Below are positions 1 to 64,000 of a DNA stretch of 64,000 nt, piece by piece (within the stretch, counting starts at the first letter, position 1; each line of letters opens with the position of its first letter). This DNA comes from an uncultured Bdellovibrionales bacterium (GTDB lineage Bacteria > Patescibacteriota > Minisyncoccia > Moranbacterales > GWC2-37-73). A program made the translations under genes and the position numbers. The notes under the pieces were generated by a model. That model made no database searches. It was given only the letters and a program-made list of their open reading frames with translations, and was not told the DNA's origin. The stretch lies in the NCBI GenBank assembly GCA_964609855.1, contig CAZSTB010000001.1, forward strand, positions 119,170 to 183,169, given 5' to 3'.

Positions 1-960
1 CATTTAACCGAATTTTTAATCGGTTATCAAAATACTTGTATTGTGATTTCGCATGATGCTGACTTCTTGAATTCTTTTACGGACGGAGTTTTGTACCTGG
101 ATGTTTTTACGCGAAAAGTTGATCAATATCTAGGCGATTATTATGTGGTGGTTGCTGAAATCGCTGCGCGCATCGAAAAAGAAAAAATGAAAAATGCGCA
201 ATATGAAAAAGAAATTATTGCCAACAAGGAAAAGGCGAACTTTTTTGCGAATAAAGGAGGAAAAATGCGTCTTGTGGCGCGCCGCATGCGTGATAAAGCC
301 GAAGAAATGGAAGCTGCAAAGGTTGATGTGCGAAGAGAAGACCAGTCAATTAGAGGCTTTACGATTCCCACACAAGACGACCTTGTCGGTGATATCATTA
401 AAATCTCTGCTTTAACAGTGGTTATTAATCATCATCCATACCCGAAAGAGGTTAATGTTTCCCTGAAGAAAAATCAGCATCTGCTGCTGGCTGGGCCTAA
501 CGGAATCGGAAAAAGTACCCTATTGGAATCTATGGCAACCGGAAAAGCTGAGGGCGCAAAAATTTCTGAAAGTGTCCGGGTGGGATATTACCGTCAGGAT
601 TTTTCTACACTGAATTTTGAAGATACTGTATATGAATCTTTGGCTGGAGTAATGAACAGGACAGATGAGGAGAAATTACGTTCGGTGGCGTCAGGATTTT
701 TGATTGATCGCAAAATGATCAATTCGAAAATCGGCGTACTTTCTGAAGGACAAAAGGGCTTGGTTGCTTTTGCGCGCTTAGTGCTGCAAGAACCGGGACT
801 ACTGATTTTAGATGAACCCACTAATCACATAAACTTCCGCCATCTGCCGATTATTGCTCAGGCCTTGAGTAAATATGAAGGAGCGATGATATTGGTTTCC
901 CATGTTGCGGAATTCGTGGAGCAAATTCGCATTGATGAAATCTTGGACTTGGAAAAATAA
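1..960 (+). CDS. ABC-F family ATPase, 5'-truncated at window edge (C-terminal ABC domain present)
   Basis: Frame is open from nt 1. VISHD H-loop motif lies at the very start. A second Walker A (GPNGIGKST) and an LSEGQK...LILDEPTNH signature/Walker B follow. This is the tandem-ABC ABC-F architecture with no TM domain. Confidence 0.8.
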   Translation, partial: HLTEFLIGYQNTCIVISHDADFLNSFTDGVLYLDVFTRKVDQYLGDYYVVVAEIAARIEKEKMKNAQYEKEIIANKEKANFFANKGGKMRLVARRMRDKAEEMEAAKVDVRREDQSIRGFTIPTQDDLVGDIIKISALTVVINHHPYPKEVNVSLKKNQHLLLAGPNGIGKSTLLESMATGKAEGAKISESVRVGYYRQDFSTLNFEDTVYESLAGVMNRTDEEKLRSVASGFLIDRKMINSKIGVLSEGQKGLVAFARLVLQEPGLLILDEPTNHINFRHLPIIAQALSKYEGAMILVSHVAEFVEQIRIDEILDLEK

Positions 961-1046
961 TTTTTCAGCTCTCATCTTTCGACAAAGTGAAAGTGAAATT
1001 AAAAAACTGCAGATTTTGGGGAAATAAGAAAATTTATTGACCCTAT

Positions 1047-1076
1047 TGACAAAATCTCTGAAAGTGCTATTATTAA
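1047..1076 (+). promoter_or_regulatory. Candidate sigma70 promoter (TTGACA-16/17-TATTAT) for the cold-shock gene, leaving a ~95 nt 5'UTR
   Basis: ttgacaaaatctctgaaagtgctattatt upstream of csp. Long 5'UTRs are typical of csp genes. Confidence 0.35.
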
Positions 1077-1172
1077 AGGGCAAAAGTAGGACCTTCGCAA
1101 TAGAGTAGTCGAGCTTGTTTTAAAGCGCAGCCCACCCAACCCATGCATTTAACCAAACTTAGAAAATCTCAC

Positions 1173-1373
1173 ATGTCACAAGGAACAATCAAAAGATTGA
1201 CTGATCGTGGATTCGGATTCATTGCCCAAGAGGGTTCTGATAAGGATCTTTTCTTCCATGCCAAAGAACTGCAAAACGCAGAATTCAATGAAATGAAAGA
1301 AGGCGACCGTGTTGAATTCGAAGTTAGCGAAAGCCCGAAAGGACCTTGCGCTATCAACGTTTCACGCATCTAA
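1173..1373 (+). CDS. Cold-shock protein (CspA family, S1-like cold-shock domain)
   Basis: MSQGTIKRLTDRGFGFI...DLFFH carries the RNP1/RNP2 motifs. The internal Met at 1173 gives the typical ~66 aa length. The listed ORF begins at 1143. Confidence 0.9.
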   Translation: MSQGTIKRLTDRGFGFIAQEGSDKDLFFHAKELQNAEFNEMKEGDRVEFEVSESPKGPCAINVSRI

Positions 1374-1395
1374 TTATACTTCGTATAGTTTAGAG

Positions 1396-1436
1396 ATCTC
1401 AAAAACCCTCTTCGGAGGGTTTTTGTTTTGTTTTGA
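1396..1436 (+). terminator. Rho-independent terminator
   Basis: aaaaaccctcttcggagggtttttgttttgtttt: GC stem, loop and T-run directly after the csp stop. Confidence 0.6.
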
Positions 1437-1513
1437 TTGCAATTTATTGAAAATATGTATACAATTGGCAATCATGATATGATACCTATATTAAGCTGAA
1501 TCTGAATAAAAAT

Positions 1514-2602
1514 ATGGAATTTAAACAATTGGGTTGGGAAAAATATCGCGAAGCAGTGAAACTTGAAAGGGATTTCACTGAAAATGAAGTCGCGCGCGTT
1601 GCTATTGAGAACCGTGGCGGTTATTTGCTGTATTCGGTATTTGGGGAGCTGATAGGAATTGTTCAGGGAAAATTTATGCGAAGCGCGGTGAAAGAATCTG
1701 ATTATCCTAAGGTGGGTGATTGGGTATTAATGGAAAAGCTGCCAAGCGAACAAAAGGCTATCATTAAAGAAATATTACCGAGAATCACTAAGGTAAGCCG
1801 CAGGCGTGTGGCAAAAGATCGCAGTGCCAGCGATGATAAACAAGAGGAACAAATAATCGCGACCAATGTCGACATCGTCTTCATTGTGCAGGGACTTGAT
1901 GGCGACTTTAATGTTCCTAGGCTCGAGAGATATATTACCATGACAAAAGAAGGTGGTTGCAGGCCGATAGTCCTGTTGAATAAATGCGATGCAGTGACAG
2001 ATGGCGAAGAAAAAATGCAGCAGCTGCGTTTGTCACAAGAAAGCGTGGAGGCTTTTTTGGTAAGTGCAGTATCGGGCTATGGAATCGATCAGCTTCGAAA
2101 ATTCATCGAGCCAGGAACCTCGGTAGTTTTCGTAGGTTCTTCGGGTGTCGGAAAATCAACGCTATTGAACGCATTGGTGGGGATTGATTTGCAAAAGACA
2201 CAAGAAGTACGAATCGATGACAGCAGAGGGAGGCACACGACAACCAAGAGAGAATTATTTCTGTTGCCCCAGGGTGGAATACTTATAGACACACCCGGCA
2301 TGAGGGAGTTGGCACTGTGGGCGACACAGGACGCTGTGGTTGAGACTTTTCAGGACATGGAGCAACTCGCTGCTAACTGTAAATTTAATGACTGCGACCA
2401 CACGGTCAGTAATGGCTGCGCGATTTTGGCGGCCATTGAAAGTGGGGAAGTTTCCGAGGATAGATATCAGAGCTTCATAAAATTGCATGGAAATGTTTCA
2501 TCCGGAGATGGAAAAAGTAAAAAAAATGCTGCACTGGAAATGCGAACTTTGAAAAAGCAGATGCGCAAAGACGTTAATCGTTTCACGAAAAAGAAAAAAT
2601 GA
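1514..2602 (+). CDS. rsgA: Ribosome small-subunit-dependent GTPase A (RsgA/YjeQ)
   Basis: Circularly permuted GTPase order: NKCD (G4) comes before GSSGVGKSTLLNAL (G1) and DTPGMRE (G3). C-terminal zinc motif CKFNDCDHTVSNGC is present. Confidence 0.9.
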   Translation: MEFKQLGWEKYREAVKLERDFTENEVARVAIENRGGYLLYSVFGELIGIVQGKFMRSAVKESDYPKVGDWVLMEKLPSEQKAIIKEILPRITKVSRRRVAKDRSASDDKQEEQIIATNVDIVFIVQGLDGDFNVPRLERYITMTKEGGCRPIVLLNKCDAVTDGEEKMQQLRLSQESVEAFLVSAVSGYGIDQLRKFIEPGTSVVFVGSSGVGKSTLLNALVGIDLQKTQEVRIDDSRGRHTTTKRELFLLPQGGILIDTPGMRELALWATQDAVVETFQDMEQLAANCKFNDCDHTVSNGCAILAAIESGEVSEDRYQSFIKLHGNVSSGDGKSKKNAALEMRTLKKQMRKDVNRFTKKKK

Positions 2603-3012
2603 ACAAGAATAATTTAAGGGTCCTATTGAAGAAGCTTAACCGCCAAAATAAGAAAAAATTACTTGTGTTCAATGCTCCGAGAGAATTCCTATCAGTTTTG
2701 TGGGATATCGGACATGAGATAGAAGTGATTAGGTCATTGGGGAAAAATGAAAAAGTTGCCCTGGTGCTGACTTTTGTACGACAGGCAAAAGAAATTGAAA
2801 AATATGGTTCTCTAATAAATGATAGTGCGGAGACAGATGCAGTCATTTGGTTTGCTTTCCCAAAGAAGACCTCCAAGACTTACAAATCCAATATTGACGG
2901 AGAAAATGGTTGGGATGGATTGATTACTATGGGCTTTGAAAAAGCCGGAAGCATTTCCGTTGATAATGATTGGTCAGCGCTTCGCTTTAAAAAACTTCAA
3001 AAACGGCAATAA
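2599..3012 (+). CDS. Hypothetical protein (possibly DUF3052-like)
   Basis: ATGA overlap with the rsgA stop. Good coding frame. No motif recognised with certainty. Confidence 0.45.
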   Translation: MNKNNLRVLLKKLNRQNKKKLLVFNAPREFLSVLWDIGHEIEVIRSLGKNEKVALVLTFVRQAKEIEKYGSLINDSAETDAVIWFAFPKKTSKTYKSNIDGENGWDGLITMGFEKAGSISVDNDWSALRFKKLQKRQ

Positions 3013-3028
3013 GCCGTTTTTTTTATTT
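3001..3028 (+). terminator. Rho-independent terminator
   Basis: aaacggcaataagccgtttttttt overlaps the stop codon. Confidence 0.45.
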
Positions 3029-3084
3029 GTAATGAAAATTCTCAGACGGCGTATTAATGTATGTGATTTTCTAATGCAAGCAAT

Positions 3085-3498
3085 ATGGAAAAAATAATCA
3101 GGTCTGAGGATGAATGGCGAAAAATTCTTACACCCGAGCAGTTTCATGTTATGCGAGAAAAGGGCACGGAAATGGCATATTCATGCGCATGGAACGAGGA
3201 TAAACTTGAAAATGGAATTTTTCATTGTGCGGCTTGCGACTTGCCTCTGTTTTCAAGCGTCACGAAATTCGCATCAGGAACTGGCTGGCCTAGTTATTTT
3301 GCACCGCTTGAAAAAGAAAATATTGAAGAAAAAGAAGATTGGTCTTTGGGAGTTTTGCGCACTGAAGTCAGCTGCGCCCGTTGCGGCTCGCATTTGGGGC
3401 ATGTTTTTGAAGATGCCGCCGATACGCCGACAGGAAAAAGATATTGCATAAATTCCGTGGCGTTGAATTTTAAGTTTGAAAAGAATAATGAACAATGA
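3085..3498 (+). CDS. msrB: Peptide-methionine (R)-S-oxide reductase MsrB
   Basis: CAACDLPLF and CARCGSHLGHVF zinc CxxC pairs. GTGWPS catalytic region. Confidence 0.9.
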   Translation: MEKIIRSEDEWRKILTPEQFHVMREKGTEMAYSCAWNEDKLENGIFHCAACDLPLFSSVTKFASGTGWPSYFAPLEKENIEEKEDWSLGVLRTEVSCARCGSHLGHVFEDAADTPTGKRYCINSVALNFKFEKNNEQ

Positions 3499-4051
3499 TA
3501 ATCAAAAGAAAATTGAAAATTTTACGTTAGGCGGCGGGTGCTTTTGGTGCCTGCAGGCTATTTTTGAGCAGGTTCAAGGGGTAGAAAAAGTTATAGCGGG
3601 TTACAGTGGAGGAGTGGTTGCTAATCCAAATTATGAAGAGGTTTCCAGTGGCAAAACTGGATATGCTGAGGTTGTAAGGATTTATTATGATGCACAAAGC
3701 ATTTCCTTGGAGGATATTTTAAACATTTTTTTCAGTATTCATGACCCCACAACACTCAATAGGCAAGGTGCGGACGTTGGAACTCAGTATCGCTCAATAA
3801 TTTTATATGAAAATAAATTGGAGCATGATACGGCTGAGAAAGTAATGCTAAAATTAATTAATGAAAAAATTTTTGACGGCATGATTGTGACTGAACTTGC
3901 AGCGTTAGAAAATTTCTATCCAGCTGAAGAATATCATCAGCATTATTTTGAAAAAAACCCGACTGCGGCCTATTGCCAGTTAGTTGTTGCTCCAAAGGTT
4001 GCAAAATTCAGAAATGAATATCAAAAATTATTCAAGAAAAATTCCCTATGA
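3476..4051 (+). CDS. msrA: Peptide-methionine (S)-S-oxide reductase MsrA
   Basis: GGGCFWC active-site motif near the N-terminus. AGYSGG. Overlaps the msrB stop. Confidence 0.9.
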   Translation: MKRIMNNDNQKKIENFTLGGGCFWCLQAIFEQVQGVEKVIAGYSGGVVANPNYEEVSSGKTGYAEVVRIYYDAQSISLEDILNIFFSIHDPTTLNRQGADVGTQYRSIILYENKLEHDTAEKVMLKLINEKIFDGMIVTELAALENFYPAEEYHQHYFEKNPTAAYCQLVVAPKVAKFRNEYQKLFKKNSL

Positions 4052-4734
4052 AAAAGAAATATTTATTTTTTCTTTTTGGTATTTTGTTTTTGAGCTTTTT
4101 CATTATTTTTTACAGGAATTATTCTCCAGTAGCGCAGCAAATTCAAGAAAGCAAGCAAAGTCCAGCCGCGAAAAAAATAGAAAGTCAAGTGAATGAGAAT
4201 AATCTAGCGGTGCCTGGTCAGAATAAATCAGATGAATTTAAAATGCCTCTTGAAAAGACTTCGGAAAGAGTCACAAAGAAAGAATTCGGAAAATATGTAA
4301 CGCCCGAAAATTCTCCAGTCAGTCCGGAAAGATTCTCCGGATACCACACTGGTGTGGATTTCGAAATATTTCCCGGGGAAGAAAACGTTGAAATAAAAGT
4401 CTCTGCCATGTGCTCGGGAAAGTTGTTGGAGAAAAGATATGCTAGCGGATATGGCGGCGCGCTAGTTCAGTCTTGCCGGCTTAATAATGAGGACGTGACT
4501 GTAATTTATGGACATCTGGAGCTTGCCAGCATAGATAAAAAAATTGGTGACGATTTAAATGCTGGAGATCTTTTAGGAATTCTGGGCGATGGAAATAGCC
4601 AAGAAACAGATGGCGAACGTAAGCATTTACATCTTGGTATTCACAAAGGAAAAGATATAAATCTTTTGGGTTATGCAAAAAATCAAACTCAACTTTCGCA
4701 GTGGCACGATCCTTGTAAATGGGTTTGTGATTGA
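4048..4734 (+). CDS. M23 family metallopeptidase (LytM domain), membrane-anchored
   Basis: N-terminal TM segment. HTGVDF and GHLE...HLHLGIH zinc-binding motifs of peptidase M23. Confidence 0.75.
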   Translation: MKKKYLFFLFGILFLSFFIIFYRNYSPVAQQIQESKQSPAAKKIESQVNENNLAVPGQNKSDEFKMPLEKTSERVTKKEFGKYVTPENSPVSPERFSGYHTGVDFEIFPGEENVEIKVSAMCSGKLLEKRYASGYGGALVQSCRLNNEDVTVIYGHLELASIDKKIGDDLNAGDLLGILGDGNSQETDGERKHLHLGIHKGKDINLLGYAKNQTQLSQWHDPCKWVCD

Positions 4735-4805
4735 GTTTAAAGATAAAATTTCATAAACATTACTGCAAAATTATTAATCCATACTCATTAACATACGATA
4801 AAACC

Positions 4806-4834
4806 TTGACTTTTTCATTTTTATCCTGTATACT
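4806..4834 (+). promoter_or_regulatory. Strong sigma70-like promoter (TTGACT-17-TATACT) with no downstream ORF
   Basis: ttgactttttcatttttatcctgtatact. The next ~500 bp are palindrome-rich and have no convincing ORF. Confidence 0.45.
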
Positions 4835-4933
4835 ACTATGGTGCTAAAAAATAAAATAGTGATATTTTGCTGGGCCCGCAACAAATTTGAGTGGGCAAAT
4901 AAATATTTTATCTAATCAATAAGATATTTTTTT

Positions 4934-4996
4934 ATTGTCGAACGAAGTCGAGCGAAACGAAAATAAACTTTTCGTTTCCGAGCGAGTGATGACATC
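4934..4996. repeat. MITE-like inverted-repeat element, copy 1 (short form)
   Basis: attgtcgaacgaagtcgagcg...cgagcgagtgatgacatc. The termini match, in inverted orientation, the termini of the elements at 39627-39749 and 50724-50903. Confidence 0.5.
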
Positions 4997-5518
4997 AAAT
5001 AGGTTTAACCTGCCTGCCGGCAGGCAGGTACCTCGATGCTTGCGAGGGTTCGGGGCTTGCCCCAGGGTTAATACCTTTTATTTTCAAGCGACGCAAGTTG
5101 AAGTGATGAAATATTTCATCACTACTGATCAGTGCGGGGACGCATGAGCTTGAACAGCCTACTTTCCAGGGTGAGGAGAGTGAAAAATATTCTACTGTTA
5201 TTTTTAGGCCGAAACAAAACACCAATCGTTTACAAATAGCATTTATAAGTAAGCGAGCCATCATTAATATAGGACTTACGCGTTTATCATCAAATCTTTC
5301 GTTTTTTACGTCGGGTGGGATGGATTAGGATAATGAATGCGTGCGCCTTGAAAAAAATATGTCAAAATTTGAATTGCTTAAAAAGCTGGAATATTTAATC
5401 GCGTTTCAATCTAATTGTTTGCAGAGTGGGAACTGGGATGAATTCGACAAGATTGAAGATAGTATTAAGAAATTAGAAGTAAATATCCTTAAATCTATCG
5501 AATAAGAAATTTTGCTTT

Positions 5519-5935
5519 TCACTTGCGCCCTTTTCTTGAAGTGCAATATGCACATTTGCAGCCCATAGGTTTTATATAGGTATAAAAATACTCTTTGCCG
5601 TAATCATAACCAAGTTGTTCTCCAACCTCGATATTTCTCAGTGCAAAAATCAGTATCTGCTTTCTGCGAATTTGAACTTCACAGTTGGGCTGACATGAGT
5701 GATTGATGTAACGGCTCAAATTTTCGCGACCCTTGCCGTCAATGGCCCATTTGGAATCTATTTGGAATAAGTATTTTCCGCCTCTTAGCTCAGCTTCCTC
5801 GGTTGAAATCAGGTCGCCGGTATATTCAGAAACAAGTTTTCCTTGAGTGATTTTTTCTTTAGCAAAAAGTCCTAAACCGCTTGCAGAACGGCTTACTTGC
5901 ATTAAATTCGAATTTGTTAGTATGTATTTTGCCAT
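5519..5935 (-). CDS. SET-domain protein (putative lysine methyltransferase) with post-SET Cys cluster
   Basis: RYINHSCQPNC (NHSC SET signature), ELGEQLGYDY, and a C-terminal CKCAYC cysteine cluster. Confidence 0.8.
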   Translation of the reverse strand: MAKYILTNSNLMQVSRSASGLGLFAKEKITQGKLVSEYTGDLISTEEAELRGGKYLFQIDSKWAIDGKGRENLSRYINHSCQPNCEVQIRRKQILIFALRNIEVGEQLGYDYGKEYFYTYIKPMGCKCAYCTSRKGRK

Positions 5936-6071
5936 GATAGTTTATACAAACAACGCTCGAAAATTATTTTAGATTTAGATGGTCAAGATTGAATTTAGGT
6001 GCTAAAATATTTTCAAGTAATATTTAACGGCAGTTGCTTGAAAGTTGTTTTCCTAGCATGCATAAAAAATA

Positions 6072-6416
6072 ATGAAAATTGAAACTGAAGATGGTAAAAA
6101 AATTGAAGCTATTTTTAGGGTGCTAGAAATGCCTCAGAAAGAAATAGTTGAGCATATGGACAGGATCGGGGAAGCGTTGCTTATGGATGTTGTCGCTGAG
6201 GCCTTTGCGCAGAAAGATTTTTCTCCCGAGGAGGAACTCGCTAGCAAGGATGATTTAGCTAAATTCTTGTTGGAAAATTGCAGTGAGCAGGAAATAAAAG
6301 AATTTACCGCAATTGTTTTGCATGATGTGGTGGTTGAGTATTTTTCAAAAATGCTAAAAGAACTTCCGGATGAGAAAAGGGAAGAAATTGAAAGCATCTT
6401 AAACTCCATTGAATAA
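6072..6416 (+). CDS. Hypothetical acidic protein; 8 bp overlap suggests co-translation with the downstream sigma factor
   Basis: 114 aa, Glu/Asp-rich. No motif recognised. Confidence 0.45.
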   Translation: MKIETEDGKKIEAIFRVLEMPQKEIVEHMDRIGEALLMDVVAEAFAQKDFSPEEELASKDDLAKFLLENCSEQEIKEFTAIVLHDVVVEYFSKMLKELPDEKREEIESILNSIE

Positions 6417-6996
6417 GTTATCGAAAACTGATTCGGAACTGGTTGCTGATTATTTGGCGGGGGAAGAAGCTGTACTGGAGGAACTCGTTGAAAAATATCT
6501 CAAGCCACTTTATAATTTCGTCTACCAGCTTACGCATGATTCTGGTGCGGCTGAAGATATCGTGCAGGATGTATTTGTGAAAATGTGGAAAAATCTGGAT
6601 TCTTTCGATAGAGAAAAAAAATTCTCAACTTGGATTTTTGCGATAGCTAAGAATGCGGCATTGGATTGGTTGAAAAAGAAAAGAAGTTTTAGTTTTTCTT
6701 TTTTCTCGAGTGAGGCTGAAGCCAATGGGCTTGATGAAATTGAAGATGATTCCGCTTGGCATGGAAATGATCTATTAGAATTAATCGATAATAGAAAGGA
6801 TATAGAGAAATTACTGTCAACCATTTCTTCAGAAGCAAAGACAATTTTACTGCTTCATCAGGTGCATGGTTTTTCTTTGATGGAGGTTTCGCAAATCATG
6901 GGGCAATCTTCAAACACAACTAAAAGTAAGTATCGTAGAGCTATTTTGAATTTACGGAAGTTGGTAGGTGGCACTGCGCTGAAGACCTCGAAATAA
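6409..6996 (+). CDS. ECF-type RNA polymerase sigma-70 family factor
   Basis: Region 2 (DIVQDVFVKMWKNLDSFD...FSTWIFAIAKNAALDW) and region 4 HTH (LHQVHGFSLMEVSQIMGQSSNTTKSKYRRA). Confidence 0.85.
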   Translation: MNKLSKTDSELVADYLAGEEAVLEELVEKYLKPLYNFVYQLTHDSGAAEDIVQDVFVKMWKNLDSFDREKKFSTWIFAIAKNAALDWLKKKRSFSFSFFSSEAEANGLDEIEDDSAWHGNDLLELIDNRKDIEKLLSTISSEAKTILLLHQVHGFSLMEVSQIMGQSSNTTKSKYRRAILNLRKLVGGTALKTSK

Positions 6997-7103
6997 AAAG
7001 ATCAATCCCCTCGGATTGGTTTTTTATCGTCCAATGAAGTAAATGAAGTGGGTCCTAATCTTTTATTGCACCCAGACTGACAATTAATTCGTATTATAAA
7101 TAT

Positions 7104-7505
7104 ATGGAAAACAACTTGAATAAAATTTTTGCCCAAACGGAGCCTCCAAAACATTTGAAAGCTGCAGTTTTAAGGCAAATTAAGCTTGCTCAGACAAGAA
7201 AACTTCAGCGTGAGAAGCGTCTTTTTATGTTTGGTTTTTGCGCCAATGCGGCAATTTTTGCTTCTGCTATATTTATTTTTGGAAAACAATTGTTAGTTTC
7301 TGATTTTTGGAGCATTGCCTTGTTGGCTTTTACTGATTTCACTACAGTGGCTAGCTACTGGCAATCACTCGGAATGTCGCTGCTGGAAACATTTCCGGCA
7401 ATTTCGGTTGTAGGAATCTTGTTTCCGATATTCTTATTCCTATTCTTAGTGAGACAGTATGTTAATCAACATTTGAATAAGTTTACTCTAAAATTTTTAT
7501 ATTAA
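7104..7505 (+). CDS. Putative membrane anti-sigma factor (call rests on position and topology only)
   Basis: Directly downstream of the ECF sigma. Cytoplasmic N-terminal segment followed by hydrophobic helices. Confidence 0.35.
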   Translation: MENNLNKIFAQTEPPKHLKAAVLRQIKLAQTRKLQREKRLFMFGFCANAAIFASAIFIFGKQLLVSDFWSIALLAFTDFTTVASYWQSLGMSLLETFPAISVVGILFPIFLFLFLVRQYVNQHLNKFTLKFLY

Positions 7506-7506
7506 T

Positions 7507-7998
7507 ATGATGAAAAATATTGATCAAGTAGTTACTTCAAAATACTTTAAATTTATTTTATTTGGTCTGGGAGCAATAATTCTCTTGATAGCAGTCTTTT
7601 CCGCTGGGGTTAGGGTTGGTTTCAGGAAAGCCAGTTTTTCGAATGAATTTGGAGAAAATTATGAAAGAAATTTCATGGGTGGACCAAGAGGTCAAATGAT
7701 GGAAGGCCGGGGAAAATCCAATGGGCCAATGGGCGCATTCAGGGAATTTGAAGGGAGAGGCTTTCGTAATGCGCACGGAGTTGCTGGAAACATAATTTCA
7801 GTAAATGATGAAGTAATCATCATAAAAGATGGTGATAATAAAGAAAACACCGTAAGTATTACTGAAAAGACCCTAATTAAATCGCGCGGTGGCGATTTGG
7901 AAAAAAGCAGTCTCGAAAACGGTCAGCGTCTGGTTGTCGTGGGGAAGCCTGACAAAATGGGAACTATTGTGGCTGAGCTAATTAGGGTGTTTGAATAG
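7507..7998 (+). CDS. Membrane-anchored protein with a Gly/Arg-rich linker and a C-terminal beta-rich domain (paralog family A)
   Basis: N-terminal TM. C-terminal region aligns with 11291..11752 and 43641..44048 on a shared GxIISxx...IKxxDG...GQxxxVxGxxxxDGxIxAxxI pattern. Confidence 0.5.
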   Translation: MMKNIDQVVTSKYFKFILFGLGAIILLIAVFSAGVRVGFRKASFSNEFGENYERNFMGGPRGQMMEGRGKSNGPMGAFREFEGRGFRNAHGVAGNIISVNDEVIIIKDGDNKENTVSITEKTLIKSRGGDLEKSSLENGQRLVVVGKPDKMGTIVAELIRVFE

Positions 7999-9199
7999 AT
8001 TTAATAAAAAATTTAAAATAAAAGTTGCTATGAAAAAATGGAAGATTTTTGCCATCGTTGCATTATTAGGAGTCGTGATATATTACTGGTATAGTCAGAA
8101 AAATGATATTGCTAAGGCCATTCAATATAAAACAACTGTTGCGGAAAAGAGCAGTTTGACGACTTCAGTTTCTGCGAGCGGAAATGTCGTGGTTGACCAA
8201 TTGGCAACTGTTGATCCTACAATCACGGGAACAGTTGCAGATTTGGCGGTAAATGTTGGAGAAAATGTAAAAAGGGGGGCTCGGCTCTTTACTATTATCA
8301 ATGACGATCTTTCAGTAAGTAACAACAAATCAGTAGCATCTTTGCAGCAAGCTGAAAATTCAGTAGCCTCGGCGAAGCTTCAGGTGAAGCAGGCAAAAGA
8401 AGATTATGACCAGGCTAAAGATAATGACCAAAGCAGTTCCGACCAACGAAGGATACTTAAGGATAAAATTGCAATTGCTGAAAGAGGCGTACTTGCGGCA
8501 GAAAAAAATTATGCAGCCTCTTTGGCGGACTACAAAAACCAACTTTCAGATGGCGCCAAAAGAACTGTCACCGCACCAATTGATGGAACAGTCAGTGCGA
8601 TCAATATAAAAAACGGAGATGATCTGAGCCGTCTTGCATCGAGTAGTAGCTCCAATAGTGCTCCGATTATTATCGGAGATTTGAAAACTTTGAAAGCGCA
8701 GGTGGCGGTCAATGAAGTCGATATTTCTGATGTGGAAATAGGACAGAAAGTTATGTTAACTTTCAGCGCCATCGACGGACTTTCTCTGACAGGAAAAGTT
8801 GAAAAGATGGACGCGCTCGGAACGCTTTCGCAAGGAGTTGTGACATATAATGTGACAGTGGGTTTTGATGAGATTGACTCCCGAATAAAACCGCAGATGA
8901 GTGTTTCTGCTAAAATCATTACCGAGGTGAAGCAAAATATTGTGGTCGTGCCTAACGGCGCACTTAAAACCCAAGGTAATGCTATATATATTGAAGTTTT
9001 AAATATCCAAAAGCAGCCAGAGAAGCGAACCATAGAAATCGGCGCTGCCAATAATACGGAAACCGAAATAGTCAGTGGCATCGATATTGGAGATGCTGTG
9101 ATTACGCAGACCATTGATCCCAATATTAAGACAACTACTGCTTCCAGCGGCTCTAGTAGTGGTGTTAGAATTCCAGGGCTGGGCGGAGGAGTAAGATAA
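7991..9199 (+). CDS. Periplasmic adaptor subunit (HlyD/MacA-type membrane-fusion protein)
   Basis: N-terminal TM, coiled-coil hairpin region, beta-barrel/lipoyl segments. Placed upstream of the MacB-like ATPase and permease. Confidence 0.8.
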   Translation: MNRFNKKFKIKVAMKKWKIFAIVALLGVVIYYWYSQKNDIAKAIQYKTTVAEKSSLTTSVSASGNVVVDQLATVDPTITGTVADLAVNVGENVKRGARLFTIINDDLSVSNNKSVASLQQAENSVASAKLQVKQAKEDYDQAKDNDQSSSDQRRILKDKIAIAERGVLAAEKNYAASLADYKNQLSDGAKRTVTAPIDGTVSAINIKNGDDLSRLASSSSSNSAPIIIGDLKTLKAQVAVNEVDISDVEIGQKVMLTFSAIDGLSLTGKVEKMDALGTLSQGVVTYNVTVGFDEIDSRIKPQMSVSAKIITEVKQNIVVVPNGALKTQGNAIYIEVLNIQKQPEKRTIEIGAANNTETEIVSGIDIGDAVITQTIDPNIKTTTASSGSSSGVRIPGLGGGVR

Positions 9200-9269
9200 T
9201 TTCAATAATATAGCATATACAAAAGACAAACTAAACTTATTGTTTTTTTTGAATATTGACTATTGAATA

Positions 9270-9965
9270 TTGACAATGATTGAATGCAAAAATATAACTA
9301 AAATTTATCGAAGCGGAGACGTGGAAACGGTGGCGCTCAAGGACATATCTTTTTCAATTGAGAAAGGTGAGTTTGTCGCAATTATCGGACCTTCAGGATC
9401 TGGAAAATCGACGCTGATGCATATTTTGGGCGCTCTCGATACGCCGACTTCAGGAACTTATTTGCTGGATGGATTGAAAGTGTCATCGCTCGATGACGAT
9501 AAGTTGTCACAACTCAGAAGAGATAAAATCGGTTTCGTCTTTCAGTCTTTCAATCTCTTGCCACGGACTACGGTGATGAGAAATGTCATGTTGCCACTTC
9601 TGTATAGTGACACGACATTAAAGGAGAGAGAAGCGCGCGCCAGGTTATGTTTGAAATATGCGGGCATGGAAGAGAATAAATTTTTTAATCTTTCCAATCA
9701 GCTTTCTGGTGGGCAGATGCAACGTGTGGCTATTGCTCGTTCGCTAATAAATAATCCTGCGATCATTTTGGCTGATGAACCGACTGGAAATTTGGACACT
9801 AAAACTAGCAACATCGTCATGGAAGCCTTTCAAGAATTGAATAAAAAAGGTCACACCATTATATTAATCACACATGAACCGGAAATCGCCGCATTTGCGG
9901 ACCGGATTATCACAATTCGTGATGGATTGATTGAGAGCGATAAAATAATGAAAGATAAATCGTAA
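9270..9965 (+). CDS. ABC transporter ATP-binding protein (MacB/LolD type)
   Basis: GPSGSGKST Walker [16 protein letters not shown] signature, [11 protein letters not shown] Walker B. Confidence 0.9.
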
Positions 9966-9976
9966 AAGTTAGAAAT

Positions 9977-11194
9977 ATGATCTTAGATGATTTATTGAAA
10001 GAAACCTTTTGGTCTCTTTCTGCAAACAAAGTTCGCAGCGGACTTACTATTTTGGGAATCGTTATCGGAATTGCTTCCGTGATTACAATGGTTTCTATCG
10101 GACAAGGCGCTCAAAATTCCATTCAAAGTAGTATTCAGGCAATCGGGTCAAACCTTATTATTATCAGACCAGGGGCTCAGCGAAGCGGCGGAGTGAGTGG
10201 CGGGAGCGGAAGCGGGGAAACACTTACAGTTGAAGATGCAAATGCTATCAAAAATGTCGTTGAAAATGTTGTCGCAGTTGCTCCTGAGGATTCAAAACGT
10301 GCTCAAGTTACTGCCAAGGGTACAAACACAAACACTCAAATAGTTGGGACAGTAGCTGATTACGCGATTGTGCGGAGTATCGCAATGGAGTCAGGAATTT
10401 TTATCACTGAACAGGCGGTTAAGGGATTTTCCAAAGTTGCAGTACTGGGCTCAACGACGCGAAATGATTTGTTTGGAATAAATTCTGATCCAGTCGGCAA
10501 GATTATTCGCATTAAAAATGTAGATTTCGAGGTTATTGGAGTTACTGTTGCTAAGGGTGGCAGTGGTTTTACAAATCCTGATGACAGCATCTACATCCCA
10601 ATTTCCAGCTCGCAGCATTTTATTACTGGAAATACTTTCGTGTCTTCAATCAGCGCCGCGGCATCAGATCAAGGTTCAATGACTGCGGTGCAGGAAAGTA
10701 TTTCACAGCTGCTCTTGTCGCGCCATGGTTTTTCGGATCCTAAGCAAGCAGATTTCAATCTCATGAATCAAGCCGACATAATCGCCACAGCCTCAAGCAT
10801 CACGGGGACGTTTACGATTTTACTCTCCTCAATTGCTGGAATTTCACTACTGGTCGGAGGCATCGGAATCATGAATATGATGTTGACTACAGTGACGGAG
10901 CGAACCAGGGAGATTGGCTTGAGAAAAGCTGTGGGTATCAGGAAGATTTATATTAATTTGCAATTTTTATCCGAAGCAGTGGCACTGACGTTTCTTGGAG
11001 GACTGATAGGTGTTCTACTTGGATGGGGCGCTTCGCTGGCCGTGGCTAAATTTGCAAATATGGCGACTCAAATTTCATCCTCTTCGATCCTTTTGGCTTT
11101 CGGTGTGTCTGCTGGAGTCGGAATCATCTTCGGATTCTATCCTGCGCGCCGTGCTGCAAATTTAAGTCCCATGGAGGCGTTAAGATATGAGTAA
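9977..11194 (+). CDS. ABC transporter permease (FtsX/MacB family)
   Basis: MacB-like topology: N-terminal TM, large periplasmic domain, C-terminal 3-TM FtsX domain (GIGIMNMMLTTVTERTREIGLRKAVG). Confidence 0.85.
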   Translation: MILDDLLKETFWSLSANKVRSGLTILGIVIGIASVITMVSIGQGAQNSIQSSIQAIGSNLIIIRPGAQRSGGVSGGSGSGETLTVEDANAIKNVVENVVAVAPEDSKRAQVTAKGTNTNTQIVGTVADYAIVRSIAMESGIFITEQAVKGFSKVAVLGSTTRNDLFGINSDPVGKIIRIKNVDFEVIGVTVAKGGSGFTNPDDSIYIPISSSQHFITGNTFVSSISAAASDQGSMTAVQESISQLLLSRHGFSDPKQADFNLMNQADIIATASSITGTFTILLSSIAGISLLVGGIGIMNMMLTTVTERTREIGLRKAVGIRKIYINLQFLSEAVALTFLGGLIGVLLGWGASLAVAKFANMATQISSSSILLAFGVSAGVGIIFGFYPARRAANLSPMEALRYE

Positions 11195-11290
11195 ATAATT
11201 TCTAAGGTATATAAATTTCGTAAAATTATAAGGTTAAGCGGTGACTTTACGAAAATAATAATAATTTAAAATTTTAAAATTAAAAACATT

Positions 11291-11752
11291 ATGCAAAAGA
11301 GAAATATCGCAATCGGAGTAATTGTTTCATTGGTGCTTGTCGGTTTAAGTTTTTACGGCGGCATGCGATATCAAAATGCTAAGGATGGAAAATTGCAGAT
11401 TGTACCATCTGATAAATATTCCGGTAGCGACATTGGTGGGGGCGCCAATGTGAGGCAACGCATGTCAGGAAGTCAAAGTGGGCAAAGAACTTCGGGGATG
11501 CGACCTGGCGGAAATGGGGAAGATTTTGTCGGTGGGGAGATAATTTCAAAAGATGAAAATGGAATGACTTTGAAAGCTAAAGATGGTAGCTCAAAAATAA
11601 TTTTTTTCACTTCCTCTACAACTATTGATAAATCCGTAAATGTGCAAAGTGCGGAGCTGGAAATTGGCCAGCAGATTTCTGCCAATGGGAAAATTAGTCC
11701 CGATGGAAGTATGACAGCTCAAAATATTATAATCAGACCAAATTTAAAATAA
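11291..11752 (+). CDS. Membrane-anchored protein with a Gly-rich linker and a C-terminal beta-rich domain (paralog family A)
   Basis: See 7507..7998. Last gene of the ECF/MacAB cluster. Confidence 0.5.
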   Translation: MQKRNIAIGVIVSLVLVGLSFYGGMRYQNAKDGKLQIVPSDKYSGSDIGGGANVRQRMSGSQSGQRTSGMRPGGNGEDFVGGEIISKDENGMTLKAKDGSSKIIFFTSSTTIDKSVNVQSAELEIGQQISANGKISPDGSMTAQNIIIRPNLK

Positions 11753-11892
11753 GGTTTAGCTTGTTATATTATATTTCTGTATTCATTGTCGTATCTGACT
11801 GAAGTGGGAGAGAAGGCATTGTGTGTAGACGTTTGAAGTGAGGGCAGTTTAAGTTTGTGCGGCTTGTCGAGTAGTGAACATGCATAGTTAAG

Positions 11893-11927
11893 AAAAAGAC
11901 CCTTGAGGGTCTTTTTACTTAAGGGAA
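11893..11927 (+). terminator. Rho-independent terminator
   Basis: aaaaagacccttgagggtctttttact. Confidence 0.55.
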
Positions 11928-11991
11928 TTTTTATTTTTTTAAGTAGTATTATAGTTAGTTGTAAGTTAAGCTATTAAAATTTGAAAAAAAT

Positions 11992-12249
11992 ATGTACGGT
12001 TATGATTATCCGAATATGTGCGGAGTAATTGGAGGATTCGGCTTTGGGTGGATCTTTATGCTAATCTTTTGGGGCATAATTATTTGGGCAATTGTCGCGC
12101 TGGTGCAATATGCCACAGGCAGCGATTCGCATTGGAGTAAAAAAGAAAAAGAAGATGAGGCCGTGAGAATTTTAAAGGAGCGATATGCGCGCGGTGAGAT
12201 AAATAAGGAAGAATACGAAGAGCGCAAGAGCTTGCTTGACAGACGATAA
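11992..12249 (+). CDS. SHOCT-domain membrane protein
   Basis: TM helix followed by ILKERYARGEINKEEYEERK, the short C-terminal SHOCT motif. Confidence 0.7.
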   Translation: MYGYDYPNMCGVIGGFGFGWIFMLIFWGIIIWAIVALVQYATGSDSHWSKKEKEDEAVRILKERYARGEINKEEYEERKSLLDRR

Positions 12250-12275
12250 CTCCAAGATATTGGCAGTATAATATT

Positions 12276-12659
12276 ATGCAATGTGGTTTAAAGAAAAAAA
12301 GTAAGCTCACTTTTGCTGAGACTATATCCGTTGTAAAGAAAAGGTTGGCGGAAGAAGGTTTTCAGATAATTACGGAAAATAATGTGCGAGCAATCTTGAA
12401 AGATACGCTCGATATTGAATTTGAAAGTTACGTGCTGCTGGGAATTTTTAATCCATCACTTTCACACAGGGTTTTGCTCTCTCAAAAAGATGCGGGCGTA
12501 TTTTTGCCGCTGCAAATTGCTATTTATGAAGAATTCGGACATATTTGGATTTGCAGTGAATCTGCCAATGACTCCATGGGCGCTGCAACTAATCCATTAT
12601 TAGCGCAAATTGCCGGAGAGATGGATATTTTAATCGGGCGAGCGATAAATCGCATTTAG
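12276..12659 (+). CDS. DUF302 domain protein
   Basis: Length and conserved pattern (GFQI...NP...LPLQIAIYEE) fit DUF302. Confidence 0.6.
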   Translation: MQCGLKKKSKLTFAETISVVKKRLAEEGFQIITENNVRAILKDTLDIEFESYVLLGIFNPSLSHRVLLSQKDAGVFLPLQIAIYEEFGHIWICSESANDSMGAATNPLLAQIAGEMDILIGRAINRI

Positions 12660-12708
12660 TTTTGTGTTCCCGAAAGATATGCTAGATTATATATAGTCAT
12701 AACGAGAC

Positions 12709-12888
12709 ATGAAAAATATGGTTCCAAAATGGTTTATGTGGTTTTTGATATTAATAGGTTCTGCGGCGGGAGCTTATGCGCCAATGATTTGGGGTGTTGG
12801 TGGGTTCTCTTTTTCTTCGGTTATTTTTTCAGGGATAGGTGGATTTTTAGGCATTTGGATAGCGCTAAAGATAGGCAACTCCTTGTAA
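12709..12888 (+). CDS. Small hydrophobic membrane protein (59 aa), below the ORF-track cutoff
   Basis: Hand translation: MKNMVPKWFMWFLILIGSAAGAYAPMIWGVGGFSFSSVIFSGIGGFLGIWIALKIGNSL. Two predicted TM helices with Gly-zipper-like GxxxG motifs. Confidence 0.3.
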   Translation: MKNMVPKWFMWFLILIGSAAGAYAPMIWGVGGFSFSSVIFSGIGGFLGIWIALKIGNSL

Positions 12889-12904
12889 GGTAGTTATCAC
12901 AAAA

Positions 12905-14113
12905 ATGAAAAAACAAGCACTTCTTCAAAATGCACCCTTAGCTGATCGCATGCGACCTCAAACTCTTGAGGAATTTTTCGGTCAGGAGGAATTAGTCGGG
13001 GAGGGATCATTTTTAAGGAGTGCGATTGAAAATGACCGCGTGCCGTCGATGATTCTTTGGGGTCCTCCCGGTAGCGGTAAAACAACTTTAGCATCAATCA
13101 TCGCAGGAGAAACAAAATCAGAATTTATCCAAATCAGCGCAGTAACCAGTGGAATAAAAGAACTTCGAAAGGTTATTGCTCAGGCTCAGGAAAATGAATG
13201 GCAGAAAAAGAAGACAATTTTATTTGTAGACGAAATCCACCGCTGGAATAAATCCCAGCAGGATGCACTTTTACCTCATGTGGAACACGGTTTGGTGACT
13301 TTGATCGGAGCAACTACCGAGAATCCGAGCTTCGAAGTCAACAGCGCGCTTGTTTCGCGGACGCGCGTACTGGTTTTGAAAAAACTTGAAAGTGAAAATA
13401 TTGCAAAAATAATTACGCATGCTCTAAATGACAAGGAAAAAGGTTTGGGAAAAATGCAGATTGAAATTGAGGAGGAGATGATCAAGGAAATTTCTCTGCT
13501 TGCCAATGGAGATGCGCGCATGGCGCTCAATACTGTGGAGCTTGCAGCAAATCAGAGCAAAAAAATCACTCGCGAAGTCATCAAGCAAGTTATTCAGAAA
13601 TCCCATCTCTATTACGACAAAGGCGGGGAAGAACATTACAATATTATTTCAGCGCTGCATAAATCAATGCGCGGCGGGGACGAAAACGCAGCACTTTATT
13701 GGTTGGCCCGCATGCTTGAAGGTGGAGAGCAACCGACCTATATTGCAAGAAGACTACTGCGATTTGCATCAGAAGATGTCGGGATGGCTGACAGCTTCGC
13801 TTTGGTTTTAGCTAATAACGTGTTTGATGCTTGTCATAAAATCGGATATCCGGAATGCAGCGTCCATCTCGCTCAGCTCGTGGTCTATCTTTCGAAAGCT
13901 CCAAAAAGTGTGAAAACATATTTTGCTTACAATAAGGCCAAGAAAGATGTGGAGGAATATGGCAATCTCCCTGTTCCGATGCACATCAGAAATGCCCCAA
14001 CTAAATTAATGGAAAAATTAGGCTATGGTAAGGGTTATAAATATACGCCCGTTGAAGACAGTGGGGGGCAGGAATATTTGCCAAAGGAAATAAAGAATAG
14101 AAAATATTTGTGA
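12905..14113 (+). CDS. rarA: Replication-associated recombination protein A (RarA/MgsA AAA+ ATPase)
   Basis: ILWGPPGSGKTTLA Walker A, LFVDEIHRWNKSQQDALLPHVE Walker B/sensor region, C-terminal MgsA domain. Confidence 0.9.
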   Translation: MKKQALLQNAPLADRMRPQTLEEFFGQEELVGEGSFLRSAIENDRVPSMILWGPPGSGKTTLASIIAGETKSEFIQISAVTSGIKELRKVIAQAQENEWQKKKTILFVDEIHRWNKSQQDALLPHVEHGLVTLIGATTENPSFEVNSALVSRTRVLVLKKLESENIAKIITHALNDKEKGLGKMQIEIEEEMIKEISLLANGDARMALNTVELAANQSKKITREVIKQVIQKSHLYYDKGGEEHYNIISALHKSMRGGDENAALYWLARMLEGGEQPTYIARRLLRFASEDVGMADSFALVLANNVFDACHKIGYPECSVHLAQLVVYLSKAPKSVKTYFAYNKAKKDVEEYGNLPVPMHIRNAPTKLMEKLGYGKGYKYTPVEDSGGQEYLPKEIKNRKYL

Positions 14114-14126
14114 TATTAATAACACC

Positions 14127-14558
14127 ATGAAAAGAAACTCAATAAGATTTTTTCAGTTCATTATCGTGCTTATCGGAGTTGGAGCACTTTTCTTTCTGCT
14201 TTGGGAACCACAGATAGAAGGGAGAAACACGTATGCCACACAGTTCGAAATATATTTCAAAGATCCTTTCTTGGCTTATGTGTATTTTGCATCCATTCCG
14301 TTTTTTATCTTGCTTTTTCAAGCATTCAAGGTTTTGGGAGGCGGTGGAAAAAGTTCGCAAGATGCGGTGAATGCTTTGCGGAGGATAAAATACTGTGCAA
14401 TATCTATGATCGGTTTCGTCGCAATAGGAGAAGTGTTCATTATGCTTAATAATAGCGACGATCGAGCAGGCGGAGTTTTCATGGGCATTCTCGTCACTTT
14501 ATTTTCGATTGTAATAGCTGTTACCGCGGAGATGTTCGAAAAAAAATATCGCAAATAA
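14127..14558 (+). CDS. Hypothetical integral membrane protein (4 TM)
   Basis: Hydrophobic helices throughout; no motif recognised. Confidence 0.45.
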   Translation: MKRNSIRFFQFIIVLIGVGALFFLLWEPQIEGRNTYATQFEIYFKDPFLAYVYFASIPFFILLFQAFKVLGGGGKSSQDAVNALRRIKYCAISMIGFVAIGEVFIMLNNSDDRAGGVFMGILVTLFSIVIAVTAEMFEKKYRK

Positions 14559-14566
14559 GCTACTGC

Positions 14567-15013
14567 TCATTTACCGTTAAGCTTTACCATCATCAAGCTT
14601 GCTAAAATTGTGAGTAATGTTCCAAAACCAGCAACTGCCATTATCAAAATCACTGGCCAGGCAAGGGTTGTGGTGAAATATGCAAAACCCACAAATAGCG
14701 CAACCCATGCTCCGGTGCACCATGGACAATCCAAGAGATCATGCATGGATAATTTCAGACCACCGGTGGCTCCAGCGAATTGATCTCTTACGAAATCCAA
14801 AACCAGATCGTGCACCAAAAGTCTGGTTATCCTAAATGTTGCCAAGGTCAGCATGAAAAAATCAAACGTCGGAATGGAATGTGGAATCTTTCCATTGAAG
14901 CTGAGCGCCGTTAGCATCAGTAAAAAGATTGCTCCGTAAATAAGAGAAGTTATGAAATGCCAGAAATGCTGGTCTTTTTTGTTGCGCTCGTCCATAATTG
15001 TAATCGTTATCAT
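14567..15013 (-). CDS. DUF1360-like membrane protein (CPWC motif)
   Basis: DLLDCPWCTGAWVALFV motif inside a multi-TM protein. Confidence 0.5.
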   Translation of the reverse strand: MITITIMDERNKKDQHFWHFITSLIYGAIFLLMLTALSFNGKIPHSIPTFDFFMLTLATFRITRLLVHDLVLDFVRDQFAGATGGLKLSMHDLLDCPWCTGAWVALFVGFAYFTTTLAWPVILIMAVAGFGTLLTILASLMMVKLNGK

Positions 15014-15057
15014 TTAAGAGTAATACGTAGCAAGCGAAAAATAAATTCCAACAATAT

Positions 15058-15083
15058 TAAACCCCATTTTGCAGATGGGGTTT
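15058..15083 (-). terminator. Rho-independent terminator downstream of the RND pump gene
   Basis: aaaccccattttgcagatggggttt hairpin between convergently ordered minus-strand genes. Confidence 0.45.
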
Positions 15084-15131
15084 AATTAATTTCAACCTAA
15101 TTCCTAATTCCTAAATCCTGATGCCTAAAAA

Positions 15132-18100
15132 TTAGAACCTTTCGTTTTCATCTATAAATGTCATATATAAGGTGGGAACAATGAAGAGGGTGAAAAAGGA
15201 TGAAATGGAAAGACCGAAAATGACCGCGCTTCCCAGGGCTGTCCAGGTTTCATTGGAAAGTGTAATCGGAATGATGCCGGCAATTGTCACAATAGAAGTG
15301 ATAAAAATAGCTTCGAGTCTGGATTTTCCAGCGTCGATGATAGCTTCATTGAAAAGAATGCCAGTTTTGATATTGAGATTTATTTTGTCGATCAGGATGA
15401 TAGCATTTTTAACCACGATTCCAAAGAGAGCAAGGATTCCTATGAGCCCTGGGAAGCTCAAAGTTACCCCCAGAAGAGCCATTCCTAGGAAAACACCAAT
15501 AAGGGCCAGTGGCAAAGTTACGAGCACTATGATGGCTTTTTTGAACGAATTGAACTGTATCACAAGCGTTGAAATAATCAGGAGTGCTGCAATAGCCATG
15601 GCTCTGATAATAGAGAGAACTGACTCGGCATTCTGTTCATTTTCACCTCCAAAACTGATGACATATCCTTCAGGTAAAGAATAATTCTTGTGCATTTGGT
15701 CTTGGAATTTTTTGACAACTTCATTTGAATTAGTCGTACCGCTTACATCTGCTGTCAAAAGAACCGTCCTTTTCTGATCGATTCTGGAAATGGAATCGAC
15801 CGCAGGCGTGAGCTTGATTTGCGCCACATCCTTGATGAAAACAGGTTGCTTTTTATTATTAAGTATCTGAAGATTGGCGATGGCATCAAGCGTTGGAATG
15901 TTGTCACTTCCGAAGCGTGCCAGTACATCGATATCTTTGTTGTCGCGAATGACTGTGGTCACTGTAGTTCCAGAAATTGCAGTGCGCAAAATTGAGCCGA
16001 CTGCAGTTGCATTAAGATCATACATTTCCATTTTAAAATTATCCAAGGCAAATGTATATTCAGCTGGAGCATCTTTGAGGGAAATGTCGGAATTGATTGT
16101 GCCTTCAACTGCATCAATGATCGGTTTGAGATCGTTAGCGATCTTGTCCAAGGTCTGTAGATTTTCGCCGCTTATCTGAGCTTGAAAGGCGCTGCCTGAT
16201 GGCGGTCCTCCGCGGGGAGCGGAAACTGTAATAGTTGCATCTTGAATGTCAGAAAGTGCGCTTCTTATTTCATTTGCGATGTCGTAAGCTTTGACGGAGC
16301 GATTTTCAGTGGCTGTAAGCTTGATCGTGATAGCGGCAGTATTTGATTTGTTTGCGCCACCTCCGCCCATGCCTCCATTCGAGCCTGCATTACCGACGAT
16401 AGTTGAAAAGTTTTCTATATTTTCAATTTTCAGTAATCTGTTTTCAATTTCATTTGTGATTTTGTCGGTCTTATCCAAACTTAGTCCGACAGGACCGCGC
16501 AAGCTCACATAGAGCACATCTCCATCAGCAGCAGGGAAAAATTCCGACTTCACTACGCCAGTTATCGGCAGCGCAACTGCAAAAAGGAAGAGTGCGAGCG
16601 TTGAAAAAAGTGTAACCAGTCTTCTTTTTTTGGTACTCGTTGTCATTCTTAAATATTTTTCATAGACAGGTAGAATCTGATCAAAATGAATAATTCCGTG
16701 AATGAGCTTGCTAGCCAGTGTCGCGTCCTTTCGGTTTCCTTGAACAAGCAATTTTTGTTTGATAAGTTCATCGCTGTCCCATTCCTTTTCAGCTAAAGTG
16801 AAATTAGATTCCAACGTTATTTTGCCATTTGTGAAATACCAGAAAATCATCCAAGTAGTTATGGCGAAAGAAAAAGCTGCAAAAATATAACCGAGCGTTG
16901 AGTGTGCGGTTACTGATGATAAGCCTACCAGAAGAGTGGAGAATAGAATAAGCCAAAAGAATTTTTTGGTAAGTCTGATTCTTTCAAGCACAGCAGCCAG
17001 TGGATGATTGATCATTAAGGCGATTAACAGTGATGATACCAGTGTGACGGAAACAGTGATGGGAATTGATTTAATGAATTGTCCCATCATGCCCGAAGCC
17101 ATTAAGAGTGGCAAGAATGCCCAGACCGTTGCGAACGTTGTGGAAACTAAAACTACTTTGAAATCATTAAGCACAAGTAACACTGCTTCTTCCGGCGTAT
17201 ATTTCCCAGTTTTCATATACTGCTTGGTGGCGCTAACCACCACGATCGCGTCATCAACCAAAAGTCCAAGTGAAAGAAGTAGTGCAAAAATTGAAAGAAA
17301 ATTTAGCGACGTTCCCGTGGCCTGCATTACTCCAAACGTCACAAAGAAAACCAGGGGGATTGCAATTCCGGCCACGAAAGCTTCTTTTAGTCCGACGATT
17401 AAAAATAATATTCCAACCACCAAAATCAATGTCAACATGAAATCATGCGTCAATTGATCGAAATCTTTTCTAATTCTATCTGCTTGATTTACAGTGTCGT
17501 CATAGGCGATACCAGCTGGGAAAGTTTTGATCATCTCATCCATTTTCAGGTGAGCGCTGTCGACGCTGTCGATAATCGAGCCGCCTGTTCTCTTGACGAT
17601 TTGTAGGGTCACTGCGTTTTCTGGTGCATTTCCCGCAATAGAGAGACGGGAGTATAGAGTTTTTTCAATTGATTTTTCCTGCACTGCAGCAATATCTTTC
17701 AAAAAAACAACAGCACCTTGTTCGCTGTGAGTAATGGGAATTTCGCCTAATGTTTTGGCGTCGTAAAATCTTCCATCAGTTCTCACTGGGTAATTGAATT
17801 CACTCCCCTTGAAATTGCCGGCAGGAATTGCACGGTTGGCGAGTGCGATTGCGCTATTTGCTTGATCTGCTGAAATATTGAAAAGTGTTAATTTTTGCGG
17901 GTCATAAGCTACTTCGAATTCACTTTGGTCTCCTCCTGAAATATTCACCTCGCGAATTCCGGGAATTTTTTCAAGCTCATCTTGCATTTTTTCGGCATAC
18001 GTCCTCAATGTAAAACCATCATAGGGACCGACCAGTGCAAAGGTCACGATCGGCGTATCATCCAAAGAAATTTCGCGCACCTCGGGTTCATTTGCATCAG

Positions 18101-18542
18101 CTGGCAGATCTTGTTTGATGGCTGGCAGCTTGTCTCGCAATTTTCTTACGGAATCTTCGACATCCTGATCGGCTTCAAATTCAACGACGACTGTCGAAAA
18201 AGAGTTGGCAGAAGTAGAGGTTAATTTTTTGATACCAGTTATGCCGGAAACATTGGTCTCAATTTTTTTGGTCACCAATTCTTCCACATCAGAAGGAGAA
18301 GCGCCCGGATAAGCTGCGCTCACAATGGCTGTAGGAATTTTTACTTCAGGATTAGATTCAAGTGGGAGTTGTAGGAAAGAGTATATGCCCCAGCCTGAAA
18401 TTAAAATGATGAGCAGAACTACTACTCTAAAGTTTGAGACGAAAAAATTCAGCCAAGTATTTCTTAGTTCAGGTCTGAATTCAAGTTTTTCCAAATATGC
18501 GCCGTCACTCGAGGTGGCATGATTATTATTTTGAGTTTCCAT
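15132..18542 (-). CDS. RND superfamily efflux transporter permease (AcrB/HAE-type, 12 TM, two large periplasmic loops)
   Basis: 1136 aa with duplicated TM bundles and periplasmic domains. Sits with an adaptor and a MarR regulator. Confidence 0.85.
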   Translation of the reverse strand: METQNNNHATSSDGAYLEKLEFRPELRNTWLNFFVSNFRVVVLLIILISGWGIYSFLQLPLESNPEVKIPTAIVSAAYPGASPSDVEELVTKKIETNVSGITGIKKLTSTSANSFSTVVVEFEADQDVEDSVRKLRDKLPAIKQDLPADANEPEVREISLDDTPIVTFALVGPYDGFTLRTYAEKMQDELEKIPGIREVNISGGDQSEFEVAYDPQKLTLFNISADQANSAIALANRAIPAGNFKGSEFNYPVRTDGRFYDAKTLGEIPITHSEQGAVVFLKDIAAVQEKSIEKTLYSRLSIAGNAPENAVTLQIVKRTGGSIIDSVDSAHLKMDEMIKTFPAGIAYDDTVNQADRIRKDFDQLTHDFMLTLILVVGILFLIVGLKEAFVAGIAIPLVFFVTFGVMQATGTSLNFLSIFALLLSLGLLVDDAIVVVSATKQYMKTGKYTPEEAVLLVLNDFKVVLVSTTFATVWAFLPLLMASGMMGQFIKSIPITVSVTLVSSLLIALMINHPLAAVLERIRLTKKFFWLILFSTLLVGLSSVTAHSTLGYIFAAFSFAITTWMIFWYFTNGKITLESNFTLAEKEWDSDELIKQKLLVQGNRKDATLASKLIHGIIHFDQILPVYEKYLRMTTSTKKRRLVTLFSTLALFLFAVALPITGVVKSEFFPAADGDVLYVSLRGPVGLSLDKTDKITNEIENRLLKIENIENFSTIVGNAGSNGGMGGGGANKSNTAAITIKLTATENRSVKAYDIANEIRSALSDIQDATITVSAPRGGPPSGSAFQAQISGENLQTLDKIANDLKPIIDAVEGTINSDISLKDAPAEYTFALDNFKMEMYDLNATAVGSILRTAISGTTVTTVIRDNKDIDVLARFGSDNIPTLDAIANLQILNNKKQPVFIKDVAQIKLTPAVDSISRIDQKRTVLLTADVSGTTNSNEVVKKFQDQMHKNYSLPEGYVISFGGENEQNAESVLSIIRAMAIAALLIISTLVIQFNSFKKAIIVLVTLPLALIGVFLGMALLGVTLSFPGLIGILALFGIVVKNAIILIDKINLNIKTGILFNEAIIDAGKSRLEAIFITSIVTIAGIIPITLSNETWTALGSAVIFGLSISSFFTLFIVPTLYMTFIDENERF

Positions 18543-18591
18543 AAAGGTATCTTTAGTTATTCAGCTTGAGTTATCAGTAAGCTTTTGAAAA

Positions 18592-19698
18592 TTACTTTTT
18601 TAGCTCCACGGTTTCTCCGTCGCGAATTAATTTGTTTCCATCGACAATGATCTGAGTTTGATTAGGGATCGCCGCTGAAACCTCAGCCAATTCGCCGCTT
18701 ACATGCACCACGTCAACAAGAATTTTTTTAGCAACATTATTTTCTAAAACAAAAATATAACTTTCATTTTGACCTATGCCGATTGCGGACAGAGGTAGGA
18801 GGAGATTTTCAGGTTTTTCAACTGTCGCAATACTTTCAATGGTAACGGTAGCGATTGTTCCTGCTAGAAGAGGGGAGTCGGTAGTATTTTTCGGATAGGC
18901 TTCAATCAAAAAACGTTTCGTTATCGGGTCTGCAGCAGAAGCAATATTTCTTACCACTAAAGAATAAGCATTTCCATTGGCAGCAACGGCTGAAACTTCC
19001 TGTCCACGTGTAATTTTCTCTTTTTCAGTTTGATCGACATAGAACTTTACTTTCACATTGAATGATTTGCTGATACTGGCAATCAGTTGTCCGGCGGAAA
19101 CAGAATCCCCAATAGAAACGGCCTTGTTAGTGATGACACCAGAGATAGGACTAGTTATTAAGCGGTTATCCACATTTCCCTCAAGTCCCAAGGCTGCATT
19201 TTCAAATTGTAATTTGGCAATATCTTTCTGCGCCTTGGCGCTATCTTTCTGCGAGTTAGTAGCTTCGCTGGAATCTTTCAGGTTATCGTACAAATCTTTT
19301 GCTAATTCATAAGATTCCTTAGCCTGCTTGGCGGCAATTTCTGATTGCTGAACTTGCAGGCTTTTTAAACCCTGATCTCCAACTGCGATGTTTCCTGTGT
19401 CATCAATTTTTGCCAGAATAGAACCGGCCCTTACTGAATCTCCGATATTTGAGGGTGCGAAAGTGATAGTCCCGGAAGACTTGGCGGTAATTTTTATTTC
19501 CTGGTCGCCAACAATGCTGGCAGGATACTTTCTTGTCTGCGAAAACGTTTTTGTGTCAGAGGCAAGTTTTGCGGAGACTTTTGTGATTTTCTTTTCTGGT
19601 TGACTGGAATCTGTGGCGGCTTTTTGAGGTAGTCGCATCGCGATTATAAAGAGAGCTGCGATTGCTAGTGTAGATGCGATGATTTTTTTCTTGTTCAT
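18592..19698 (-). CDS. Efflux RND periplasmic adaptor subunit (HlyD family)
   Basis: Probable start is Met39 of the listed ORF (MNKKKIIASTLAIAALFII signal anchor), which removes the overlap with marR. Lipoyl/beta-barrel MFP domains present. Confidence 0.8.
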   Translation of the reverse strand: MNKKKIIASTLAIAALFIIAMRLPQKAATDSSQPEKKITKVSAKLASDTKTFSQTRKYPASIVGDQEIKITAKSSGTITFAPSNIGDSVRAGSILAKIDDTGNIAVGDQGLKSLQVQQSEIAAKQAKESYELAKDLYDNLKDSSEATNSQKDSAKAQKDIAKLQFENAALGLEGNVDNRLITSPISGVITNKAVSIGDSVSAGQLIASISKSFNVKVKFYVDQTEKEKITRGQEVSAVAANGNAYSLVVRNIASAADPITKRFLIEAYPKNTTDSPLLAGTIATVTIESIATVEKPENLLLPLSAIGIGQNESYIFVLENNVAKKILVDVVHVSGELAEVSAAIPNQTQIIVDGNKLIRDGETVELKK

Positions 19699-19735
19699 AA
19701 TTTCTTTACTGTAATTTATATTATTTGGCATCGAT

Positions 19736-20140
19736 TTAAAATCTAAATAGTTTTTCCAGTTCGCTTTCGCTGTTGTCCATGATGTCGTTAAGTTTTTGCA
19801 TGAACGCTTCATGCTGGGTTATTTCGTTTTTGCTTAATTTTTTCTCAACCGAAATTTTGGCCTTGGTCATGACTTTACGCATTTCTTTTAATTTCTTCTG
19901 ACCTTGGTCTGTAAGCAGCACTTTTACTTTACGTTTGTCTTTTTTGTCGGTTGCATAATCCCTCGTTATTAATCCTTCTTTTTCTAGAAAACTTAGCCGT
20001 TGGCTGATATTAGACTTGGTGGAATTGCTCAGCTCGATTATTTGACTTGGAGTCAATGATTTGTGATGAGAAAGCATACCCAAGATTTTCACGCTAGTTG
20101 AAGATAGCCCCATTGGGATAAAGATATATTTGTTGGCCAT
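19736..20140 (-). CDS. MarR family transcriptional regulator
   Basis: Winged HTH (LTPSQIIELSNSTKSNISQRLSFLEKEGLITR). Probable start at Met20 of the listed ORF. First gene of the MarR-adaptor-RND operon. Confidence 0.8.
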   Translation of the reverse strand: MANKYIFIPMGLSSTSVKILGMLSHHKSLTPSQIIELSNSTKSNISQRLSFLEKEGLITRDYATDKKDKRKVKVLLTDQGQKKLKEMRKVMTKAKISVEKKLSKNEITQHEAFMQKLNDIMDNSESELEKLFRF

Positions 20141-20261
20141 TGCTTCAATGCGATGCGCCAAACACACTATTGAGTGCAGGCTCGAATCGTTATGCATATT
20201 TGAGTGATTGTTAGATTGTTAACGTCTACATAGTTTATCAATAAACCATCTTTTGTCAAGG

Positions 20262-20423
20262 CACTAATCATTTAAACAGCTAATCATTCAAGCATTTAAA
20301 CAAATAAACATGTAAACATGTAAACACTTAATCATTTAAACATGTAAACATTCAAACATTCAAACATTCAAACATTCAAACAATATGAATCGCTGTTTAA
20401 ATGTTTACATGTTTAAATGATCA
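20262..20423. repeat. Iteron-like repeat block in the marR divergent promoter region
   Basis: taatcatttaaaca occurs twice, aacatgtaaaca three times, ttcaaaca four times in tandem. A 22-24 bp inverted repeat: taatcatttaaacatgtaaacatt (20329-20352) against aatgtttacatgtttaaatgatca (20399-20422). Confidence 0.6.
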
Positions 20424-20433
20424 TATGAAATGG

Positions 20434-20462
20434 TTGACTTTTTCCAAATTTGGGTGTATAAT
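20434..20462 (+). promoter_or_regulatory. Consensus sigma70 promoter (TTGACT-17-TATAAT)
   Basis: ttgactttttccaaatttgggtgtataat, immediately right of the repeat block. Confidence 0.5.
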
Positions 20463-20485
20463 AGATATAGTTGAATAGATAGAGT

Positions 20486-20509
20486 AAAAACGGGTGAAAG
20501 CCCGTTTTT
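20486..20509. terminator. Terminator-like hairpin with flanking A/T runs, about 25 nt downstream of the promoter (possible leader attenuator or bidirectional terminator)
   Basis: aaaaacgggtgaaagcccgttttt. A near-identical hairpin occurs at 38978-39002. Confidence 0.4.
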
Positions 20510-20596
20510 GCTTATTTTTCAAATTAATTTTAGCTTAACAAAGCCATTTAACCTTAAAAAGAGTTCGAAAGCGGGTGGTTAAATAGGTCAAAACAA

Positions 20597-21343
20597 ATGC
20601 GTAAAAAAGTAACAGCAAAAAAATCAAAAGCTTCAGTTAAGCCTAAAAAGGCTAAGACTATGCAAATGGTGAAAACTCAAAAAATCGCCAAGAAAGTTAA
20701 ACCTGCCAAGAAAGCTGTAGCAATAAGGAAAATTCGTAAGACTACGAAAGCGCTTTTCGCTTTAGGTAATTTAAATTCCTCGCATGCTAGAATTTTAATT
20801 TTATTGATCCTGATTATTTTTACTTTAACTTTCATGGTTGCATGGAGAATGCAAACTGATGATAATGATAATCTAAAAAATGCACAGATAAAGGTTGCCC
20901 AGGTTAAGCAGCAAACTCCCCTTGAAAAAGAAATTGCTGATATGGTGCAAGGTTATCCGATTGAAAAAATGATGCCATATATTTTGAAACAGGAGCCGAA
21001 GACCGCGATGTTTCTGGTGGCTATCGCTAAGAAAGAAAGTGCATGGGGAAAAAGGAAGCCGGTTTTAAATGGCGAAGATTGTTTCAATTATTGGGGCTTT
21101 CGTCTGAAAGCTGAACGAATGGGCTCAGGAGGTCATACTTGTTTTGACTCTCCAAAGCAAGCTGTTGAGAAAGTAGCTGAACGTATTGATCAGTTAGTCA
21201 AAGAAGAGGAAATCGATACGCCGTCTGACATGATCGTTTGGAAATGCGGTTATGGTTGTCAGGATAAACCCAAGACTATCAGTGAAAAAAAATGGATTAA
21301 TGATGTGGATTTCTATTACAGTGCGATGAATGAATATCTGTAA
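20597..21343 (+). CDS. Membrane-anchored GH73-like (ESxWG) putative peptidoglycan hydrolase with Lys-rich N-terminal tail (paralog family B)
   Basis: KAKK-rich N-terminus, one TM, then AIAKKESAWGKR...NYWGF...GSGGHTCF...WKCG. Paralogs at 48634 and 49871. Confidence 0.5.
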   Translation: MRKKVTAKKSKASVKPKKAKTMQMVKTQKIAKKVKPAKKAVAIRKIRKTTKALFALGNLNSSHARILILLILIIFTLTFMVAWRMQTDDNDNLKNAQIKVAQVKQQTPLEKEIADMVQGYPIEKMMPYILKQEPKTAMFLVAIAKKESAWGKRKPVLNGEDCFNYWGFRLKAERMGSGGHTCFDSPKQAVEKVAERIDQLVKEEEIDTPSDMIVWKCGYGCQDKPKTISEKKWINDVDFYYSAMNEYL

Positions 21344-21364
21344 AGATTCAATAGTGATATTTTC

Positions 21365-21389
21365 AAAAAAGGACTCCGGTCCTTTTTTG
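21365..21389 (+). terminator. Rho-independent terminator
   Basis: aaaaaaggactccggtccttttttg. Confidence 0.6.
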
Positions 21390-21477
21390 CTTCTTTTCAT
21401 TGTTTACATTTCTTTTTATCCATGTTATTGTCTTTTATTCTTTGAAAATTAAAAAACGATAAAGGGAGGAGAGCAGT

Positions 21478-22536
21478 ATGAGTGATATTACGCTTCTTGT
21501 GAATTTTTATCCGACTACCAGATGCAATGTGGGTTGTTCGCACTGCATTGATGATGCATGCATGAAAAACCCGATTGATCTTCCGATTGAATATGTTCAC
21601 TTGCTAAACAAGCAGCTCGAGAAGCATCAATACTATGCCCAATATTGCGCCACAGGGAATGGAGAACCATTGCTTCATCCGAAATTCAACGCGTTGATTG
21701 ATTCGTTGTTTTCTTATCGCAGAAATAAGGGCATGACTTTACTCACTGCTGGTTATAACAATAAGGAATTGGAAAAACGTGATAATTTCAGAAGGCTCCT
21801 GCAAAAGGATTATATCAGAAGAATTCAGCCACATTTGAGTTTCAATTTGTACTCGGATTTTCCTGAGCGGTGGGATGCTGTTTTGCCAGACATTATGAAC
21901 TGTGAAAGGGATTTCAGTGTTCTTGCAAATATTTGTTACAGTGTCAGTAATCGGCTGGAAACGTTGAAAAGTTTTGATGATATATTCCGACGATATGCAC
22001 TGAACAGTGGATATGGCGAAAATCTGAGAGCATTAATTTGTGGAGGAGGGAGTCAATTTTGTCTTCGAGCTGAGCCTTTAGTGGATAGCCATGGCTTCCC
22101 ATATCATGAAAGACAAATGCTTTTGCCTCAAAACTTCATCTACTTTCTGTCTGGAAAGCATGGAAGACGCTTTTTCGGAGTGCGACGTGCGCATATTGCC
22201 AAACAAGGAAGAGCGGCGCAATTGAGGGAGATTATTGCAGGAAAAGATTATTGCCCAGATTTCTTGAGTGAATTTAATCTCGAGCTTCATCTTAATCCGG
22301 ACGGATTTTGGTATGCCAATCACACTTGTCCTAAAATTCCGCAATTGTGCCTGGGTCATATCGAAAAAGATGATATTGACGTGATAGTGCGTAGAAAGTT
22401 TTTCTTTTGGAGATTTATAAATAGCGCACTTATCTTGGAACGTAGGAATTATGATCCAATGGAGCCTTGCGCCGCATGCCTCATGCTATGCAATGAGCAT
22501 GACGTTATGAGTGTTATCAGCGAAATTGCTGAATAG
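21478..22536 (+). CDS. Radical SAM enzyme with Cys-rich C-terminal (SPASM/twitch-like) extension
   Basis: CNVGCSHC (Cx3Cx2C) at residues 16-23. GNGEPLLHP SAM-binding motif. C-terminal cysteines CPKIPQLC...CAACLMLC. Confidence 0.7.
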   Translation: MSDITLLVNFYPTTRCNVGCSHCIDDACMKNPIDLPIEYVHLLNKQLEKHQYYAQYCATGNGEPLLHPKFNALIDSLFSYRRNKGMTLLTAGYNNKELEKRDNFRRLLQKDYIRRIQPHLSFNLYSDFPERWDAVLPDIMNCERDFSVLANICYSVSNRLETLKSFDDIFRRYALNSGYGENLRALICGGGSQFCLRAEPLVDSHGFPYHERQMLLPQNFIYFLSGKHGRRFFGVRRAHIAKQGRAAQLREIIAGKDYCPDFLSEFNLELHLNPDGFWYANHTCPKIPQLCLGHIEKDDIDVIVRRKFFFWRFINSALILERRNYDPMEPCAACLMLCNEHDVMSVISEIAE

Positions 22537-22540
22537 TTTC

Positions 22541-22571
22541 GATGCCGACTTGAAAAAGTCGGCATTTTTTT
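22541..22571 (+). terminator. Rho-independent terminator
   Basis: gatgccgacttgaaaaagtcggcattttttt overlaps the first 60 nt of the listed ORF 22511, which argues for a later true start. Confidence 0.6.
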
Positions 22572-22618
22572 ATAAAAAACAAAACTTAAAGGACTTTTTA
22601 CAATTTTTAATTTATGCT

Positions 22619-23047
22619 ATGATGGAAAAACGTTGCGGAGCAACACGGAAAGTAATAAATAAAACTAATAATAAAATTATGCAAAACATCCAAGACGTTT
22701 TCAATCATATTCGTGAGATGAAAAAAGAACAAAAAGATTTGCGCGATATGTATAAGGATGCGCTTGTGCAAGCCGATGAATATGAGGAAATTGTAGAAAA
22801 AATTACAGTTTTGCGTGAAAAGAAAAAAGAGATTGAAGCTCGTATCCAAGCTCAATTAGGAAGAGCTTACGAAAAACTGGAGGACTTGAAGCGTGAAGTT
22901 GATACCGAAAAAGAAATGATGAATGATATCGCAATCTCAACTTTGATGAAAGGGGAGACTGTTTTGGTGAAAGATGAATTTGATAACGACTATGAACCCA
23001 ACTGGAAAGTGGCTTTTAAAAAAGCTAACGGTGGAACTACGGTTTAG
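22619..23047 (+). CDS. Hypothetical coiled-coil protein (start uncertain; alternative Met at 22679)
   Basis: Charged heptad-like region EIVEKITVLREKKKEIEARIQAQLGRAYEKLEDLKREVD. The start was moved past the upstream terminator. Confidence 0.4.
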   Translation: MMEKRCGATRKVINKTNNKIMQNIQDVFNHIREMKKEQKDLRDMYKDALVQADEYEEIVEKITVLREKKKEIEARIQAQLGRAYEKLEDLKREVDTEKEMMNDIAISTLMKGETVLVKDEFDNDYEPNWKVAFKKANGGTTV

Positions 23048-23068
23048 TTTATATCCAAAAAAGCTCTT

Positions 23069-23099
23069 AAAAAATCTCGCATTTATGCGGGATTTTTTT
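23069..23099 (+). terminator. Rho-independent terminator
   Basis: aaaaaatctcgcatttatgcgggattttttt. Confidence 0.45.
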
Positions 23100-23175
23100 G
23101 TTGCCTAAAGAATAAGCAAAAAATCAAATTGTAATATTCGGTAGCTGAAAAGCTGATAACAATAAATATGAAGAT

Positions 23176-24141
23176 ATGAAAAATAATAATCGAGTAGCTT
23201 TAATCGGTAGCGGTTTCGTCGGTGAAGCGGCTGGCAGGGGCTTTCATGAAAAGGGAAATGACGTTTTCTTTTTCGATATAAATAAATTCGTAATAGCTGC
23301 TTTGCAACAAGCGGGATTTAAAGCCGACCATATTAGTAGGCTTGACGACACTTCTAGTTTTTTTGATTTTTTATTATTAAGTTTGCCGACTCCCACCATC
23401 GGCGGACACACCTCCCTCGAGTTTTTAAAAGTCGCTTTAACGGATGTGGGAAAATATTTAAAAGGTGCAAGCAACTATCCGGTTATTGTGGTTAGAAGCA
23501 CTGTTCCACCTGGCACAACTGAGGATTTGGTTATTTCTATTTTAGAAAAAAAATCCGGAAAAAAAATAGGCAGAGATTTCGGTGTTTGTATGAATCCGGA
23601 ATTTCTCAGGGAGGCAACAGCAAAAGAGGATTTTGCGAGACCATGGATAATCGTAATCGGAAGTAATGATGAAAGATCGCGCACACGTTTGCATGACTTG
23701 TATGCGCCTTTTAAGAGTCCGATTGTTCACATGTCCATTAAAGAAGCGGAAATGACAAAATATGTGCACAACCTTTTAAATGCCACCAAGATCTCTTTCT
23801 TCAACGAAATGAGGGCAGTGAATGAGATGATGGGAATCGATTCGGAACTTGAATTCAAAACAGTTGTAAAGAGCGCGGAAGCGATTTGGAATCCCGAATA
23901 CGGAACAAAAGATTTCGGACCTTTCGGAGGTTCATGTCTGCCGAAGGATACGAGCGGATTTTTTAGCTGGGTGAAAGATAGACACAAGATGGAACTCCCG
24001 GTTTTAAAGGGAACGATAGAAACTAATGAGTGGATGAAAAAAAACAAGACAGTTGAAGCTGAAAAAGGTGTTAAAAATTACCCTAAAATGCTTGGCGTTT
24101 TAAAAATCAAAAAACTGCATAAGAAAAAAATTAATATTTAA
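23176..24141 (+). CDS. Short UDP-glucose/GDP-mannose dehydrogenase family protein, lacking the C-terminal nucleotide-sugar-binding domain
   Basis: Rossmann IGSGFVGEAAG. Catalytic GFGGSCLPKD Cys motif. Only 321 aa, ending shortly after the central domain. Confidence 0.65.
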   Translation: MKNNNRVALIGSGFVGEAAGRGFHEKGNDVFFFDINKFVIAALQQAGFKADHISRLDDTSSFFDFLLLSLPTPTIGGHTSLEFLKVALTDVGKYLKGASNYPVIVVRSTVPPGTTEDLVISILEKKSGKKIGRDFGVCMNPEFLREATAKEDFARPWIIVIGSNDERSRTRLHDLYAPFKSPIVHMSIKEAEMTKYVHNLLNATKISFFNEMRAVNEMMGIDSELEFKTVVKSAEAIWNPEYGTKDFGPFGGSCLPKDTSGFFSWVKDRHKMELPVLKGTIETNEWMKKNKTVEAEKGVKNYPKMLGVLKIKKLHKKKINI

Positions 24142-24145
24142 AGGT

Positions 24146-26914
24146 ATGTACGAAGATTTTTTAAGATATTTGAATATTGTATGGTTTTTTGTGCCTTTGG
24201 GCGTAGTGGGAATTTGGAGGTGGTCAATCTGGCTCACAAAAAAGTTGGTAGCGGCATTTTATCGGATGCCATCGGGAGAAATTCTCAAAGCCACCTTGGC
24301 GATAATAACGCCGGTTTATAATGAAAATCCACAAATATTCAAATGCGCCTTGAATTCCTGGAAAATGAATGGATCGCCTGATGAGATTATTGCCGTAATA
24401 GATTTTACAGATGAGGCATGCATTGAAGTGTTTAAAAGTTTTGCAAGAAAAAATCTTAGCGCAAAACTTATCGTCACGAAACTGCCGGGCAAAAGACAAG
24501 CATTAGCGGATGGCATTAGAAATGCAAGCAGCGAATTTGTGGCGCTTGTTGATAGTGACACGCTCTGGATTGATCCAATCAGGGATAAACTGCTGGCGCC
24601 TTTTTCGGATAATTTAGTTGGTGGAGTTTCGCCGCGGCAAGATATTTATCAGCCCAATAGTTTGGCGAGAAAATTATTCCAACTGAATTTATATAATCGG
24701 TATTTCGTTGAGATGCCTTTTTTGGGAGCGGTTGGCGATGCCCTGACTTGCTTGTCTGGCAGAACTGCTGTTTATAGGAAGTCTGCGGTCGAAGATGTGC
24801 TTGACCGACTGGTTGAAGAAAAATTTTTAGGTACGCCGTCGGTAAGCGGCGACGATAAGACATTGACGAGATTGATTCAGCAGGCCGGATGGAAAGCGAA
24901 ATACTTACGCGAAGCAGTGGTTTATACGCCGGGATTTAAGCGTCTTACTCCTTTTCTGCAGCAGATTATTCGTTGGAGTCGAAACAGTTGGCGTAGCGAT
25001 CTGCAAACCGTCTTTGACGGCTGGGTCTGGAAAAACCATAAAGTTCTCGGTTTGTATATGCTCGATAGGTTCCTGCAACCGTTTACATTGCTTTTGTCGC
25101 CGGTTTATTTGGTAGTGGCCCTAAGCTCTGGATATTGGAGATTCGCAGTTATTCTTATTATCTGGTGGCTGTTTAGCAGATCGATAAAAGTTTTTGGTCA
25201 TTTGAAAAAGCATCCAAGAGATATCTTAATCATTACACAGTATGTGATATTCACATTTGTTTCAGCGCTGATAAAAATTTATGCCTTGATAACTATCATG
25301 CAGCAAGGGTGGATTACTCGTTGGGACAAGAGCCGCATGCGAAAAATATCACTGCCGCTTCAATCATTCGCTTATGCGTTCACAGCTTTAATTATCTTTG
25401 CTTATGTGGGCATGATTTTTACATATAGAAATGAATCAAATCAAACTCAAAATTTTGATAATATCGCAATTAAAAGCGTCATTGCGACCGGTCCGAGAGA
25501 ACTTTCCAATTCTCGGCTAGTTGCCATGAAGCAGGATATATTAGCGGGAAGCGTAAATGATTCCAACGGAATTTACGCCGTAAAGTCAGGTGATTTTTTG
25601 CTGCTCTTGAAAAACAAGTTCAATCTAGCTTCCATTGATTTTTTGAAAACTGCAGATAATGAACCAATTGTGAATCCTAATAATATTTCCGTCGGACAAA
25701 AAATCGCCATCCCGTCGAAAGAAATGCGAAATATTTTAAATGCGGATGAGCTTCGCAAAAAGTCATATCGCCCTGCGATAATATTTTATGACAGCGGCTT
25801 GGATACGATATTTATTAAAGGCAGCGGAAGTGTGGTTACACCAACCATAATCAATAAGGCGCTTGGACGAAATTCTTCACTGCAAAAAACAAGCGATGGG
25901 GAATGGCTTTTGAAATCCAATCTTTACATAGGAAAAAATGTTACCTTGGTAATTGATAAACAGGATACGAAATATTTAAAATTAAAAAGTGACAATGAAA
26001 AATTTATCTGGATTCGTTCGCAAAATGGAAACATTCTGATTTCAGATACGAAAGTAACATCTTGGAATGAAAAAACTCAGCAACCAGATGACGAGCATAT
26101 TGATGGTAGAAGTTACATAACGGCTAAATCCAGCGGACGAATGGATATAACTAATTCTGAAATCGGACATTTGGGATATGTGGGTCTGCCGAAAAGAGGA
26201 GGACCGTTTGGCGGCTCATATGGGTTGTCTTGGAAAATAACCAGCGGAAAATTCAAGGACAATTTACTGACAGGTTCAGTCATGAACAGTTCGATTCATG
26301 ATAATTATTTCGGAATCTACTCTTTCGGCGCAACTGGGATTCTAATAAAAAATAACGATGTATTTCATAATGTGGAATACGGAATCGACCCACATGATGA
26401 TTCCAATAATTTTTTGATTACAGAAAATAGGACATACGAAAATGGAAATCATGGCATTATTCTTTCCAAGCGGTGTGTTAATAACGAAATTACAAATAAT
26501 ATTTCTTATAATAACAAGCTGCACGGAATAATGCTTGATCGGGATTCTAATAATAATTATGTGATTGGGAATGAGGTTTATGGAAATATTGACGGGATAA
26601 CTGTTTTCGAATCCGAACGAAATTTCATATTTGAGAATAAAATTGCTGATAACAAGCAAGGCATTCGACTCAATGGTGGTTCGGAATTTAACTATATCGA
26701 AAAAAATAATATTAGGAATAATGAAACGGGCATGCATGTGTATGGCGGCTCGAATAATAACGTAGCACTTAATAACAGTATTGTATCGAATAAAATAGGC
26801 TTATCTATTCAAAATTCGAACGGGAATATTTTTTATGGCAACTTTAAGCCGCATGACAATGAAAAAGATGGACACATAAATGTTGAATTAATCAGAAATG
26901 AAATTAAATTATAA
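24146..26914 (+). CDS. Processive family-2 glycosyltransferase (HasA/NodC/chitin-synthase-like) fused to a LysM domain and a right-handed parallel beta-helix domain
   Basis: ITPVYNE, DSDT, LSGRTAVYRK, SGDDKTLTR and QQIIRWSRNSW (QxxRW) motifs. About 6 TM helices. LysM (YAVKSGDFLLLL...VGQKIAIP). More than 10 ~22-residue NxxxxN beta-helix coils (NNxIxxN...GIxL). Confidence 0.7.
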   Translation: MYEDFLRYLNIVWFFVPLGVVGIWRWSIWLTKKLVAAFYRMPSGEILKATLAIITPVYNENPQIFKCALNSWKMNGSPDEIIAVIDFTDEACIEVFKSFARKNLSAKLIVTKLPGKRQALADGIRNASSEFVALVDSDTLWIDPIRDKLLAPFSDNLVGGVSPRQDIYQPNSLARKLFQLNLYNRYFVEMPFLGAVGDALTCLSGRTAVYRKSAVEDVLDRLVEEKFLGTPSVSGDDKTLTRLIQQAGWKAKYLREAVVYTPGFKRLTPFLQQIIRWSRNSWRSDLQTVFDGWVWKNHKVLGLYMLDRFLQPFTLLLSPVYLVVALSSGYWRFAVILIIWWLFSRSIKVFGHLKKHPRDILIITQYVIFTFVSALIKIYALITIMQQGWITRWDKSRMRKISLPLQSFAYAFTALIIFAYVGMIFTYRNESNQTQNFDNIAIKSVIATGPRELSNSRLVAMKQDILAGSVNDSNGIYAVKSGDFLLLLKNKFNLASIDFLKTADNEPIVNPNNISVGQKIAIPSKEMRNILNADELRKKSYRPAIIFYDSGLDTIFIKGSGSVVTPTIINKALGRNSSLQKTSDGEWLLKSNLYIGKNVTLVIDKQDTKYLKLKSDNEKFIWIRSQNGNILISDTKVTSWNEKTQQPDDEHIDGRSYITAKSSGRMDITNSEIGHLGYVGLPKRGGPFGGSYGLSWKITSGKFKDNLLTGSVMNSSIHDNYFGIYSFGATGILIKNNDVFHNVEYGIDPHDDSNNFLITENRTYENGNHGIILSKRCVNNEITNNISYNNKLHGIMLDRDSNNNYVIGNEVYGNIDGITVFESERNFIFENKIADNKQGIRLNGGSEFNYIEKNNIRNNETGMHVYGGSNNNVALNNSIVSNKIGLSIQNSNGNIFYGNFKPHDNEKDGHINVELIRNEIKL

Positions 26915-28184
26915 AAAAATTATAATATTTTTGATGCTTATACTCTTGGCAACATTTTTTCTGTCAAAGTTTTTTAGAAATGGTGAAGGCGCGGAAGCAA
27001 CTATACTTGTAGATGACACGGATGATGTTAAAGGTCTAGGTTATTCAGGTCAACAAAAAATCGTGCAAGATTCTAACGGAAATTTCTTCGTAACCTACAG
27101 AAAAAAATATCAGGGCAGGTATGAAATATTTGTTGCTAGAATATATTTGAAAGACCAAAATTGGAAAGTATCAGGTACAGAAAAACCGGTAGCATTGGTA
27201 GGGTCAAAAGCTGATCAGCGTGTGCCTTCAATCAATATTGGTACCGACGGAGTCTTGTATGTGGTTTGGTACGGAAGCGATGCGAATGAAAAAAACCAGG
27301 TAAATAATCGACAGATAAAGTTTGTAAAGTCTGCTGATAGAGGAAATACCTGGTCGTCAGCAAAAAACATTTCCCATGTTGACGGCTATGAGAGCAGTCA
27401 AGCTTATTGGCAGGAACATCCGTATATTTTAGTCGGCAAGAATAATAATTTATATGTAACTTGGGAAGGAAAGGACCGCGAAAATTCCAATCAACAAATA
27501 AAATTTTCAAAGTCAACTGATGGAGGTGAATCGTGGTCAGACTGGAAAAATATTTCTCCGGCAAAAGATAATACGCAATCGCGACCAACGCTCGTAATTG
27601 ATAGCAGTAAAAGATTACATTTATTTTTCTACTCTTCCCAATTAAATCAGCAAGATAACCAACAAATTAATTATTCCTGGTCTGATGATGGAGGCGATTC
27701 CTGGAGCCCATTTGTGGCTCTTTCCCCAGAGGATGTTGATGCGCGGCATGTAACTGCAGCAGGGATATCTGACAGCGTGCATATTGCTTGGCGGCAATGG
27801 GATTTAAAAGGAGAAGCTAGAATAATGTATAAAAAACTAAGTAAGGGAAATTGGCAAGCTGCAGAGATAGTTAGTAATGATGGAGAAAATCAATTTTTCC
27901 CTTCGATATCTGCAGGTAGTGTTGGAAATGTAGTTATTGGTTGGATGGAAACAGAAGATTCATTCAGTTTGCCTAGGGAGGATCCTGATAGTGGAAAAAT
28001 ATACGCAGCAGTTTTACGCGGAAATTCATTCGGCAAGCGAATAAAAATTGCAACTGATGGAGAAAATTTATACGCCAATTTCCCTCAGAATAATGAAAAT
28101 AAGCATTTTACACCTTTAATTTTTGAGTCGGCAGCTTCTTCTGCTGGCGGATATAGCATAATTTTTAAATACTTAAAATTGTAG
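26898..28184 (+). CDS. BNR/Asp-box repeat beta-propeller protein (sialidase-like fold), N-terminally anchored
   Basis: Asp-box repeats SADRGNTWS, STDGGESWS, SDDGGDSWS. 17 bp overlap with the upstream synthase gene. Confidence 0.7.
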   Translation: MKLNYKKIIIFLMLILLATFFLSKFFRNGEGAEATILVDDTDDVKGLGYSGQQKIVQDSNGNFFVTYRKKYQGRYEIFVARIYLKDQNWKVSGTEKPVALVGSKADQRVPSINIGTDGVLYVVWYGSDANEKNQVNNRQIKFVKSADRGNTWSSAKNISHVDGYESSQAYWQEHPYILVGKNNNLYVTWEGKDRENSNQQIKFSKSTDGGESWSDWKNISPAKDNTQSRPTLVIDSSKRLHLFFYSSQLNQQDNQQINYSWSDDGGDSWSPFVALSPEDVDARHVTAAGISDSVHIAWRQWDLKGEARIMYKKLSKGNWQAAEIVSNDGENQFFPSISAGSVGNVVIGWMETEDSFSLPREDPDSGKIYAAVLRGNSFGKRIKIATDGENLYANFPQNNENKHFTPLIFESAASSAGGYSIIFKYLKL

Positions 28185-28231
28185 CCTTAAAGCTTTGCAA
28201 AAATGCGCATTAGTTGGTATAGTGTTCAGAT

Positions 28232-29206
28232 ATGAAAAAGAATTTTTGGGAAAATTTAAAGCGACCCTTTTTTGTGCTGGCGCCAATGGCTGACGTGACT
28301 GATTTTGCGCAGCGTCAGATGTTGGCTAAGTATGGGAAGCCTGATGTGACTTATACCGAATTTGTCAGCGCTGACGGGCTGGCAAATGAAAAGGGCAGAG
28401 AAGTTTTAATCAAAGATCTTCGCTTCAAGAAAAACGAGCATCCGATTGTAGCTCAAATTTTTGGCGCCAGGCCTGAGAATATCAAAATATCGGCGCGTAT
28501 CATTGCAGAGCTGGGTTTCGACGGAGTAGAAATAAACATGGGATGTCCGGACAAGAACGTTATTAAACAAGGCGCCGGAGCGGCGCTGATGAAAAATCCA
28601 GAGCTTGCGCGGGAACTTATCAGAGCAGCTAAAGAAGGCGCAGGAGAAATTCCCGTTTCAGTGAAAACTCGTATAGGCTTCAACAAAAATGAAATTGAAA
28701 CTTGGCTACCGGAACTTTTAGCGGAAAAGCCCGCGGTCATCACTATTCATGGTCGCACCAAAAAAGAGATGTCCGAAGTTGATGCTCATTGGGATGTGAT
28801 TGCCAGAGCTGTCCAAATCGCTCAAGGCAGCGGAGTTTTAGTGATAGGGAACGGCGATGTGAAAAATCTGGATGATGGGAGAAAAAAAGCTGAGCAGTCA
28901 GGAGTCGATGGGATTATGGTTGGACGCGCAATCTTTGGTGATCCTTGGTTTTTCAATACTGGTTTTGAAATTGAAAATATTCCGCTTGAAGAAAGATTCG
29001 CGGCGATGGTTGAGCACACGAAACTTTTTGAAAAAGAAATTTCTAATCTTAACATCAAAGGCTTTCATGTGATGAAAAAACATTTCAAAGCCTATGTCAG
29101 CGGTTTCGATGGTGCCAAAGAATTGAGAGCAAAATTAATGGAAACTGAAAATAGCTCACAGGTGAAAAAAATTATTGCCGAGTACTTTAAGGGTTTTACC
29201 GACTAG
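28232..29206 (+). CDS. tRNA-dihydrouridine synthase (Dus family)
   Basis: FVLAPMADVTDFAQRQ, INMGCP TIM-barrel FMN site, catalytic Cys region. Confidence 0.85.
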   Translation: MKKNFWENLKRPFFVLAPMADVTDFAQRQMLAKYGKPDVTYTEFVSADGLANEKGREVLIKDLRFKKNEHPIVAQIFGARPENIKISARIIAELGFDGVEINMGCPDKNVIKQGAGAALMKNPELARELIRAAKEGAGEIPVSVKTRIGFNKNEIETWLPELLAEKPAVITIHGRTKKEMSEVDAHWDVIARAVQIAQGSGVLVIGNGDVKNLDDGRKKAEQSGVDGIMVGRAIFGDPWFFNTGFEIENIPLEERFAAMVEHTKLFEKEISNLNIKGFHVMKKHFKAYVSGFDGAKELRAKLMETENSSQVKKIIAEYFKGFTD

Positions 29207-29266
29207 TTTTTTCTTCCCTATGTTAGATATGCTATAATTAAGGAGTCATATTTGTAATATAATATT

Positions 29267-29734
29267 ATGGATGAAAAAGAGTACCAACTTGAGATAGTGT
29301 CGCAACTGGAAAAAAATGAAGTTGCGTTGAGTGAGCTTTACGCACTATACCAAAGTAAGTTTCCGACTCGCAGAGAATTCTGGCAAGGCTTAGTTGATGA
29401 TGAGCAAAGTCATGCGCAGTGGATCAGGACGCTTAAGAGAAAAATCGAAGAAGGTGAAGTCAATATTAAAGAGCATCGCTTCAATATAGACATAATTAAT
29501 GATTTCAATAAGGAGGTTAAACAAAAGGAGCTTGAAATCAATCAAAATAATATTCCCTTGATTGAGGCGCTTGCAAACGCAGTAAAATTTGAACAAACCC
29601 TGATTGAAAGACGATTTTTTGAAGTATTTAAAGATGATTCACCTGAATTGGAAATGCTTTTGCTGGCACTGGAATATTCCACAAAAAATCATTTTGCAGC
29701 AATTCAAAAAGCCTATAATGCGGAAAATATCTAA
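29267..29734 (+). CDS. Hypothetical helical protein
   Basis: 155 aa; no motif recognised. Confidence 0.4.
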   Translation: MDEKEYQLEIVSQLEKNEVALSELYALYQSKFPTRREFWQGLVDDEQSHAQWIRTLKRKIEEGEVNIKEHRFNIDIINDFNKEVKQKELEINQNNIPLIEALANAVKFEQTLIERRFFEVFKDDSPELEMLLLALEYSTKNHFAAIQKAYNAENI

Positions 29735-29753
29735 GTACTTTTTTGAAAAAAAT

Positions 29754-30101
29754 ATGCGAACAATTACACATTGGCTTTTATCAGCAATTGCGATAATGAT
29801 TACGGCTTATTTTTTGCCGGGAATTATTGTTGAGGGATTTCTCACTGCGCTTGTTGTGGCGGTGGTTTTGGGATTCTTTAATGTGATCATCAAGCCCATT
29901 TTGATAGTGCTGACTTTGCCGATAAATATTCTTACGCTAGGTTTATTTACATTTGTAATTAACGCTGGACTGGTCAAGCTCACCAGCAATCTTGTGGATG
30001 GATTCGCTGTGACATCATTTTGGTGGGCGCTGCTTTTCAGTTTGATACTTTCTTTAGTGAGTGGAATCTTGAACCGCTTTGAGCCAAGTGGAAAAAACTA
30101 A
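29754..30101 (+). CDS. Small 4-TM membrane protein (holin superfamily IV / YvlD-DUF360-like)
   Basis: Start moved to an internal Met after the upstream stop. Characteristic IKPILIVLTLPINILTLGLFTFVINA pattern. Confidence 0.55.
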   Translation: MRTITHWLLSAIAIMITAYFLPGIIVEGFLTALVVAVVLGFFNVIIKPILIVLTLPINILTLGLFTFVINAGLVKLTSNLVDGFAVTSFWWALLFSLILSLVSGILNRFEPSGKN

Positions 30102-30114
30102 ATTCCAAAAAATC

Positions 30115-30152
30115 AAAAGGGCGCCGAATGTTTCGGTGCCCCATTTTTTTTT
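30115..30152. terminator. Bidirectional terminator between convergent genes
   Basis: aaaagggcgccgaatgtttcggtgccccattttttttt. Confidence 0.55.
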
Positions 30153-30604
30153 CACTCTTTGAAATTGAGCGTTTTGTAGACATGTTTCAGAAGCTTCTCT
30201 CTCCAGTTGATCTGGCAAGGATTGGAAAAAAGCAGTTCAAGCGCGGTTTCCATCATGGAAAAGTAGTGAAAATAATCCTCATGCGCGGCGGTTTCTTTGC
30301 TGTGAATTATCGCGTAGCGAATTACGATGTGTGCCTGACGCTCTCTTTCACATACATTTTTGTGAGAAATTTTTTCAGTCTGAATGTGACCAATTTTTTC
30401 AAAGCAATCAGCTGAAACATATTCAATGGCTTGACGAACGCCGTCGATGGCGACATTGTCATTTTCTAAAATCGATTCTGCAAGATACTTTGCGATTCTG
30501 AGTATTATCAATGAGCGCATTTTTGAGGTCAGCGGCTTTTTCATGCTTAAAAAATGTGACTGTATCTCGCTGATAAGTCTTATTGCTAGCTTGTCCTTTT
30601 GCAT
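30152..30604 (-). CDS. Hypothetical protein, co-oriented downstream of obg
   Basis: 150 aa; no motif recognised. Confidence 0.4.
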   Translation of the reverse strand: MQKDKLAIRLISEIQSHFLSMKKPLTSKMRSLIILRIAKYLAESILENDNVAIDGVRQAIEYVSADCFEKIGHIQTEKISHKNVCERERQAHIVIRYAIIHSKETAAHEDYFHYFSMMETALELLFSNPCQINWREKLLKHVYKTLNFKE

Positions 30605-30641
30605 GGTTCCCTCCTTTTTAAAGTGCGATAGATTTTTTAAC

Positions 30642-31604
30642 CTATTTTTCCTTATCTAACTCGTTTAAAATATTTTTAACTTTCTGGAGTTCATCCCAGT
30701 TGTGGATGGAAATCGGAATTGCTTTCTTGTTGATTTTTTTAGCTTCTTTTAATTTTTCTTTTAAAATTTCCGGGGTAACGGTGTCTGAACGTGAGACTAG
30801 AATATATTCCGGTTTTTCTAACAATGTTGGATTGAAAGCGCCAAGCTCAGCGCGAATAGTTTTGTAATCAGCGGTAATGTCTTCACTGTCAGCGGCCAAG
30901 AAATGAAAAATAATCTTTGTTCGCTCGACGTGTTTCAAGAATTTGATTCCCAAGCCTTTGCCGTCGGACGCACCTTCAATCAATCCAGGAATGTCAGCTA
31001 GGATAAGACTGTAATAAACGCCGAGATTAGGTTCAAGGGTGGTAAATTGATAGTTGGCAACTTTTACGTTGGCGTTGGTAAGTTCATTTAGCAGCGAAGA
31101 TTTACCAAGATTTGGAAGTCCGACAAAGCCGATATCCGCTATCATTTTCAGTTCAAGTCGAAGTTCAAATGCCTGTCCCGGTTTACCTTCCTCGAATTCT
31201 TTCGGAGTTGTATTTTTCGAACCACGGAACTGAAAGTTTCCGCGACCTCCGCGTCCTCCTTTGGCAATCAAAATTTCCTCTCCAACTTTGGTGATTTCTT
31301 GAGATTCTCCAGTAGTAAGATTGTTGATCACTGTCCCAACGGGAATTTTGATGATTTCATCTTTTGCATCAGGACCATCACAAAATTGGCCTTTGCCCTC
31401 GCGCCCGTTTTCAGCATTAACTTGTTTTCTGAAACGAAATTGATTGAGGGCATTAAGATCGGAGACGCCTTTAAAGATAACGCTTCCTCCTCGTCCGCCA
31501 CTTCCGCCAGCTGGTCCAAGACTCATCAGGTTCTTGTTGAAAGCCACGCAGCCCTTGCCTCCGTTTCCAGCTGAAACTTCAATTTTAATATCATCTATGA
31601 GCAT
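30642..31604 (-). CDS. obg: GTPase Obg/CgtA
   Basis: Gly-rich Obg fold (DEAKIxVKAGNGGKG, GPAGGSGGRGGSVIF). G domain GLPNLGKSSLLN. Start assigned to Met16 of the listed ORF (MLIDDIKIEV). Confidence 0.9.
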   Translation of the reverse strand: MLIDDIKIEVSAGNGGKGCVAFNKNLMSLGPAGGSGGRGGSVIFKGVSDLNALNQFRFRKQVNAENGREGKGQFCDGPDAKDEIIKIPVGTVINNLTTGESQEITKVGEEILIAKGGRGGRGNFQFRGSKNTTPKEFEEGKPGQAFELRLELKMIADIGFVGLPNLGKSSLLNELTNANVKVANYQFTTLEPNLGVYYSLILADIPGLIEGASDGKGLGIKFLKHVERTKIIFHFLAADSEDITADYKTIRAELGAFNPTLLEKPEYILVSRSDTVTPEILKEKLKEAKKINKKAIPISIHNWDELQKVKNILNELDKEK

Positions 31605-31791
31605 AAATTTGTATATCGTATTTAGTATATTGTATCTTGTATGGAACACGCATATATTTCCAATAACGCAGTATAGCCTAATATGTAAAAAATATCAAGC
31701 CTACGAGTATATGTCACTTAATTGATTAAATATACATTAAATATACATTAATCTCTTGCTATTTCTAATATAATGTGTCATTATGTAATTT

Positions 31792-33063
31792 ATGAAAAAA
31801 TTAATCGAAGAACAATTTGACGTGGTAGTGATTGGGGCTGGGCCAGCTGGAATGATGGCTGCCTTTAGAGCTGCACAAAAAGGAGCGCGCGTTGCCTTGG
31901 TTGATAAGAAAGAAGAGCCTGGAAAAAAGCTTTTAATGGCAGGTGGGGGGCGCTGCAATCTAACGCAGGATGAAAATGATTTAATGGAACTGGCTTTAAA
32001 ATATGGCAAGCATGGAAGATTTTTGCTTAGCTCTTTTAAGGCATTCAGGCCTAGTGCAGTGCGGGAATTTTTTGCAGGTCGCGGAGTGCCAACAAAGGTT
32101 GAAAAAAATGGACGCGTGTTTCCTGAAAGTGATAAAGCTGAAGATGTGCTGAGAGCTTTAATCCAAGGAATGAAAGAAAACGGCATCACTTTTTTATACA
32201 AAGCACATGTTACAGATTTGGTCGTTGAGGAGGGAAAAATTGTTAAAATAGTCCTCAAGAAACGCGAACTTTTTCCACGAAATGTGATTATCGCCACTGG
32301 CGGGAAATCTTATCCAGCCACCGGTTCAACGGGGGAAGGATATGATTGGGCTAAGGAGTTGGGTCATAACATTATTAATACCCAGCCAGCACTCGTGCCA
32401 ATCCAAGTTAGGGAAGATTGGGTAGGGGAGCTTCAAGGCGTAAGCGTAGGAAGCGCTAAACTTTCTGTTTTTCAAAATAACAAAAAACAATTTTCAGATA
32501 GCGGAGATTTGATGTTCGCGCATTTTGGACTAAGCGGTCCTTTGGCCTTGAATATGAGCAGGCAAATAAGCAAGATTGCGGAAGACAGCGACATTAAATT
32601 GTTGCTTGATCTTAAGCCATACCTGACACCTGAGCAGCTTGACGAAATTGTGCGTGCAGACTTTGAACGCAATGCTGATAAGAAGCTGGCAAATTGCTTG
32701 GCTGATGTCTTTTCGCCAAAACTTTTAGATTTTCTCTTGCGCTATTCCGGTCTTGATTTAGAAAAGCATGCCGCTAAAATTAGTCGCAAAGAAAGACATA
32801 TCCTTGTAAACTTATTCAAAAATTTGGAAATGAATTTTGAAAGTCTGTTTGGCTTTGAGCGCGCGATGGTTACGAGCGGCGGAGTTGATATCAAAGAGAT
32901 TGAATCAAAAACTATGCGTTCAAAAATCGTAAATAATCTTTTTTTTGCCGGGGAAATCATCGATGTTGATGGCCCGACTGGCGGATTTAATCTCCAGCTT
33001 TGTTGGAGCACTGGATTTTTAGCTGGAGATAATGCAGCTAAGAATTCGAAATTTAGAATTTGA
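31792..33063 (+). CDS. HI0933/YhiN-family FAD-dependent oxidoreductase (BaiN-like flavoprotein)
   Basis: VVVIGAGPAGMMAA FAD motif, GGGRCNLT, C-terminal GEIIDVDGPTGGFNLQ. Confidence 0.8.
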   Translation: MKKLIEEQFDVVVIGAGPAGMMAAFRAAQKGARVALVDKKEEPGKKLLMAGGGRCNLTQDENDLMELALKYGKHGRFLLSSFKAFRPSAVREFFAGRGVPTKVEKNGRVFPESDKAEDVLRALIQGMKENGITFLYKAHVTDLVVEEGKIVKIVLKKRELFPRNVIIATGGKSYPATGSTGEGYDWAKELGHNIINTQPALVPIQVREDWVGELQGVSVGSAKLSVFQNNKKQFSDSGDLMFAHFGLSGPLALNMSRQISKIAEDSDIKLLLDLKPYLTPEQLDEIVRADFERNADKKLANCLADVFSPKLLDFLLRYSGLDLEKHAAKISRKERHILVNLFKNLEMNFESLFGFERAMVTSGGVDIKEIESKTMRSKIVNNLFFAGEIIDVDGPTGGFNLQLCWSTGFLAGDNAAKNSKFRI

Positions 33064-33248
33064 AATAAGATTTAAATTCCAAGATATTTAAAGTCTTGAA
33101 GAATTTAAGCATTGAAATTGAAAAATAAAACATAAAGAAAGAATGTTCCGCAATACGCGGTTTTTTGGTTTGTGCTTCAATATTATTGTGCTATATTAAA
33201 GTTGATGAAATTAAATCAATAAGGATAAAATATTTTGCGTAAAGATTT

Positions 33249-34031
33249 ATGAAAAATACTGTTTGGTTGAAAATTTTCATGTTTATGTTCTTGATAATAC
33301 CATTTTTATCTCATGCTGGAAGTTGTAAGAAACCAAGTAGATCTTCTGATTGGGGAGCCTGTTCTGATAACTTCAAAAAAGCCGAAGATTTTTGTGATTC
33401 CAAAAATGCGCAATATAATCTCAGTGAATGTGACAAATGCTGTGGATACTTTGAAAATGTTTCTTGTGGAAAACCAAGTGAGTGTAAGATTTTAAAAAAT
33501 CCTCCAAAAACAACAGTTTCCATTCCGATTGTCAATGAGTCCAACGCAGTTGAAAATACATCTTCTGGCGAAGTAAGGCAAGAAATTCAATTAGAAAAGC
33601 AAAAAATTGAAGAAGATCAAAGGAGACAGGAGGAGTTGAAAAAAATTGAAGAAGAAAAACGATTGCAAGGGGAAAAAAATATCGCGGCTAAGCAAAAAAT
33701 TGAAAATATAAAAGTTGAGATAGATAATTTGATTAAGGAGCAAGATAGTACGATATTATTCGTGGAAAGCAGATCTGAAATAAAAAGATTTTTTCTTGGC
33801 GAGGATTATAAAAATATTGGTCAATTGAGAAGTGCATTGGTTAAAAATGACGCGCAAATAAGAAAACTCCAGCTATTATTACAGGAATCGCAATTTGAAG
33901 AAATAACAGTTGTTGTTCAGCAAGAATTGGAACAACTTTTGAATCAACAGTCAAAAATGAGTGAAACAATCGAGAGAAATAAAAGCACTTTTAGTTTGCT
34001 TGGTTGGTTTGTGAAAATATTAAGCAATTAG
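33249..34031 (+). CDS. Hypothetical secreted protein with Cys-rich N-domain and coiled-coil C-terminus
   Basis: Signal peptide, 8 cysteines in the first 90 aa, then charged heptad repeats. Confidence 0.45.
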   Translation: MKNTVWLKIFMFMFLIIPFLSHAGSCKKPSRSSDWGACSDNFKKAEDFCDSKNAQYNLSECDKCCGYFENVSCGKPSECKILKNPPKTTVSIPIVNESNAVENTSSGEVRQEIQLEKQKIEEDQRRQEELKKIEEEKRLQGEKNIAAKQKIENIKVEIDNLIKEQDSTILFVESRSEIKRFFLGEDYKNIGQLRSALVKNDAQIRKLQLLLQESQFEEITVVVQQELEQLLNQQSKMSETIERNKSTFSLLGWFVKILSN

Positions 34032-34081
34032 TTTTGTGCCTGATAAATTGAATGAAGTAATTAACAGGTGCTGATGGGTTT

Positions 34082-34852
34082 ATGCTCATAAGGATTGTAA
34101 ATAAAAAAATTTTTTCTATTTTTATAATAACTACACTCATAATAGTGGGTTGTATTATCTTTGGCTTGTATTCTTTATTTTTAAATTTTCAAAATGATTC
34201 AAAATTAAATATTCAAAATTCTTTTTCTGCAACCGAAACTAATTCTTCTCAAAATAATCAAGAAAGTGTGAAACAAGGAGACTTACTGCAAGAACCTGCT
34301 AAAGGTCAGTCTGAAAGTGTAACTGAGGATTTGACGGAAAAGGACGAAACCGTTATTGAGGTAATTGAATATGTTAACCAAAAATATGGATATGCGGTGT
34401 ATTTTCCTAGAAAATGGCACATTAATACTGATTCTTCCGAGAATCCTTTTCGAGAAATTGATCTGAATGAGAAGGAAAAATTCATGGTGAGTGGCCAAAC
34501 TTTCTGGTCAAATTACCAAGATATAAATAAATTTACACCGTCGGACAAACCTGATGATTTTCGCCTGCTTAGTCTTGCTGTTTATAAAAAAGATTCTTTG
34601 AAAGCTATTGAGGAATTCGCATCAGCGGCTGGATTTTATATCGAAGGCGATACGCAAAAAATACCTTTTTCAGCAAAGGATGCATCGGGGATTGAATTTT
34701 TGACACCTGGAATGTCAAAGGAAAATCCAAAAATACATATCATTTTTCAAAGGGAGGATATTTTCTATGTATTCACGCTAGCATTTACAAATTCCGATCC
34801 CGAAGTGATATCTGATATGGAAAGGATAGCAAAAGGATTAAAATTGATGTGA
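34082..34852 (+). CDS. Hypothetical membrane-anchored protein
   Basis: N-terminal TM, Ser/Gln-rich linker, globular C-terminal domain. Confidence 0.45.
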   Translation: MLIRIVNKKIFSIFIITTLIIVGCIIFGLYSLFLNFQNDSKLNIQNSFSATETNSSQNNQESVKQGDLLQEPAKGQSESVTEDLTEKDETVIEVIEYVNQKYGYAVYFPRKWHINTDSSENPFREIDLNEKEKFMVSGQTFWSNYQDINKFTPSDKPDDFRLLSLAVYKKDSLKAIEEFASAAGFYIEGDTQKIPFSAKDASGIEFLTPGMSKENPKIHIIFQREDIFYVFTLAFTNSDPEVISDMERIAKGLKLM

Positions 34853-34930
34853 TCGTATCAATATTAATTTCTTGTATTTTTTGATTAAAGTATTATAATT
34901 GAATCAATAATAAATTTAATAAAATAAAAA

Positions 34931-35509
34931 ATGAAAACAACAAAGAAATTGCTTGTTGTCGTATCAGTCTTGACTGTTTTAGTAGGCATTTCTGGAACGG
35001 CTTCTGCAAAAAGTTCTTGGGAAGACTTCTTTACGAGGGATGAGGCGAAAACCATTAAAAATATGGTTAAGGAGAGTATTATTCATGAATTTGAAAATCC
35101 TGATGGTGATTGGAAGAAGTTGATATCATCTAAAATGATTAAGAATGGTGCAATTGACGCAGAAAAAGTTGGGGATGAAATTGTAAAACAAAAAATATTT
35201 TCAGCTACTGCACCAAATAGCGCTGCTGGTGCAGATTTCTCTGTTTGTGATTCTGTGGACACGGATGAATGTTCATATTATGATGATGTAACAATTCCTG
35301 AAATAGATGTATCTAAAGCAGTTGATGCTTATGTTATATATGAAGTTGATGACGCAAATTGGAAATCGGATACTGGATTTGGTGTTACGTATCAATTTAT
35401 GAATAATATAAAGATTCGCAGCGGTCATGTCTATGTTCCTTATGGACATGGAGATAACGGTGTTTATGATGGAACTTTTACAGACTATAGGGTTATCGTG
35501 AACTACTAA
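34931..35509 (+). CDS. Hypothetical secreted protein
   Basis: Signal peptide ending ASA-KS. Confidence 0.45.
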   Translation: MKTTKKLLVVVSVLTVLVGISGTASAKSSWEDFFTRDEAKTIKNMVKESIIHEFENPDGDWKKLISSKMIKNGAIDAEKVGDEIVKQKIFSATAPNSAAGADFSVCDSVDTDECSYYDDVTIPEIDVSKAVDAYVIYEVDDANWKSDTGFGVTYQFMNNIKIRSGHVYVPYGHGDNGVYDGTFTDYRVIVNY

Positions 35510-35529
35510 TACAGAAAATCATTCAAAAA

Positions 35530-35555
35530 GAAGCCTAAAATAAAGGCTTCTTTTT
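35530..35555 (+). terminator. Rho-independent terminator
   Basis: aagcctaaaataaaggcttcttttt. Confidence 0.55.
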
Positions 35556-35625
35556 GTTTTGATTGAAATTTTTGTTTTTAACCCAAAAGTTTCAATACAT
35601 TGCGTTCATAGCAGTTCTGGTTGAC

Positions 35626-35654
35626 TATTTGGTGAAAATACTATATGCTAGAAT
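35626..35654 (+). promoter_or_regulatory. Candidate sigma70 promoter (TTGACT-17-TATGCT) upstream of the RRM gene
   Basis: ttgactatttggtgaaaatactatatgct, followed by a ~90 nt leader. Confidence 0.35.
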
Positions 35655-35747
35655 CAATTGTAAGTGTCTTACTGGTTTTGCCTTTTTGTGGCTAAAATTA
35701 AGAGAGGAGGTCGCCTTACAAAGTAATAAGTTCACAAATGCAAAACT

Positions 35748-36068
35748 ATGGCAACAAAACTCTATGTAGGTGGTCTTCCTTATTCAACTTCGGAAGATGC
35801 AATGCGAGATCTTTTTGCTCAAGCAGGAAGCGTTACCTCAGCAACGATCATCATGGATAAAATGACTGGTCGCAGCAAAGGTTTCGGATTCGTTGAAATG
35901 TCTTCTGACGAAGAAGCACAAGCAGCAATCGAAATGTTTGACAAAAAAGAGTACGAAGGACGTACTTTGACTGTAAATGAAGCTCGTCCAATGGAAGCTC
36001 GTCCTCCAAGACGTGATTTCAATGGTGGTGGTAACCGCGGTGGTTACGGAAGCCGAAACAACTACTAG
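35748..36068 (+). CDS. Glycine-rich RNA-binding protein with RRM (RNP-1/RNP-2) domain
   Basis: KLYVGGLPY (RNP-2), KGFGFVEM (RNP-1), C-terminal GGGNRGGYG tail. Confidence 0.85.
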   Translation: MATKLYVGGLPYSTSEDAMRDLFAQAGSVTSATIIMDKMTGRSKGFGFVEMSSDEEAQAAIEMFDKKEYEGRTLTVNEARPMEARPPRRDFNGGGNRGGYGSRNNY

Positions 36069-36088
36069 TTAATAGTCGTTGAGTCAAC

Positions 36089-36119
36089 AAAAAAAGAGGC
36101 AGTGATGCCTCTTTTTTTG
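36089..36119 (+). terminator. Rho-independent terminator
   Basis: aaaaaagaggcagtgatgcctcttttttt. Confidence 0.6.
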
Positions 36120-36338
36120 TTGTGTAATTTTTTTATTCCCGTAGAAGTGGAAATCCATTTACTGTATTTTGAATCATATTTGTATGCTTGTTATAAGGTC
36201 TGATTGGGATATCTTTCTTTCGGACAAGATAACGATAATGCGGGCTTAACCTTGCTTGGGTGTTTTATGCTGCTGAATATTGAAATTGCAAATACAAATA
36301 GACCCACATCCAGCAGGGTGCTATAATGACAACATGAA

Positions 36339-36536
36339 ATGATGTTAATGATTTATTTTTGCTGGTTTATGTCTGAGAATGAAACAACTGAAAAATATAA
36401 AAAAGCCTGGGAAAAATTTCAGGAAAAGATGGCCTCATTGAAAAAGAGACGCCATGAAATTTTGGCGCGCATTTCTGAGAAGTTGGATAGGCAACATATC
36501 GAAAAACTAAGAAAAAAATTAGAAGATCATGTATAA
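36339..36536 (+). CDS. Small hypothetical protein, overlaps downstream gene by 8 bp (ATGTATAA)
   Basis: 65 aa charged helical ORF, translationally coupled with 36529. Confidence 0.3.
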   Translation: MMLMIYFCWFMSENETTEKYKKAWEKFQEKMASLKKRRHEILARISEKLDRQHIEKLRKKLEDHV

Positions 36537-38451
36537 AGAACCATCATCAATTGAAACTACAGAAAGACAAGAGGCTCATGAAAAGCATGAAGCTCCGCGA
36601 AGCGTTGAAAAATCTGCTGCGGAAATTGGTGAGCAAATGATAGAGCAAGCAGGAAAAGAAGTTGCTGATTTTCAACAAGAAGGAATTGCTGAACTTGCTC
36701 TAGTCGAGGCACGGGCTGAGAAAGAGGGGCTTTCTATTGATGGCGCAGACAAAGAAGAATTGCAAGGACTAGGCAAAGAAGTAATTATTGCAAAAGAAGA
36801 ATTGGTTGCTGAAATTATGCCTCCATTAATTCCTAATATACCGCCTCCATTACCACAAGAATATCTGCAGAGGTTTTTAGTAACTCCACCTCCATTACCT
36901 AATACGCCCCCGCCACTTCCAGCGGAATATTTAAGCACTATACTGCCGTATTTACCAAGTACGCCTCCGCCTTTGCCTGAGGAGTATTTGCGTAGCACCC
37001 CACCTCCATTGCCAAATATGCCACCACCCTTGCCAGAAATGTCAACAAAAATTCAACAAGAAGAAGAAAAAAGCTCCACCATGAAAGAACGAGTCATTGA
37101 AAATCCTGAATTGTTGAGCGAAAAAGAAGCTTCAAAAAAATTACTTTCAGAAGAACGTATAAAACTTGCACAAGAAATTCGCGAACAAAGAAACGCTCAA
37201 GGCAGCAGGCTTTCTAGAATGAAAAATGTTCTTGAAACTGGACAAGAAAAATTAGAAGGAGAACAAGGCGACAAACAATTTGGAAGACTTTCGCAGTTGC
37301 AAAGCGCTGAAGCTAATTTGATGGCGGAAAGAATTTCTTCTGAAGAATTGAGCGAGCAAGATGCTGGTACAGAGAAAGAAAACATGAATCAGCTTATTGA
37401 AAATAGTGAAAAATTAAAATCAGTAAAGGAAAAAATAAAAGAGCATTACGAAAAGGCTGGTGAGATTTCAAGAGAAAGATTTGAAACCATTCAAAAAAGT
37501 GTAGAACAAACGGCTTTGAGAAATGGAGTATTTTTTGTGCATACAATACAGGAAAGTTCTCTTAAAAGACATAATGAACTCTCGAATGTTGCAAGTGAGG
37601 CAACATATGAAGATGATACCGACATTCTTCTTTCGCTGGAGCCAACGATATCTGCATCATCAATTTTTTCAGGAAAGTCAGAAGAAGGAAAAGTAAGTGG
37701 ATTATGGAGTGATACAGGCGGATTTATATTGGGTGGCGGCGATATTCAATATGCGGACAGAAATGATGCTGATTCTGTAAGTGAAGGAATAAAAAAACGA
37801 ACGATAGTTGGTGGTCCCAATAAGCAATCGATTGAAGATATTGATAAAGTAGTTTCAAAACGTGGAGAAATGGAATCCATGATTAAGGAGCGTGATGGTG
37901 TGAAAATGCAAGAGCAGGGTTCTGTTTATAATGAATTTATAATAAATAATCCTAAGGTTTTTGGATATTATCAGCCAGTTGGAATTGAGGAAGACGAGCT
38001 TTTTGCAGACGGTAAGTATTATGCTGGGGATATAAGTACCAAAACTGACTACGAAGAATTGACTTATATAAAAAGCAGACTTGAAAAATTTAAAACAAGA
38101 CCCGATCTTGTTTCTTCATTCACCATGGAAACTCCAGAACTGTATCAAGAAAAATTATCAGCGTTTCAAGCAAAGATAGCTCGTTTTAAAGAAAGATTTG
38201 AAAAAATGGCTGCGCGAGGTAATTCTCTGTATATAATGACACCAGACAAGAGCATGCATGAATATAATGGAGTAAATGAGGATGGTTCTGTAAACATGGG
38301 AAAACAATTGACACCAGAGGAAGTTGCTACTGGGCGCGCAGGTTTGTCAACTGAAAAGCGTAAAGAGCTTGGCGAAAAAGTTCTTGAGAAAAAAGTGTTT
38401 AAGAAGCAAGAAACCGCTGAAGAAGCAAGACAAATTATAAATAATTTATAA
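36529..38451 (+). CDS. Large acidic hypothetical protein with five tandem PPPLPxEYL proline-rich repeats
   Basis: IPNIPPPLPQEYL / TPPPLPNTPPPLPAEYL / STPPPLPEEYL / TPPPLPNMPPPLPEM. The rest is coiled-coil and charged. Confidence 0.6.
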   Translation: MYKEPSSIETTERQEAHEKHEAPRSVEKSAAEIGEQMIEQAGKEVADFQQEGIAELALVEARAEKEGLSIDGADKEELQGLGKEVIIAKEELVAEIMPPLIPNIPPPLPQEYLQRFLVTPPPLPNTPPPLPAEYLSTILPYLPSTPPPLPEEYLRSTPPPLPNMPPPLPEMSTKIQQEEEKSSTMKERVIENPELLSEKEASKKLLSEERIKLAQEIREQRNAQGSRLSRMKNVLETGQEKLEGEQGDKQFGRLSQLQSAEANLMAERISSEELSEQDAGTEKENMNQLIENSEKLKSVKEKIKEHYEKAGEISRERFETIQKSVEQTALRNGVFFVHTIQESSLKRHNELSNVASEATYEDDTDILLSLEPTISASSIFSGKSEEGKVSGLWSDTGGFILGGGDIQYADRNDADSVSEGIKKRTIVGGPNKQSIEDIDKVVSKRGEMESMIKERDGVKMQEQGSVYNEFIINNPKVFGYYQPVGIEEDELFADGKYYAGDISTKTDYEELTYIKSRLEKFKTRPDLVSSFTMETPELYQEKLSAFQAKIARFKERFEKMAARGNSLYIMTPDKSMHEYNGVNEDGSVNMGKQLTPEEVATGRAGLSTEKRKELGEKVLEKKVFKKQETAEEARQIINNL

Positions 38452-38551
38452 TCAAATTTTTGAAGATAGCTAATAGCATTATTCTTGCAGTGTTCTTCCC
38501 GGTTATGTTTTCATGCTTCTGTTTTATTTTCCCCTCACCACAAAGTTAACA

Positions 38552-38776
38552 ATGATTAATCTATTGGAAACAAGAGGTTTGCTGATTATGCTCGGTGGTT
38601 TTCTATGGGCAGTTGTATTTGGATTGCTATCATTCAAAAAAGAATATTTTTTAGCGATCAGCTTCATAGGATGGGGAATATCTTTTGTCGGCAATGATAT
38701 TGACAGTCGACAAACAGTCGATGTCAATGAGAATCTTTGTAGCGAGCCAAGAAATGACTTGGGGCACGGAAAATAG
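38552..38776 (+). CDS. Possible small 2-TM membrane protein (weak)
   Basis: MINLLETRGLLIMLGGFLWAVVFGLLSF...; short with no homology signal. Confidence 0.2.
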   Translation: MINLLETRGLLIMLGGFLWAVVFGLLSFKKEYFLAISFIGWGISFVGNDIDSRQTVDVNENLCSEPRNDLGHGK

Positions 38777-38977
38777 TGAGGGCACAATTACATGCAAGAC
38801 TGGCGCCAATGCGGGAGTTTATCCCAGTATTTGTAATTAAATACTTATAGCTGTGAAGCAGAATTAATTGGTTAATGAATAGAATTAAAAATAAAAACAG
38901 GCATTGGACAAGAGTCAAAAAACATGCTACAATTAATGTATGCTTGATATGCGGGATTTTTCCCGGAAAAATAAGTA

Positions 38978-39002
38978 AAGACGGGTGAAGCCCGTCTTTT
39001 TT
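38978..39002. terminator. Terminator-like hairpin (paralog of the 20486 hairpin)
   Basis: aaagacgggtgaagcccgtctttttt. Confidence 0.4.
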
Positions 39003-39044
39003 GTGGTAAATATTTAAATTTGGTAGTTTAAAAGGCTTAAATTT

Positions 39045-39602
39045 ATGGAAGAAATCTATAAAACTAAAAAAATATTAAGTGCGGTTGCCAAAAACACCAG
39101 TCTGGGGCGCTTTTTAGGCACTGAAAAAAGCAAGAATGCAGTTTTAGGGGTAATGAATAAGCAGCATATAACAGTGGACCCTGGCAAACTTTCAGGTAGC
39201 AAGAAAGCTGCTTTTTTGAGAGCGGTATCGGATACGCACGTGTTTGGCGCTACCGCTAAGAAAGCTTTCGGCAGCGTTTACGGAAAAAATAAGGAGCAGG
39301 CTGAAAAGCAGCCTGCGGCAGCGGGAAATTCCAGGCAGGAAATTTATGATAAAATTATGAGTAAGAAAAATGGCTTTATGGAAAGAAAAGCTCTTGCTGA
39401 AAATAAAACTTCCAGTGGACCGGCTCGCGAAAAATCAAAAGTTTTGGATTTCCGAGTTAGTGGAATGAATATCAGAGAAGCTGACGGATTACTTGCGAAA
39501 GCGCAGGATAATCGGCATCCAATATATGACACCGGACATGGCATGGGAGCAGGAAATGAAAAAGAGGATAGGATTGCTCGTCTGAAAAATATTCAGTCCT
39601 GA
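39045..39602 (+). CDS. Hypothetical Lys/Ala-rich protein
   Basis: 185 aa, low complexity; no motif recognised. Confidence 0.35.
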   Translation: MEEIYKTKKILSAVAKNTSLGRFLGTEKSKNAVLGVMNKQHITVDPGKLSGSKKAAFLRAVSDTHVFGATAKKAFGSVYGKNKEQAEKQPAAAGNSRQEIYDKIMSKKNGFMERKALAENKTSSGPAREKSKVLDFRVSGMNIREADGLLAKAQDNRHPIYDTGHGMGAGNEKEDRIARLKNIQS

Positions 39603-39626
39603 GAATAAAAGGGGCCATACCTTTTT

Positions 39627-39749
39627 GATGTCATTACTCGCTCGGAAATGGAAACATGCCTTACATATTTCTGCGTTCACTCGGAAAAGAAAAAAAGTAT
39701 AGTTTCTGTTTGAAAATTAATTTCCATTTCGCTCACTTCGCTCGACAAT
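39627..39749. repeat. MITE-like inverted-repeat element, copy 2
   Basis: gatgtcattactcgctcggaaatggaaa...tttccatttcgctcacttcgctcgacaat. Termini are reverse complements of the copy-1 termini. Contains an internal long palindrome. Confidence 0.5.
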
Positions 39750-39781
39750 AAAAATAGGAACCCGCGCTTTGCATCGGATTC

Positions 39782-40108
39782 CTAAAATTCAATTGTGATT
39801 CCCATTTTTTCCAGTACCTTTTTTGTTTGGGGGTCGGAAGCTATCTTCCAACTCGCCGTCGTGACAAGTTTTTCCAGAGAAGGAAATTTTTTTCGTAAGC
39901 TGGGGTTGTCGTATACCAGATTACTAAGGTCGGTTACGAAAGCGTTTAAACTTTCAATTATGCCGTTTCTTTGACTTTCACTGGATTGGTCAAAAATTTT
40001 GCATAGCCTGAAAATTTCGGCTGCTAGGTGAAAGGCGTTCTCTTTGAAACCTTGAAGTTTCTTTGGCGAAATTCTTTGACTGGTGGGATATCTGTATTTG
40101 ATTGTCAA
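39782..40108 (-). CDS. Hypothetical protein
   Basis: 108 aa; no motif recognised. Confidence 0.4.
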   Translation of the reverse strand: MTIKYRYPTSQRISPKKLQGFKENAFHLAAEIFRLCKIFDQSSESQRNGIIESLNAFVTDLSNLVYDNPSLRKKFPSLEKLVTTASWKIASDPQTKKVLEKMGITIEF

Positions 40109-40223
40109 TGTTCTCCTCCTTTTTTGGTAGATATAACTTTCCGGATATTTTAGTATAAAATTAGCGACTTGTCAACATAAGCATTGCTTCCAGTTGTAAT
40201 AATATTATAAATGCGCTAGGATA

Positions 40224-40802
40224 GTGATTATGAATATCATCAAAACAGCACAATTTGTAAAGGGAATCGTAGGCTCTGATTCCATTTTAAAAGAGAAAAT
40301 TCCCCAAATTGCTTTTGTGGGGCGCTCTAATGTGGGAAAATCCAGTGTAATCAATGCGCTTACGGGAACAAAAGGATTAGCGATCTCTTCTTCAACTCCA
40401 GGGCGCACCTTGCAGCTGAATTTCTTCTTGGTTAACGAAAAAGCATATTTCGTCGATCTTCCCGGTTATGGCTATGCTAAGACTTCGCTTAAACAGGCGG
40501 AAAAAATGCGTAGGATGATCATGTGGTATCTTGAGCAAAACGAGCATCGTCCGGATATGGTCGTGCTTATTATCGATGGAAATGTCGGTCCTAAAAAATT
40601 CGATACGGAAATGATGGAATTGCTGACTGAAAATGGCTATAAAGTTGTTGTAGTAGCCAATAAGATGGATAAAGTGAAGGCAAGCGAAATGGTCAAGAAA
40701 AAAAGAATGATCGTGGAGCTTTTGGACAGTGAAAATATCGTTTATTTTTCCACAAAAACAAAAGCAGGAAAAGAAGAGCTGCTAGAAAAGATCTTAGGAT
40801 AA
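40224..40802 (+). CDS. engB: Ribosome-biogenesis GTP-binding protein EngB/YihA/YsxC
   Basis: IAFVGRSNVGKSSVINALTG (G1), DLPGYG (G3), NKMDK (G4). Confidence 0.9.
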   Translation: MIMNIIKTAQFVKGIVGSDSILKEKIPQIAFVGRSNVGKSSVINALTGTKGLAISSSTPGRTLQLNFFLVNEKAYFVDLPGYGYAKTSLKQAEKMRRMIMWYLEQNEHRPDMVVLIIDGNVGPKKFDTEMMELLTENGYKVVVVANKMDKVKASEMVKKKRMIVELLDSENIVYFSTKTKAGKEELLEKILG

Positions 40803-40818
40803 GAAAACTCAATTAGTG

Positions 40819-40848
40819 AAAACTCCAATCTTCAGGTTGGAGTTTTTT
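40819..40848 (+). terminator. Rho-independent terminator
   Basis: aaaactccaatcttcaggttggagtttttt; lies inside the 5' part of listed ORF 40816. Confidence 0.55.
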
Positions 40849-40962
40849 GTTTGTCTTAAGAAAGTTATTGCCCGGCGCCGCTTTTTTTACCTTGAAATAC
40901 TGAAAAAACCGGTCTGTATTAATTTTAGGAATAACCCAGAGTCAGTTAAAAAAATTCTAATT

Positions 40963-41223
40963 ATGAAAAGATGGAGTGAAATCGCGTTGGATTTTATCCA
41001 AGCCGCTCAAGGCGGGGTGAATTTGGTTATTAAGCAGCAAAGAAAAAAGTTTCTAAAAAAGCTCATCGCACTGGCTGTAATTTTTTTGGGAGCTATATTG
41101 CTGCTTAGCGGCATCGCAGGTTTTTTGGGCGAGATGCTGAACGGTAAAAATTGGTCTGGATATTTGCTGGTGGGAATATTGCTGATAATAAGCGGATTTT
41201 TCGTCTCAAAACTTAAAGATTAA
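40963..41223 (+). CDS. Small 2-TM membrane protein (holin-X/phage-shock-like topology)
   Basis: True start is an internal Met downstream of the engB terminator. KKLIALAVIFLGAILLLSGIAGFLG...LLVGILLIISGFFV. Confidence 0.4.
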   Translation: MKRWSEIALDFIQAAQGGVNLVIKQQRKKFLKKLIALAVIFLGAILLLSGIAGFLGEMLNGKNWSGYLLVGILLIISGFFVSKLKD

Positions 41224-41237
41224 ATAATTTTAAAAAT

Positions 41238-41486
41238 ATGAACAAGGAAAAAATGAAAAAAGAATTAGTAAAGATGCTGGATCAATTGGAAGATGATGCC
41301 GGCGAGCTTAAGGATTCGGTTCAGGAGAGTTTGCAGGAGGCTAGGGAAAAAGCGCAGGAAGCTCGAGATAAAGCCAACCGCTATGTCAGGGAAAATCCAG
41401 AAAAATCAGTGCTGGCTGCAGTCGGACTAGGCCTTTTTGTAGGCATTGTTTTGACGATGATGAAGAAGCACAAGTGCGACAGATGA
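41238..41486 (+). CDS. DUF883 (ElaB/YqjD/YgaM-like) C-tail-anchored protein
   Basis: Charged helical N-terminus plus C-terminal TM (SVLAAVGLGLFVGIVL). Confidence 0.6.
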   Translation: MNKEKMKKELVKMLDQLEDDAGELKDSVQESLQEAREKAQEARDKANRYVRENPEKSVLAAVGLGLFVGIVLTMMKKHKCDR

Positions 41487-41579
41487 TAGGGCGGTTAAAG
41501 CAAATCAGAGGTTAAATTTCGAATGTTTTATGAGTAAAATGAAAAAATGCGATTGTCCTTTTAAATAAGGGGATATTTC

Positions 41580-41608
41580 TTGACAATGTTCTTATTTCCT
41601 GCTATATT
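41580..41608 (+). promoter_or_regulatory. Consensus sigma70 promoter (TTGACA-17-TATATT) followed by a short hairpin+T-run in the typA leader
   Basis: ttgacaatgttcttatttcctgctatatt. Hairpin actgcctggcggcagttttttt at 41629-41651. Confidence 0.4.
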
Positions 41609-41751
41609 TGTATGGCTTTGGAAGTCTTACTGCCTGGCGGCAGTTTTTTTAATTTAGTTCGCAAAGTTGGCAGTGTTCGTCAGGTTCATCAAGTGCATAT
41701 TTTATTTGCTTGATAAACTTGAAGAACTTGAAAACTTTAACTCAAAAACCT

Positions 41752-43542
41752 ATGGAAATCAGAAACATTGCAATCATCGCCCATGTGGATCATGGCAAAA
41801 CAACTTTGACTGACGCAATCATGCGCCAGACTGGAATGGTGGAAGAGGGAATAAGTATGGATAATAACGCGCTTGAACAAGAACGCGGGATTACGATTTA
41901 CGCTAAAAATACTTCTATCTTTTATCGTGACACTAAAATTAACATCGTAGACACTCCTGGTCATGCCGACTTCGGCTCTGAAGTGGAGCGCGTGCTTCGT
42001 TCAATCGACAGCGTGCTTTTGATTGTGGATGCACAAGAAGGACCGATGCCTCAGACACGTTTTGTTTTGAAAAAATCTTTAGAGCTTGGCTTGAAACCGA
42101 TCGTGGTGATCAATAAAATCGACAAGCCTGCTGCTGATCCAGATTTGGTTCAGGAGCAAGTGTACGAGCTTTTCATGGATTTGGGAGCAACTGACGAACA
42201 ACTTGATTTCACAACCATGTATGCAATCGGACGCGAAGGAATTGCAAAAGAGCATCTTTCTGATGAATCTTCAAACCTCGAGCCGCTTTTGGATATGATT
42301 TTGCTAAAAGTAAAGCCTGCCAAGGCTGATGCGACTGCTGAACTTCGTATGCAACCTTTCAATCTTGGGTATGACAATTTCTTAGGACGCTTGGCTGTTG
42401 GTCGCATTCATGAGGGAACTATCAAGATGGGAGCAACCTACCTTTTGAAAAAGACTGACGGAACTTCTGAGAAGTCTCGTGTGACCAAACTTTATACTTT
42501 CCGCGGAACTGTGAGGGAAGAAGTTCAAGAAGCTTATGCGGGAGATATTGTGATGGTTGCTGGTTTTCCAAAGATTGATATTGGAGAAACTATTTGTGAA
42601 AACGAAGCGCAGGAAGCTTTGCCTGCTATCACAATTGACGAACCTACTATATCACTTCAATTCATGGTTAATGATTCTCCATTTTGCGGACGTGAAGGAA
42701 AATTTGTGACTTCAAAACAAATTAAAGAACGATTGGAGAAAGAATTGGAAGTAAACGTTGGACTTAATGTTGATTTTTCTACTTCTGAATACTTCACGGT
42801 TTATGGTCGCGGAGAACTTCACATTGCGGTGCTTTTGGAAAATATGCGTCGCGAAGGTTTTGAAATGCAAGTTTCGCAGCCACACGTTATTATTAAAGAC
42901 ATTGACGGTGTGAAATCGGAACCATTTGAAGAAGCTACAATCGATGTTCCTTCTGAACTTGCTGGATCTGTAATCGAAAGCATGGGAAAGCGTAAGGGTT
43001 TGATGACCGATATGCATGTGCACGGAAGCCAGACCAGACTCTTGTTTGAAGTTCCGACTCGTGGAATTTTAGGATTCCGAGGACAATTCGTGGTTGACAC
43101 TAAAGGAGAGGGAATTTTCTCATCACGTGTGATTGGCTTTAAGCCTTACGTTGGAGAAATTAAAAGACGTTCTGTTGGATCAATGATTTCTAATGGAACC
43201 GGAAAAGCTCTTGGATTCTCACTTGCAAATCTTCAAGACCGCGGCGTGCTATATATTGCTGCTGCTACGGAAGTTTATGAGGGGCAGGTTATTGGTAATG
43301 TTACTAAGGGAGAAGAAATGACAGTAAATCCTTTGAAAGGTAAGCAACTTACTAATATGCGCTCTTCAGGAACTGACGATGCGATTCATCTTGTTCCTCC
43401 ATACACAATTTCAATCGAAAGAGGTTTGGAAGTTATTAATGATGATGAATATCTTGAAGTTACGCCAGAATCAGTACGTCTACGAAAACAATACCTGAAA
43501 GAAGGAGACCGAACTAAAGCCGGAAGAAAACCTAAAAAATAG
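41752..43542 (+). CDS. typA: Translational GTPase TypA/BipA
   Basis: IRNIAIIAHVDHGKTTL, DTPGHADF, NKIDK. EF-G-like domains. Start assigned to Met15 of the listed ORF. Confidence 0.9.
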   Translation: MEIRNIAIIAHVDHGKTTLTDAIMRQTGMVEEGISMDNNALEQERGITIYAKNTSIFYRDTKINIVDTPGHADFGSEVERVLRSIDSVLLIVDAQEGPMPQTRFVLKKSLELGLKPIVVINKIDKPAADPDLVQEQVYELFMDLGATDEQLDFTTMYAIGREGIAKEHLSDESSNLEPLLDMILLKVKPAKADATAELRMQPFNLGYDNFLGRLAVGRIHEGTIKMGATYLLKKTDGTSEKSRVTKLYTFRGTVREEVQEAYAGDIVMVAGFPKIDIGETICENEAQEALPAITIDEPTISLQFMVNDSPFCGREGKFVTSKQIKERLEKELEVNVGLNVDFSTSEYFTVYGRGELHIAVLLENMRREGFEMQVSQPHVIIKDIDGVKSEPFEEATIDVPSELAGSVIESMGKRKGLMTDMHVHGSQTRLLFEVPTRGILGFRGQFVVDTKGEGIFSSRVIGFKPYVGEIKRRSVGSMISNGTGKALGFSLANLQDRGVLYIAAATEVYEGQVIGNVTKGEEMTVNPLKGKQLTNMRSSGTDDAIHLVPPYTISIERGLEVINDDEYLEVTPESVRLRKQYLKEGDRTKAGRKPKK

Positions 43543-43564
43543 TATTGCTATAAAAACAGACGAT

Positions 43565-43598
43565 AAAAAATCCCGATGAAAATCGGGATTTTTTTTAT
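43565..43598 (+). terminator. Rho-independent terminator
   Basis: aaaaaatcccgatgaaaatcgggatttttttt. Confidence 0.6.
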
Positions 43599-43640
43599 CT
43601 TAGTTAAGGCATTTTACATTAAACGCGGTGGGACTTCAGT

Positions 43641-44048
43641 TTATCTGTTGGAAATATTTCTGATGGTTTTTGCGCTGATAACGCCATCTGAGGTTGTTCC
43701 AAAAACTTTTACCCTGTCACCAATTTTAATGTCCGACAGTGTAATATTATTCCAAGCCCCATCAAGTAGGCGAGTTTCGGCAGAAATACGCGCACTGAAA
43801 TGCTTAGATTTATTTTCAATGGTTATAAAATTTTCAGAAATTACGCTGACGGTTCCAATAGCAAAGCCGCGGGTATGCGAAATTCTTTCACTTTTTAAAT
43901 TTTTTACCCTCACTATGCGTTCTTGATGGGAGCGCTGAATGCGGGCTGTGGTATCATTTCCAGCATTTGCCCTAAGCGTGAAGCTGGAAGCTCCAATGGC
44001 GAATGCTAAACCTGAAATGGCTAAAGCCTTGCGTACATTTTTTTTCAT
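43641..44048 (-). CDS. Secreted beta-rich small protein (paralog family A, third member)
   Basis: Signal peptide (AFAIGASSFTLRANA). C-terminal alignment with 7507 and 11291 (GxxVxVxGxxxxDGxIxAxxI). Confidence 0.5.
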   Translation of the reverse strand: MKKNVRKALAISGLAFAIGASSFTLRANAGNDTTARIQRSHQERIVRVKNLKSERISHTRGFAIGTVSVISENFITIENKSKHFSARISAETRLLDGAWNNITLSDIKIGDRVKVFGTTSDGVISAKTIRNISNR

Positions 44049-44294
44049 ATTTTTATCTTTGTAAAATGGAAAAGTTAGAAGTAAAATTCAAGAGGAAACT
44101 CTATGTTCGATTTTAAGTTTCTAGTTTTCTTTTGCACGCAGAAAATTAAAATTTTATCCGCACAAGAATTTATACGCGTCCGCTTTCAATTGTTTTCATT
44201 TTTTATGCTCGATTTGATACGGGGGAGATAACAAAGTATTGATTATTTGGCTACTATCAGCTAGAATATTGTATGTGTACAGATTATCTTTTTT

Positions 44295-44753
44295 TTGAAA
44301 AAGTGTATGGAATTTAAAGAAGCTTATGCAAAAATAAAATTGTGGCAGATTGCATTTATTGTTGTGGCATTAATGTTGATTTGCGGACTGTATTTTTTTG
44401 GACTTGATCCCTCAAAAAAAATGTTGGAAAGGCGAAATGCTCAGCGGCGCAACGACGTGACGAATATTTTAAATGCTGTTTACAGATACAATGAAGACCA
44501 TAAGGATGCTAACCTCGAAGGCCTTACCGAAGTTCCGAAAATAATTTGTCGCACTGCGGCGAAATCTTGCGATGGCATGGTTGATATTTCACCTGTGATC
44601 GCTAATGAAAAATATCTTCTGTCCGAGGTTCCTATTGATGTAAATGAAAAAGCTGGAAATGCTTCCGGTTATCTTATTTATAAATCAAAAAAAGGCAGAA
44701 TTAGTGTAGAAGCGGTAAACGCTGAGAATGCGAAAATAATTTTGAGCAAGTAA
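44295..44753 (+). CDS. Hypothetical membrane-anchored protein with a pilin-like N-terminal helix (non-canonical, no GFTLIE site)
   Basis: TM helix then ERRNAQRRNDVTNILNAVYRY resembles the pilin alpha1 helix. The prepilin peptidase motif is absent. Confidence 0.3.
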   Translation: MKKCMEFKEAYAKIKLWQIAFIVVALMLICGLYFFGLDPSKKMLERRNAQRRNDVTNILNAVYRYNEDHKDANLEGLTEVPKIICRTAAKSCDGMVDISPVIANEKYLLSEVPIDVNEKAGNASGYLIYKSKKGRISVEAVNAENAKIILSK

Positions 44754-44770
44754 AAAGTAAAGAAAAATTA

Positions 44771-45385
44771 GTGTTTGATTTAAATTTTCACGACATGGCT
44801 TTCATCGCTGGTTCCATTAAAGGTGGTTCTTATTTTGCTATATTTCTGCTTTCAATATTTATCAGCTACGTAATACCCTTGCCTGAAGTAGTGCTACTTC
44901 TTTTGATTGGGCATATCTTAAGAACTACGGGGATAAACCCGCAAATTACAATTCTTGCCTGCACTGCGGGAATAATATTAGGAGACAACATTCTTTACCG
45001 CTTAAGTTTTTTTGGCAATAAATACGTAGAAAGATTCAAGCACAAAATGCGTAAACACGCACTTATTAGATACGAGAATTTGGTTGAGGATAATATTGGT
45101 AAGACAATTTACTTTTTAAGATTCGTTACTGGCGTGCGATTTTTTGGGCCGGTTATTTCAGGAACTTTGGGAATTTCATGGAAAAAGTTCTTCTTTTATA
45201 ACGCTATTGCCACAATTATCCATAGCATGTTCTTCCTGTTGTTAGGATATTATTACCGAGGCGGCATTGTAATACTTATTACGGAAGTGGAAATTGTTCG
45301 AAATATCCTATTATTTTCTTCAGCTGTAATAGTTGGTGGGCTTATTGGTATCTTTTCTAAGCAGAATAAGATATCTAATAAATAG
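44771..45385 (+). CDS. DedA/TVP38-family membrane protein
   Basis: RFVTGVRFFGPVISGTLGISWKKFFFYNAIATIIHSMFFLLLGY matches the DedA core. Confidence 0.55.
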   Translation: MFDLNFHDMAFIAGSIKGGSYFAIFLLSIFISYVIPLPEVVLLLLIGHILRTTGINPQITILACTAGIILGDNILYRLSFFGNKYVERFKHKMRKHALIRYENLVEDNIGKTIYFLRFVTGVRFFGPVISGTLGISWKKFFFYNAIATIIHSMFFLLLGYYYRGGIVILITEVEIVRNILLFSSAVIVGGLIGIFSKQNKISNK

Positions 45386-45400
45386 TTGAAGGTGATTTGA

Positions 45401-46123
45401 TTAAAAATATTTTTTTACGCTGACAAAATCTTCAGCGATTGCCGGGTGGCAGACAAATTCAATTGTTCCAGCTGGAAGATTATCCAGAAAATTGTCCATA
45501 TCTCTGATCCAGTCAATACTGACAAGCGATTTACTTGAAACATTTGAAGAAGCGGAGAATTTCTTTTTATTTAATATTCTCAGGAGGTGTAAAATCTTGG
45601 ATATCAGTGATGTACTGATGCTGATCCCACTTTCACCGATGCGGATGTATGGAATGGAATATTGCTCCGCTATTTTAAGGGCAAGCTTGAAAAATGGCGG
45701 AAAGAAGTGCACATGCTCATGGGAATTAATGCCGTCAGGATTTCTACCCACTAGCTTATTGAACATTTCAATTTGCTCGCACCAGTCACGTTGAACTTTA
45801 CTGGTGGAAAATTTTCTGGAGACATAGCTCCATAAAAAGGTGAGACCCCTTACAAGGACATTTTTTGGCAAAGCGGTCTGCGCTGGAAATTCATGCTTGA
45901 TATCCAGATGGATATCTAACTTAACCCCACTTTTCAATAACTGGTCGAGCTCGTTTGGTGTGATATTTCCATGCACCATTACCCCAACCCTATCAATTTT
46001 TCCTAGTGAAATAAGATGCAGAATATTCCTATTGGCGCGAGAGCTGAGTCCAAAATCATCTGCTGTTACGATTAAGCGCTGTCTGTCCATTCTGTAAAAT
46101 TCCATAACTTTTGAAGAATTCAT
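45401..46123 (-). CDS. YdjC/ChbG-family carbohydrate deacetylase
   Basis: LIVTADDFGLS...N.NILHLISLGKIDRVGVMVHG N-terminal signature. His-rich metal site (HEHVHFF). Confidence 0.7.
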   Translation of the reverse strand: MNSSKVMEFYRMDRQRLIVTADDFGLSSRANRNILHLISLGKIDRVGVMVHGNITPNELDQLLKSGVKLDIHLDIKHEFPAQTALPKNVLVRGLTFLWSYVSRKFSTSKVQRDWCEQIEMFNKLVGRNPDGINSHEHVHFFPPFFKLALKIAEQYSIPYIRIGESGISISTSLISKILHLLRILNKKKFSASSNVSSKSLVSIDWIRDMDNFLDNLPAGTIEFVCHPAIAEDFVSVKKYF

Positions 46124-46171
46124 TATGTATGATATTATAATCTTAACAAATTAACCAAGAAACACAAACAT

Positions 46172-47263
46172 ATGGCTCTTAGATCTACTTCAAAAGCTAC
46201 AATGCAACTTAAGAACTATAATGTGCATTTTTTCTTCGTGCTTCTGGTGGGAATCAGCCTGGCATCTTTTTTCATTTTCAAGCCTTTCTTGATTGCGATT
46301 TTGCTCGCTGCAATTTTTGCCGTAATTTTTCAGCGTCCCTATGAAATGTTTCTTAAGGTTACTGGTGATAGAAAAAAAATCAGCGCATTTTTAACATCGT
46401 TGGTAGGGATAATTCTATTCATCGGCTTGTTTTTTTCCATTCTGGGGCTCATTGCAAATGAAGCGTCAAATTTCTACCGAGATATTGCATCTGAGGGAAA
46501 CATTTATCAGAAATATATTGATCCGCTTGTTGCCAATATAAACAACAATAAGCTGTTGAAATCTTTGGGTATCGATAATTTGATAAACAAAGAATCAATA
46601 AATAATTCACTCAGTCAGTTGGGTCAAAGTTCTTTGGCTATCCTGCAGAAAACTTACCAGGGTGTGGCACATTTCCTTTTCCTTTCAGTTGTAATGTTTT
46701 TCACTTTATATTACTTTCTTGCTGGGGGGCGCGATCTTGTAAGGAAGATAATGTATCTAAGTCCATTAAAAGATGAATACGAAAGAATTCTGATTGAAAG
46801 ATTCATCTCAATAAGTAGGGCTACGATAAAAGGTACATTGGTTGTTGGTATTGTGCAGGGAACAATTGGTGGATTGACTCTTGCCCTGGTGGGTGTGCCA
46901 TCAGCCGTTGTGTGGGGAATTGTTATGGTTTTCTTATCGCTTATTCCGATGGTTGGTACTAGCATTGTTTGGTTTCCTGCTGGCATCATGATGCTGCTAC
47001 TGGGTAATATTTGGCAAGGAGTCGTTATTTTAGCAGTCGGCTTTGGAATCATTTCAATTATTGATAATTTCCTAAGGCCGGAATTGGTTGGTAAGGATAC
47101 TCAAATGCATCCCCTGATCGTATTTTTTGCAACGCTTGGTGGAATCAGTCTCTTTGGCTTTCTCGGATTTATTATAGGGCCAATCGTAGTGGCTTTATTT
47201 TTGGCGCTTTGGGATATTTATGCAATAGAATTTAAGGGACAACTTAAGAAATACAATGCATAG
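46172..47263 (+). CDS. AI-2E family transporter (UPF0118/PerM/YhhT-like)
   Basis: 8-TM topology with the conserved C-terminal GxxxFGxxGxxxGP region. Confidence 0.75.
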   Translation: MALRSTSKATMQLKNYNVHFFFVLLVGISLASFFIFKPFLIAILLAAIFAVIFQRPYEMFLKVTGDRKKISAFLTSLVGIILFIGLFFSILGLIANEASNFYRDIASEGNIYQKYIDPLVANINNNKLLKSLGIDNLINKESINNSLSQLGQSSLAILQKTYQGVAHFLFLSVVMFFTLYYFLAGGRDLVRKIMYLSPLKDEYERILIERFISISRATIKGTLVVGIVQGTIGGLTLALVGVPSAVVWGIVMVFLSLIPMVGTSIVWFPAGIMMLLLGNIWQGVVILAVGFGIISIIDNFLRPELVGKDTQMHPLIVFFATLGGISLFGFLGFIIGPIVVALFLALWDIYAIEFKGQLKKYNA

Positions 47264-48142
47264 TTGATGATGTTGATTGATTATTACCAAAATATTCCCC
47301 GATATCTTGATCCGATCGCTTTTGCGGTCGGTTCTTTTTCTGTACGTTGGTACGCATTATCATACATGGTTGGTTTCCTTGTGGTTTATTTGGTTTTGCT
47401 AAGGAGAATTGAGAGAGGTGAGTTTGCGCATTTAATTAAAGTTTCAAATTTAAAATTTAAAATTAAAAATGAGATAGTCGGAAATGCGACTAAGGATATT
47501 TTAAGTGATTTCTTTTTGCTAGCTTTCTTTGCCGCATTAATTGGTGGGCGCTTAGGGTACGTGATTTTTTATAATTTTTCTTTTTACGCAAGCAATCCTT
47601 TGGCGATAATTTCACCATATGTGGGCGGAGAATATGTCGGAATTTACGGGATGAGTTACCATGGCGCCTTGTTGGCAATAATAATTTCAAGTTGGTTTTT
47701 TTTACGGGCCAAGAAAATCCCTTTTTTACCCTGGGCAGATTTTGTTTCATTGGCAATTCCGTTGGGATATTTCTTTGGAAGGATAGGAAATTTTTTAAAT
47801 GGAGAACTGTATGGAAAAATCACGACATCGCAATGGGGAATGTATTTCTCCACTAATGAATTAAGACACCCGTCCCAATTATATGAGGCAATCCTGGAAG
47901 GGTTATTGCTTTTTATCCTTTTGCGAGGTTGTGAAAAAAGGAAAATGCCAAGTGGGAGTATTTTCTCTCTATATTTTATTGCATATGGAACAATGAGAAT
48001 CGTAGTTGAATTTTTCAGGGAGCCTGATTCGCAAGTAGGTCTACTATTCAACATTTTAACTTTAGGACAATTATTATCGATACTTATGATAATTATGGGC
48101 ATCATTTCCATTTCCAGAATATTTGTTTTTAAAAAAGAATAA
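47264..48142 (+). CDS. lgt: Prolipoprotein diacylglyceryl transferase
   Basis: Lgt signature FFGRIGNFLNGELYGK. Multi-TM. Start abuts the upstream stop. Confidence 0.85.
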   Translation: MMMLIDYYQNIPRYLDPIAFAVGSFSVRWYALSYMVGFLVVYLVLLRRIERGEFAHLIKVSNLKFKIKNEIVGNATKDILSDFFLLAFFAALIGGRLGYVIFYNFSFYASNPLAIISPYVGGEYVGIYGMSYHGALLAIIISSWFFLRAKKIPFLPWADFVSLAIPLGYFFGRIGNFLNGELYGKITTSQWGMYFSTNELRHPSQLYEAILEGLLLFILLRGCEKRKMPSGSIFSLYFIAYGTMRIVVEFFREPDSQVGLLFNILTLGQLLSILMIIMGIISISRIFVFKKE

Positions 48143-48191
48143 AATATGTTATACTTTTAAAAGCAAATCGCATATAAAGTTTTAAAAAAAT

Positions 48192-48593
48192 ATGAACAAA
48201 AAAATATTCAGTTCAATTTTAATAGTTGCTGTTTTTATTATTGTTGTGTTTATGGTTCGAGAAGATCAGCAGCCTGAAAATGAAGCTGCGACAATTCTTC
48301 TAGCGAAAGGCGGGGAGGCAAATTCAGACATTCATTATTTTTATGGACAGGAATGCTCGCACAGTAAAAATGTTGAAAAATTCATTAGTGAAAATAAGGT
48401 AGAGGAAAAAATTTTTATTACGAAAAAAGAGGTCTGGCATAATACTGAAAATGAATCTGATATGCAGATAAAAGCCATGGGTTGTGGACTTAGCAGTGAT
48501 AAGGTTGGGGTTCCGTTTCTATTTGCAAGAGGTAAGTGTTATGTTGGTGAAATAGAGGTTAAAAAATTCCTTCAAATGGAAATTGGCTTGTAA
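48192..48593 (+). CDS. Hypothetical membrane-anchored protein (possible thioredoxin-like fold, single Cys)
   Basis: N-terminal TM. YFYGQECSHSKNVEKFI is weak evidence only. Confidence 0.3.
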   Translation: MNKKIFSSILIVAVFIIVVFMVREDQQPENEAATILLAKGGEANSDIHYFYGQECSHSKNVEKFISENKVEEKIFITKKEVWHNTENESDMQIKAMGCGLSSDKVGVPFLFARGKCYVGEIEVKKFLQMEIGL

Positions 48594-48633
48594 ATGCCAT
48601 GAGGCACAAGACTATAAGAATTAAGGGTTTTAA

Positions 48634-49650
48634 ATGAAACAAAAACAAAAATCATTAGATATAAGCAAGGCTAGGGTGGTCCAGGATGAATCAAATTATG
48701 ATGCTCGATCTGTTAAATCGGTACTTTTTTCGCGAGGAAAAAAGACCGAAACATTTTTCACGGAAGATTCTCGTTTATATGTGACTCCTCGCGAACAAAT
48801 ATTGATTAGAAAAGGAATAAATCTTGATAGAGGTACTAGGCAATGGGATAGTCTTAGTTCGCGGATTGTTTCTCGTTTCGTTTATCAAAAACCAATGGGA
48901 ACAAGTATTCTCCTTAGGCACTTGGAAAATCGTTATTCGATTCTCAATGCTTCAATTGATGAAGCTTCGCAGGGATTTGCTGATTATTTCTCCGTTGTAC
49001 GACTTTGGAATCTTTCAATAGTCGGCTCAATTTTATTTGGTATGGTGACGATGACCTTCATATATCGTTATCTGGGACAAGGTGCAGCAGCTGACCAGCT
49101 CAATGCTCCTGAGGTTTCACAGGAACTTATTCAGGCAGAAAAGGTTTTAGGAGCAGATGTCAGTAGTAATGACGCAGTAGAATTTACCAAGCAGATAATG
49201 CAAATACAGGAGGAAAATGATCAGAAAAAATTTGAAAAAGAATTAAAAGAAATGGTTAAAGGTCACCCGATTGAAAAGATGGTTCCTTATATTATCAAAA
49301 AGGATCGCATAACAGCAGCCTTCATTGTGGCAATTGCTAGAAAAGAGAGTAATTGGGGCAAGCGTCGACCAGTGCTGAATGGTCAGGATTGCTATAATTA
49401 TTGGGGTTATCGCGGTCAGAGAAAATTAATGGGTTCAGGTGGACATACGTGTTTTAATAGTCCTCAAGATGCAGTCGATACTATTGCCAAAAGACTCGAC
49501 ACTTTGATCAAGAAAGATGGTCGCAATACACCCTCAGAAATGGTCATTTGGAAATGCGGCTCAAACTGTTCTGTAACCGGTGGTCAGGCTGCGGCTAATA
49601 AGTGGATCAGTGATGTTGAAGGAATTTTTGAGCAATTAAATATTGATTAA
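48634..49650 (+). CDS. Membrane-anchored GH73-like (ESxWG) putative peptidoglycan hydrolase (paralog family B)
   Basis: AIARKESNWGKR...NYWGY...GSGGHTCF...WKCG. Long N-terminal extension with a TM segment. Confidence 0.5.
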   Translation: MKQKQKSLDISKARVVQDESNYDARSVKSVLFSRGKKTETFFTEDSRLYVTPREQILIRKGINLDRGTRQWDSLSSRIVSRFVYQKPMGTSILLRHLENRYSILNASIDEASQGFADYFSVVRLWNLSIVGSILFGMVTMTFIYRYLGQGAAADQLNAPEVSQELIQAEKVLGADVSSNDAVEFTKQIMQIQEENDQKKFEKELKEMVKGHPIEKMVPYIIKKDRITAAFIVAIARKESNWGKRRPVLNGQDCYNYWGYRGQRKLMGSGGHTCFNSPQDAVDTIAKRLDTLIKKDGRNTPSEMVIWKCGSNCSVTGGQAAANKWISDVEGIFEQLNID

Positions 49651-49687
49651 ATAAGCCCGAAAACTACCTAGCTTCTTAAAAAGCCCA

Positions 49688-49713
49688 TTTTTATGGGCTT
49701 TTTAAATTATGGT
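49688..49713 (+). terminator. Rho-independent terminator
   Basis: aaaaagcccatttttatgggcttttt. Confidence 0.6.
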
Positions 49714-49870
49714 TAAAAAATACCCGCATTATTGCTGAAATAAATCTAAACTGGCTATGTATAAACTGTGGATAAGTAGCTTGACCCGGGAGGCTGTTGT
49801 TGGTAGCATTGAATCTGTGTCTCTGGTGGGAAAACTGCCTAAGGACAGAATAAAATTTTAAACTTAAACT

Positions 49871-50617
49871 ATGAGTGACCCTTTACCCTTGGGGAAAACG
49901 TACAAATTAAAGACCCTTAAATTAATTAAACGATTTATGGGCGCCCTAAGAAATCTCAATTTTCTATCTGTAGCGGTCGTAGTGATAATTTTTGGCTTAA
50001 TGCTGCGCATTAATGACGTACAGTCAGCTGCCAGGGCTAAGGCTGAGCAGGATCTGCCTGATAAGAAAATTGAAGAAATGGTCAATAAAAGTGCTTTATT
50101 TCAAGAAAGCTACCTATTTGACAGCTCTGCTGAAACTATTGAGCAACTAAATGAGAATAATAAGACCGTTTTAAAACGGGATATTGTAAAAGATGGCTCA
50201 AATGAGCTATTTTCCAAGAAATTACAGGAAATTGTGGGTGATGCGCCTATCTCTGAAATGGTGCCATTTATCTCAAAAAGAGACGAAAAAGTTGCGGCTT
50301 TTTTGGTGGGCATTGCTAAAAAGGAGAGTAGCTGGGGACAACACGCACCTAGTCAAAACGGTAGAAATTGTCATAACTATTGGGGATATAAAGGTTCAGG
50401 CAGTTTGGGAACAGGAATGGGATATGCTTGTTTTGCAAGTGCTGAGGAGGCTGTAGAAGTTGTAGGAAATAGAATTGAGGTTTTGATAAATAAGAAAAGA
50501 GACACTCCATCTCGCATGGTCGATACCTGGAAATGTGGTACAACCTGTAAAGGTGATCCGGGAGCTCCAAGTTGGGTAGCAACTGTTGCGCTATATTTTG
50601 AAAAAATTACAAGTTAG
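49871..50617 (+). CDS. Membrane-anchored GH73-like (ESxWG) putative peptidoglycan hydrolase (paralog family B)
   Basis: GIAKKESSWGQH...NYWGY...WKCGTTC. Tandem with 48634. Confidence 0.5.
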   Translation: MSDPLPLGKTYKLKTLKLIKRFMGALRNLNFLSVAVVVIIFGLMLRINDVQSAARAKAEQDLPDKKIEEMVNKSALFQESYLFDSSAETIEQLNENNKTVLKRDIVKDGSNELFSKKLQEIVGDAPISEMVPFISKRDEKVAAFLVGIAKKESSWGQHAPSQNGRNCHNYWGYKGSGSLGTGMGYACFASAEEAVEVVGNRIEVLINKKRDTPSRMVDTWKCGTTCKGDPGAPSWVATVALYFEKITS

Positions 50618-50650
50618 ATAGCGGCGGCGATTTTACGCCAGTTCTCGAAA

Positions 50651-50677
50651 AGTCCTGCAGATGCAGGGCTTTTTTTG
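50651..50677 (+). terminator. Rho-independent terminator
   Basis: agtcctgcagatgcagggcttttttt. Confidence 0.6.
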
Positions 50678-50699
50678 TTTGGCTACAATTTTCGGCTCT

Positions 50700-50905
50700 C
50701 TGTCATTTTGTGTGCAATTCCTGTGTCATTCCGAGCGAAGTGAGTCGACCAAGGGGAGATGAGCGCAGTTGAGGAATCTGAGTTAAATAATTTTTAAAAT
50801 CTGGCATTGAATGCGGATCCCTGCGCCATCGCTAAAGCTAAAGGCGGCACGCGGTCGGCTACATTTCTCCGCTATCGCGTCGTCATTTTGCTCGGGATGA
50901 CAAAT
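50700..50905. repeat. MITE-like element, copy 3 (~180 bp, terminal inverted repeats tgtcattccgagcg / gctcgggatgaca)
   Basis: TIRs at 50724-50737 and 50891-50903. Left end is shared with copy 2 (gtcattactcgctcgg) and, inverted, with the copy-1 end. Confidence 0.5.
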
Positions 50906-51190
50906 AACAAATAGTTATGGTGCAAATTGTTGTTCTTTTCTTTTGCTAAGGTGTGATTTGAACTTAGCCACCACTCTGGTTAATATAGAGTCCATTTTTC
51001 TTTAAAAGAAGATTTTAGTGTATAATGAAGTTAATATAATTCTTAATTTTAAATTTAAATTTTTTTTAAGTAATTTTTAATGATAAAGGGTAATTTGCAG
51101 AATTTAAAAAGCTCAGGAACTTGCACTTGAATATTTACATCTTATTTCATTTCAAATTTAAAAATTTAAAAATTTAAAATTTAATCAGTA

Positions 51191-52132
51191 ATGTCTTGGA
51201 TTTTTTTAGCTACAACTTCATACTTCTTTGGGGCATTAACGATTATCTTGGATAAGTATCTTTTACGTTCGGAAAAAATTTCCTCCCCCCCTATTTATGC
51301 CTTTTATGTTGGTCTAGCTGGGATGGGCGTGCTTGCATTTTCACCGCTAGCTTTTTTTTATCCTCAATTTGCATTGAAAATCATTTCTGGATATGAATTT
51401 TTGCTGGCGCTTGTCTCAGGTATCTTATTTTTGGCATCTATAACCGCGATGTATTTTGCGATTAAAAAATCTGAAGCCAGTAGGGTCACGCCTGTTGTTT
51501 ATTCAATTATCCCCCTGGTAACCCTCTCATTGTCTTGGATTATGGGTACGGAGATTTTTTCCGGGCAAAATATTTTCGGTATCGCACTTCTGATCGCAGG
51601 TGGCTTGCTTGTTTCTTTTGACTTGCCGCTTAAGCTAAAAAAGAAAAAATTCTTTGCAGGTTTTTATCTTTCTATTTTTTCTGGAATTCTAATGGGAATC
51701 TCGCTTCTTACGCTCAAGGAGATTTATCTACACCAAAGTTTTTTTAATGGTTTTGTCTGGTCACGTGGCGGAGCTTTGATTGGGTCCTTATTATTACTTC
51801 TGCACCCCTTGTGGCGCAAGGGGATAAGCAAGAGTTTTACTCACGCGCATAAAAATAAGCAAGAAAATCTTAAAACTGGAGGATTATTCGCTCTCAATAA
51901 ACTCTTGGGCGGTTCAAGCTCGGCCTTGATAAATCTTGCAATTGGTGCTGGCAGCGTCACACTGATTAGCTCCCTGATATCGATTCAATATGTTTTTGTT
52001 TTAATCATCGCAATTTTAGCAGGAAGACGGCTGCCACATATTTTTGAAGAAAGAATGCATTTTTGGGATTGGGCACAGAAAGTCATGGCCATTTTTATTA
52101 TAGCAGTCGGCATGTTCTACATTTTTAAATAA
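51191..52132 (+). CDS. EamA/DMT-family transporter (10 TM)
   Basis: Duplicated 5-TM EamA halves. Confidence 0.65.
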   Translation: MSWIFLATTSYFFGALTIILDKYLLRSEKISSPPIYAFYVGLAGMGVLAFSPLAFFYPQFALKIISGYEFLLALVSGILFLASITAMYFAIKKSEASRVTPVVYSIIPLVTLSLSWIMGTEIFSGQNIFGIALLIAGGLLVSFDLPLKLKKKKFFAGFYLSIFSGILMGISLLTLKEIYLHQSFFNGFVWSRGGALIGSLLLLLHPLWRKGISKSFTHAHKNKQENLKTGGLFALNKLLGGSSSALINLAIGAGSVTLISSLISIQYVFVLIIAILAGRRLPHIFEERMHFWDWAQKVMAIFIIAVGMFYIFK

Positions 52133-53203
52133 ATGTACTCTAAATCTAAATCTAAATCTAAAATAATTATGGATCCAAGTAAAAAGCTGGCTGATTTTGG
52201 AAAAAAAACCATGCAAATCCTACTATACATTTTCGGAAGCCTTTTAGTGCTGGTGATTATTTTTTTTATCTGGATTAATTTACCAGTAAGCGCTAGAAAA
52301 GAGAATGTCAAAGTCGGTGTTACCTTCTCGAATATTTATGCTGAGCAAATCGGACTTGATTGGCGTCAGGTATATCTTGCTATGCTTAGTGAGCTTAATA
52401 TTAAGGATATCAGACTTCCGGTTTATTGGGATCGAGTGGAGACGGGTCCTGGCCAGTATGATTTTACAGATTTGGATTGGCAACTGCAGCAAGCTCAAGC
52501 GCATGGAGCAAGGGTGATTCTAGTTATTGGCGAAAAAGTTCCAAGATGGCCGGAATGCTATGTTCCTAAATGGGTAGGAGTCGATGAAAAAGATCTTACT
52601 GGAAAATTATTGGCCTTTGAAGTTGAAGTGATAAACAGGTATAAGGATGGACATCCGGAGATAATTCATTGGCAGGTTGAAAACGAGCCATTTTTAGGAT
52701 TTGGAATCTGCGGTGAAGTTGATCCGGCAAGACTTGATGCTGAAATTGCTCAAACGCGCAGACTTGATTCATCTCGTTCTATAATAGTTACTGATAGTGG
52801 GGAACTTAGTCTTTGGATAAAGGCAGCTTCGCGAGCTGACATCTTTGGTACTACTATGTATCGCGAAGTTTACAGCGCGGAAATGGGTCACTGGCGTTAT
52901 CCTATTGGGCCAAATTTTTTCAAGGCCAAACAGTTGTTGATTAGAATTTTTGCAAAACAAAAAAATGCGATTGTAATTGAACTTCAAGGTGAGCCATGGG
53001 TAAAGGGATGGACTGTGGATGCACCTGTTGATGTTCAGCTTGCTTCAATGAACTCTTCCATTCTTATGGATAATGTGGAATTTGCCAAAAAAACAGGAAT
53101 GGACGAAATCTATGTTTGGGGCGTCGAGTGGTGGTATTGGATGAAAACAAATCAAAATAACGCGACACTTTGGGAGACTGCAAAGAGTTTTAATGAAAAA
53201 TAA
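52133..53203 (+). CDS. Membrane-anchored glycoside hydrolase, clan GH-A TIM-barrel (family not assignable by eye)
   Basis: VENEP catalytic acid/base motif. W..VE..PG.YDF..LD pattern common to GH-A (GH5/GH42-like). N-terminus contains an SKSKSKSK tandem (tctaaa repeated four times). Confidence 0.5.
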   Translation: MYSKSKSKSKIIMDPSKKLADFGKKTMQILLYIFGSLLVLVIIFFIWINLPVSARKENVKVGVTFSNIYAEQIGLDWRQVYLAMLSELNIKDIRLPVYWDRVETGPGQYDFTDLDWQLQQAQAHGARVILVIGEKVPRWPECYVPKWVGVDEKDLTGKLLAFEVEVINRYKDGHPEIIHWQVENEPFLGFGICGEVDPARLDAEIAQTRRLDSSRSIIVTDSGELSLWIKAASRADIFGTTMYREVYSAEMGHWRYPIGPNFFKAKQLLIRIFAKQKNAIVIELQGEPWVKGWTVDAPVDVQLASMNSSILMDNVEFAKKTGMDEIYVWGVEWWYWMKTNQNNATLWETAKSFNEK

Positions 53204-53245
53204 AATCCCTGTAAATTTCGACCAAATCGGCAAGACAAATACGAA

Positions 53246-54394
53246 ATGCAAGCATACATTCCTCATAGAAATAAAAAGCACTCGTGGCGGACAGCAATCT
53301 TTGTTGTTTTTATGGTGCTTATTTCTGCGGCGGTGACATATTCCGTGAAAGCATATTCTCAAAATCTTAAAACCGTGGCGACACTTGAAAAGTCATTAGT
53401 TGATGAATTCACTTCTGGTTTAGTTTTGAATTTTTCAATTCCCGTTAATCAAGCTAGCGTTGAAAAAAAATTGACTTTAATGCCCACACAAAAAATCATT
53501 ATGCGGTGGGAGAATAGCAGTCGGCTTATAATTTTGCCTGTAGAGAGTTGGAGAAATCAAGTAGAATACAGAATAAATCTGGAGGGGGAGAATATCTTTT
53601 TTCAAAGTTTTACGCAAGAATTAAATTTTAAGACACGCTCTTTTCCAATGATCCAGGAAACTTTCCCGCAAGACGGCCAAAGAGACGTTTCGGTAGATAT
53701 CGAGCAACCTATAAAAATAAAGTTCAATGCTTCTCTGGAAGATTTCAATGTGAATTTTAAGGTAAATCCTCGCACTTCATTGACTTGGCAATTAAATGAA
53801 GAAAAAACCGAGGTGAGCTTATTGGCTACTGATGACTTTTCTTGGGACACGCAATATTCAATAGCTGTAATGATCAAGCATAAAAAGCAGACAGATAATG
53901 AATATGTGAAAACGAAGCAAATAACTTTCCGCACGGCGAAAAAGCCTCAACTTGAAGCTTGGGAGTCTAATCCCTTGCTTCGAGTAGAGCAGGCAAAGAA
54001 GTTTGCAGTCGCAAGAATTAAAGCTGGAAAATATATTGATATTGATCTAGTTCATCAAGTGATGGTAATTTTTGAAGATGGAAAAGCGCTCGATTCCTTT
54101 ATGATTTCTTCGGGAAAAAAAGGGATGGAAACTCCACAAGGTGAATTTTCAATTCAAAACAAGCACCCTCGTGCATGGTCCAGGAAGTATGCTCTTTTTA
54201 TGCCTAATTGGATGGCGATAGTTCCCTCTGGGGAATATGGTATCCATGAACTTCCAGAGTGGCCAGGCGGGTATAAGGAGGGCGCAGATCATCTTGGCAA
54301 GCCAGTCTCGCATGGTTGTGTGCGACTTGGTGAGGATAGTGCTGAAAAAGTATATGCCTGGACTGAAACTGGAACACCGGTCGTGATTCACTAA
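53246..54394 (+). CDS. L,D-transpeptidase (YkuD domain) with N-terminal Ig-like domains
   Basis: C-terminal catalytic SHGCVRL motif. Membrane anchor. Confidence 0.8.
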   Translation: MQAYIPHRNKKHSWRTAIFVVFMVLISAAVTYSVKAYSQNLKTVATLEKSLVDEFTSGLVLNFSIPVNQASVEKKLTLMPTQKIIMRWENSSRLIILPVESWRNQVEYRINLEGENIFFQSFTQELNFKTRSFPMIQETFPQDGQRDVSVDIEQPIKIKFNASLEDFNVNFKVNPRTSLTWQLNEEKTEVSLLATDDFSWDTQYSIAVMIKHKKQTDNEYVKTKQITFRTAKKPQLEAWESNPLLRVEQAKKFAVARIKAGKYIDIDLVHQVMVIFEDGKALDSFMISSGKKGMETPQGEFSIQNKHPRAWSRKYALFMPNWMAIVPSGEYGIHELPEWPGGYKEGADHLGKPVSHGCVRLGEDSAEKVYAWTETGTPVVIH

Positions 54395-54525
54395 TGGATA
54401 TATTTTTGCTATAATGAAAGAAGAATGTAGACTTTTTCTATGGGCGTCATTGTTTTTGCTGAAAAGCAAATTTGGGAGATAGGAATTTTCATTGCATTTT
54501 TCTTCACTAAAAATAAAATATAAAA

Positions 54526-56169
54526 ATGAAAAATTTTAAAAAGAATAGTTTTGTTTTTTTTGGCATTATTTTTTTTACAGCTGCAAGCGTATTTATTGCT
54601 ACGAATCTTCTTGCGCAAACCCAAGCTGGAATTGATTTTGATACTACAGCTTCTGCTTCGGTTTGCGGTAGTGCTAATGGCGGTGCGTTTAGTGAGCCTC
54701 CAAAGGCTGAAACATTATGTTTGAACGGAACAGCTAAGCCTGATATTCCAGGCTTTGCTAATAATCAATGGCTTTGGTATTGTTCAAATGCGATTGCAAC
54801 GGTTAAATGCGGAGCAAGCTTTTTAATCCCAGCTTCCAAGCAAATAATCAATGGTGCCTGCGGCTTAAATAGTAGTGATGCTGTGAGGATAGCGCCAAGT
54901 GGCGCAGCTCTTTGTGCTGCCGGAACCAGTGGCGAGGTAAAAACTACTTCAGAAGGTTGGAGCTGGTTTTGTTTGGGCGCGAACGGTGGAGATAATGCAC
55001 AGTGTCAGATAAAGAAAAGTGTAACGATTACGCAGGTTGTTACAAACGGAGAGTGCGGAGCTTCAAATGGTAAAACTTTTTCAACGGCTCCTGCGAGTGG
55101 ACTTTGTTTGAGAGGAGCTGCTACGAATGTTTTAAATATAGGTGATAAATGGAATTGGAAATGCGAGGGAATAAATGGAGGTGCGGTTGCAAATTGTGCC
55201 GCTGGTAAGACAGCTTCCATAACATCATCTACGACAAATCCAAGTACTGCAACTTCCAAGACGGAAACCACGCCTACATATCAATCAGGCTCCTTTACGC
55301 AAAGTAGTCCAGTTGTGGAAGAAAAAAATATCTCCGAAGAGCAAGTTTCCGCGTCTACATCCAATGTTGTCAAAGAAGATGTTGGAGAAGTTATTTGTGG
55401 CGCAGCAAACGGCTGGTCATTTGAAAATGTTCCATCCGACAACACTTTTTGCATGAATGGATTCATGACTGATTTTAAAACGCTTAGTAATGGCTGGGCA
55501 TGGAAATGTACAGTTTCTGGTAAAGAAGTTCAATGTGGGGCAGGAAAAACGGCACAGTTGCAGAATTTTTCAAGGGAGATTTCAGTTCAGCAGCAGCAAG
55601 TCAGTCAAAAAATAATATTAGAAAGTTTGGAAAAAGTTCAGCCTGCGGTACCTGAAGTGCGCGATGGAAAATCTTTTGAAAGTCCTAAGCAAGCAGGGGA
55701 GATTGATTGGGAACTTAAAGTGGAGCATGTCGGGATGGTGGAGCAGGCGGGCGCTAAGAAAGTTGCGCTTGTTGGAAAGGCGCAGCCGGAAACTTTCATC
55801 ACTATTTTTGTGTATAGCGAAGATCCTGTAGTGATCACTGTTAAAGCAGATAAGGATGGAAACTGGCATTACGCTCTAGATAAAGAGTTAGCGGATGGGG
55901 AACATGAGGTTTATGTTGCGGTTACCGATGAGGAGGGAAAAGTAATGAAGAAAAGTGAACCGCTTGCATTTGTTAAGACGGCACAAGCAGCTACTGCCAT
56001 TGCTAGCGAGAGAATTGGTAATATCGAAAATAATAAATCACCATTGCAACGAGCTGGACAAAGTTTTTTAGCGGTAGGAGTTGTCATTATAATGGTGTTT
56101 TTCGCACTAGCTCTGACATTGATTGGCGTTTTAACTCATAAGCATAACGGAGATGAAGAAATTTCTTAA
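54526..56169 (+). CDS. Surface protein with four tandem ~55 aa 4-Cys modules, Ser/Thr-rich linker, Ig-like domain and C-terminal TM anchor
   Basis: Signal peptide. Repeats CG(S/A)xNGxxF...P...LC..G...............W.W.C.G.NGG....C occur four times. Final TM VGVVIIMVFFALALTLIGVL. Confidence 0.6.
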   Translation: MKNFKKNSFVFFGIIFFTAASVFIATNLLAQTQAGIDFDTTASASVCGSANGGAFSEPPKAETLCLNGTAKPDIPGFANNQWLWYCSNAIATVKCGASFLIPASKQIINGACGLNSSDAVRIAPSGAALCAAGTSGEVKTTSEGWSWFCLGANGGDNAQCQIKKSVTITQVVTNGECGASNGKTFSTAPASGLCLRGAATNVLNIGDKWNWKCEGINGGAVANCAAGKTASITSSTTNPSTATSKTETTPTYQSGSFTQSSPVVEEKNISEEQVSASTSNVVKEDVGEVICGAANGWSFENVPSDNTFCMNGFMTDFKTLSNGWAWKCTVSGKEVQCGAGKTAQLQNFSREISVQQQQVSQKIILESLEKVQPAVPEVRDGKSFESPKQAGEIDWELKVEHVGMVEQAGAKKVALVGKAQPETFITIFVYSEDPVVITVKADKDGNWHYALDKELADGEHEVYVAVTDEEGKVMKKSEPLAFVKTAQAATAIASERIGNIENNKSPLQRAGQSFLAVGVVIIMVFFALALTLIGVLTHKHNGDEEIS

Positions 56170-57529
56170 AAGAGGCATTGAATTTGTTAGCAAGAATCCC
56201 ACCATTATATCTTCACTGATACTTATTTTTGTTGTTGTTTCCGCAATTTTTTTGAATTCTTTTTTTACATTAAACAAATTTCAGGAAAATTTAGATACAA
56301 CTCTTAGGACAAAAGCAGTTTTAGCTGAGAATGTTTTAGGAATTGCGGCCGATAAATATTTTTCAGATATCAAAAATAATGCGCCTGAGCTGGAAACAAA
56401 AATAAATGCCATTCGTCAACAAAGTTCTGAAGTTTCAGAAATAACGATTTATGTTTTTAATGATGAGAAAAAAGATTTTGTGCCGCTTATCTCTACTGAA
56501 CATAATGAAAACAATCCAACTTCTTCTGAGACGGATTTGGTTGCGCAAAATGCGCGCAAATTTGCAGGATCAGTGAATGACGCTTTTGCATATGTGAGTA
56601 ATTTCGAAGGAGAGCGTTTTTGGAATGTAGTTAAGGCGCTGCGGTTGCCTGACGGGAATGTTGCAGGAATTTTATCAATGAAATTTTCTTTAGCTAAATC
56701 GGATGAATTAGTAAGAGAAACGATCCTGCGGGTTTATGCACTTTCGGTTGGCGCTGTAATTGTGGTACTACTTTTGATGTTGAATCATATCAGACTTTTT
56801 ACTTTTGAAATTAAAGCAAAAAAACTGGAAGAGATTGATAAAATGAAAGATGATTTCATTTCTATGGCTTCCCATGAGCTTAAAAGTCCGTTAACGGCAA
56901 TCAGCGGATATACGGATTTACTTGTGGATACAATTTCCTGTGAATCCGAAAAAGCAGTTGCACTGCAGCAACGGAAATATTTAGATAACATAAATATTTC
57001 CGTAGATAGGCTTAAGACATTGGTGGAAGATTTATTGGTGGTTTCCAGAATCGAACAAAATAGGTTGCCTGTTGAATGTGTGAACATGAACGCTACAAAT
57101 ATTGCTGGACAAATTATTGATGAAATGAAAGTTACCTCAGATCAGAAAGGGCTATTGCTTAAAAAATCTCTATCCGAGGTTTCGAATGTCTTGGCTGACC
57201 CTGAACGAGTTAAACAGATCATGGTAAACCTACTTAGTAATGCGATAAAATACACTGAAAAAGGTACAGTGGAAATTATTTCAAAGGAGGATGCGGAAGC
57301 GGTTTATATAACCGTCGCTGACACAGGCATGGGTATTTCGGCAGAAAATATGCAACAGCTTTTTTCCAAGTTCTATCGCGTGAAAAACTCCCAGACAATG
57401 CAAATTTCCGGAACTGGACTTGGTCTTTGGATTGCGCGTGAAATTGCCCAAAAGATGGGCGGAAATCTTACTGTGGAGAGTATTGAAGGCGTGGGGTCGC
57501 ATTTCACCCTTAAATTGAAAAAAAATTAA
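56153..57529 (+). CDS. Sensor histidine kinase (2 TM with extracytoplasmic sensor; HisKA + HATPase_c), no cognate response regulator in window
   Basis: H-box SHELKSPLTAISGY. N box LLSNAIKYT, G1 DTGMGI, G2 GTGLGLWIA. 17 bp overlap with the upstream gene. Confidence 0.85.
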   Translation: MKKFLKRGIEFVSKNPTIISSLILIFVVVSAIFLNSFFTLNKFQENLDTTLRTKAVLAENVLGIAADKYFSDIKNNAPELETKINAIRQQSSEVSEITIYVFNDEKKDFVPLISTEHNENNPTSSETDLVAQNARKFAGSVNDAFAYVSNFEGERFWNVVKALRLPDGNVAGILSMKFSLAKSDELVRETILRVYALSVGAVIVVLLLMLNHIRLFTFEIKAKKLEEIDKMKDDFISMASHELKSPLTAISGYTDLLVDTISCESEKAVALQQRKYLDNINISVDRLKTLVEDLLVVSRIEQNRLPVECVNMNATNIAGQIIDEMKVTSDQKGLLLKKSLSEVSNVLADPERVKQIMVNLLSNAIKYTEKGTVEIISKEDAEAVYITVADTGMGISAENMQQLFSKFYRVKNSQTMQISGTGLGLWIAREIAQKMGGNLTVESIEGVGSHFTLKLKKN

Positions 57530-57633
57530 ACGCGATACGAAACTACGAATTCATTCGAATATGACGAATGGAATGCAAGAATCTAAATTTGTAGATTCGC
57601 AATAATTTGTAGATTCGAATCGGTTAGATATTT

Positions 57634-58344
57634 ATGAATAAACAACAAAAAATAGCAATCTTTGATATTGATGGAACAATTTTTCGCAAAAATCTACAGT
57701 TTGAACTGATTAATGAAATGTCATGGATGGATATTTTTCCGCGCAAAGTCAGAGACCAAATCGTCACCTTATACACGAACTGGATTGAGCATAAGGGTAC
57801 ATATGAGCAATATAGGGCAGGGCTGGTGGATTTATATGAGAAATATATTTGCGGTTGTAGGCTTACTGATGTGCAGCGAGCCAGTAAGGCTGTTGTTTCC
57901 TTTCATCAAGATAGGACTTATGTTTTTGCAGAAAAGATTATTTCCAAGCTTAGAAAAGAGGGCTATCATTTGATTGCGATTTCTGGTTCGCCGATTGAAA
58001 TTGTACGCGAATATGACGTTAAGCATCTTAAATTCGATGCTGTCTTTGGCAGCGTATACGACATCGATGCCAAAGGAAAGTATACCGGCAAGACTGATTA
58101 CGAACCAGTGCAGCATAAGGGCGCTCTTGTAAAGCAATATGTTTACGAGCATGATTTAACGCTTGAAGACTCTTACGGCATGGGTGATACTGAATCTGAT
58201 GCTAGTTTTTTGGAGCTTGTGGCTAATCCGATTGCTTTCAATCCTAACGAGAATCTTAGAGCAATTGCAGAAGCCAAGGGATGGAGAATAGTTGTGGAAA
58301 AGAAAGATGTCATTTATGATATGACTAGCTGCGTATTAATATGA
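57634..58344 (+). CDS. HAD-superfamily hydrolase (HAD-IB/phosphoserine-phosphatase-like)
   Basis: IFDIDGTIF motif I, ISGS motif II, GDTESD motif IV. Confidence 0.75.
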   Translation: MNKQQKIAIFDIDGTIFRKNLQFELINEMSWMDIFPRKVRDQIVTLYTNWIEHKGTYEQYRAGLVDLYEKYICGCRLTDVQRASKAVVSFHQDRTYVFAEKIISKLRKEGYHLIAISGSPIEIVREYDVKHLKFDAVFGSVYDIDAKGKYTGKTDYEPVQHKGALVKQYVYEHDLTLEDSYGMGDTESDASFLELVANPIAFNPNENLRAIAEAKGWRIVVEKKDVIYDMTSCVLI

Positions 58345-58778
58345 AAATAATGCAATAATATGACACTCAACGAATTCCTTGAAAAGAAAATTATTAAAAG
58401 ATTCCTTTGGCTTTGGTTGCCAATCCATGCATTTCGGCGTCTCACTAAGGAGATTAAGAATAAATGAGTCAGGTTTAAGTTGCAATAAGTTTATTGGCAT
58501 GCGTGAGAATCTTACGCGAAAATATTGGTAGTTATCATTGTTTCTTACCGTTGATGATTTTATCCTTAGATTGGATCACTAAATTTATTGCACTGGAGGC
58601 TTTAAAAAACTTGGCAGAACTTCTAATATTAGCTAGTTGCTAAGATTATCCTGAGAAAAAAAGAATATACAACAATCCTATTACTTGTGGGTCATATTGC
58701 TTATTGAGAGTCATGGAATTTTAAAAAAATTCTGAAATATGCTATAATCTAAAAAGTTAGTTTGGCTTAAGATTATAA

Positions 58779-60035
58779 GTGAAAAATATGTTAGGCAAAA
58801 TAAAAAATTTCTTCAAAGACCATTATCACATCCTTTTCAAATCTGCAGCAGTCAATCACTTGCGTATTCAGGAAATCTTGAAAAGCCCTGATGGGACATA
58901 TAATCTGACTGTAAAGTTCGGATCATATTCCGAGCTTAAAAAATATCAGCGAAAAATGAGAAGGCTCACGATCAGTCTTTCTTCAGCAGTGGCGATGGTT
59001 GTCGTGGCTCTTGTTGTTGCGCCCTATGTCATGAATCCAAACAGATCAAGCGCTTCAAATTTTTTGTGGACGCAGAATTCCTGGACCACACAATCTAACG
59101 CTGCCAAAACTTATCCTTCTAATGGAGGGGTTGAATATGTTTCAAAAACTACCAACATTGATTTGACTGGCGGAAAAATAGCCATGGCAACTCCAACCGT
59201 GGCGAGTACGGGTGATTCGAGTTATTCAACTGCACCGGACGGATTTTATCTGGATGGCAGCGCCCGCGTTTTGAAAAAAGTTCAAGGTGCGACATGTGGA
59301 GGTGTTGGAGAATGTAAATCAGGACTTTGCACAAATGGAACTTGTTGCAATGATGCTTGCTGCGGAGTTTCTTCCATTACGGATAATCGCGATACTAATA
59401 ATCCGACTTATGAAACTGTCGCACTTGGAACACAATGTTGGCTGAAAAGAAATTTGAATGTAGGAACGATGATAGGTTCGAAATTAGCTGACAATGTGAC
59501 CTATCAAAATCAAGCAAACAACTCCATTGTTGAAAAATATTGCTTTAATTATGTCAAACAAGGGGATGCAACTCAAATAGCTACGGGAAACAGTAATTGC
59601 GCATCGTACGGAGGACTTTATCAATGGCCCGAGGCAAACGCTTTGTCTGCCAGTTGCATTTCGACAAGTTGCGCTGTGCCAAGTCCGAATCAGGGGATCT
59701 GTCCCGCTGGTTGGCATGTTCCGACGGATGCGGAAATTAAAACTTTGGAAATGCATTTTGGTATGTCTCAGACAGATGCTGATGGAACTGGTTGGCGAGG
59801 AACGGTGTCTGCCTCATTTAGGACTGGGCTTAATATTTTATCTGCAGCTGGGTATTTCAGCCAGTCAAGCATGGCTTTTTCTAATAATGGTGGTACGAAT
59901 ACAGGGTTAGCAACCGCTACTGAAAATAGCACAACTACTGCATGGTATCGCGAGCTTAATAGCTCTCTTGCCGGTATACAACGTGGTATTCCATCAAAAA
60001 TATCAGCGTATCCATTAAGGTGTGTCAAGAATTAG
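58779..60035 (+). CDS. Secreted protein with Cys-rich segment and C-terminal FISUMP-type domain (Fibrobacter succinogenes major paralogous domain, TIGR02145-like)
   Basis: CPAGWHVPTDAEIKTLE and terminal YPLRCVKN fit the FISUMP signature. CGGVGECKSGLCTNGTCCNDACCG cluster. N-terminal TM/signal. Confidence 0.55.
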   Translation: MKNMLGKIKNFFKDHYHILFKSAAVNHLRIQEILKSPDGTYNLTVKFGSYSELKKYQRKMRRLTISLSSAVAMVVVALVVAPYVMNPNRSSASNFLWTQNSWTTQSNAAKTYPSNGGVEYVSKTTNIDLTGGKIAMATPTVASTGDSSYSTAPDGFYLDGSARVLKKVQGATCGGVGECKSGLCTNGTCCNDACCGVSSITDNRDTNNPTYETVALGTQCWLKRNLNVGTMIGSKLADNVTYQNQANNSIVEKYCFNYVKQGDATQIATGNSNCASYGGLYQWPEANALSASCISTSCAVPSPNQGICPAGWHVPTDAEIKTLEMHFGMSQTDADGTGWRGTVSASFRTGLNILSAAGYFSQSSMAFSNNGGTNTGLATATENSTTTAWYRELNSSLAGIQRGIPSKISAYPLRCVKN

Positions 60036-60054
60036 AGTAATAAGAATAAAAAAT

Positions 60055-60294
60055 ATGTCTAAAAAAATAAAAAACATTTTATCTCTTTCTGTCCTGGTCT
60101 TTGTCGTCGGTTTTGTTGGCGCATTTTTGGGAAAAAGTTTTGAAAAAACCAAACTTGGTCAAAAACTGGAAAAAACCTTTGGCATCAAAAGTGAAAACAA
60201 ATCCGTTGAGACTGCTCAGGCCACAAGTTGCATCGAGCAAGCACAAGAAGAAGACAACAGCGTGATGTTTGTGGGGTGCAATGGGATATTTTAG
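60055..60294 (+). CDS. Small membrane-anchored hypothetical protein
   Basis: MSKKIKNILSLSVLVFVVGFVGAFLG...; internal Met start chosen. Confidence 0.3.
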   Translation: MSKKIKNILSLSVLVFVVGFVGAFLGKSFEKTKLGQKLEKTFGIKSENKSVETAQATSCIEQAQEEDNSVMFVGCNGIF

Positions 60295-60295
60295 G

Positions 60296-60356
60296 GGAAA
60301 TTTCTAATTTTCAATTTTCAATTTCTAAACAATTTCCAATTCATAAATTTTCAATT
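60296..60356. repeat. Left arm of ~55 bp imperfect inverted repeat (TTTTCAATT-motif rich) flanking the four-helix-bundle gene
   Basis: tctaattttcaattttcaatttctaaacaatttccaattcataaattttcaattgc; reverse complement of 60699-60764. Confidence 0.55.
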
Positions 60357-60358
60357 GC

Positions 60359-60715
60359 ATGAATTATGATTTAGAAAATAGAACAAGAAAATTCAGTAAA
60401 GAAATTATTGGATTCTTAAAGCGTTTGAAGAAAGATGATATCAATAAAAGTATGGTTTCTCAGCTAGTAAGGTCTGCAACTAGTGTGGGAGCTAACTATT
60501 GCGAGGCAAATGGTGCAAGCTCCAAGAAAGACTTCAAAAACAAAATATTTATCTGCAGAAAAGAAATTCAGGAAACTAAATACTGGCTTGAACTCATAGC
60601 TGAATCGAATGATGAAGAAAAGGAAAATCTGAAAATTCTTTGGAAAGAAGCTCATGAGCTGACATTAATTTTTAATAAGATATCCTCAACCCTAAATAGT
60701 GAATTGAAAAATTGA
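60359..60715 (+). CDS. Four-helix-bundle protein (TIGR02436 / 23S rRNA intervening-sequence protein family; bAvd-like)
   Basis: QLVRSATSVGANYCEANGASSKKDFKNKIFICRKEIQETKYWLELI matches the family core (QLxRSxxSIgaNIAEG...F..k..ia.kE..ET.yWL.l). Confidence 0.7.
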   Translation: MNYDLENRTRKFSKEIIGFLKRLKKDDINKSMVSQLVRSATSVGANYCEANGASSKKDFKNKIFICRKEIQETKYWLELIAESNDEEKENLKILWKEAHELTLIFNKISSTLNSELKN

Positions 60716-60764
60716 AAATTGATCTATTGTTTGAAAATTGAAAATTAGAAATTGAAAATTAACA
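60699..60764. repeat. Right arm of the inverted repeat; overlaps the stop codon of the four-helix-bundle gene
   Basis: gaattgaaaaattgaaaattgatctattgtttgaaaattgaaaattagaaattgaaaattaac. Confidence 0.55.
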
Positions 60765-60812
60765 AACAGGTTCTCCCTGTTTTTTTATATAAAGTTCCCT
60801 TATAATGAGTCT

Positions 60813-61544
60813 ATGCTCAAGATAAACAATCTCCACGTGAAATACAGAGGCGCAAATACTCCCTCCATCCAGGATGTTTCTTTTGAGGTGGAGAAGGGGG
60901 ATCGAGTTGCAATTTTGGGGCCGTCGGGATGCGGGAAGAGCACGACGTTGAATGCTATCGCGGGACTTTTGGATGAAAAAAATGTTGAAATTAAGGGAGA
61001 AATAAAATGGAATGATATGGAAAAAACTGAGCTCGGCTCCGGAGAGCCCCCTGTTATCCGTATGGTTTTTCAAGAAGCCACACTGCTTCCCTGGAGGACG
61101 GTTGAGAAAAATATCGCTTTCGGTTTGGAAATCAAGAAACTGCCAAAAAATGAAATCAAAAGCAGGGTAGCAGAAATGCTCAGAGTCGTAGGGCTTTTGG
61201 AAAATGCTAAGAGTTATCCGCATGAGCTTTCGGTCGGCATGCAGCAACGGGTGAATTTTGCTCGCGCCCTCGTTTGTGAACCGGAGCTGCTTTTGATGGA
61301 TGAACCATTTTCCGCGTTGGATGTGGAAACCAAGAAAAAACTGCAAGAAGAATTTTCAAGAATCATCAATGAAAAGAAAATGACAACGATTTTCGTGACT
61401 CACAATATCCAAGAAGCGCTTTCCATGTCGGACAATGTCATAACTTTTTCCGCCGCTCCAGCTGTAGTTGAAAACATTTTTGCCAGTACAGCTATTTTTG
61501 GGGGTGATGAGTGTGTTATAAATTTTGAACAATATGAAGGATAA
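60813..61544 (+). CDS. ABC transporter ATP-binding protein (NitT/TauT family)
   Basis: GPSGCGKST, LSVGMQQRVNFARAL, LLMDEPFSALD. Confidence 0.85.
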   Translation: MLKINNLHVKYRGANTPSIQDVSFEVEKGDRVAILGPSGCGKSTTLNAIAGLLDEKNVEIKGEIKWNDMEKTELGSGEPPVIRMVFQEATLLPWRTVEKNIAFGLEIKKLPKNEIKSRVAEMLRVVGLLENAKSYPHELSVGMQQRVNFARALVCEPELLLMDEPFSALDVETKKKLQEEFSRIINEKKMTTIFVTHNIQEALSMSDNVITFSAAPAVVENIFASTAIFGGDECVINFEQYEG

Positions 61545-62298
61545 ATTAATTGAATTTTTTAGTAGGTATGTGCACAGCATACTATCCCTAGCTTTTTTTA
61601 TGTTGGCGTGGCAGGCGCTCATACCATTTTTTGAAAAAGAGCTTTTTTTTAGTACTCCACTGAATATCTTGCATGAAGGGTTTGAACTTATTGTGTCTGG
61701 TTATTTAGCCCCACATCTGATGTTTAGCTTGGGGATGCTGCTGGTTGGTTTTTTGGCGGCACTTATTCTAGGTATAATCTCAGGTATTATTCTTGGTTTG
61801 CACACATGGCTACGTAGCTTTTTAAATCCATATGTGTATCTCCTGAATACTACTCCACTTATCGCAATCATGCCGCTGCTTATCATATGGTTTGGGATAG
61901 GAATTTCTTCCAAAATTTTTATAGTATTTCTTATGGCTTTTGTGCCTATCTTGATCAGTACTATTGAGGGTGTTAAGAATGTTGACGCGTCCAGGATTTC
62001 CATGGCTCGTTCTTTTGGGGCTGGAACGTTTGAGATAATAAAATCTGTTATGTTTTTAGATGCGCTGCCATTTATTATTTCGGGAGCTAGAATTGCGATT
62101 GGTCGGTCATTGATCGGGCTGGTTTTGTCGGAAGCATTTGGTAGTGGAAAGGGTATAGGATATCTCGTTTCTTTTTATGGAATAACGTTTCAGACAAGTA
62201 GGCTTATGTTTATGGTGTTTTTATTTTTTTTCTTAGCATTTGTTGCAAATATGACAGTTTTTGCTTTGGAGAAAAAGATGTTAAGATATAGAAATTAA
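61525..62298 (+). CDS. ABC transporter permease (NitT/TauT family, BPD_transp_1)
   Basis: 6 TM with EAA-like loop (ARSFGAGTFEIIKSVMFLDALP). Confidence 0.8.
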   Translation: MNNMKDKLIEFFSRYVHSILSLAFFMLAWQALIPFFEKELFFSTPLNILHEGFELIVSGYLAPHLMFSLGMLLVGFLAALILGIISGIILGLHTWLRSFLNPYVYLLNTTPLIAIMPLLIIWFGIGISSKIFIVFLMAFVPILISTIEGVKNVDASRISMARSFGAGTFEIIKSVMFLDALPFIISGARIAIGRSLIGLVLSEAFGSGKGIGYLVSFYGITFQTSRLMFMVFLFFFLAFVANMTVFALEKKMLRYRN

Positions 62299-62316
62299 TT
62301 TCAATCAAACTTTCTC

Positions 62317-63303
62317 ATGAAAAAGATAATCTTAATTGTAGTTTTCTTTGTTACTATAAGCTCCGGAATATTTTTTTTGATTTATAATCAAAAGGAAAAG
62401 AAGAATAGTGTGAAAGTTTCAGATAATAAACTTACGATGGTGATTCCCAGGAGTGTGCAAGAGGCAAATTTTTTGTTTGATTTTGCTAATGATAATGGAT
62501 ATTTTGAAAAAGAGGCTCTTCAAGTTGAGCGAGTATATGCAGAACAAAATACTTTTCAAATGTTTATTGCCGGGGGAGCGGACGTGTATTCCGCAGGGGC
62601 AAACAGCGCTGTCATTGCTTATATGAATGGTCAAGAACCTCGAATAATTGCAAGACTAGTGGGGCTTTATAGCACGTATGCCTTAGGAAGGTTTCCTAAG
62701 GACGAAATATCTTCAGTGAAACGCGTAGGCGTTGCAAGTCAGACAAGCGAACTTGTTCCTCAGGCCAAGGATATGCTTGCTCAGATGGGAGCCGATTTGA
62801 ATTTGATTGAGATGATTTCTTTTCCAGATGATAGCCCACGCTTTGCAGCTTTCGAAAGAGGCGATTTGGATTTTGTGGTTCTTAATTCGCCGAGTCTTAT
62901 GGAAAAGATTGATATTAATAAATATCACTTTTTTAAATATGAAGATTTTGAGCAATCTCTTCCTTATGATAAATTCCTGATAACCACTGACGCAGCTATA
63001 CAGGAAAAGGAATCGCAATTGCAAAAACTTGTCTTTGCTTACCGCAAAGCTCTCCTCTATATAGATGGGCATCCCGAGGAAGTTCGCAGATATCTGATTG
63101 AAAAGCATAGCTTTTCAGAAGATAAGGCTAAAAAGTATTACGGTTCGTTTGAATTGGCACACCAAGAGAAAAATGTCATACCGGAAATAAACAAGTTGTC
63201 TCCCTTGATGGAGCAGGTTTCTGCGGACATTAAATTTAAGGAGAAAAGGGCATTGAGTGGCATTATCTATGAAGAATTTGCCAAGAAAGAAATGGCTTTG
63301 TGA
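62317..63303 (+). CDS. ABC substrate-binding protein (NMT1/THI5-like, SsuA/TauA/ThiY family), membrane-anchored
   Basis: N-terminal TM anchor then a periplasmic-binding fold typical of nitrate/sulfonate/HMP binders. Completes the three-gene importer. Confidence 0.7.
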   Translation: MKKIILIVVFFVTISSGIFFLIYNQKEKKNSVKVSDNKLTMVIPRSVQEANFLFDFANDNGYFEKEALQVERVYAEQNTFQMFIAGGADVYSAGANSAVIAYMNGQEPRIIARLVGLYSTYALGRFPKDEISSVKRVGVASQTSELVPQAKDMLAQMGADLNLIEMISFPDDSPRFAAFERGDLDFVVLNSPSLMEKIDINKYHFFKYEDFEQSLPYDKFLITTDAAIQEKESQLQKLVFAYRKALLYIDGHPEEVRRYLIEKHSFSEDKAKKYYGSFELAHQEKNVIPEINKLSPLMEQVSADIKFKEKRALSGIIYEEFAKKEMAL

Positions 63304-63348
63304 AAATAATTTGTTCAGCTTGTGATATAAGATAGCCAACTTTTTTGG

Positions 63349-64000
63349 TTATTTTATATGTGAAATGATGTTCTTGCTTTTAGCTCCCAATGGCCAAGTG
63401 TCTACGAAAGTTATTTCAAGCGGTAGGAAGATATTTTTCGAAATAAAATCTGACAAGGTCATTTTTCCGGAGAGTTGAAGGGAGTTGCTGATCTTTTCTT
63501 TAAGAATTTGTAATAGGAGCTCATCTTTTTTTGAGTTTTCGAATTCTTTTTTCAATTTAAGGTGTAGCTCTAATTGTGGGTAAGGTTTTCCATTGATGGA
63601 TTTTTCTATGATATGTAATTGGAACCGAGGCTCTGCGACATCAGTTATTTTTGCTATTGCTTTCGCAACCAATTCTGAATATATGATCGCGCCATGTGTT
63701 TTTAATGCATCAAATCCCATTCTCCCTTCGATTGAGAAAAAGATATCATTTCCGCATGGACATAGTTTTCGATTTAGAGAGCCGGCATCACTCAGCTTGT
63801 AGCGGATTAAGGGAAAAGGTTTTTTCTTAAGGTCGGTGTGAATCATTTCCCCAACTTCTTTGAATGGGGTGAGATTACCTTCTTCATCAACTATTTCAAT
63901 AAGCTCCACTTGTTTGTCTATATGAAAAATACCAGGCCCTTCATTCTTGGTTAAATTTTGACATCTGAAATGGCGTGATCCTCCGCCTATTTCAGAATTT
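63349..64000 (-). CDS. Phenylacetate-CoA ligase (PaaK)/coenzyme F390 synthetase-family adenylate-forming enzyme, C-terminal part only (5' end beyond window)
   Basis: Minus-strand frame is open to nt 64000. C-terminal domain pattern PLIRYKLSDAGSL...CPCG...IEGRMGFDALKTHGAIIY fits the PaaK C-terminal domain. Confidence 0.6.
   Translation of the reverse strand, partial: NSEIGGGSRHFRCQNLTKNEGPGIFHIDKQVELIEIVDEEGNLTPFKEVGEMIHTDLKKKPFPLIRYKLSDAGSLNRKLCPCGNDIFFSIEGRMGFDALKTHGAIIYSELVAKAIAKITDVAEPRFQLHIIEKSINGKPYPQLELHLKLKKEFENSKKDELLLQILKEKISNSLQLSGKMTLSDFISKNIFLPLEITFVDTWPLGAKSKNIISHIK

Follow-up and report, generated by a model that had tools for sequence, protein, structure and literature searches.

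The interval considered here precedes a small conserved gene in a window of 64,000 nucleotides, which is the whole stretch of DNA that was analysed and to which all unprefixed coordinates refer. The gene is a 48-aa ORF on the plus strand (5359 - 5505) with 26 relatives at 64 - 80% identity and no match in Pfam. Downstream of it are a gene for an ECF-like sigma-70 factor (6409 - 6996) and an HlyD-type gene (7991 - 9199). In at least one relative the 48-aa ORF is likewise followed by an ECF-like sigma factor gene and then by an efflux-type (MFP) gene. When synteny was sought through other homologs of the M23 peptidase gene, two loci (L039 and L041) were found not to be syntenic and a third (L040) carried neither the leader described below nor the small ORF. 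The DNA from 4735 to 5358 contains no credible ORF, in agreement with the preliminary description.

The sigma-70-type promoter at 4806 - 4834 (plus strand) is close to consensus, as had been noticed before. Its -35 hexamer TTGACT (4806 - 4811) and -10 hexamer TATACT (4829 - 4834) are separated by a 17-nt spacer, and 10 of the 12 consensus positions are matched. Promoter-like matches number 7 in 2.5 kb, compared to 7.9 expected by chance, and it is the conservation in relatives, not the motif match alone, that makes the 4806 promoter credible. Both hexamers are invariant across the six genomes of alignment A4. The promoter and the RNA that follows it are present at syntenic positions in contigs of other Moranbacteria (L036/L037, L042, L043, L044 and L046). 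Over both parts the identity to L036, the closest of these, is 83%, compared to 59 - 75% for the neighboring genes.

The predicted transcript is a conserved leader RNA or small RNA of about 95 nt (4838 - 4934, plus strand). Covariance model R3, which was built from six sequences with the window among them, finds it at 94.3 bits (E = 2.5e-14). The other significant matches to R3 are one syntenic site each in L036, L042, L043, L044 and L046; the leader is a single-copy sequence in each of the six genomes, always upstream of the 48-aa ORF. Hairpin P2 (4874 - 4896, plus strand) consists of GCCCGC, an 11-nt loop and GUGGGC. None of its six pairs is lost in any of the six genomes; one has changed in a compensatory manner, and in several cases G-C has become G-U. 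In alignment A4 the arms of P2 and the terminator are as invariant, or nearly so, as the promoter hexamers. Over the entire leader, compensatory change is seen at two pairs among only six sequences, and the fold is no better than that of shuffled sequences (z = -1.6 and +0.4). The leader has no match to any Rfam family.

The leader is closed by an AU-rich hairpin resembling an intrinsic terminator (4901 - 4933, plus strand), in which AAAUAUUUUAU (4901 - 4911) pairs across a 7-nt loop with AUAAGAUAUUU (4919 - 4929). The T7 run at 4927 - 4933 overlaps the final three bases of the 3' arm. Twelve pairs of this hairpin are invariant or wobble in the six genomes and are followed by T7-8. The stem contains about 0 - 1 G-C pairs and was not called by the terminator scan, for which the threshold is at least 3 G-C pairs. 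The promoter had been thought to feed some 500 nt of sequence, but the conserved unit stops after about 95 nt, at this conserved hairpin and T-run.

A putative antiterminator, P1 (4862 - 4906, plus strand), would pair AUAUUU (4862 - 4867) with AAAUAU (4901 - 4906), and in the predicted pairing it encloses P2 and takes up the 5' arm of the terminator. When the truncated leader of L036, L042, L043, L044 or L046 is folded, the structure of lowest energy contains an 8-bp P1, AUAUUUUA/UGAAAUAU. In the window P1 is a 6-bp possibility and not the minimum-energy fold; competition between the two structures is thus predicted, by folding of the truncated RNA, in five of the six genomes. A housekeeping-type promoter would then start an RNA of about 95 nt that stops at the AU-rich hairpin and T7 run, unless the upstream AUAUUU(U) pairs instead with the 5' arm of the terminator around the conserved hairpin. 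Because the upstream segment can pair with this arm, the leader is most likely a transcription-attenuation switch for the 48-aa ORF, either riboswitch-like or protein-dependent, with both the switching and its signal putative.

The leader resembles known attenuators and riboswitches in its constitutive-type promoter, in its conserved 5' RNA domain (P1 enclosing P2, within 4838 - 4934), in the predicted alternative upstream partner of the terminator 5' arm, and in that it directly precedes an ORF, being fixed in position 5' of the same gene in six genomes. However, it is very AU-rich and very small and belongs to no Rfam family, covariation among six sequences does not suffice for statistical support, and in the window insertions part it from the ORF. 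One of these insertions is a repeat with a terminator-like module, and control by read-through would therefore be impossible in the window unless this module (module B, below) is leaky or the ORF has a promoter of its own.

Instead of serving as the leader of the 48-aa ORF, 4838 - 4934 may specify a free-standing small RNA that acts in trans and has a promoter and a terminator to itself; this is a possibility to be taken seriously, although we would bet against it. Both the promoter and the putative terminator are complete, insertions of 75 - 270 nt before the ORF are tolerated in the window and in L036, and a weak promoter-like site is present at 5305 - 5334. On the other hand, the RNA is invariably accompanied by the same ORF, which lies about 65 - 110 nt downstream in the four relatives with an insertion-free spacer; the copy inserted in L036 lacks the terminator-like module B; and the predicted competition between antiterminator and terminator is typical of attenuators. 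Of the earlier suggestions, namely a novel small RNA, a cis-regulatory leader or clustered sites for protein binding, the first two are borne out for 4806 - 4934 only, where promoter, terminator and the same downstream small ORF are kept in relatives. They do not hold for the palindrome-rich part, where a copy of a repeat that is multi-copy and of horizontal distribution has been inserted, at the T-run of the leader.

Copy 1 of this repeat is an element of about 152 nt (4930 - 5081, plus strand), the 5' T's of which are shared with the T-run of the leader. It scores 83.1 bits with model R1, in the seed alignment of which it is included, and its module A scores 82.6 bits with model R2, which was built from the locus copies only. 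BLASTN matches over 150 - 170 nt were obtained to copies in L011, L012, L006, L017 and L020. Module A (4930 - 5002) is a rod built of UUU/AAA, P1 (UGUCG/UGACA), P2 (AC/GU) and P3 (GC/GC), these helices being distinct from those of the leader. It has three G·A-containing internal loops and a variable tip hairpin at 4954 - 4978, and both arms carry direct CGAR/GAGY tetranucleotide repeats. Such repeats are reminiscent of the GAGC Rep-binding element and of the short hairpin arms in the ITRs of parvoviruses, on which HUH endonucleases act.

Module B (4997 - 5081) has a terminator-like closing stem, AAAUAGGUUUAA ... GGGUUAAUACCUUUUAU, ending in UUUUAU, and this stem surrounds two hairpins, at 5031 - 5047 and at 5052 - 5063 (GGGG-CUUG-CCCC). 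Among the copies the stems of module B covary and end in UUUAUUUU. Long forms, unlike classical terminators, are branched: within the stem is a junction from which hairpins with CUUG or GNRA loops emerge, and the 3' end reads UUUAU(U). Module B may act as a terminator. In copy 1 the nested 20-nt palindrome CCTGCCTGCCGGCAGGCAGG (5009 - 5028, plus strand) adds a mini-hairpin that is missing in most copies. It is found at the same position in the copy of L006 (4154 - 4191), and outside elements at L010 4101 - 4132 and L021 9995 - 10014.

The palindromes for which the region had been singled out are all present. The first is perfect over 22 nt (5008 - 5029) around the core CCTGCCTGCCGGCAGGCAGG, the second is perfect over 22 nt (5102 - 5123) around the core 5103 - 5122, the hairpin GAAACGAAAA/TTTTCGTTTC lies at 4954 - 4963/4969 - 4978, and GGGGCTTGCCCC lies at 5052 - 5063. 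The two 20-nt palindromes exceed chance, 0 and 0.01 matches being expected from shuffled sequence. The four palindromes do not make up one structure; three of them fall in the inserted repeat copy. The G+C content is 50 - 54% at 4950 - 5100, compared to about 30% in the surroundings.

The models give 33 matches, corresponding to 26 distinct sequences, with sizes of 83 - 178 nt. In copy 2 of the window (39605 - 39753, minus strand; R2 68.8 bits, E = 4.3e-15) the variable hairpin is enlarged by 63 inserted nucleotides and module B is short. This copy follows the terminator of the minus-strand gene at 39782 - 40108 and lies between convergent genes. A scan with the exact core identified 3 Moranbacteria/Patescibacteria genomes, 1 Oscillospiraceae MAG and 20 metagenome contigs; among 185,579 species representatives only 4 contain the exact core. 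Genomes of the GW2011_GWC2_37_8 type carry at least 9 copies. The hosts are Moranbacteria and termite-gut Oscillospiraceae, and the 45-nt core is near-identical across the two phyla. The gene beside a GC-rich copy is closest to Oscillospiraceae and Sporobacter proteins. Plasmid and phage collections contained no match. A single viral contig match extends over a 19-mer only, with the rest of the element absent, and was treated as chance; four genome matches (L005, L007, L009 and L014), each a 19-mer within a GC-rich coding sequence, were attributed to chance as well. A literature search for the core sequence, or for any comparable CPR repeat, found neither.

The fold of the element is supported by covariation. 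In module A 95.9% of the alignment cells are paired and 8 of the 19 pairs are changed on both sides, in an alignment that had been fitted to the model; none of 500 shuffles matched the observed values, and slid controls were 29 - 56% paired. Subfamilies differ by compensatory changes in P1 and P2 of the rod, and hairpins 1 and 3 of module B show compensatory changes over 10 copies from two phyla. Furthermore, the fold favors one strand: G·U combinations number 32 and A·C combinations 8, and in 21 of 21 copies the better fold is that of the top strand. The commonest hairpin loop among the copies is CUUG. The tip of module A varies freely, even inside one genome, and is deleted in the L017 and L023 populations.

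The leader site is occupied in some genomes and empty in others. In L002, a contig from another sample that encodes an identical SET protein and has 99.5% nucleotide identity next door, the element is missing and the T-run of the terminator continues straight into GTTGCCAAAATC, as it does in L042 and L043. In L036 a copy of a different subfamily occupies the same junction. The syntenic comparison proposed in the preliminary description thus has a divided outcome: 4806 - 4934 is conserved, whereas 4930 - 5081 is a repeat copy that L002 lacks. The alleles with and without the copy are, in addition, about 35% divergent in the spacer next to it. The polymorphism is therefore not that of a simple insertion, and an entire allele may have been imported. 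Nearly all copies are bounded at both ends by an invariant TTTAT(T), and the left flank is always (T)TTAT. These motifs could be structural (UUU/AAA pairing and a U-tract) rather than a target duplication. Copies preferentially lie directly behind terminator stem-loops or T-runs, and most of them point the same way as transcription (W1, W2, L012, L017 and L025).

Two segments separate copy 1 from the small ORF. The first (5082 - 5204, plus strand) is structured (z-scores of the fold of -2.9 for the plus and -3.4 for the minus strand), contains the palindrome at 5102 - 5123 and gave no BLASTN match in any locus. It would represent additional inserted sequence and may be a degenerate second tandem copy. 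By our count, 5076 - 5103 agrees with the 5' end of subfamily 2 at 22 of 28 positions; the model scores of 5076 - 5148 are 9.1 bits with R1 (E = 0.09 within 701 nt) and 11.4 bits with R2 (E = 3.7 window-wide), which is not significant. The second segment (5205 - 5358, plus strand) is the ancestral spacer, or the 5' UTR of the small ORF. It is 63% identical to L036 10262 - 10389, compared to 53.2 ± 1.9 (maximum 59.7) for shuffles, and also aligns to L002, the identity to which is 99.5% from about 5323 onward.

Taken together, these data make it likely, with a probability of about 65%, that the interval is a composite of a leader RNA, an inserted repeat element, an extra insert (5082 - 5204) and an ancestral spacer (5205 - 5358). 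The repeat is multi-copy, is present or absent at one and the same site, and is distributed across phyla. The proposed course of events is that a non-autonomous copy of 152 nt landed exactly at the T-run of the leader terminator. The element would be selfish, spreading within and between genomes of Patescibacteria and Bacillota, landing at T-rich ends of transcription units and being tolerated, sometimes even useful, through its own terminator-like 3' module. A hairpin-recognizing single-stranded DNA transposase or an HUH-type enzyme, acting in trans, may mobilize it; this guess is based on the strand-specific hairpins and on ends that lack terminal inverted repeats but share one T-rich pentamer. 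No TnpA, TnpB or RAYT genes occur in any locus within windows of 2 - 16 kb around the copies, no transposase is common to the neighborhoods of the copies, and no protein is shared near the CPR and termite copies. The rve gene of L036 is not flanked by ends of the element.

A different explanation of the repeat is that it is not mobile DNA but a functional RNA family, composed of protein-binding 3'-UTR modules or paralogous small RNAs, in which the rod is a binding platform, the 3' module is a terminator, and copies would duplicate and then be kept by selection. The invariant junction nucleotides and covarying helices, the strand-specific fold with CUUG/GNRA-type loops and the terminator-like 3' end are all consistent with this, as is the orientation of the copies, about 14 of 18 clear cases being co-directional with the upstream gene (our own tally from ORF maps). 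The near-invariant 45-nt core could equally signify strong selection across phyla. However, no conserved promoter was found upstream of the repeat copies, the copies in L008, L013 and L021 are antisense to both neighbors, the L004 copy lies within an ORF, and the tip is lost in L017 and L023. Furthermore, the presence and absence at one site, and the patchy distribution (4/185,579) combined with a near-identical core in two phyla, argue against it, and we consider this explanation unlikely.

The mobile-element reading invites comparison with known classes. The repeat had been called MITE-like, which is correct as to copy number and size but not as to terminal inverted repeats: over 21 copies, the initial 30 nt matched the reverse complement of the final 30 nt with a mean local score of 4.3, compared to 5.3 for shuffles. 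Like a MITE, the element is small, non-coding, multi-copy and polymorphic for presence (L002 is empty); no related autonomous IS with matching ends was found in the loci around the copies. The pneumococcal BOX, ERIC/IRU and RUP elements are non-coding, multi-copy intergenic sequences of about 100 - 200 nt, often within transcription units, with strong predicted structure, a variable number of internal modules and no encoded transposase. The element shares with them its small size, multiple copies, modular non-coding structure and want of its own transposase. It differs from them in having no terminal inverted repeats, in its invariant G·A-rich rod, terminator-like 3' module and one-strand fold, and in being nearly unchanged in Patescibacteria and Bacillota, this distinction being drawn on general features of those families.

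The PATEs of IS200/IS605 and the REP/REPIN sequences, which are mobilized by Y1 HUH enzymes, are likewise small, non-coding and multi-copy. They also lack terminal inverted repeats, and have strand-specific hairpins near their ends and a fixed adjoining T-rich motif of 4 - 5 nt, which in the element would be TTTAT. Unlike the similar subterminal hairpins of these classes, the end hairpins of the element (modules A and B) differ from each other in sequence and shape; moreover, the tip of module A is freely variable and a GTAG/CGTC head is not evident on inspection. Class C bacterial group II introns reportedly insert just after intrinsic terminators. The element is also placed after terminator stem-loops and T-runs, mostly oriented with transcription, but it is only 90 - 185 nt in size and has no intron domains, RT ORF or Rfam group II match. 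The consensus core sites of integron attC, R'' and R', are RYYYAAC ... GTTRRRY; the ends of the element are TTATTGTCGAAC ... and ... GATGACATCAAA / CCTTTTAT, and GTTRRRY is absent. On manual inspection the core could not be read as a hammerhead, a k-turn or an attC site, as its motifs are wrong in order and register, and the covarying P1 sets another register.

That a single structured non-coding RNA of about 500 nt extends from the 4806 promoter through 5350 is very improbable. The sequence features are real, yet they do not form one 500-nt RNA. The stretch has no ORF, and as a whole it folds better than shuffles on both strands (z = -4.2 and -5.0), but the gain in z-score from the palindromes is equal on the two strands. 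The conserved unit closes at 4934 with a hairpin and T-run, and the gap from leader to ORF is merely about 65 - 110 nt in relatives (about 190 nt in L036, with its inserted repeat copy). The repeat at 4930 - 5081 also occurs at unrelated loci and in a second phylum, and 4936 to about 5260 is absent from L002. As far as the comparison of sequences goes, a single RNA of this length is already contradicted.

The absence of a match to known RNAs, claimed previously for four families, is upheld more widely: a scan of the whole window with Rfam gave nothing at the gathering score, and the models of Rfam 15 run on 4600 - 5600 at E ≤ 10 gave only noise of at most 21.5 bits. There were no Rfam matches in six loci, those of two further repeat copies at E ≤ 10 were noise, and the repeat family has no Rfam match. 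Both the leader and the repeat element are thus absent from Rfam. The noise includes weak C/D-box snoRNA matches, caused by GUGAUGA. A scan for tRNA and tmRNA detected none.

Coding readings of the region were rejected. The ORFs at 4935 - 5147 (plus strand) and 4995 - 5264 (minus strand) both run across the repeat, the hairpins of which differ in length between copies by non-multiples of 3, and an ORF of 25/28 codons from the leader ATG is in one frame in the window and in another in L036, and is missing from L042 - L046. Decay of a protein-coding gene or of an IS is hardly credible as the origin of the region. In L036/L037 an rve-domain gene does occupy the space from the M23 peptidase gene to the leader promoter, but the IS of L036 is upstream of the promoter and has no counterpart in the window, BLASTN of 4735 - 5520 against L036 matches the leader only, the ORFs within 4935 - 5264 overlap on opposite strands, and the arguments from the leader-ATG frames and from the hairpin lengths apply here as well.

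Patescibacteria (CPR) have very compact genomes of about 1 Mb, and to our knowledge are not known for interspersed repeats. The repeat described here is an undescribed, hairpin-rich family of two bacterial phyla. The nearly unchanged 45-nt core in Moranbacteria and termite-gut Oscillospiraceae points to gene flow or a shared mobilizing machinery. A more far-reaching proposal, which we put forward tentatively and hold to be doubtful, is that the rod-plus-junction element represents a new class of mobile elements of CPR and Firmicutes, transferred horizontally and folded strand-specifically, the invariant rod being recognized by an enzyme in trans, and, independently of this, that the leader represents a new class of tiny riboswitch or attenuator for a small-protein/ECF-sigma operon of Moranbacteria. 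The leader is a compact regulatory-RNA candidate in an uncultured lineage with almost no known regulation, and the repeat furnishes ready-made terminator-like structures. In practice, the repeat makes intergenic DNA resemble a large structured RNA and fragments short-read assemblies; at this site, short-read contigs end inside the element, at about window position 4958.

The stretch between the M23 peptidase gene (4048-4734, plus strand) and a small ORF of 48 residues (5359-5505, plus strand), which is followed by a SET-domain gene on the minus strand, was taken in the preliminary description for a strong promoter feeding a candidate structured RNA. The features are real and non-random, but three unrelated things had been joined into one. 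Comparison with the syntenic region of relatives shows that the promoter and its leader RNA are kept; what follows them in the interval is an inserted element, 123 nt of other sequence and a spacer. The promoter, TTGACT-17-TATACT, is present at 4806-4834 and agrees with the consensus at 10 of 12 positions. This match alone proves nothing, because the 2.5-kb neighbourhood contains 7 promoter-like sites compared to 7.9 in shuffled sequence. The palindromes are located where they had been reported (5008-5029, 5102-5123, 4954-4963/4969-4978 and 5052-5063), and about zero palindromes like the two 20-mers are expected by chance. The G+C content is 50-54% across 4950-5100 against a background of ~30%. 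The interval folds better than its shuffles on both strands (z = -4.2 and -5.0); such equal scores are expected from palindromes and give no indication of which strand matters. An Rfam scan of the whole window gave no match at the gathering score, a scan of 4600-5600 at E<=10 gave only noise, and no tRNA or tmRNA genes were found by scan.

The gene order RsgA - 137-aa gene - MsrB - MsrA - M23 - [...] - small ORF - SET (minus strand) is kept in L036 and L037, contigs of a GW2011_GWC2_37_8-type genome, in which the M23 protein is only 55% identical to that of the window. The intergenic region of L036 contains a subfamily-2 copy of the repeat element directly 3' of M23, an rve-domain (IS-type) transposase gene (L036 8997-10064; L037 7504-8571) between M23 and the leader promoter, the promoter with a ~95-nt sequence (the counterpart of window 4806-4934), a subfamily-3 copy that has only the rod-like module A, directly after the T-run, and a spacer in common with window 5205-5358. 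With the rve gene and two element copies in it, this region is therefore an insertion hotspot. The stop codon TGA of the rve gene falls within the -35 hexamer TTGACT in L036. There are 26 relatives of the 48-aa ORF, and five further contigs (L042, L043, L044, L045 and L046) were fetched. In four of these the ORF is again preceded by this promoter and RNA and by a T8 run, with only ~65-110 nt from the T-run to the ATG (GTTGCCAAAAT...); the leader of L045 is different and unrelated.

L002, a contig from another sample, encodes an identical SET protein and has 99.5% nucleotide identity to the window from ~5323 on. It begins with ...AATAAGGTATTTTTTTT|GTTGCCAAAATC, which is the ancestral junction in its empty state. 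The surplus of the window allele is ~270 nt (4934-5204), comprising the 152-nt element and 123 nt of other sequence. Because the two alleles share only ~65% identity in their spacers, the difference is not a clean single insertion and probably involves recombination with a diverged allele.

The promoter-leader unit is conserved and is a candidate attenuator absent from Rfam. The promoter and RNA of the window share 83% identity with those of L036, compared to 59-75% for five neighbouring genes or spacers. R3, the covariance model of the leader (4838-4934), matches once per genome and nowhere else in the window. The 5' GGUG, an A-rich stretch and (U/G)AUAUUUU are conserved. These are accompanied by hairpin P2 of the leader, with six pairs and an 11-nt loop that starts with AA and ends with GA, and by the terminator, AAAUAUUUUAU/AUAAGRUAUUU followed by U7-8. 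If the 3' arm of the terminator is left out of the folded RNA, AUAUUUUA forms a helix with UGAAAUAU that encloses P2 and uses up the terminator's 5' arm, in five of the six genomes. Attenuators and riboswitches have the same arrangement of an alternative pairing set against a terminator, and the leader most likely functions as one or the other. Several points weaken this reading: it is drawn from six sequences with little covariation, the leader folds no better than its shuffles, the terminator stem is nearly all A-U, and the inserted element in the window would stand in the path of any read-through. That the leader is an independent small RNA is a serious alternative. No leader peptide is conserved. 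The terminator of the proposed attenuator carries a different ~90-nt sequence (TTCAAATCAGGCGAGTGAAATTAATTTGC...GGTCGCTTATTTATT) inside its hairpin loop in L044 (2285-2410).

The repeat inserted in the interval is a structured, multi-copy, cross-phylum element that was previously undescribed. Copies read side by side place copy 1 at 4930-5081, so that it is larger than first thought and includes three of the four palindromes. A conserved 19-21-mer was scanned against species-representative genomes and a metagenome collection. Five exact-core copies were found in Candidatus Moranbacteria GW2011_GWC2_37_8, and others in two further Patescibacteria MAGs, one Oscillospiraceae MAG and 20 metagenome contigs; the exact core is present in only 4 of 185,579 species representatives. 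A few matches in GC-rich coding DNA were discarded as chance.

Module A is a rod, closed at its base by pairing of 5' UUU with AAA. Its helices P1 (UGUCG/UGACA), P2 (AC/GU) and P3 (GC/GC) have three internal loops between them, composed of G and A on both strands. The sequence of the tip hairpin is unconstrained and varies from AAACGAAAA/UUUUCGUUU in AT-rich hosts to CGCGACGCG-CUUG-CGCGUCAUG in GC-rich hosts, and the tip tolerates insertion (63 nt in copy 2) or deletion (L017, L023). The tip is dispensable and unstable, because L017 (~2585-2644) and L023 (~6973-7030), compared to L034 and L030, are population variants of the same loci that lost exactly this hairpin (GAAATGATTC|CGAGCG). Module B, which begins within the A-run 3' of the rod, has the stem AAAAGGUUUAAUACC ... 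GGUAUUAAUACCCUUUU and then AU(U)(U). Its short form is a plain, terminator-like hairpin with a U-run. In the long form two to four hairpins, frequently with CUUG or GCAA loops, meet in a junction that the stem closes; GGGGCUUGCCCC of the window is the third of these. The 20-nt CCTGCCTGCCGGCAGGCAGG forms an extra mini-hairpin, which one other copy has at the corresponding position (L006 4154-4191). This palindrome, as CCTGCCTGCC(R)G(Y)AG(R)CAGG, is also found by itself in further Patescibacteria contigs, away from any element (L010 4101-4132; L021 9995-10014), and is apparently a mini-hairpin repeat in its own right.

With 21 copies as its basis, a covariance model gave 33 matches in the loci, 26 of them distinct. 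They include members of two additional subfamilies, in which P1 and P2 have changed in a compensatory way (UAUCA...GAUA with GC/GC; UUUUA/UAAAA). On the alignment of model matches 95.9% of cells are paired and 8 of 19 pairs have changes on both sides, figures that are biased towards the structure because the alignment was made by fitting to the model. None of the shuffles attained these values, and in slid controls the paired fraction falls to 29-56%. Hairpins 1 and 3 of module B have compensatory changes among copies of both phyla. The strand that folds is the one given here: G·U pairs outnumber A·C pairs by 32 to 8, and the top strand outfolds its complement in 21/21 copies. The rod may be read as RNA or as single-stranded DNA.

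The element behaves like a non-autonomous mobile element. What had been named a 'MITE-like repeat' has a second copy in the window (39605-39753, minus strand). No terminal inverted repeats were found in the element, so that it lacks a defining feature of MITEs and by definition is not one. Copies are found at unrelated loci, usually directly 3' of stop codons or terminator T-runs. Of the 18 clear cases in our tally from ORF maps, about 14 run in the same direction as the gene upstream; three copies are antisense to both neighbours. One copy (L004 ~230-492, minus strand) lies within an ORF that continues through the element (MINKNK...FFYCRTKSSEMIRQ...), a situation resembling in-frame insertions of palindromic elements. 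Short-read contigs with identical flanking genes end inside or beside the element. The GC-rich copies originate from termite-gut contigs, and the gene beside one of them has its closest similarity to proteins of Oscillospiraceae and Sporobacter, which places the element in Bacillota as well as Patescibacteria. About 45 junction nucleotides are nearly identical between copies of the two phyla. No protein family is common to the copy neighbourhoods of both, the plasmid and phage collections gave no match to the element, and a literature search found the core sequence in no paper. Upstream of an element copy, L025 (~400-480) and L011 (~2860-2930) have a promoter-like site, TGTGCTATACT, followed by a ~70-nt hairpin (GACGGG...CCCGTC and a T-run) with no Rfam match. 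The window has the same layout, in which the element sits at the T-run of a small transcription unit.

The unassigned sequence at 5082-5204 holds the fourth palindrome and has a predicted fold of two domains (z = -2.9). Similarity to the 5' end of subfamily 2 is seen over its first 28 nt (22/28 by our count); the element covariance models score only 9-11 bits on it, and BLASTN against the loci gave no match.

A 47-nt segment of the small ORF (5431-5477) has a 72% inverted match at 30655-30701, ~25 kb away, where R3 finds no match; this may be a diverged paralogue of the small ORF on the minus strand. L045 has a tRNA gene cluster (1380-2140) with ~100-nt blocks (CTCGAACGGGAAAGGGGTCGGGAAAACGGGAG...) inserted at tRNA 3' ends. 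The tRNA 3' segment is duplicated at the insertions (e.g. GGTTCGATTCCTCTCGCGCCCAC twice), and the cluster resembles tRNA genes with small insertions or with duplications of the att type. At 20249-20427 the window contains ~18 tandem 8-nt units (TAAACATG / TAAACATT / TAATCATT), with an inverted partial copy after them (20385-20427), an array that could be iteron-like or origin-like.

Follow-up and report, generated by a model that had tools for sequence, protein, structure and literature searches.

The closest published relatives of the repeats described below belong to the CGTC-tagged REP superfamily of Di Nocera, De Gregorio and Rocco, 2013, which has the tag variants TGTC and CCTC and includes dRS3 of Neisseria and RPE-4 and RPE-6 of Rickettsia (PMC3733652). 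According to the passage of that paper that describes the superfamily, a unit has a stem of 8-9 bp whose first two pairs are A-T, a loop of 4-5 nt and a short unpaired tail, mostly CCA; units occur mainly as head-to-head dimers, their tags facing outward, with spacers of 20-100 bp that can fold. Most are situated downstream of ORFs, where the neighboring genes are unidirectional or convergent, and they have no associated transposase. How such transposase-less CGTC/TGTC REPs spread is posed there as an open question (PMC3733652).

Several other small repeats offer points of comparison. The GTAG REPs and REPINs are, like the sequences treated here, short hairpins whose inverted doublets form one long hairpin, present in tens to hundreds of copies without target duplication and presumed to be recognized as single-stranded hairpins; here, however, the GTAG tag is lacking, and a RAYT gene with the repeats on either side was not found. 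The BIMEs of E. coli and the BOX elements of Streptococcus pneumoniae are modular mosaic repeats, intergenic or within operons, that are co-transcribed with their neighbors and whose mode of spread is unknown, and the Correia elements of Neisseria have 26-bp inverted repeats and a TA duplication. Finally, the ends of IS200/IS605 and of the ORF-less PATEs, which carry two subterminal hairpins, are recognized as hairpins and insert without duplication 3' of a short motif, TTGAT being the target of ISDra2.

The stretch of DNA analyzed here (the window, 64,000 nt) is a segment of a bacterial chromosome of about 39% GC, with a GC skew that is positive throughout. Its proteins recur on Logan contigs (SRR446575, SRR446576, SRR446577), and their best named relatives are in Candidatus Moranbacteria and the 'ACD' groundwater bins. 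An earlier note had located three intergenic elements in it, with coordinates and quoted strings that are both right, and had assigned them to a single family of MITE-like repeats. The analysis makes it probable that the three sequences are instead small, non-autonomous hairpin repeats of the REP type, which belong to two related families and were inserted at their sites (Table 1). Copies 1 and 2 are members of a repeat of ~70 nt, named module B, of Moranbacteria-type Patescibacteria (CPR), while copy 3 belongs to a different family with which they have only a core motif in common.

Table 1. Positions of the repeats and of neighboring features in the window
Feature	Position	Strand	Basis
Copy 1, complete module B	4930..4999	-	HMM, covariance model, alignment with MAG copies
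Module A, GC-rich and branched, on the 5' side of copy 1	4998..5085	-	fold and homologous modules elsewhere
20-nt GC palindrome CCTGCCTGCCGGCAGGCAGG, one hairpin of module A	5009..5028	.	same palindrome at 9 places
Promoter and leader (context, outside the repeat)	4796..4933	+	promoter scan; leader similarity to L169, L173, L174
Copy 2, module B	39624..39753	+	HMM in two pieces, covariance model, fold
hp1 of copy 2	39604..39626	+	read from sequence: AATAAAAGG-GGCCATA-CCTTTTT
Native bidirectional terminator hairpin AGGAACCCG..CGGATTCCT (context, outside the repeat)	39756..39783	.	read from sequence
Copy 3, head-to-head dimer of TGTC-tagged REP-like units	50724..50903	.	inverted repeat and fold, match to family terminus

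That copies 1 and 2 are homologous, as the reverse-complement similarity first noticed between them had suggested, is borne out well above chance. A 36-nt inverted match at 89% identity joins 4969-5004 to 39619-39654, and at the opposite ends ~20 of 23 positions are identical, with one indel. When both are written as GATGTCAT..CGACAAT, copy 1 is a minus-strand element and copy 2 a plus-strand one. An HMM trained on 54 distinct module B copies detects copy 1 in the window with E=2.5e-18 and copy 2 in two pieces, 39624-39659 (2.5e-6) and 39670-39753 (9.5e-10); it matches nothing else there, and copy 3 not even at E<=10. With a covariance model run over the window with filters off, copy 1 scores 83.5 bits (E=1.5e-19) and copy 2 35.3 bits, nothing else is significant, and copy 3 is again unmatched. 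The two copies diverge by ~10-15% and also differ in their stems, and there is thus no sign of recent movement in the genome from which the window comes.

On the minus strand, copy 1 reads TTTGATGTCATCACTCGCTCGG-AAACGAAAA(loop)TTTTCGTTT-CGCTCGACTTCGTTCGACAATAAAAA. In copy 2, the left arm (~39624-39654) and the right arm (~39718-39753) are held by an inner hairpin, GGAAATGGAAA/TTTCCATTTC, whose loop contains an insert of ~60 nt with a degenerate second left arm. The inner stems of the two copies, CGAAAA/TTTTCG in copy 1 and TGGAAA/TTTCCA in copy 2, differ by compensatory changes. The size of ~63 bp originally given for copy 1 proved too small, given that the GC-rich structured module at 4998-5085 belongs to it.

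Some 90 further distinct copies of module B were recovered from Moranbacteria-type MAGs and metagenome contigs. When one genome per species was scanned with GATGTCATYACTCGCTCGG, the left arm, as query, 12 loci were found. Seven are true copies in three Patescibacteria MAGs (Candidatus Moranbacteria GW2011_GWC2_37_8 has five, and the other two MAGs account for two), the other loci being at the level expected by chance. A metagenome scan with the right arm alone, TTTCNCTCN{1,2}CTTCGYTYGACAAT, gave 85 loci, and ~80 of these also have the left arm, which was absent from the query. The resulting consensus is AATAAA - [hp1 or module A] - TTTG(A/T)TGTC(A)TC(A/G)CT(C/T)GCTCGG in its 5' part and AAAYG..(hairpin)..CRTTT - CNCTCG(A)CTTCG(T/C)T(C/T)GACAATAAAAA in its 3' part. 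Outside the match that seeded each locus, ~2 more copies are present per 100 kb; one locus of 14.5 kb has four copies, and the window has two in its 64 kb. The density, ~2-3 per 100 kb, is far below that of REPs in E. coli. A genome of ~1 Mb would, by this estimate, hold tens of copies. The CPR copies are in mixed orientation.

Module B is laid out as an optional hp1 or module A, an outer stem, two unpaired boxes and a covarying inner hairpin. In the outer stem, TTTG(A/T)TGTC pairs with GACAATAAA, in short form TTGTC/GACAA; this stem is invariant, and it consequently neither supports nor contradicts the pairing. The inner hairpin, consensus GGAAAYG..CRTTTC, is informative: its sequence shifts through compensatory substitutions, with double changes in all four of the innermost pairs. 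One pair, for example, is UA in 39 sequences, CG in 7 and AU in 3, and the next is GC in 38, UA in 6, AU in 2 and CG in 1. In the alignment of 51 sequences, 90% of the cells can pair in the proposed structure, versus 38-50% when the partners are slid, and the observed covariation score was reached by 0 of 500 shuffles. These results show that the inner hairpin of module B is under structural selection. The stem mismatches give no strand signal (19 A.C versus 8 G.T in the inner stem). The two boxes, ATCACTCGCTCGG and CTCGCTTCGYTC (the second also written CTCGCTTCG(T/C)TC), are both pyrimidine-rich, near-invariant and unable to pair with one another. The earlier statement that every copy can fold into a long hairpin needs to be qualified: copies 1 and 2 folded alone do not differ significantly from shuffled sequence (z between -0.3 and -1.5), and it is covariation across the family that backs their inner hairpin, whereas copy 3 alone among the three folds clearly better than its shuffled counterparts (z=-3.25).

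Most members of the family are preceded by an A tract, a hairpin and a T tract equivalent to hp1 of copy 2. The hairpin, consensus GGTATTNACC, has the A tract on one side and the T tract on the other, and it is found at unrelated loci with stems that vary yet still pair; hp1 is thus part of the element. In many copies it is expanded into module A, a GC-rich structure with three hairpins. Module A of copy 1 consists of a closing stem, AGGTTTAACC/GGTTAATACCT, and the three hairpins, followed on the plus strand by TTTTATTTT, and has a predicted fold of -37.4 kcal/mol (z=-2.6). A homologous module A is found ahead of module B in GW2011_GWC2_37_8, as it is in many of the copies from metagenomes. 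Of 45 occurrences of the hallmark hairpins of module A, 39 are no more than 160 nt away from a module B; the six distant matches are in coding sequence and look like chance. The palindrome listed in Table 1, in the form CCTGCCTGCCGG(C/T)AGGCAGG, occurs in or near elements at variable positions (left arm, hp1 or module A). This exchange of modules, with hp1 or module A followed by module B and with inserted GC mini-hairpins, resembles the mosaic construction of BIMEs and BOX elements, although there is no sequence similarity between these and module B.

Copy 3 is built differently. Its terminal inverted repeats, first described as matching at 13 of 15 positions, are real and in fact longer, with ~20 of 24 positions matching over 26 nt that include a 2-nt gap. 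In the formulae that follow, a caret marks the edge of a tag or a junction. The left unit (50724-50781), TGTC^ATTCC-GAGCGAAG-[insert]-TGA-GGAAT^CTG, is intact apart from an insert of 29 nt in its loop; the right unit (~50880-50903), GTCATTTTGCTCGGGATGACA, is degenerate, and the spacer of ~100 nt between them is unique. The left arm is the exact terminus of a multi-copy family in IMG/VR, which the GAGGAATC and GCTCGGGATGACA parts also fit. The terminus TGTCATYCCGAGCRAAR occurs in 60 IMG/VR loci, a total that by our own estimate is close to chance; many of the contigs, however, hold two or three copies, and their flanks show a common design, TGTCAT(T/C)CCGAGCGAAG(N)CGAGG(A/G)ATC .. GAT(T/C)CCTCGCTTCG(C/T)TCGG(A/G)ATGACA. 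The unit is TGTC^ATTCCGAGCGAAG..GGAAT, i.e., TGTC^ATTCC-GA-GC-GAA-GC-GA-GGAAT^CTC, and the dimer has its tags facing outward. There are 17 complete dimers, copy 3 included, of 75-203 nt (mostly 75-106 nt), all with the tags outside, and loop inserts like that of copy 3 are also present in four others of the loci (L112, L118, L159, L160). On some IMG/VR contigs, units lie in the same orientation at a spacing of 1.4-2.3 kb. No relative of copy 3 above the chance level was found by blastn in ~0.8 Mb of CPR loci, and the canonical dimer has no match in the plasmid collection.

What copy 3 has in common with module B is the TGTC tag and the GAGCGAAG/CTCGCTTCG core. The link to copies 1 and 2 consists of a 13-mer, CGAGCGAAGTGAG, plus TGTC, and a search with the 16-nt pattern, allowing three mismatches, gave two matches versus 0.34 expected. 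Common descent of the two families is plausible given the likeness of this ~13-nt core, to which the resemblance is confined. The right arm of module B, CATTTC-G-CTCGCTTCGTTCG-ACAAT, corresponds to the right arm of the copy-3 family, GATTCC-TCGCTTCGTTCG-GAATGACA, minus GGAAT. Module B looks as though it were derived from a dimer of the copy-3 type whose right arm has lost one half-stem and whose left arm has a flipped, shorter loop. The copy-3 unit is the more widespread of the two and extends far outside the Moranbacteria-type lineage.

Both families share features with the CGTC REPs, as these are described in the cited passage (PMC3733652). The outer TGTC tag is present in copy 3 (TGTCAT..ATGACA) and in module B (TTGTC..GACAA); the stem of the copy-3 type starts A-T, T-A (ATTCC/GGAAT), and its dimers have their tags outside; module B is multi-copy, lies mostly downstream of ORFs and has no linked transposase. 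A textbook unit, TGTC^ATTCCCGTG-TAAA-CGGGAAT^CTA, was even found on a CPR contig (L032). The geometry of the copy-3 type is a stem of 5+2 bp (nine positions with two G.A mismatches) and a loop of 3 nt or a large insert. There are also differences from the units described there: the tail of the copy-3 family is CTC, CTG or CTT rather than CCA and module B is tail-less; moreover, module B retains only the tags and the core. Its arms have no local hairpins but are joined by a new inner hairpin, and the two boxes derived from the loops point the same way and stay unpaired. The host differs as well, Patescibacteria being absent from the hosts named in the passage used (PMC3733652).

Comparison of the ORFs around module B copies with those of the window shows that the elements arrived at their sites by insertion, given that orthologous sites are empty in related genomes. 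In one locus (L030), an element separates an ABC ATPase from its permease, and the same genes are 11 nt apart in the window; in two others (L033 and L063), it lies between two genes that overlap in the window; and in a fourth (L060), one element separates genes that are directly adjacent in the window, while a divergent spacer of 48 nt contains another. Conversely, the site of copy 2 is empty in GW2011_GWC2_37_8 (L013), which has there only the stop codon, 14 nt and an equivalent terminator hairpin. In the spacer that holds copy 3, two loci (L167 and L168) have only a terminator, and a third (L035) has a module B. For copy 1, the site could be resolved to the nucleotide. The promoter and leader are 80-84% identical in L169, L173 and L174; L173 and L174 are empty, reading ..GGTATTTTTTT^ATTGCC.. 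and onward ATTGCCAAAAT, L169 has a degenerate module B of 66 nt exactly at the junction, and the window has module B and module A there. The positional orthologs in the window and L169 differ in their stems by compensatory changes. The copy 1 site is filled in two species, a pattern that long vertical retention may also have produced. Two loci with an M23 peptidase (L171, L172) showed no synteny.

The insertion data, together with the sizes and intergenic positions, agree with much of what had been proposed, namely, non-autonomous, multi-copy, intergenic, REP-like repeats, and they would also be expected if the elements were classical MITEs, that is, deletion derivatives of an insertion sequence with a DDE transposase that have TG..CA termini, move by cut-and-paste and leave a short AT-rich target duplication. 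Other features could be counted in favor of this explanation: the TGTC..GACA ends are a TG..CA-type terminus, the inverted repeat of copy 3 is a true one of ~26 nt, and at the nucleotide-resolved site AAT is common to the flank, ..GGCAAT^, and to the end of the element, ..AAAAT^ (consensus ..GACAAT^), as would fit a 3-bp duplication. On the element strand, the target at copy 1 is ..GGCAAT^AAAAAAA and the usual end of the element is ..GACAAT^AAAAA, so that the AAT at the junction could be a 3-bp duplication, a short homology or part of the element. AAT or AATAAA flanks nearly all copies on both sides, and consequently duplication and target preference are inseparable; a flank this nearly constant is unlike a site-specific duplication, which was likewise absent when left and right flanks were compared across copies. 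At copy 3 there is no target duplication, and for none of the three copies could one be demonstrated.

Furthermore, the arms of module B are inverted over just 5-9 nt, with conserved boxes on both arms that are pyrimidine-rich and unpaired, and the compensatory stem changes point to recognition of a hairpin rather than of duplex ends. No parent insertion sequence with these ends was found in ~0.8 Mb of related loci, and copy 3, too, has no parent element. The only insertion sequence found nearby, with an IS481-like transposase gene that has an rve domain, is in L169 and adjoins two module B copies; it was considered as the parent and rejected, its inverted repeats (ACATAGGTAACACTT) being unrelated. 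Correia elements are similar to the present ones in being intergenic, hairpin-forming, 60-180 nt long and polymorphic for insertion, but module B has neither their 26-bp repeats nor the TA duplication. Thus, given that module B has no long terminal inverted repeat, no demonstrable target-site duplication and no transposase, a CGTC/TGTC REP is a better fit than a classical MITE; for copies 1 and 2 the MITE reading is not supported, and for the set as a whole we consider it unlikely.

The genomic context of the elements is like that of REPs: they are located in 3' UTRs and operon spacers and, more rarely, in 5' regions. Insertion points adjoin A/T runs, typically after a stop codon, before a terminator or between the genes of an operon. 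Copy 2 lies between a stop codon and the terminator common to the convergent genes, its hp1 beginning 2 nt past the TGA stop of the ORF 39045..39602. Among 91 distinct module B copies, the nearest upstream gene is co-oriented in 50 and opposed in 28, a mild bias. A co-oriented long ORF stops exactly at the 5' edge of the element in 14 of 60 copies, either at a TAA within the AAATAAA before hp1 or at TAG^TGTTGTC, and 9 of 78 copies have a terminator-like hairpin in the next 70 nt, versus 2.6% of control positions. At copy 1, the promoter scan revealed a conserved promoter, TTGACT-17-TATACT, at 4806-4834, and it is the end of its leader, ..TATTTTTTT^, that takes the element. With this promoter upstream and module A and a U run downstream, the plus strand of copy 1 would give a structured transcript of ~250 nt (z=-4.1).

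Findings of this kind raise the possibility that module B is a cis-acting RNA or terminator module of the host (a stabilizer in the 3' UTR, a bidirectional terminator or a small RNA), whose multiplicity reflects function. Substitutions that preserve structure, including those between the window and its L169 ortholog, would be expected in this case; so would element starts at stop codons, the placing of hp1 between an A tract and a T tract, and the position of the copy 1 plus strand behind a strong conserved promoter and ahead of module A and a U run. The boxes on the opposite strand are G/A-rich, and non-canonical pairs there may be possible. However, elements are present at some and absent from others of many unrelated orthologous sites, including operons and a divergent promoter region, and they are found in both orientations relative to genes. 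The conserved promoter at copy 1 is that of a small ORF's leader, and it is also present where the element is absent. As to termination, the main hairpin has no U tract behind it on either strand, being followed by AATAAAAA on one strand and by CAAA and hp1 on the other; no terminator-like site was found in 4600-5600, so that an intrinsic terminator was rejected, and the resemblance to one is limited to module A plus TTTTATTTT on the plus strand. Rfam 15 at gathering scores gave nothing in the window or in six loci with copy-3-type units, and its E-value mode gave only matches at the chance level; no tRNA or tmRNA was found. Taken together, these results leave an origin as a host RNA module improbable. 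A protein-coding reading was also rejected, given that only ORFs of seven codons are present and that the stems change by compensatory substitutions.

Neisseria dRS3 repeats act as integration targets for phages or IS110-type elements, and the present repeats could be recombination or attachment sites of that kind, or attC-like. It may be noted in this regard that an IS and several small GC palindromes have inserted in or next to elements, and that the copy-3-type units spaced 1.4-2.3 kb apart on some IMG/VR contigs are in the same orientation. Although dRS3 is itself a member of the CGTC superfamily (PMC3733652), this idea can practically be set aside: the ends, TTGTCGAAC.. / ..GATGACATC and TGTCAT..ATGACA, have neither the attC R boxes RYYYAAC/GTTRRRY nor a GTT/AAC pair, neither the window nor any of the CPR loci examined contains an integrase or a cassette array, and the CPR copies do not keep to one orientation.

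If, as seems probable, these sequences are inserted REP-type repeats, they would require a factor acting in trans, which may recognize the folded single strand by means of its unpaired conserved boxes. By analogy with REP/RAYT and IS200/IS605, a candidate for this factor would be a tyrosine transposase of the HUH type that acts on single-stranded DNA. It should be noted that CGTC REPs are reported to lack a transposase, which speaks against such a proposal, and our confidence in any specific mobilizing enzyme is low. The window had been described as free of transposases, and this is upheld for the Y1 class: a tblastn search with approximate consensus queries found no Y1 (HUH tyrosine) protein in the window or the CPR loci. 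The only matches are RAYT-like genes on two phage-like contigs (L114 and L116), which do hold dimers of the copy-3 type, but these dimers do not flank the Y1 genes. Nor is a transposase to be found between the arms where elements are inverted (L083, L095) or split (L030); what they enclose are ordinary genes, i.e., an efflux adaptor and ABC genes, glutamate racemase and a membrane protein. As for IS200/IS605 and PATEs, TTGAT stands before GTCAT in ~60% of the module B copies and TTGTT in ~40%; unlike those elements, module B has one central hairpin, and no TnpA gene was found.

Copies inserted in 3' UTRs or operon spacers would be transcribed, and they may then be retained for their RNA hairpins, with a role in protecting or punctuating transcripts like that of REPs in E. 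coli. A further and rather speculative suggestion is that the invariant boxes, held apart by the covarying hairpin, are a putative binding site on the folded single strand for a protein specific to the CPR, while the G/A-rich opposite strand could form a non-canonical helix. Such a protein might be the mover of CGTC/TGTC REPs or an RNA-binding factor for punctuation in 3' UTRs and operons. If this doubtful possibility were true, module B would be more than selfish DNA, in genomes that have few known regulators.

On a practical level, the elements break short-read assemblies, seed spurious ORFs, such as 4935..5147 and 4995..5264, and can provide genes with their stop codons, all of which is relevant to the annotation of CPR MAGs. 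Full-text searches of the literature, by sequence and by topic, found no earlier account of REP-type repeats in CPR genomes, and as far as these searches show, the repeat system of Patescibacteria reported here has not been described so far. The genomes of CPR/Patescibacteria are ~1 Mb in size and are regarded as streamlined; even such tiny genomes carry elements of the REP type. Module B, which combines ~90 copies and clear covariation with empty sites known to the nucleotide, could serve as a model for how the transposase-less CGTC/TGTC REPs spread.

In the Moranbacteria genome GW2011_GWC2_37_8, the locus orthologous to the region of copy 1, a member of the REP-like module B family, carries a 355-aa, IS481-like transposase gene with HTH and rve/rve_3 domains (3466-4564 of locus L169). 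This gene has inverted repeats of 15 nt, ACATAGGTAACACTT, and is flanked by two module B copies; the spacer that holds it is orthologous to window 4735-5518. RAYT-like Y1_Tnp genes are present on two phage-like IMG/VR contigs, L114 (1167-1817) and L116 (1407-2060), where they adjoin terminase and portal genes. Both contigs also bear dimers of the TGTC-tagged REP units of which copy 3 is made, and the Y1_Tnp genes are not flanked by these dimers.

For this strain, contigs from separate short-read assemblies stop within copy 1 and within copy 3: Logan contigs L003, L164, and L165 end at window ~4990 and ~50859, and L166 at ~50786. Such ends would fit assembly breaks induced by repeats or hairpins, or variation at these elements within the population. 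In addition, samples differ at a given locus in whether the module B hairpin keeps its inner part, ATGTTCGACTGCTGACGA, or lacks exactly that stretch (L061 versus L091 and L005; L024 versus L099), which is an indel polymorphism within the element.

The 20-nt GC palindrome CCTGCCTGCCGG(C/T)AGGCAGG, found at window 5009-5028, recurs in L008, L045, L051, L055, L057, L060, L090, and L095. Its position varies, lying within or close to repeat elements, with two occurrences apart from them; against the AT-rich genome background, its behaviour is that of a mini-hairpin that inserts on its own.

Elsewhere in the window, the gene at 20597 is preceded by a spacer containing an array of at least 13 TAAACATN-like units with an 8-nt period (20249-20430). 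This array has a 28-nt inverted partner (96%) at 20394-20421 and resembles iterons or a protein-binding array. A 57-66-nt repeat in four diverged copies (36817-37036) lies inside a 640-aa ORF (36529..38451).

Features around copy 1 and the adjoining GC-rich module A (window coordinates)
Feature	Position	Strand	Remark
Promoter and long leader	4796-4933 and ~5270-5358	+	Upstream of small ORF 5359-5505
ORF, 70 aa	4935-5147	+	Crosses copy 1 and module A
ORF, 89 aa	4995-5264	-	Crosses copy 1 and module A

The 70- and 89-aa ORFs are very likely repeat artefacts rather than genes. The site into which copy 1 has inserted is a leader with a strong promoter (TTGACT-17-TATACT). Across four Moranbacteria-like genomes, promoter and leader are 80-84% identical in nucleotides, whereas the flanking proteins are just 55-70% identical. 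The ORF that follows is also conserved (49-54 aa, MSKFE.LKKLEYL.AFQ.NCL..G.W..FD), and the leader upstream of it could be a cis-regulatory RNA.

Follow-up and report, generated by a model that had tools for sequence, protein, structure and literature searches.

A small stand-alone SET-domain protein with a compact post-SET cysteine cluster, predicted to be a bacterial lysine methyltransferase

The SET gene and its protein product

This study analyzed the SET-domain gene located in a 64-kb stretch of DNA (64,000 nucleotides), which is referred to as the window. A first-pass annotation had placed an open reading frame (ORF) of approximately 138 codons at 5519-5935 and described its product as a minimal SET and post-SET protein of the lysine-methyltransferase type. 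The ORF lies on the minus strand, starts with ATG, and comprises 138 codons, and the reported motifs (NHSCxPNC, a GYDYG-like motif, and CxCxxC) could all be read directly from the translation. The features of the gene and its upstream flank are as follows:

5519-5935, minus: coding sequence (CDS) of the SET protein, 138 aa, with an ATG start and the stop codon at 5519-5521 (from the ORF list; Pfam match of 86.9 bits)
5597-5878, minus: SET domain proper, residues 20-113
5870-5878, minus: GxG (G20-L21-G22), SET motif I, invariant in alignment A1 (32 relatives with 50-64% identity to the window protein)
5681-5704, minus: NHSCQPNC, residues 78-85, SET motif III, read from the translation
5597-5611, minus: GYDYG, residues 109-113, SET motif IV, with Y110, Y112, and G113 invariant
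5543-5560, minus: CKCAYC (C126, C128, and C131), a compact CxCx2C post-SET cluster, invariant in alignment A1
5522-5542, minus: basic C-terminal tail TSRKGRK, residues 132-138, following the last Cys
5936-6071, no strand: divergent intergenic region of 136 bp that separates the SET gene from the ECF-sigma operon with its leading 114-aa ORF; presumed site of the SET promoter, judged by position only

Comparison of the 138-aa protein with the Pfam SET family (PF00856) yielded a score of 86.9 bits and E = 1.4e-24 over profile positions 1-105 of 105. Because the gathering score of this family is 22.4 bits, the resemblance to SET domains is far beyond chance. This full-profile match, with the active-site residues intact, agrees with the type of protein proposed in the first-pass annotation. 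The best sequence matches in the PDB (phmmer) were the SET domains of EHMT1/EHMT2 and MLL1 (approximately 5e-18), and the alignment to these domains extended through the post-SET cysteines. The predicted 138-aa protein has the SET beta-fold, which carries the pseudoknot; the post-SET region is the lowest-confidence part of the AF2 model (pLDDT 61-75). No accessory domains or ankyrin repeats were found in the 138-aa protein. Judged by its sequence, the protein genuinely belongs to the SET superfamily, and the gene is an ordinary, correctly annotated one that belongs to a large and already known bacterial family. The Pfam match and the presence of the subfamily in Bradyrhizobium, which the literature describes as SET-encoding, suggest that the protein belongs to COG2940.

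The exact 138-aa sequence is also an entry in the NCBI record (P0130), and identical copies of the gene were present in four independent assemblies. The start-codon calls differ: the gene caller of the Logan assembly selected Met12 (position 5902; 127 aa, P0001), whereas NCBI selected position 5935 (138 aa). The closest homologues have an M-x-x-Y N-terminus and equal length in the alignment, and we prefer the upstream ATG on the basis of this shared N-terminus and the NCBI call. Inspection of the sequence upstream of the two starts, 5935 and 5902, revealed no obvious Shine-Dalgarno sequence at either. The protein has a pI of 9.28 (family median, 9.5), and the tail following the last Cys is net positive in 83% of the 120 best homologues, with a median charge of +2. 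A hydrophobic N-terminal segment is absent from the 138-aa protein.

Genomic neighbourhood and other features of the window

The SET gene belongs to the small minority of minus-strand genes in the window, and its promoter presumably lies in the 136-bp divergent region. A consensus promoter scan identified a plus-strand promoter-like site at 5980-6008 and no minus-strand site for the SET gene. A terminator-like hairpin at 5873-5895 (minus) was dismissed because it lies inside the CDS and a single match is close to chance (0.8 expected). On the other side of the divergent region, a 114-aa ORF overlaps an ECF-type sigma-70 gene by 8 nt. The region 6072-11194 (plus) looks like an operon that runs from this ORF, through the sigma-70 gene, a 133-aa ORF, and a 163-aa ORF, to three efflux genes encoding a MacA-like membrane-fusion protein, an ABC ATPase, and a MacB/FtsX permease. 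The 133-aa ORF downstream of the sigma gene has no Pfam match and possibly encodes an anti-sigma factor; the 163-aa ORF (7507-7998) has a weak, sub-threshold match to DUF5666. At its 3' side, the SET gene faces a convergent 48-aa ORF at 5359-5505 (plus; MSKFELLKKLEYL...), and 13 nt separate the two stop codons. This ORF had no match in Pfam, PADLOC, or PHROG. A 52-aa ORF with 58% identity occupies the same position in the closely related locus L004, so the 48-aa ORF is probably a real small gene.

In L004, whose SET protein is 64% identical to that of the window, the efflux genes, the small ORF, and an M23 peptidase gene are retained, and a LUD-domain gene stands where the window has the sigma module. 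The SET arrangement of the window is common only to such near relatives; the neighbours of more distant homologues, in Moranbacteria and in other lineages, are unrelated. We surveyed the called genes around five homologues and clustered all ORFs up to 3 kb away from the SET gene at 90 loci. The results revealed no neighbour conserved across lineages: no neighbour family occurred in more than 11 of the 90 loci, and the recurrent families were confined to Bradyrhizobium-type genomes. The second-largest neighbour cluster turned out to be spurious: naive ORF calling in high-GC genomes had produced ORFs antisense to the SET gene itself. The SET gene is thus a stand-alone unit without operon partners. 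Because the neighbourhoods vary between lineages, the genomic context yields no clue to the substrate. A defence-system or phage origin of the gene was rejected because the SET protein had no PADLOC match and its single PHROG match (E = 0.004) was insignificant. No secretion-system genes are adjacent to the SET gene, and no biosynthetic gene cluster surrounds it in the window or in the homologue loci.

Several other features of the window were recorded. The 606-bp gap at 4735-5340 contains a block of approximately 170 nt (4775-4945, plus) that is near-identical to part of L004 (6580-6942), with flanks that are not conserved. The block carries a strong promoter-like sequence, TTGACT-17-TATACT, at 4806-4834 (10 of 12 matches), followed by approximately 100 conserved nt that end in an AU-rich hairpin and a T-run. 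It had no Rfam match at E <= 1, and its fold is not unusually stable (z = -0.71); the block is a candidate for an unannotated small RNA or leader. The adjoining stretch of approximately 300 nt (about 4945-5250) is missing from the syntenic gap of L004. Within this AT-rich spacer are GC-rich perfect palindromes, CCTGCCTGCCGGCAGGCAGG near 5010-5030 and GGGGCTTGCCCC near 5052-5063. The stretch may be a small inserted repeat element, and the 70-aa and 89-aa ORFs called in it look spurious. No Rfam family was detected at E <= 1 in 4700-6100, and no tRNA, rRNA, or any Rfam family was detected at the gathering threshold in the 64-kb window.

The GC content of the window is 35-41%. All 4-kb bins have a positive GC skew (0.10 to 0.20, with one bin at 0.02), and most long ORFs are on the plus strand, a combination that fits a single replichore arm with strong gene co-orientation. 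An RRM-type RNA-binding protein of 106 aa is encoded at 35748-36068 (plus), 30 kb from the SET gene; the distance to the homologous RRM gene is approximately 1.5 kb in the Moranbacteria locus L007. A homologue of the 23S rRNA intervening-sequence protein is encoded at 60359-60715 (plus), and the MgsA-like protein at 12905-14113 clusters at 90% identity with a protein of Candidatus Moranbacteria bacterium GW2011_GWC2_37_8. Taken with the GC content and the Parcubacteria-group origin of the best named SET homologues, this match makes a Moranbacteria-type bacterium of the Patescibacteria the most likely source of the window. The protein encoded at 20597-21343 (plus) starts with a lysine-rich N-terminus; a hydrophobic segment that probably spans the membrane comes next, and the C-terminal domain contains several cysteines. 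The first-pass annotation had called it a KAKK-tailed hydrolase. The lysine-rich stretch is the N-terminus (residues 1-51) rather than a tail, and with no Pfam match the name hydrolase lacks support.

Active-site motifs and the post-SET cysteine cluster

Conservation of the catalytic tyrosine and the NHSC residues, a check set beforehand, was evident in the 32-sequence alignment. Invariant in this alignment were G20, L21, G22, E37, Y38, G40, Y55, N78, H79, C81, P83, and N84, together with Y110, Y112, G113, C126, C128, and C131. In motif III, C85 was conserved in at least 90% of the sequences, next to the invariant N78, H79, C81, P83, and N84, and the pattern NH.C.PN was present in all 120 best homologues. 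By reference to established SET structures, we take the GxG loop (G20-L21-G22) to be part of the SAM pocket and Y112 to be the catalytic tyrosine of the ELxF/YDY motif. N78 and H79 probably line the SAM pocket and active site, and C81 may serve as the fourth zinc ligand of the post-SET cluster.

The HMMER alignment placed the window sequence 'sydyG' opposite 'TYDYQ' of KMT2D, with Y110 aligned with the KMT2D Tyr. [quoted passage not shown] Of 120 close homologues, 119 have Tyr at the switch, as do 65 of the 75 GTDB loci fitting the motif pattern. This position corresponds to Y3942 in MLL1 and Y1052 in yeast Set1, and Tyr at the switch favours lower methylation states, with the exceptions of yeast Set1 and the MLL1 complex, which trimethylate despite Tyr (PMC3585878). 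On these terms, Y110 would suggest a low degree of methylation. Half of the acidobacterial SET members have Ile or Leu at the switch position instead of Tyr.

The canonical eukaryotic post-SET motif is CxCx4C, which is combined with the Cys of NHSC. This canonical spacing did not occur in any of the 120 homologues or 80 GTDB loci; the compact CxCx2C spacing was found in 118 of the 120 best homologues and in 75 of the 80 best GTDB loci. The three post-SET cysteines and the NHSC cysteine (C126, C128, C131, and C81) are all present and invariant in alignment A1, and in 117 of 118 homologues, the first post-SET Cys sits 12 residues past the DYG motif. In the alignment to the KMT2 enzymes, the first two cysteines coincide and the third lies two residues earlier. 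On the basis of this arrangement, C81, C126, C128, and C131 may bind zinc. In two loci (L050 and L067), the third post-SET Cys is replaced by His (CxCxxH), the exchange expected at a metal ligand, which supports, without proving, a zinc site that includes C81. A third locus (L083) has a deviating arrangement, CKCGAEKH. Proteobacterial members (e.g., L023 and L037) have a C-terminal extension beyond the post-SET cluster, with a median of approximately 80 residues.

Distribution, related systems, and proposed function

A homology search with the SET protein returned 2,510 protein clusters at 90% identity (E <= 0.001), in keeping with the expectation that the ORF is conserved in relatives. The 120 best homologues are 122-173 aa long (median, 138), and the best named ones come from Parcubacteria-group bins. 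A scan of GTDB with one genome per species identified this SET subfamily in at least 581 species genomes. The best 80 of these loci comprised 31 from Patescibacteria (Paceibacterota, Nomura-, Wolfe-, Kaiser-, Vogel-, and Moranbacteria, and Saccharibacteria), 10 from Acidobacteria (Pyrinomonadaceae, Blastocatellia, and Chloracidobacterium), 31 from Proteobacteria (mostly Bradyrhizobium, Microvirga, Xanthobacteraceae, and Methyloceanibacter), and 8 that were unclassified. The proteobacterial carriers include complete genomes from cultured strains; one cultivable alphaproteobacterial carrier is Bradyrhizobium sp. STM 3557 (locus L037; NZ_CP120697, within 5,802,325-5,810,735). In 65 of these 80 loci, the closest match other than the locus itself came from the same phylum; this sequence-based pattern fits mostly vertical descent within phyla, with 138 aa being too short for rigorous resolution.

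The view that SET proteins are uncommon in bacteria, as stated in the first-pass annotation, is overstated in light of these numbers. SET genes had been recognized in more than 500 bacterial genomes by 2014 (PMC3980110), COG2940 SET genes occurred in 41 of 105 sampled bacterial species (approximately 39%) across 26 taxonomic groups (PMC9018016), and Bradyrhizobium japonicum is listed as a SET-encoding bacterium (PMC10117894). Our literature search for SET domains in the Candidate Phyla Radiation/Patescibacteria found no relevant paper, and no characterized member of the CxCx2C SET subfamily was identified in the papers surveyed.

Among known systems, the catalytic module of the KMT2/SET1 enzymes (Trithorax/MLL/COMPASS), consisting of SET and post-SET, most resembles that of the window protein. 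Nevertheless, the window protein differs from KMT2/SET1 in several respects. It has no N-SET/WIN region, with just 19 residues preceding the SET domain; its SET-I insert is shorter, with approximately 8 fewer residues between 'rrg' and 'gkYlF'; and its post-SET spacing is CxCx2C rather than the CxCx4C of KMT2/SET1. The partners WDR5, RbBP5, and Ash2L are not expected in a bacterium. Because of the missing N-SET/WIN region and complex partners, the shorter SET-I, and the other post-SET spacing, we do not regard the window protein as a KMT2/SET1 member. The stand-alone SET proteins of bacteria and archaea (COG2940) are likewise small, single-domain proteins of free-living prokaryotes, and the Chlorella virus vSET, a SET-only methyltransferase of 119 aa, is similarly minimal. 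By description, Go1-SET of Methanosarcina mazei, which methylates the endogenous DNA-binding protein MC1-alpha, has a role akin to that proposed here.

The best explanation of these findings, to which we assign a probability of approximately 0.6, is that the window protein is a cytoplasmic, stand-alone, SAM-dependent SET lysine methyltransferase that acts on a protein of the bacterium itself. It is almost certain that the protein is an active SET methyltransferase, a protein lysine is likely the acceptor, and the target is probably endogenous. The missing hydrophobic N-terminus, the basic pI and tail, and the free-living carriers underlie the reading as a cytoplasmic enzyme with an endogenous substrate. 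The first-pass annotation had left the choice between a bacterial and a host-cell target; the bacterial alternative is plausible, and the free-living carriers and the lack of a hydrophobic N-terminus speak against the host alternative.

The roles of GxG and NH in SAM binding, of tyrosines in the lysine channel, and of post-SET closure are those seen in solved SET structures. By analogy, the 138-aa enzyme would consist of a SET core and a compact zinc-binding post-SET region. The G20-x-G22 loop, N78/H79, and Y38 would hold SAM on one face of the domain, and the substrate lysine would enter from the opposite face through a narrow channel lined by Y55, Y110, and Y112, where its epsilon-amine would attack the methyl group of SAM. 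One zinc ion held by C126, C128, C131, and C81 of NHSC would fold the C-terminus over the active site and thereby complete the lysine channel. The substrate would most likely be the bacterium's own protein and not a host histone, and our best guess is a basic protein that associates with nucleic acids, in the nucleoid or in the ribosome. Prokaryotic SET enzymes that modify a DNA-binding protein of the same organism have been described (Hc1 by cpnSET and MC1-alpha by Go1-SET), and these precedents make a nucleoid-associated or ribosomal target the most reasonable guess; the basic pI is a weak sign in the same direction. A nucleic-acid-associated target is a tentative proposal that we consider possible but short of probable.

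Bacterial SET proteins such as RomA/LegAS4 of Legionella, NUE of Chlamydia, BtSET of Burkholderia, and BaSET of Bacillus anthracis are known as nucleomodulins, and the window protein could be viewed in the same way, as an effector that is secreted or injected and methylates histones or other host-cell proteins. BaSET is secreted without a recognizable signal, so the lack of a signal is no bar to export. Nevertheless, free-living soil Bradyrhizobium, Microvirga, and Acidobacteria carry this subfamily as well, a hydrophobic segment is missing from the N-terminus, and no secretion-system genes adjoin the gene. Known Patescibacteria hosts are for the most part bacteria or archaea, in which histone H3/H4 tails would be missing. 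Against LegAS4/RomA in particular (approximately 450-540 aa), the window protein has 138 aa, neither ankyrin repeats nor any extra domain, and no secretion context; the NCBIfam model for AnkI/LegAS4 (NF043024) scored 42.7 bits against a cut-off of 550, with the SET core alone matching (profile positions 30-140 of 439). We therefore consider an effector role improbable. A small-molecule or other non-lysine acceptor is suggested by BurB of Burkholderia thailandensis, a small SET-fold enzyme (158 aa) that S-methylates free methionine in a biosynthetic pathway (PMC12542666) and thus demonstrates that the SET fold alone is no proof of a protein-lysine substrate. The window protein shares 21% identity with BurB compared with 34-39% with SET1/MLL1, and 20 structures rank above BurB. 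Whereas burB belongs to a secondary-metabolite pathway (PMC12542666), the window gene has no biosynthetic neighbours, and the lysine-methyltransferase motifs (NHSCxPN, YDY, and the post-SET cysteines) are invariant in its family. With neither close sequence similarity nor a biosynthetic cluster linking it to the BurB type, we judge an acceptor of this kind to be quite improbable.

The specific target proposed in the first-pass annotation, the lysine-rich protein at 20597-21343, gains some appeal from its N-terminal 51 residues, which are very lysine-rich and precede the hydrophobic, probably membrane-spanning segment, an arrangement that suggests a cytoplasmic location for the lysines. Lysine-rich segments are, however, common in membrane-anchored proteins, and this one has no Pfam domain; the two genes are 15 kb apart, and their linkage is not conserved. 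The proposal is unsupported, and we regard it as very unlikely. Finally, the absence of a Shine-Dalgarno-like sequence at either candidate start and of a minus-strand promoter-like site could be taken to indicate that the SET ORF is a decayed remnant, a pseudo-enzyme, or a chance ORF. The frame is intact over its full length with every catalytic motif invariant, identical copies occur in four independent assemblies, and there are thousands of homologues of similar length (122-173 aa, median 138, among the 120 best), all of which render decay or chance very unlikely.

The role of SET genes in free-living, non-pathogenic bacteria is a real question, which this locus does not make newly testable; the characterized SET cases in the surveyed literature on such bacteria were all assayed on histones. 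Two points extend slightly past the annotation. The first, and the practical gain, is that the same subfamily occurs in the cultivable Bradyrhizobium and Microvirga, in which knockout and methyl-lysine proteomics are feasible; the second is the uniform CxCx2C post-SET variant across the subfamily. Neither of these points changes current understanding. A more speculative suggestion, which we consider rather unlikely as it stands, is that the CxCx2C stand-alone SET proteins form a distinct, mostly vertically inherited KMT2-like lineage with a conserved core substrate that is nucleic-acid-associated (nucleoid or ribosomal). Patescibacteria genomes are generally gene-poor. If the suggestion were true, the retention of the gene in these genomes would point to a widespread and unrecognized chromatin-like or translational lysine-methyl mark, and the CxCx2C lineage would be a candidate relative, in bacteria, of the Trithorax catalytic module of eukaryotes.
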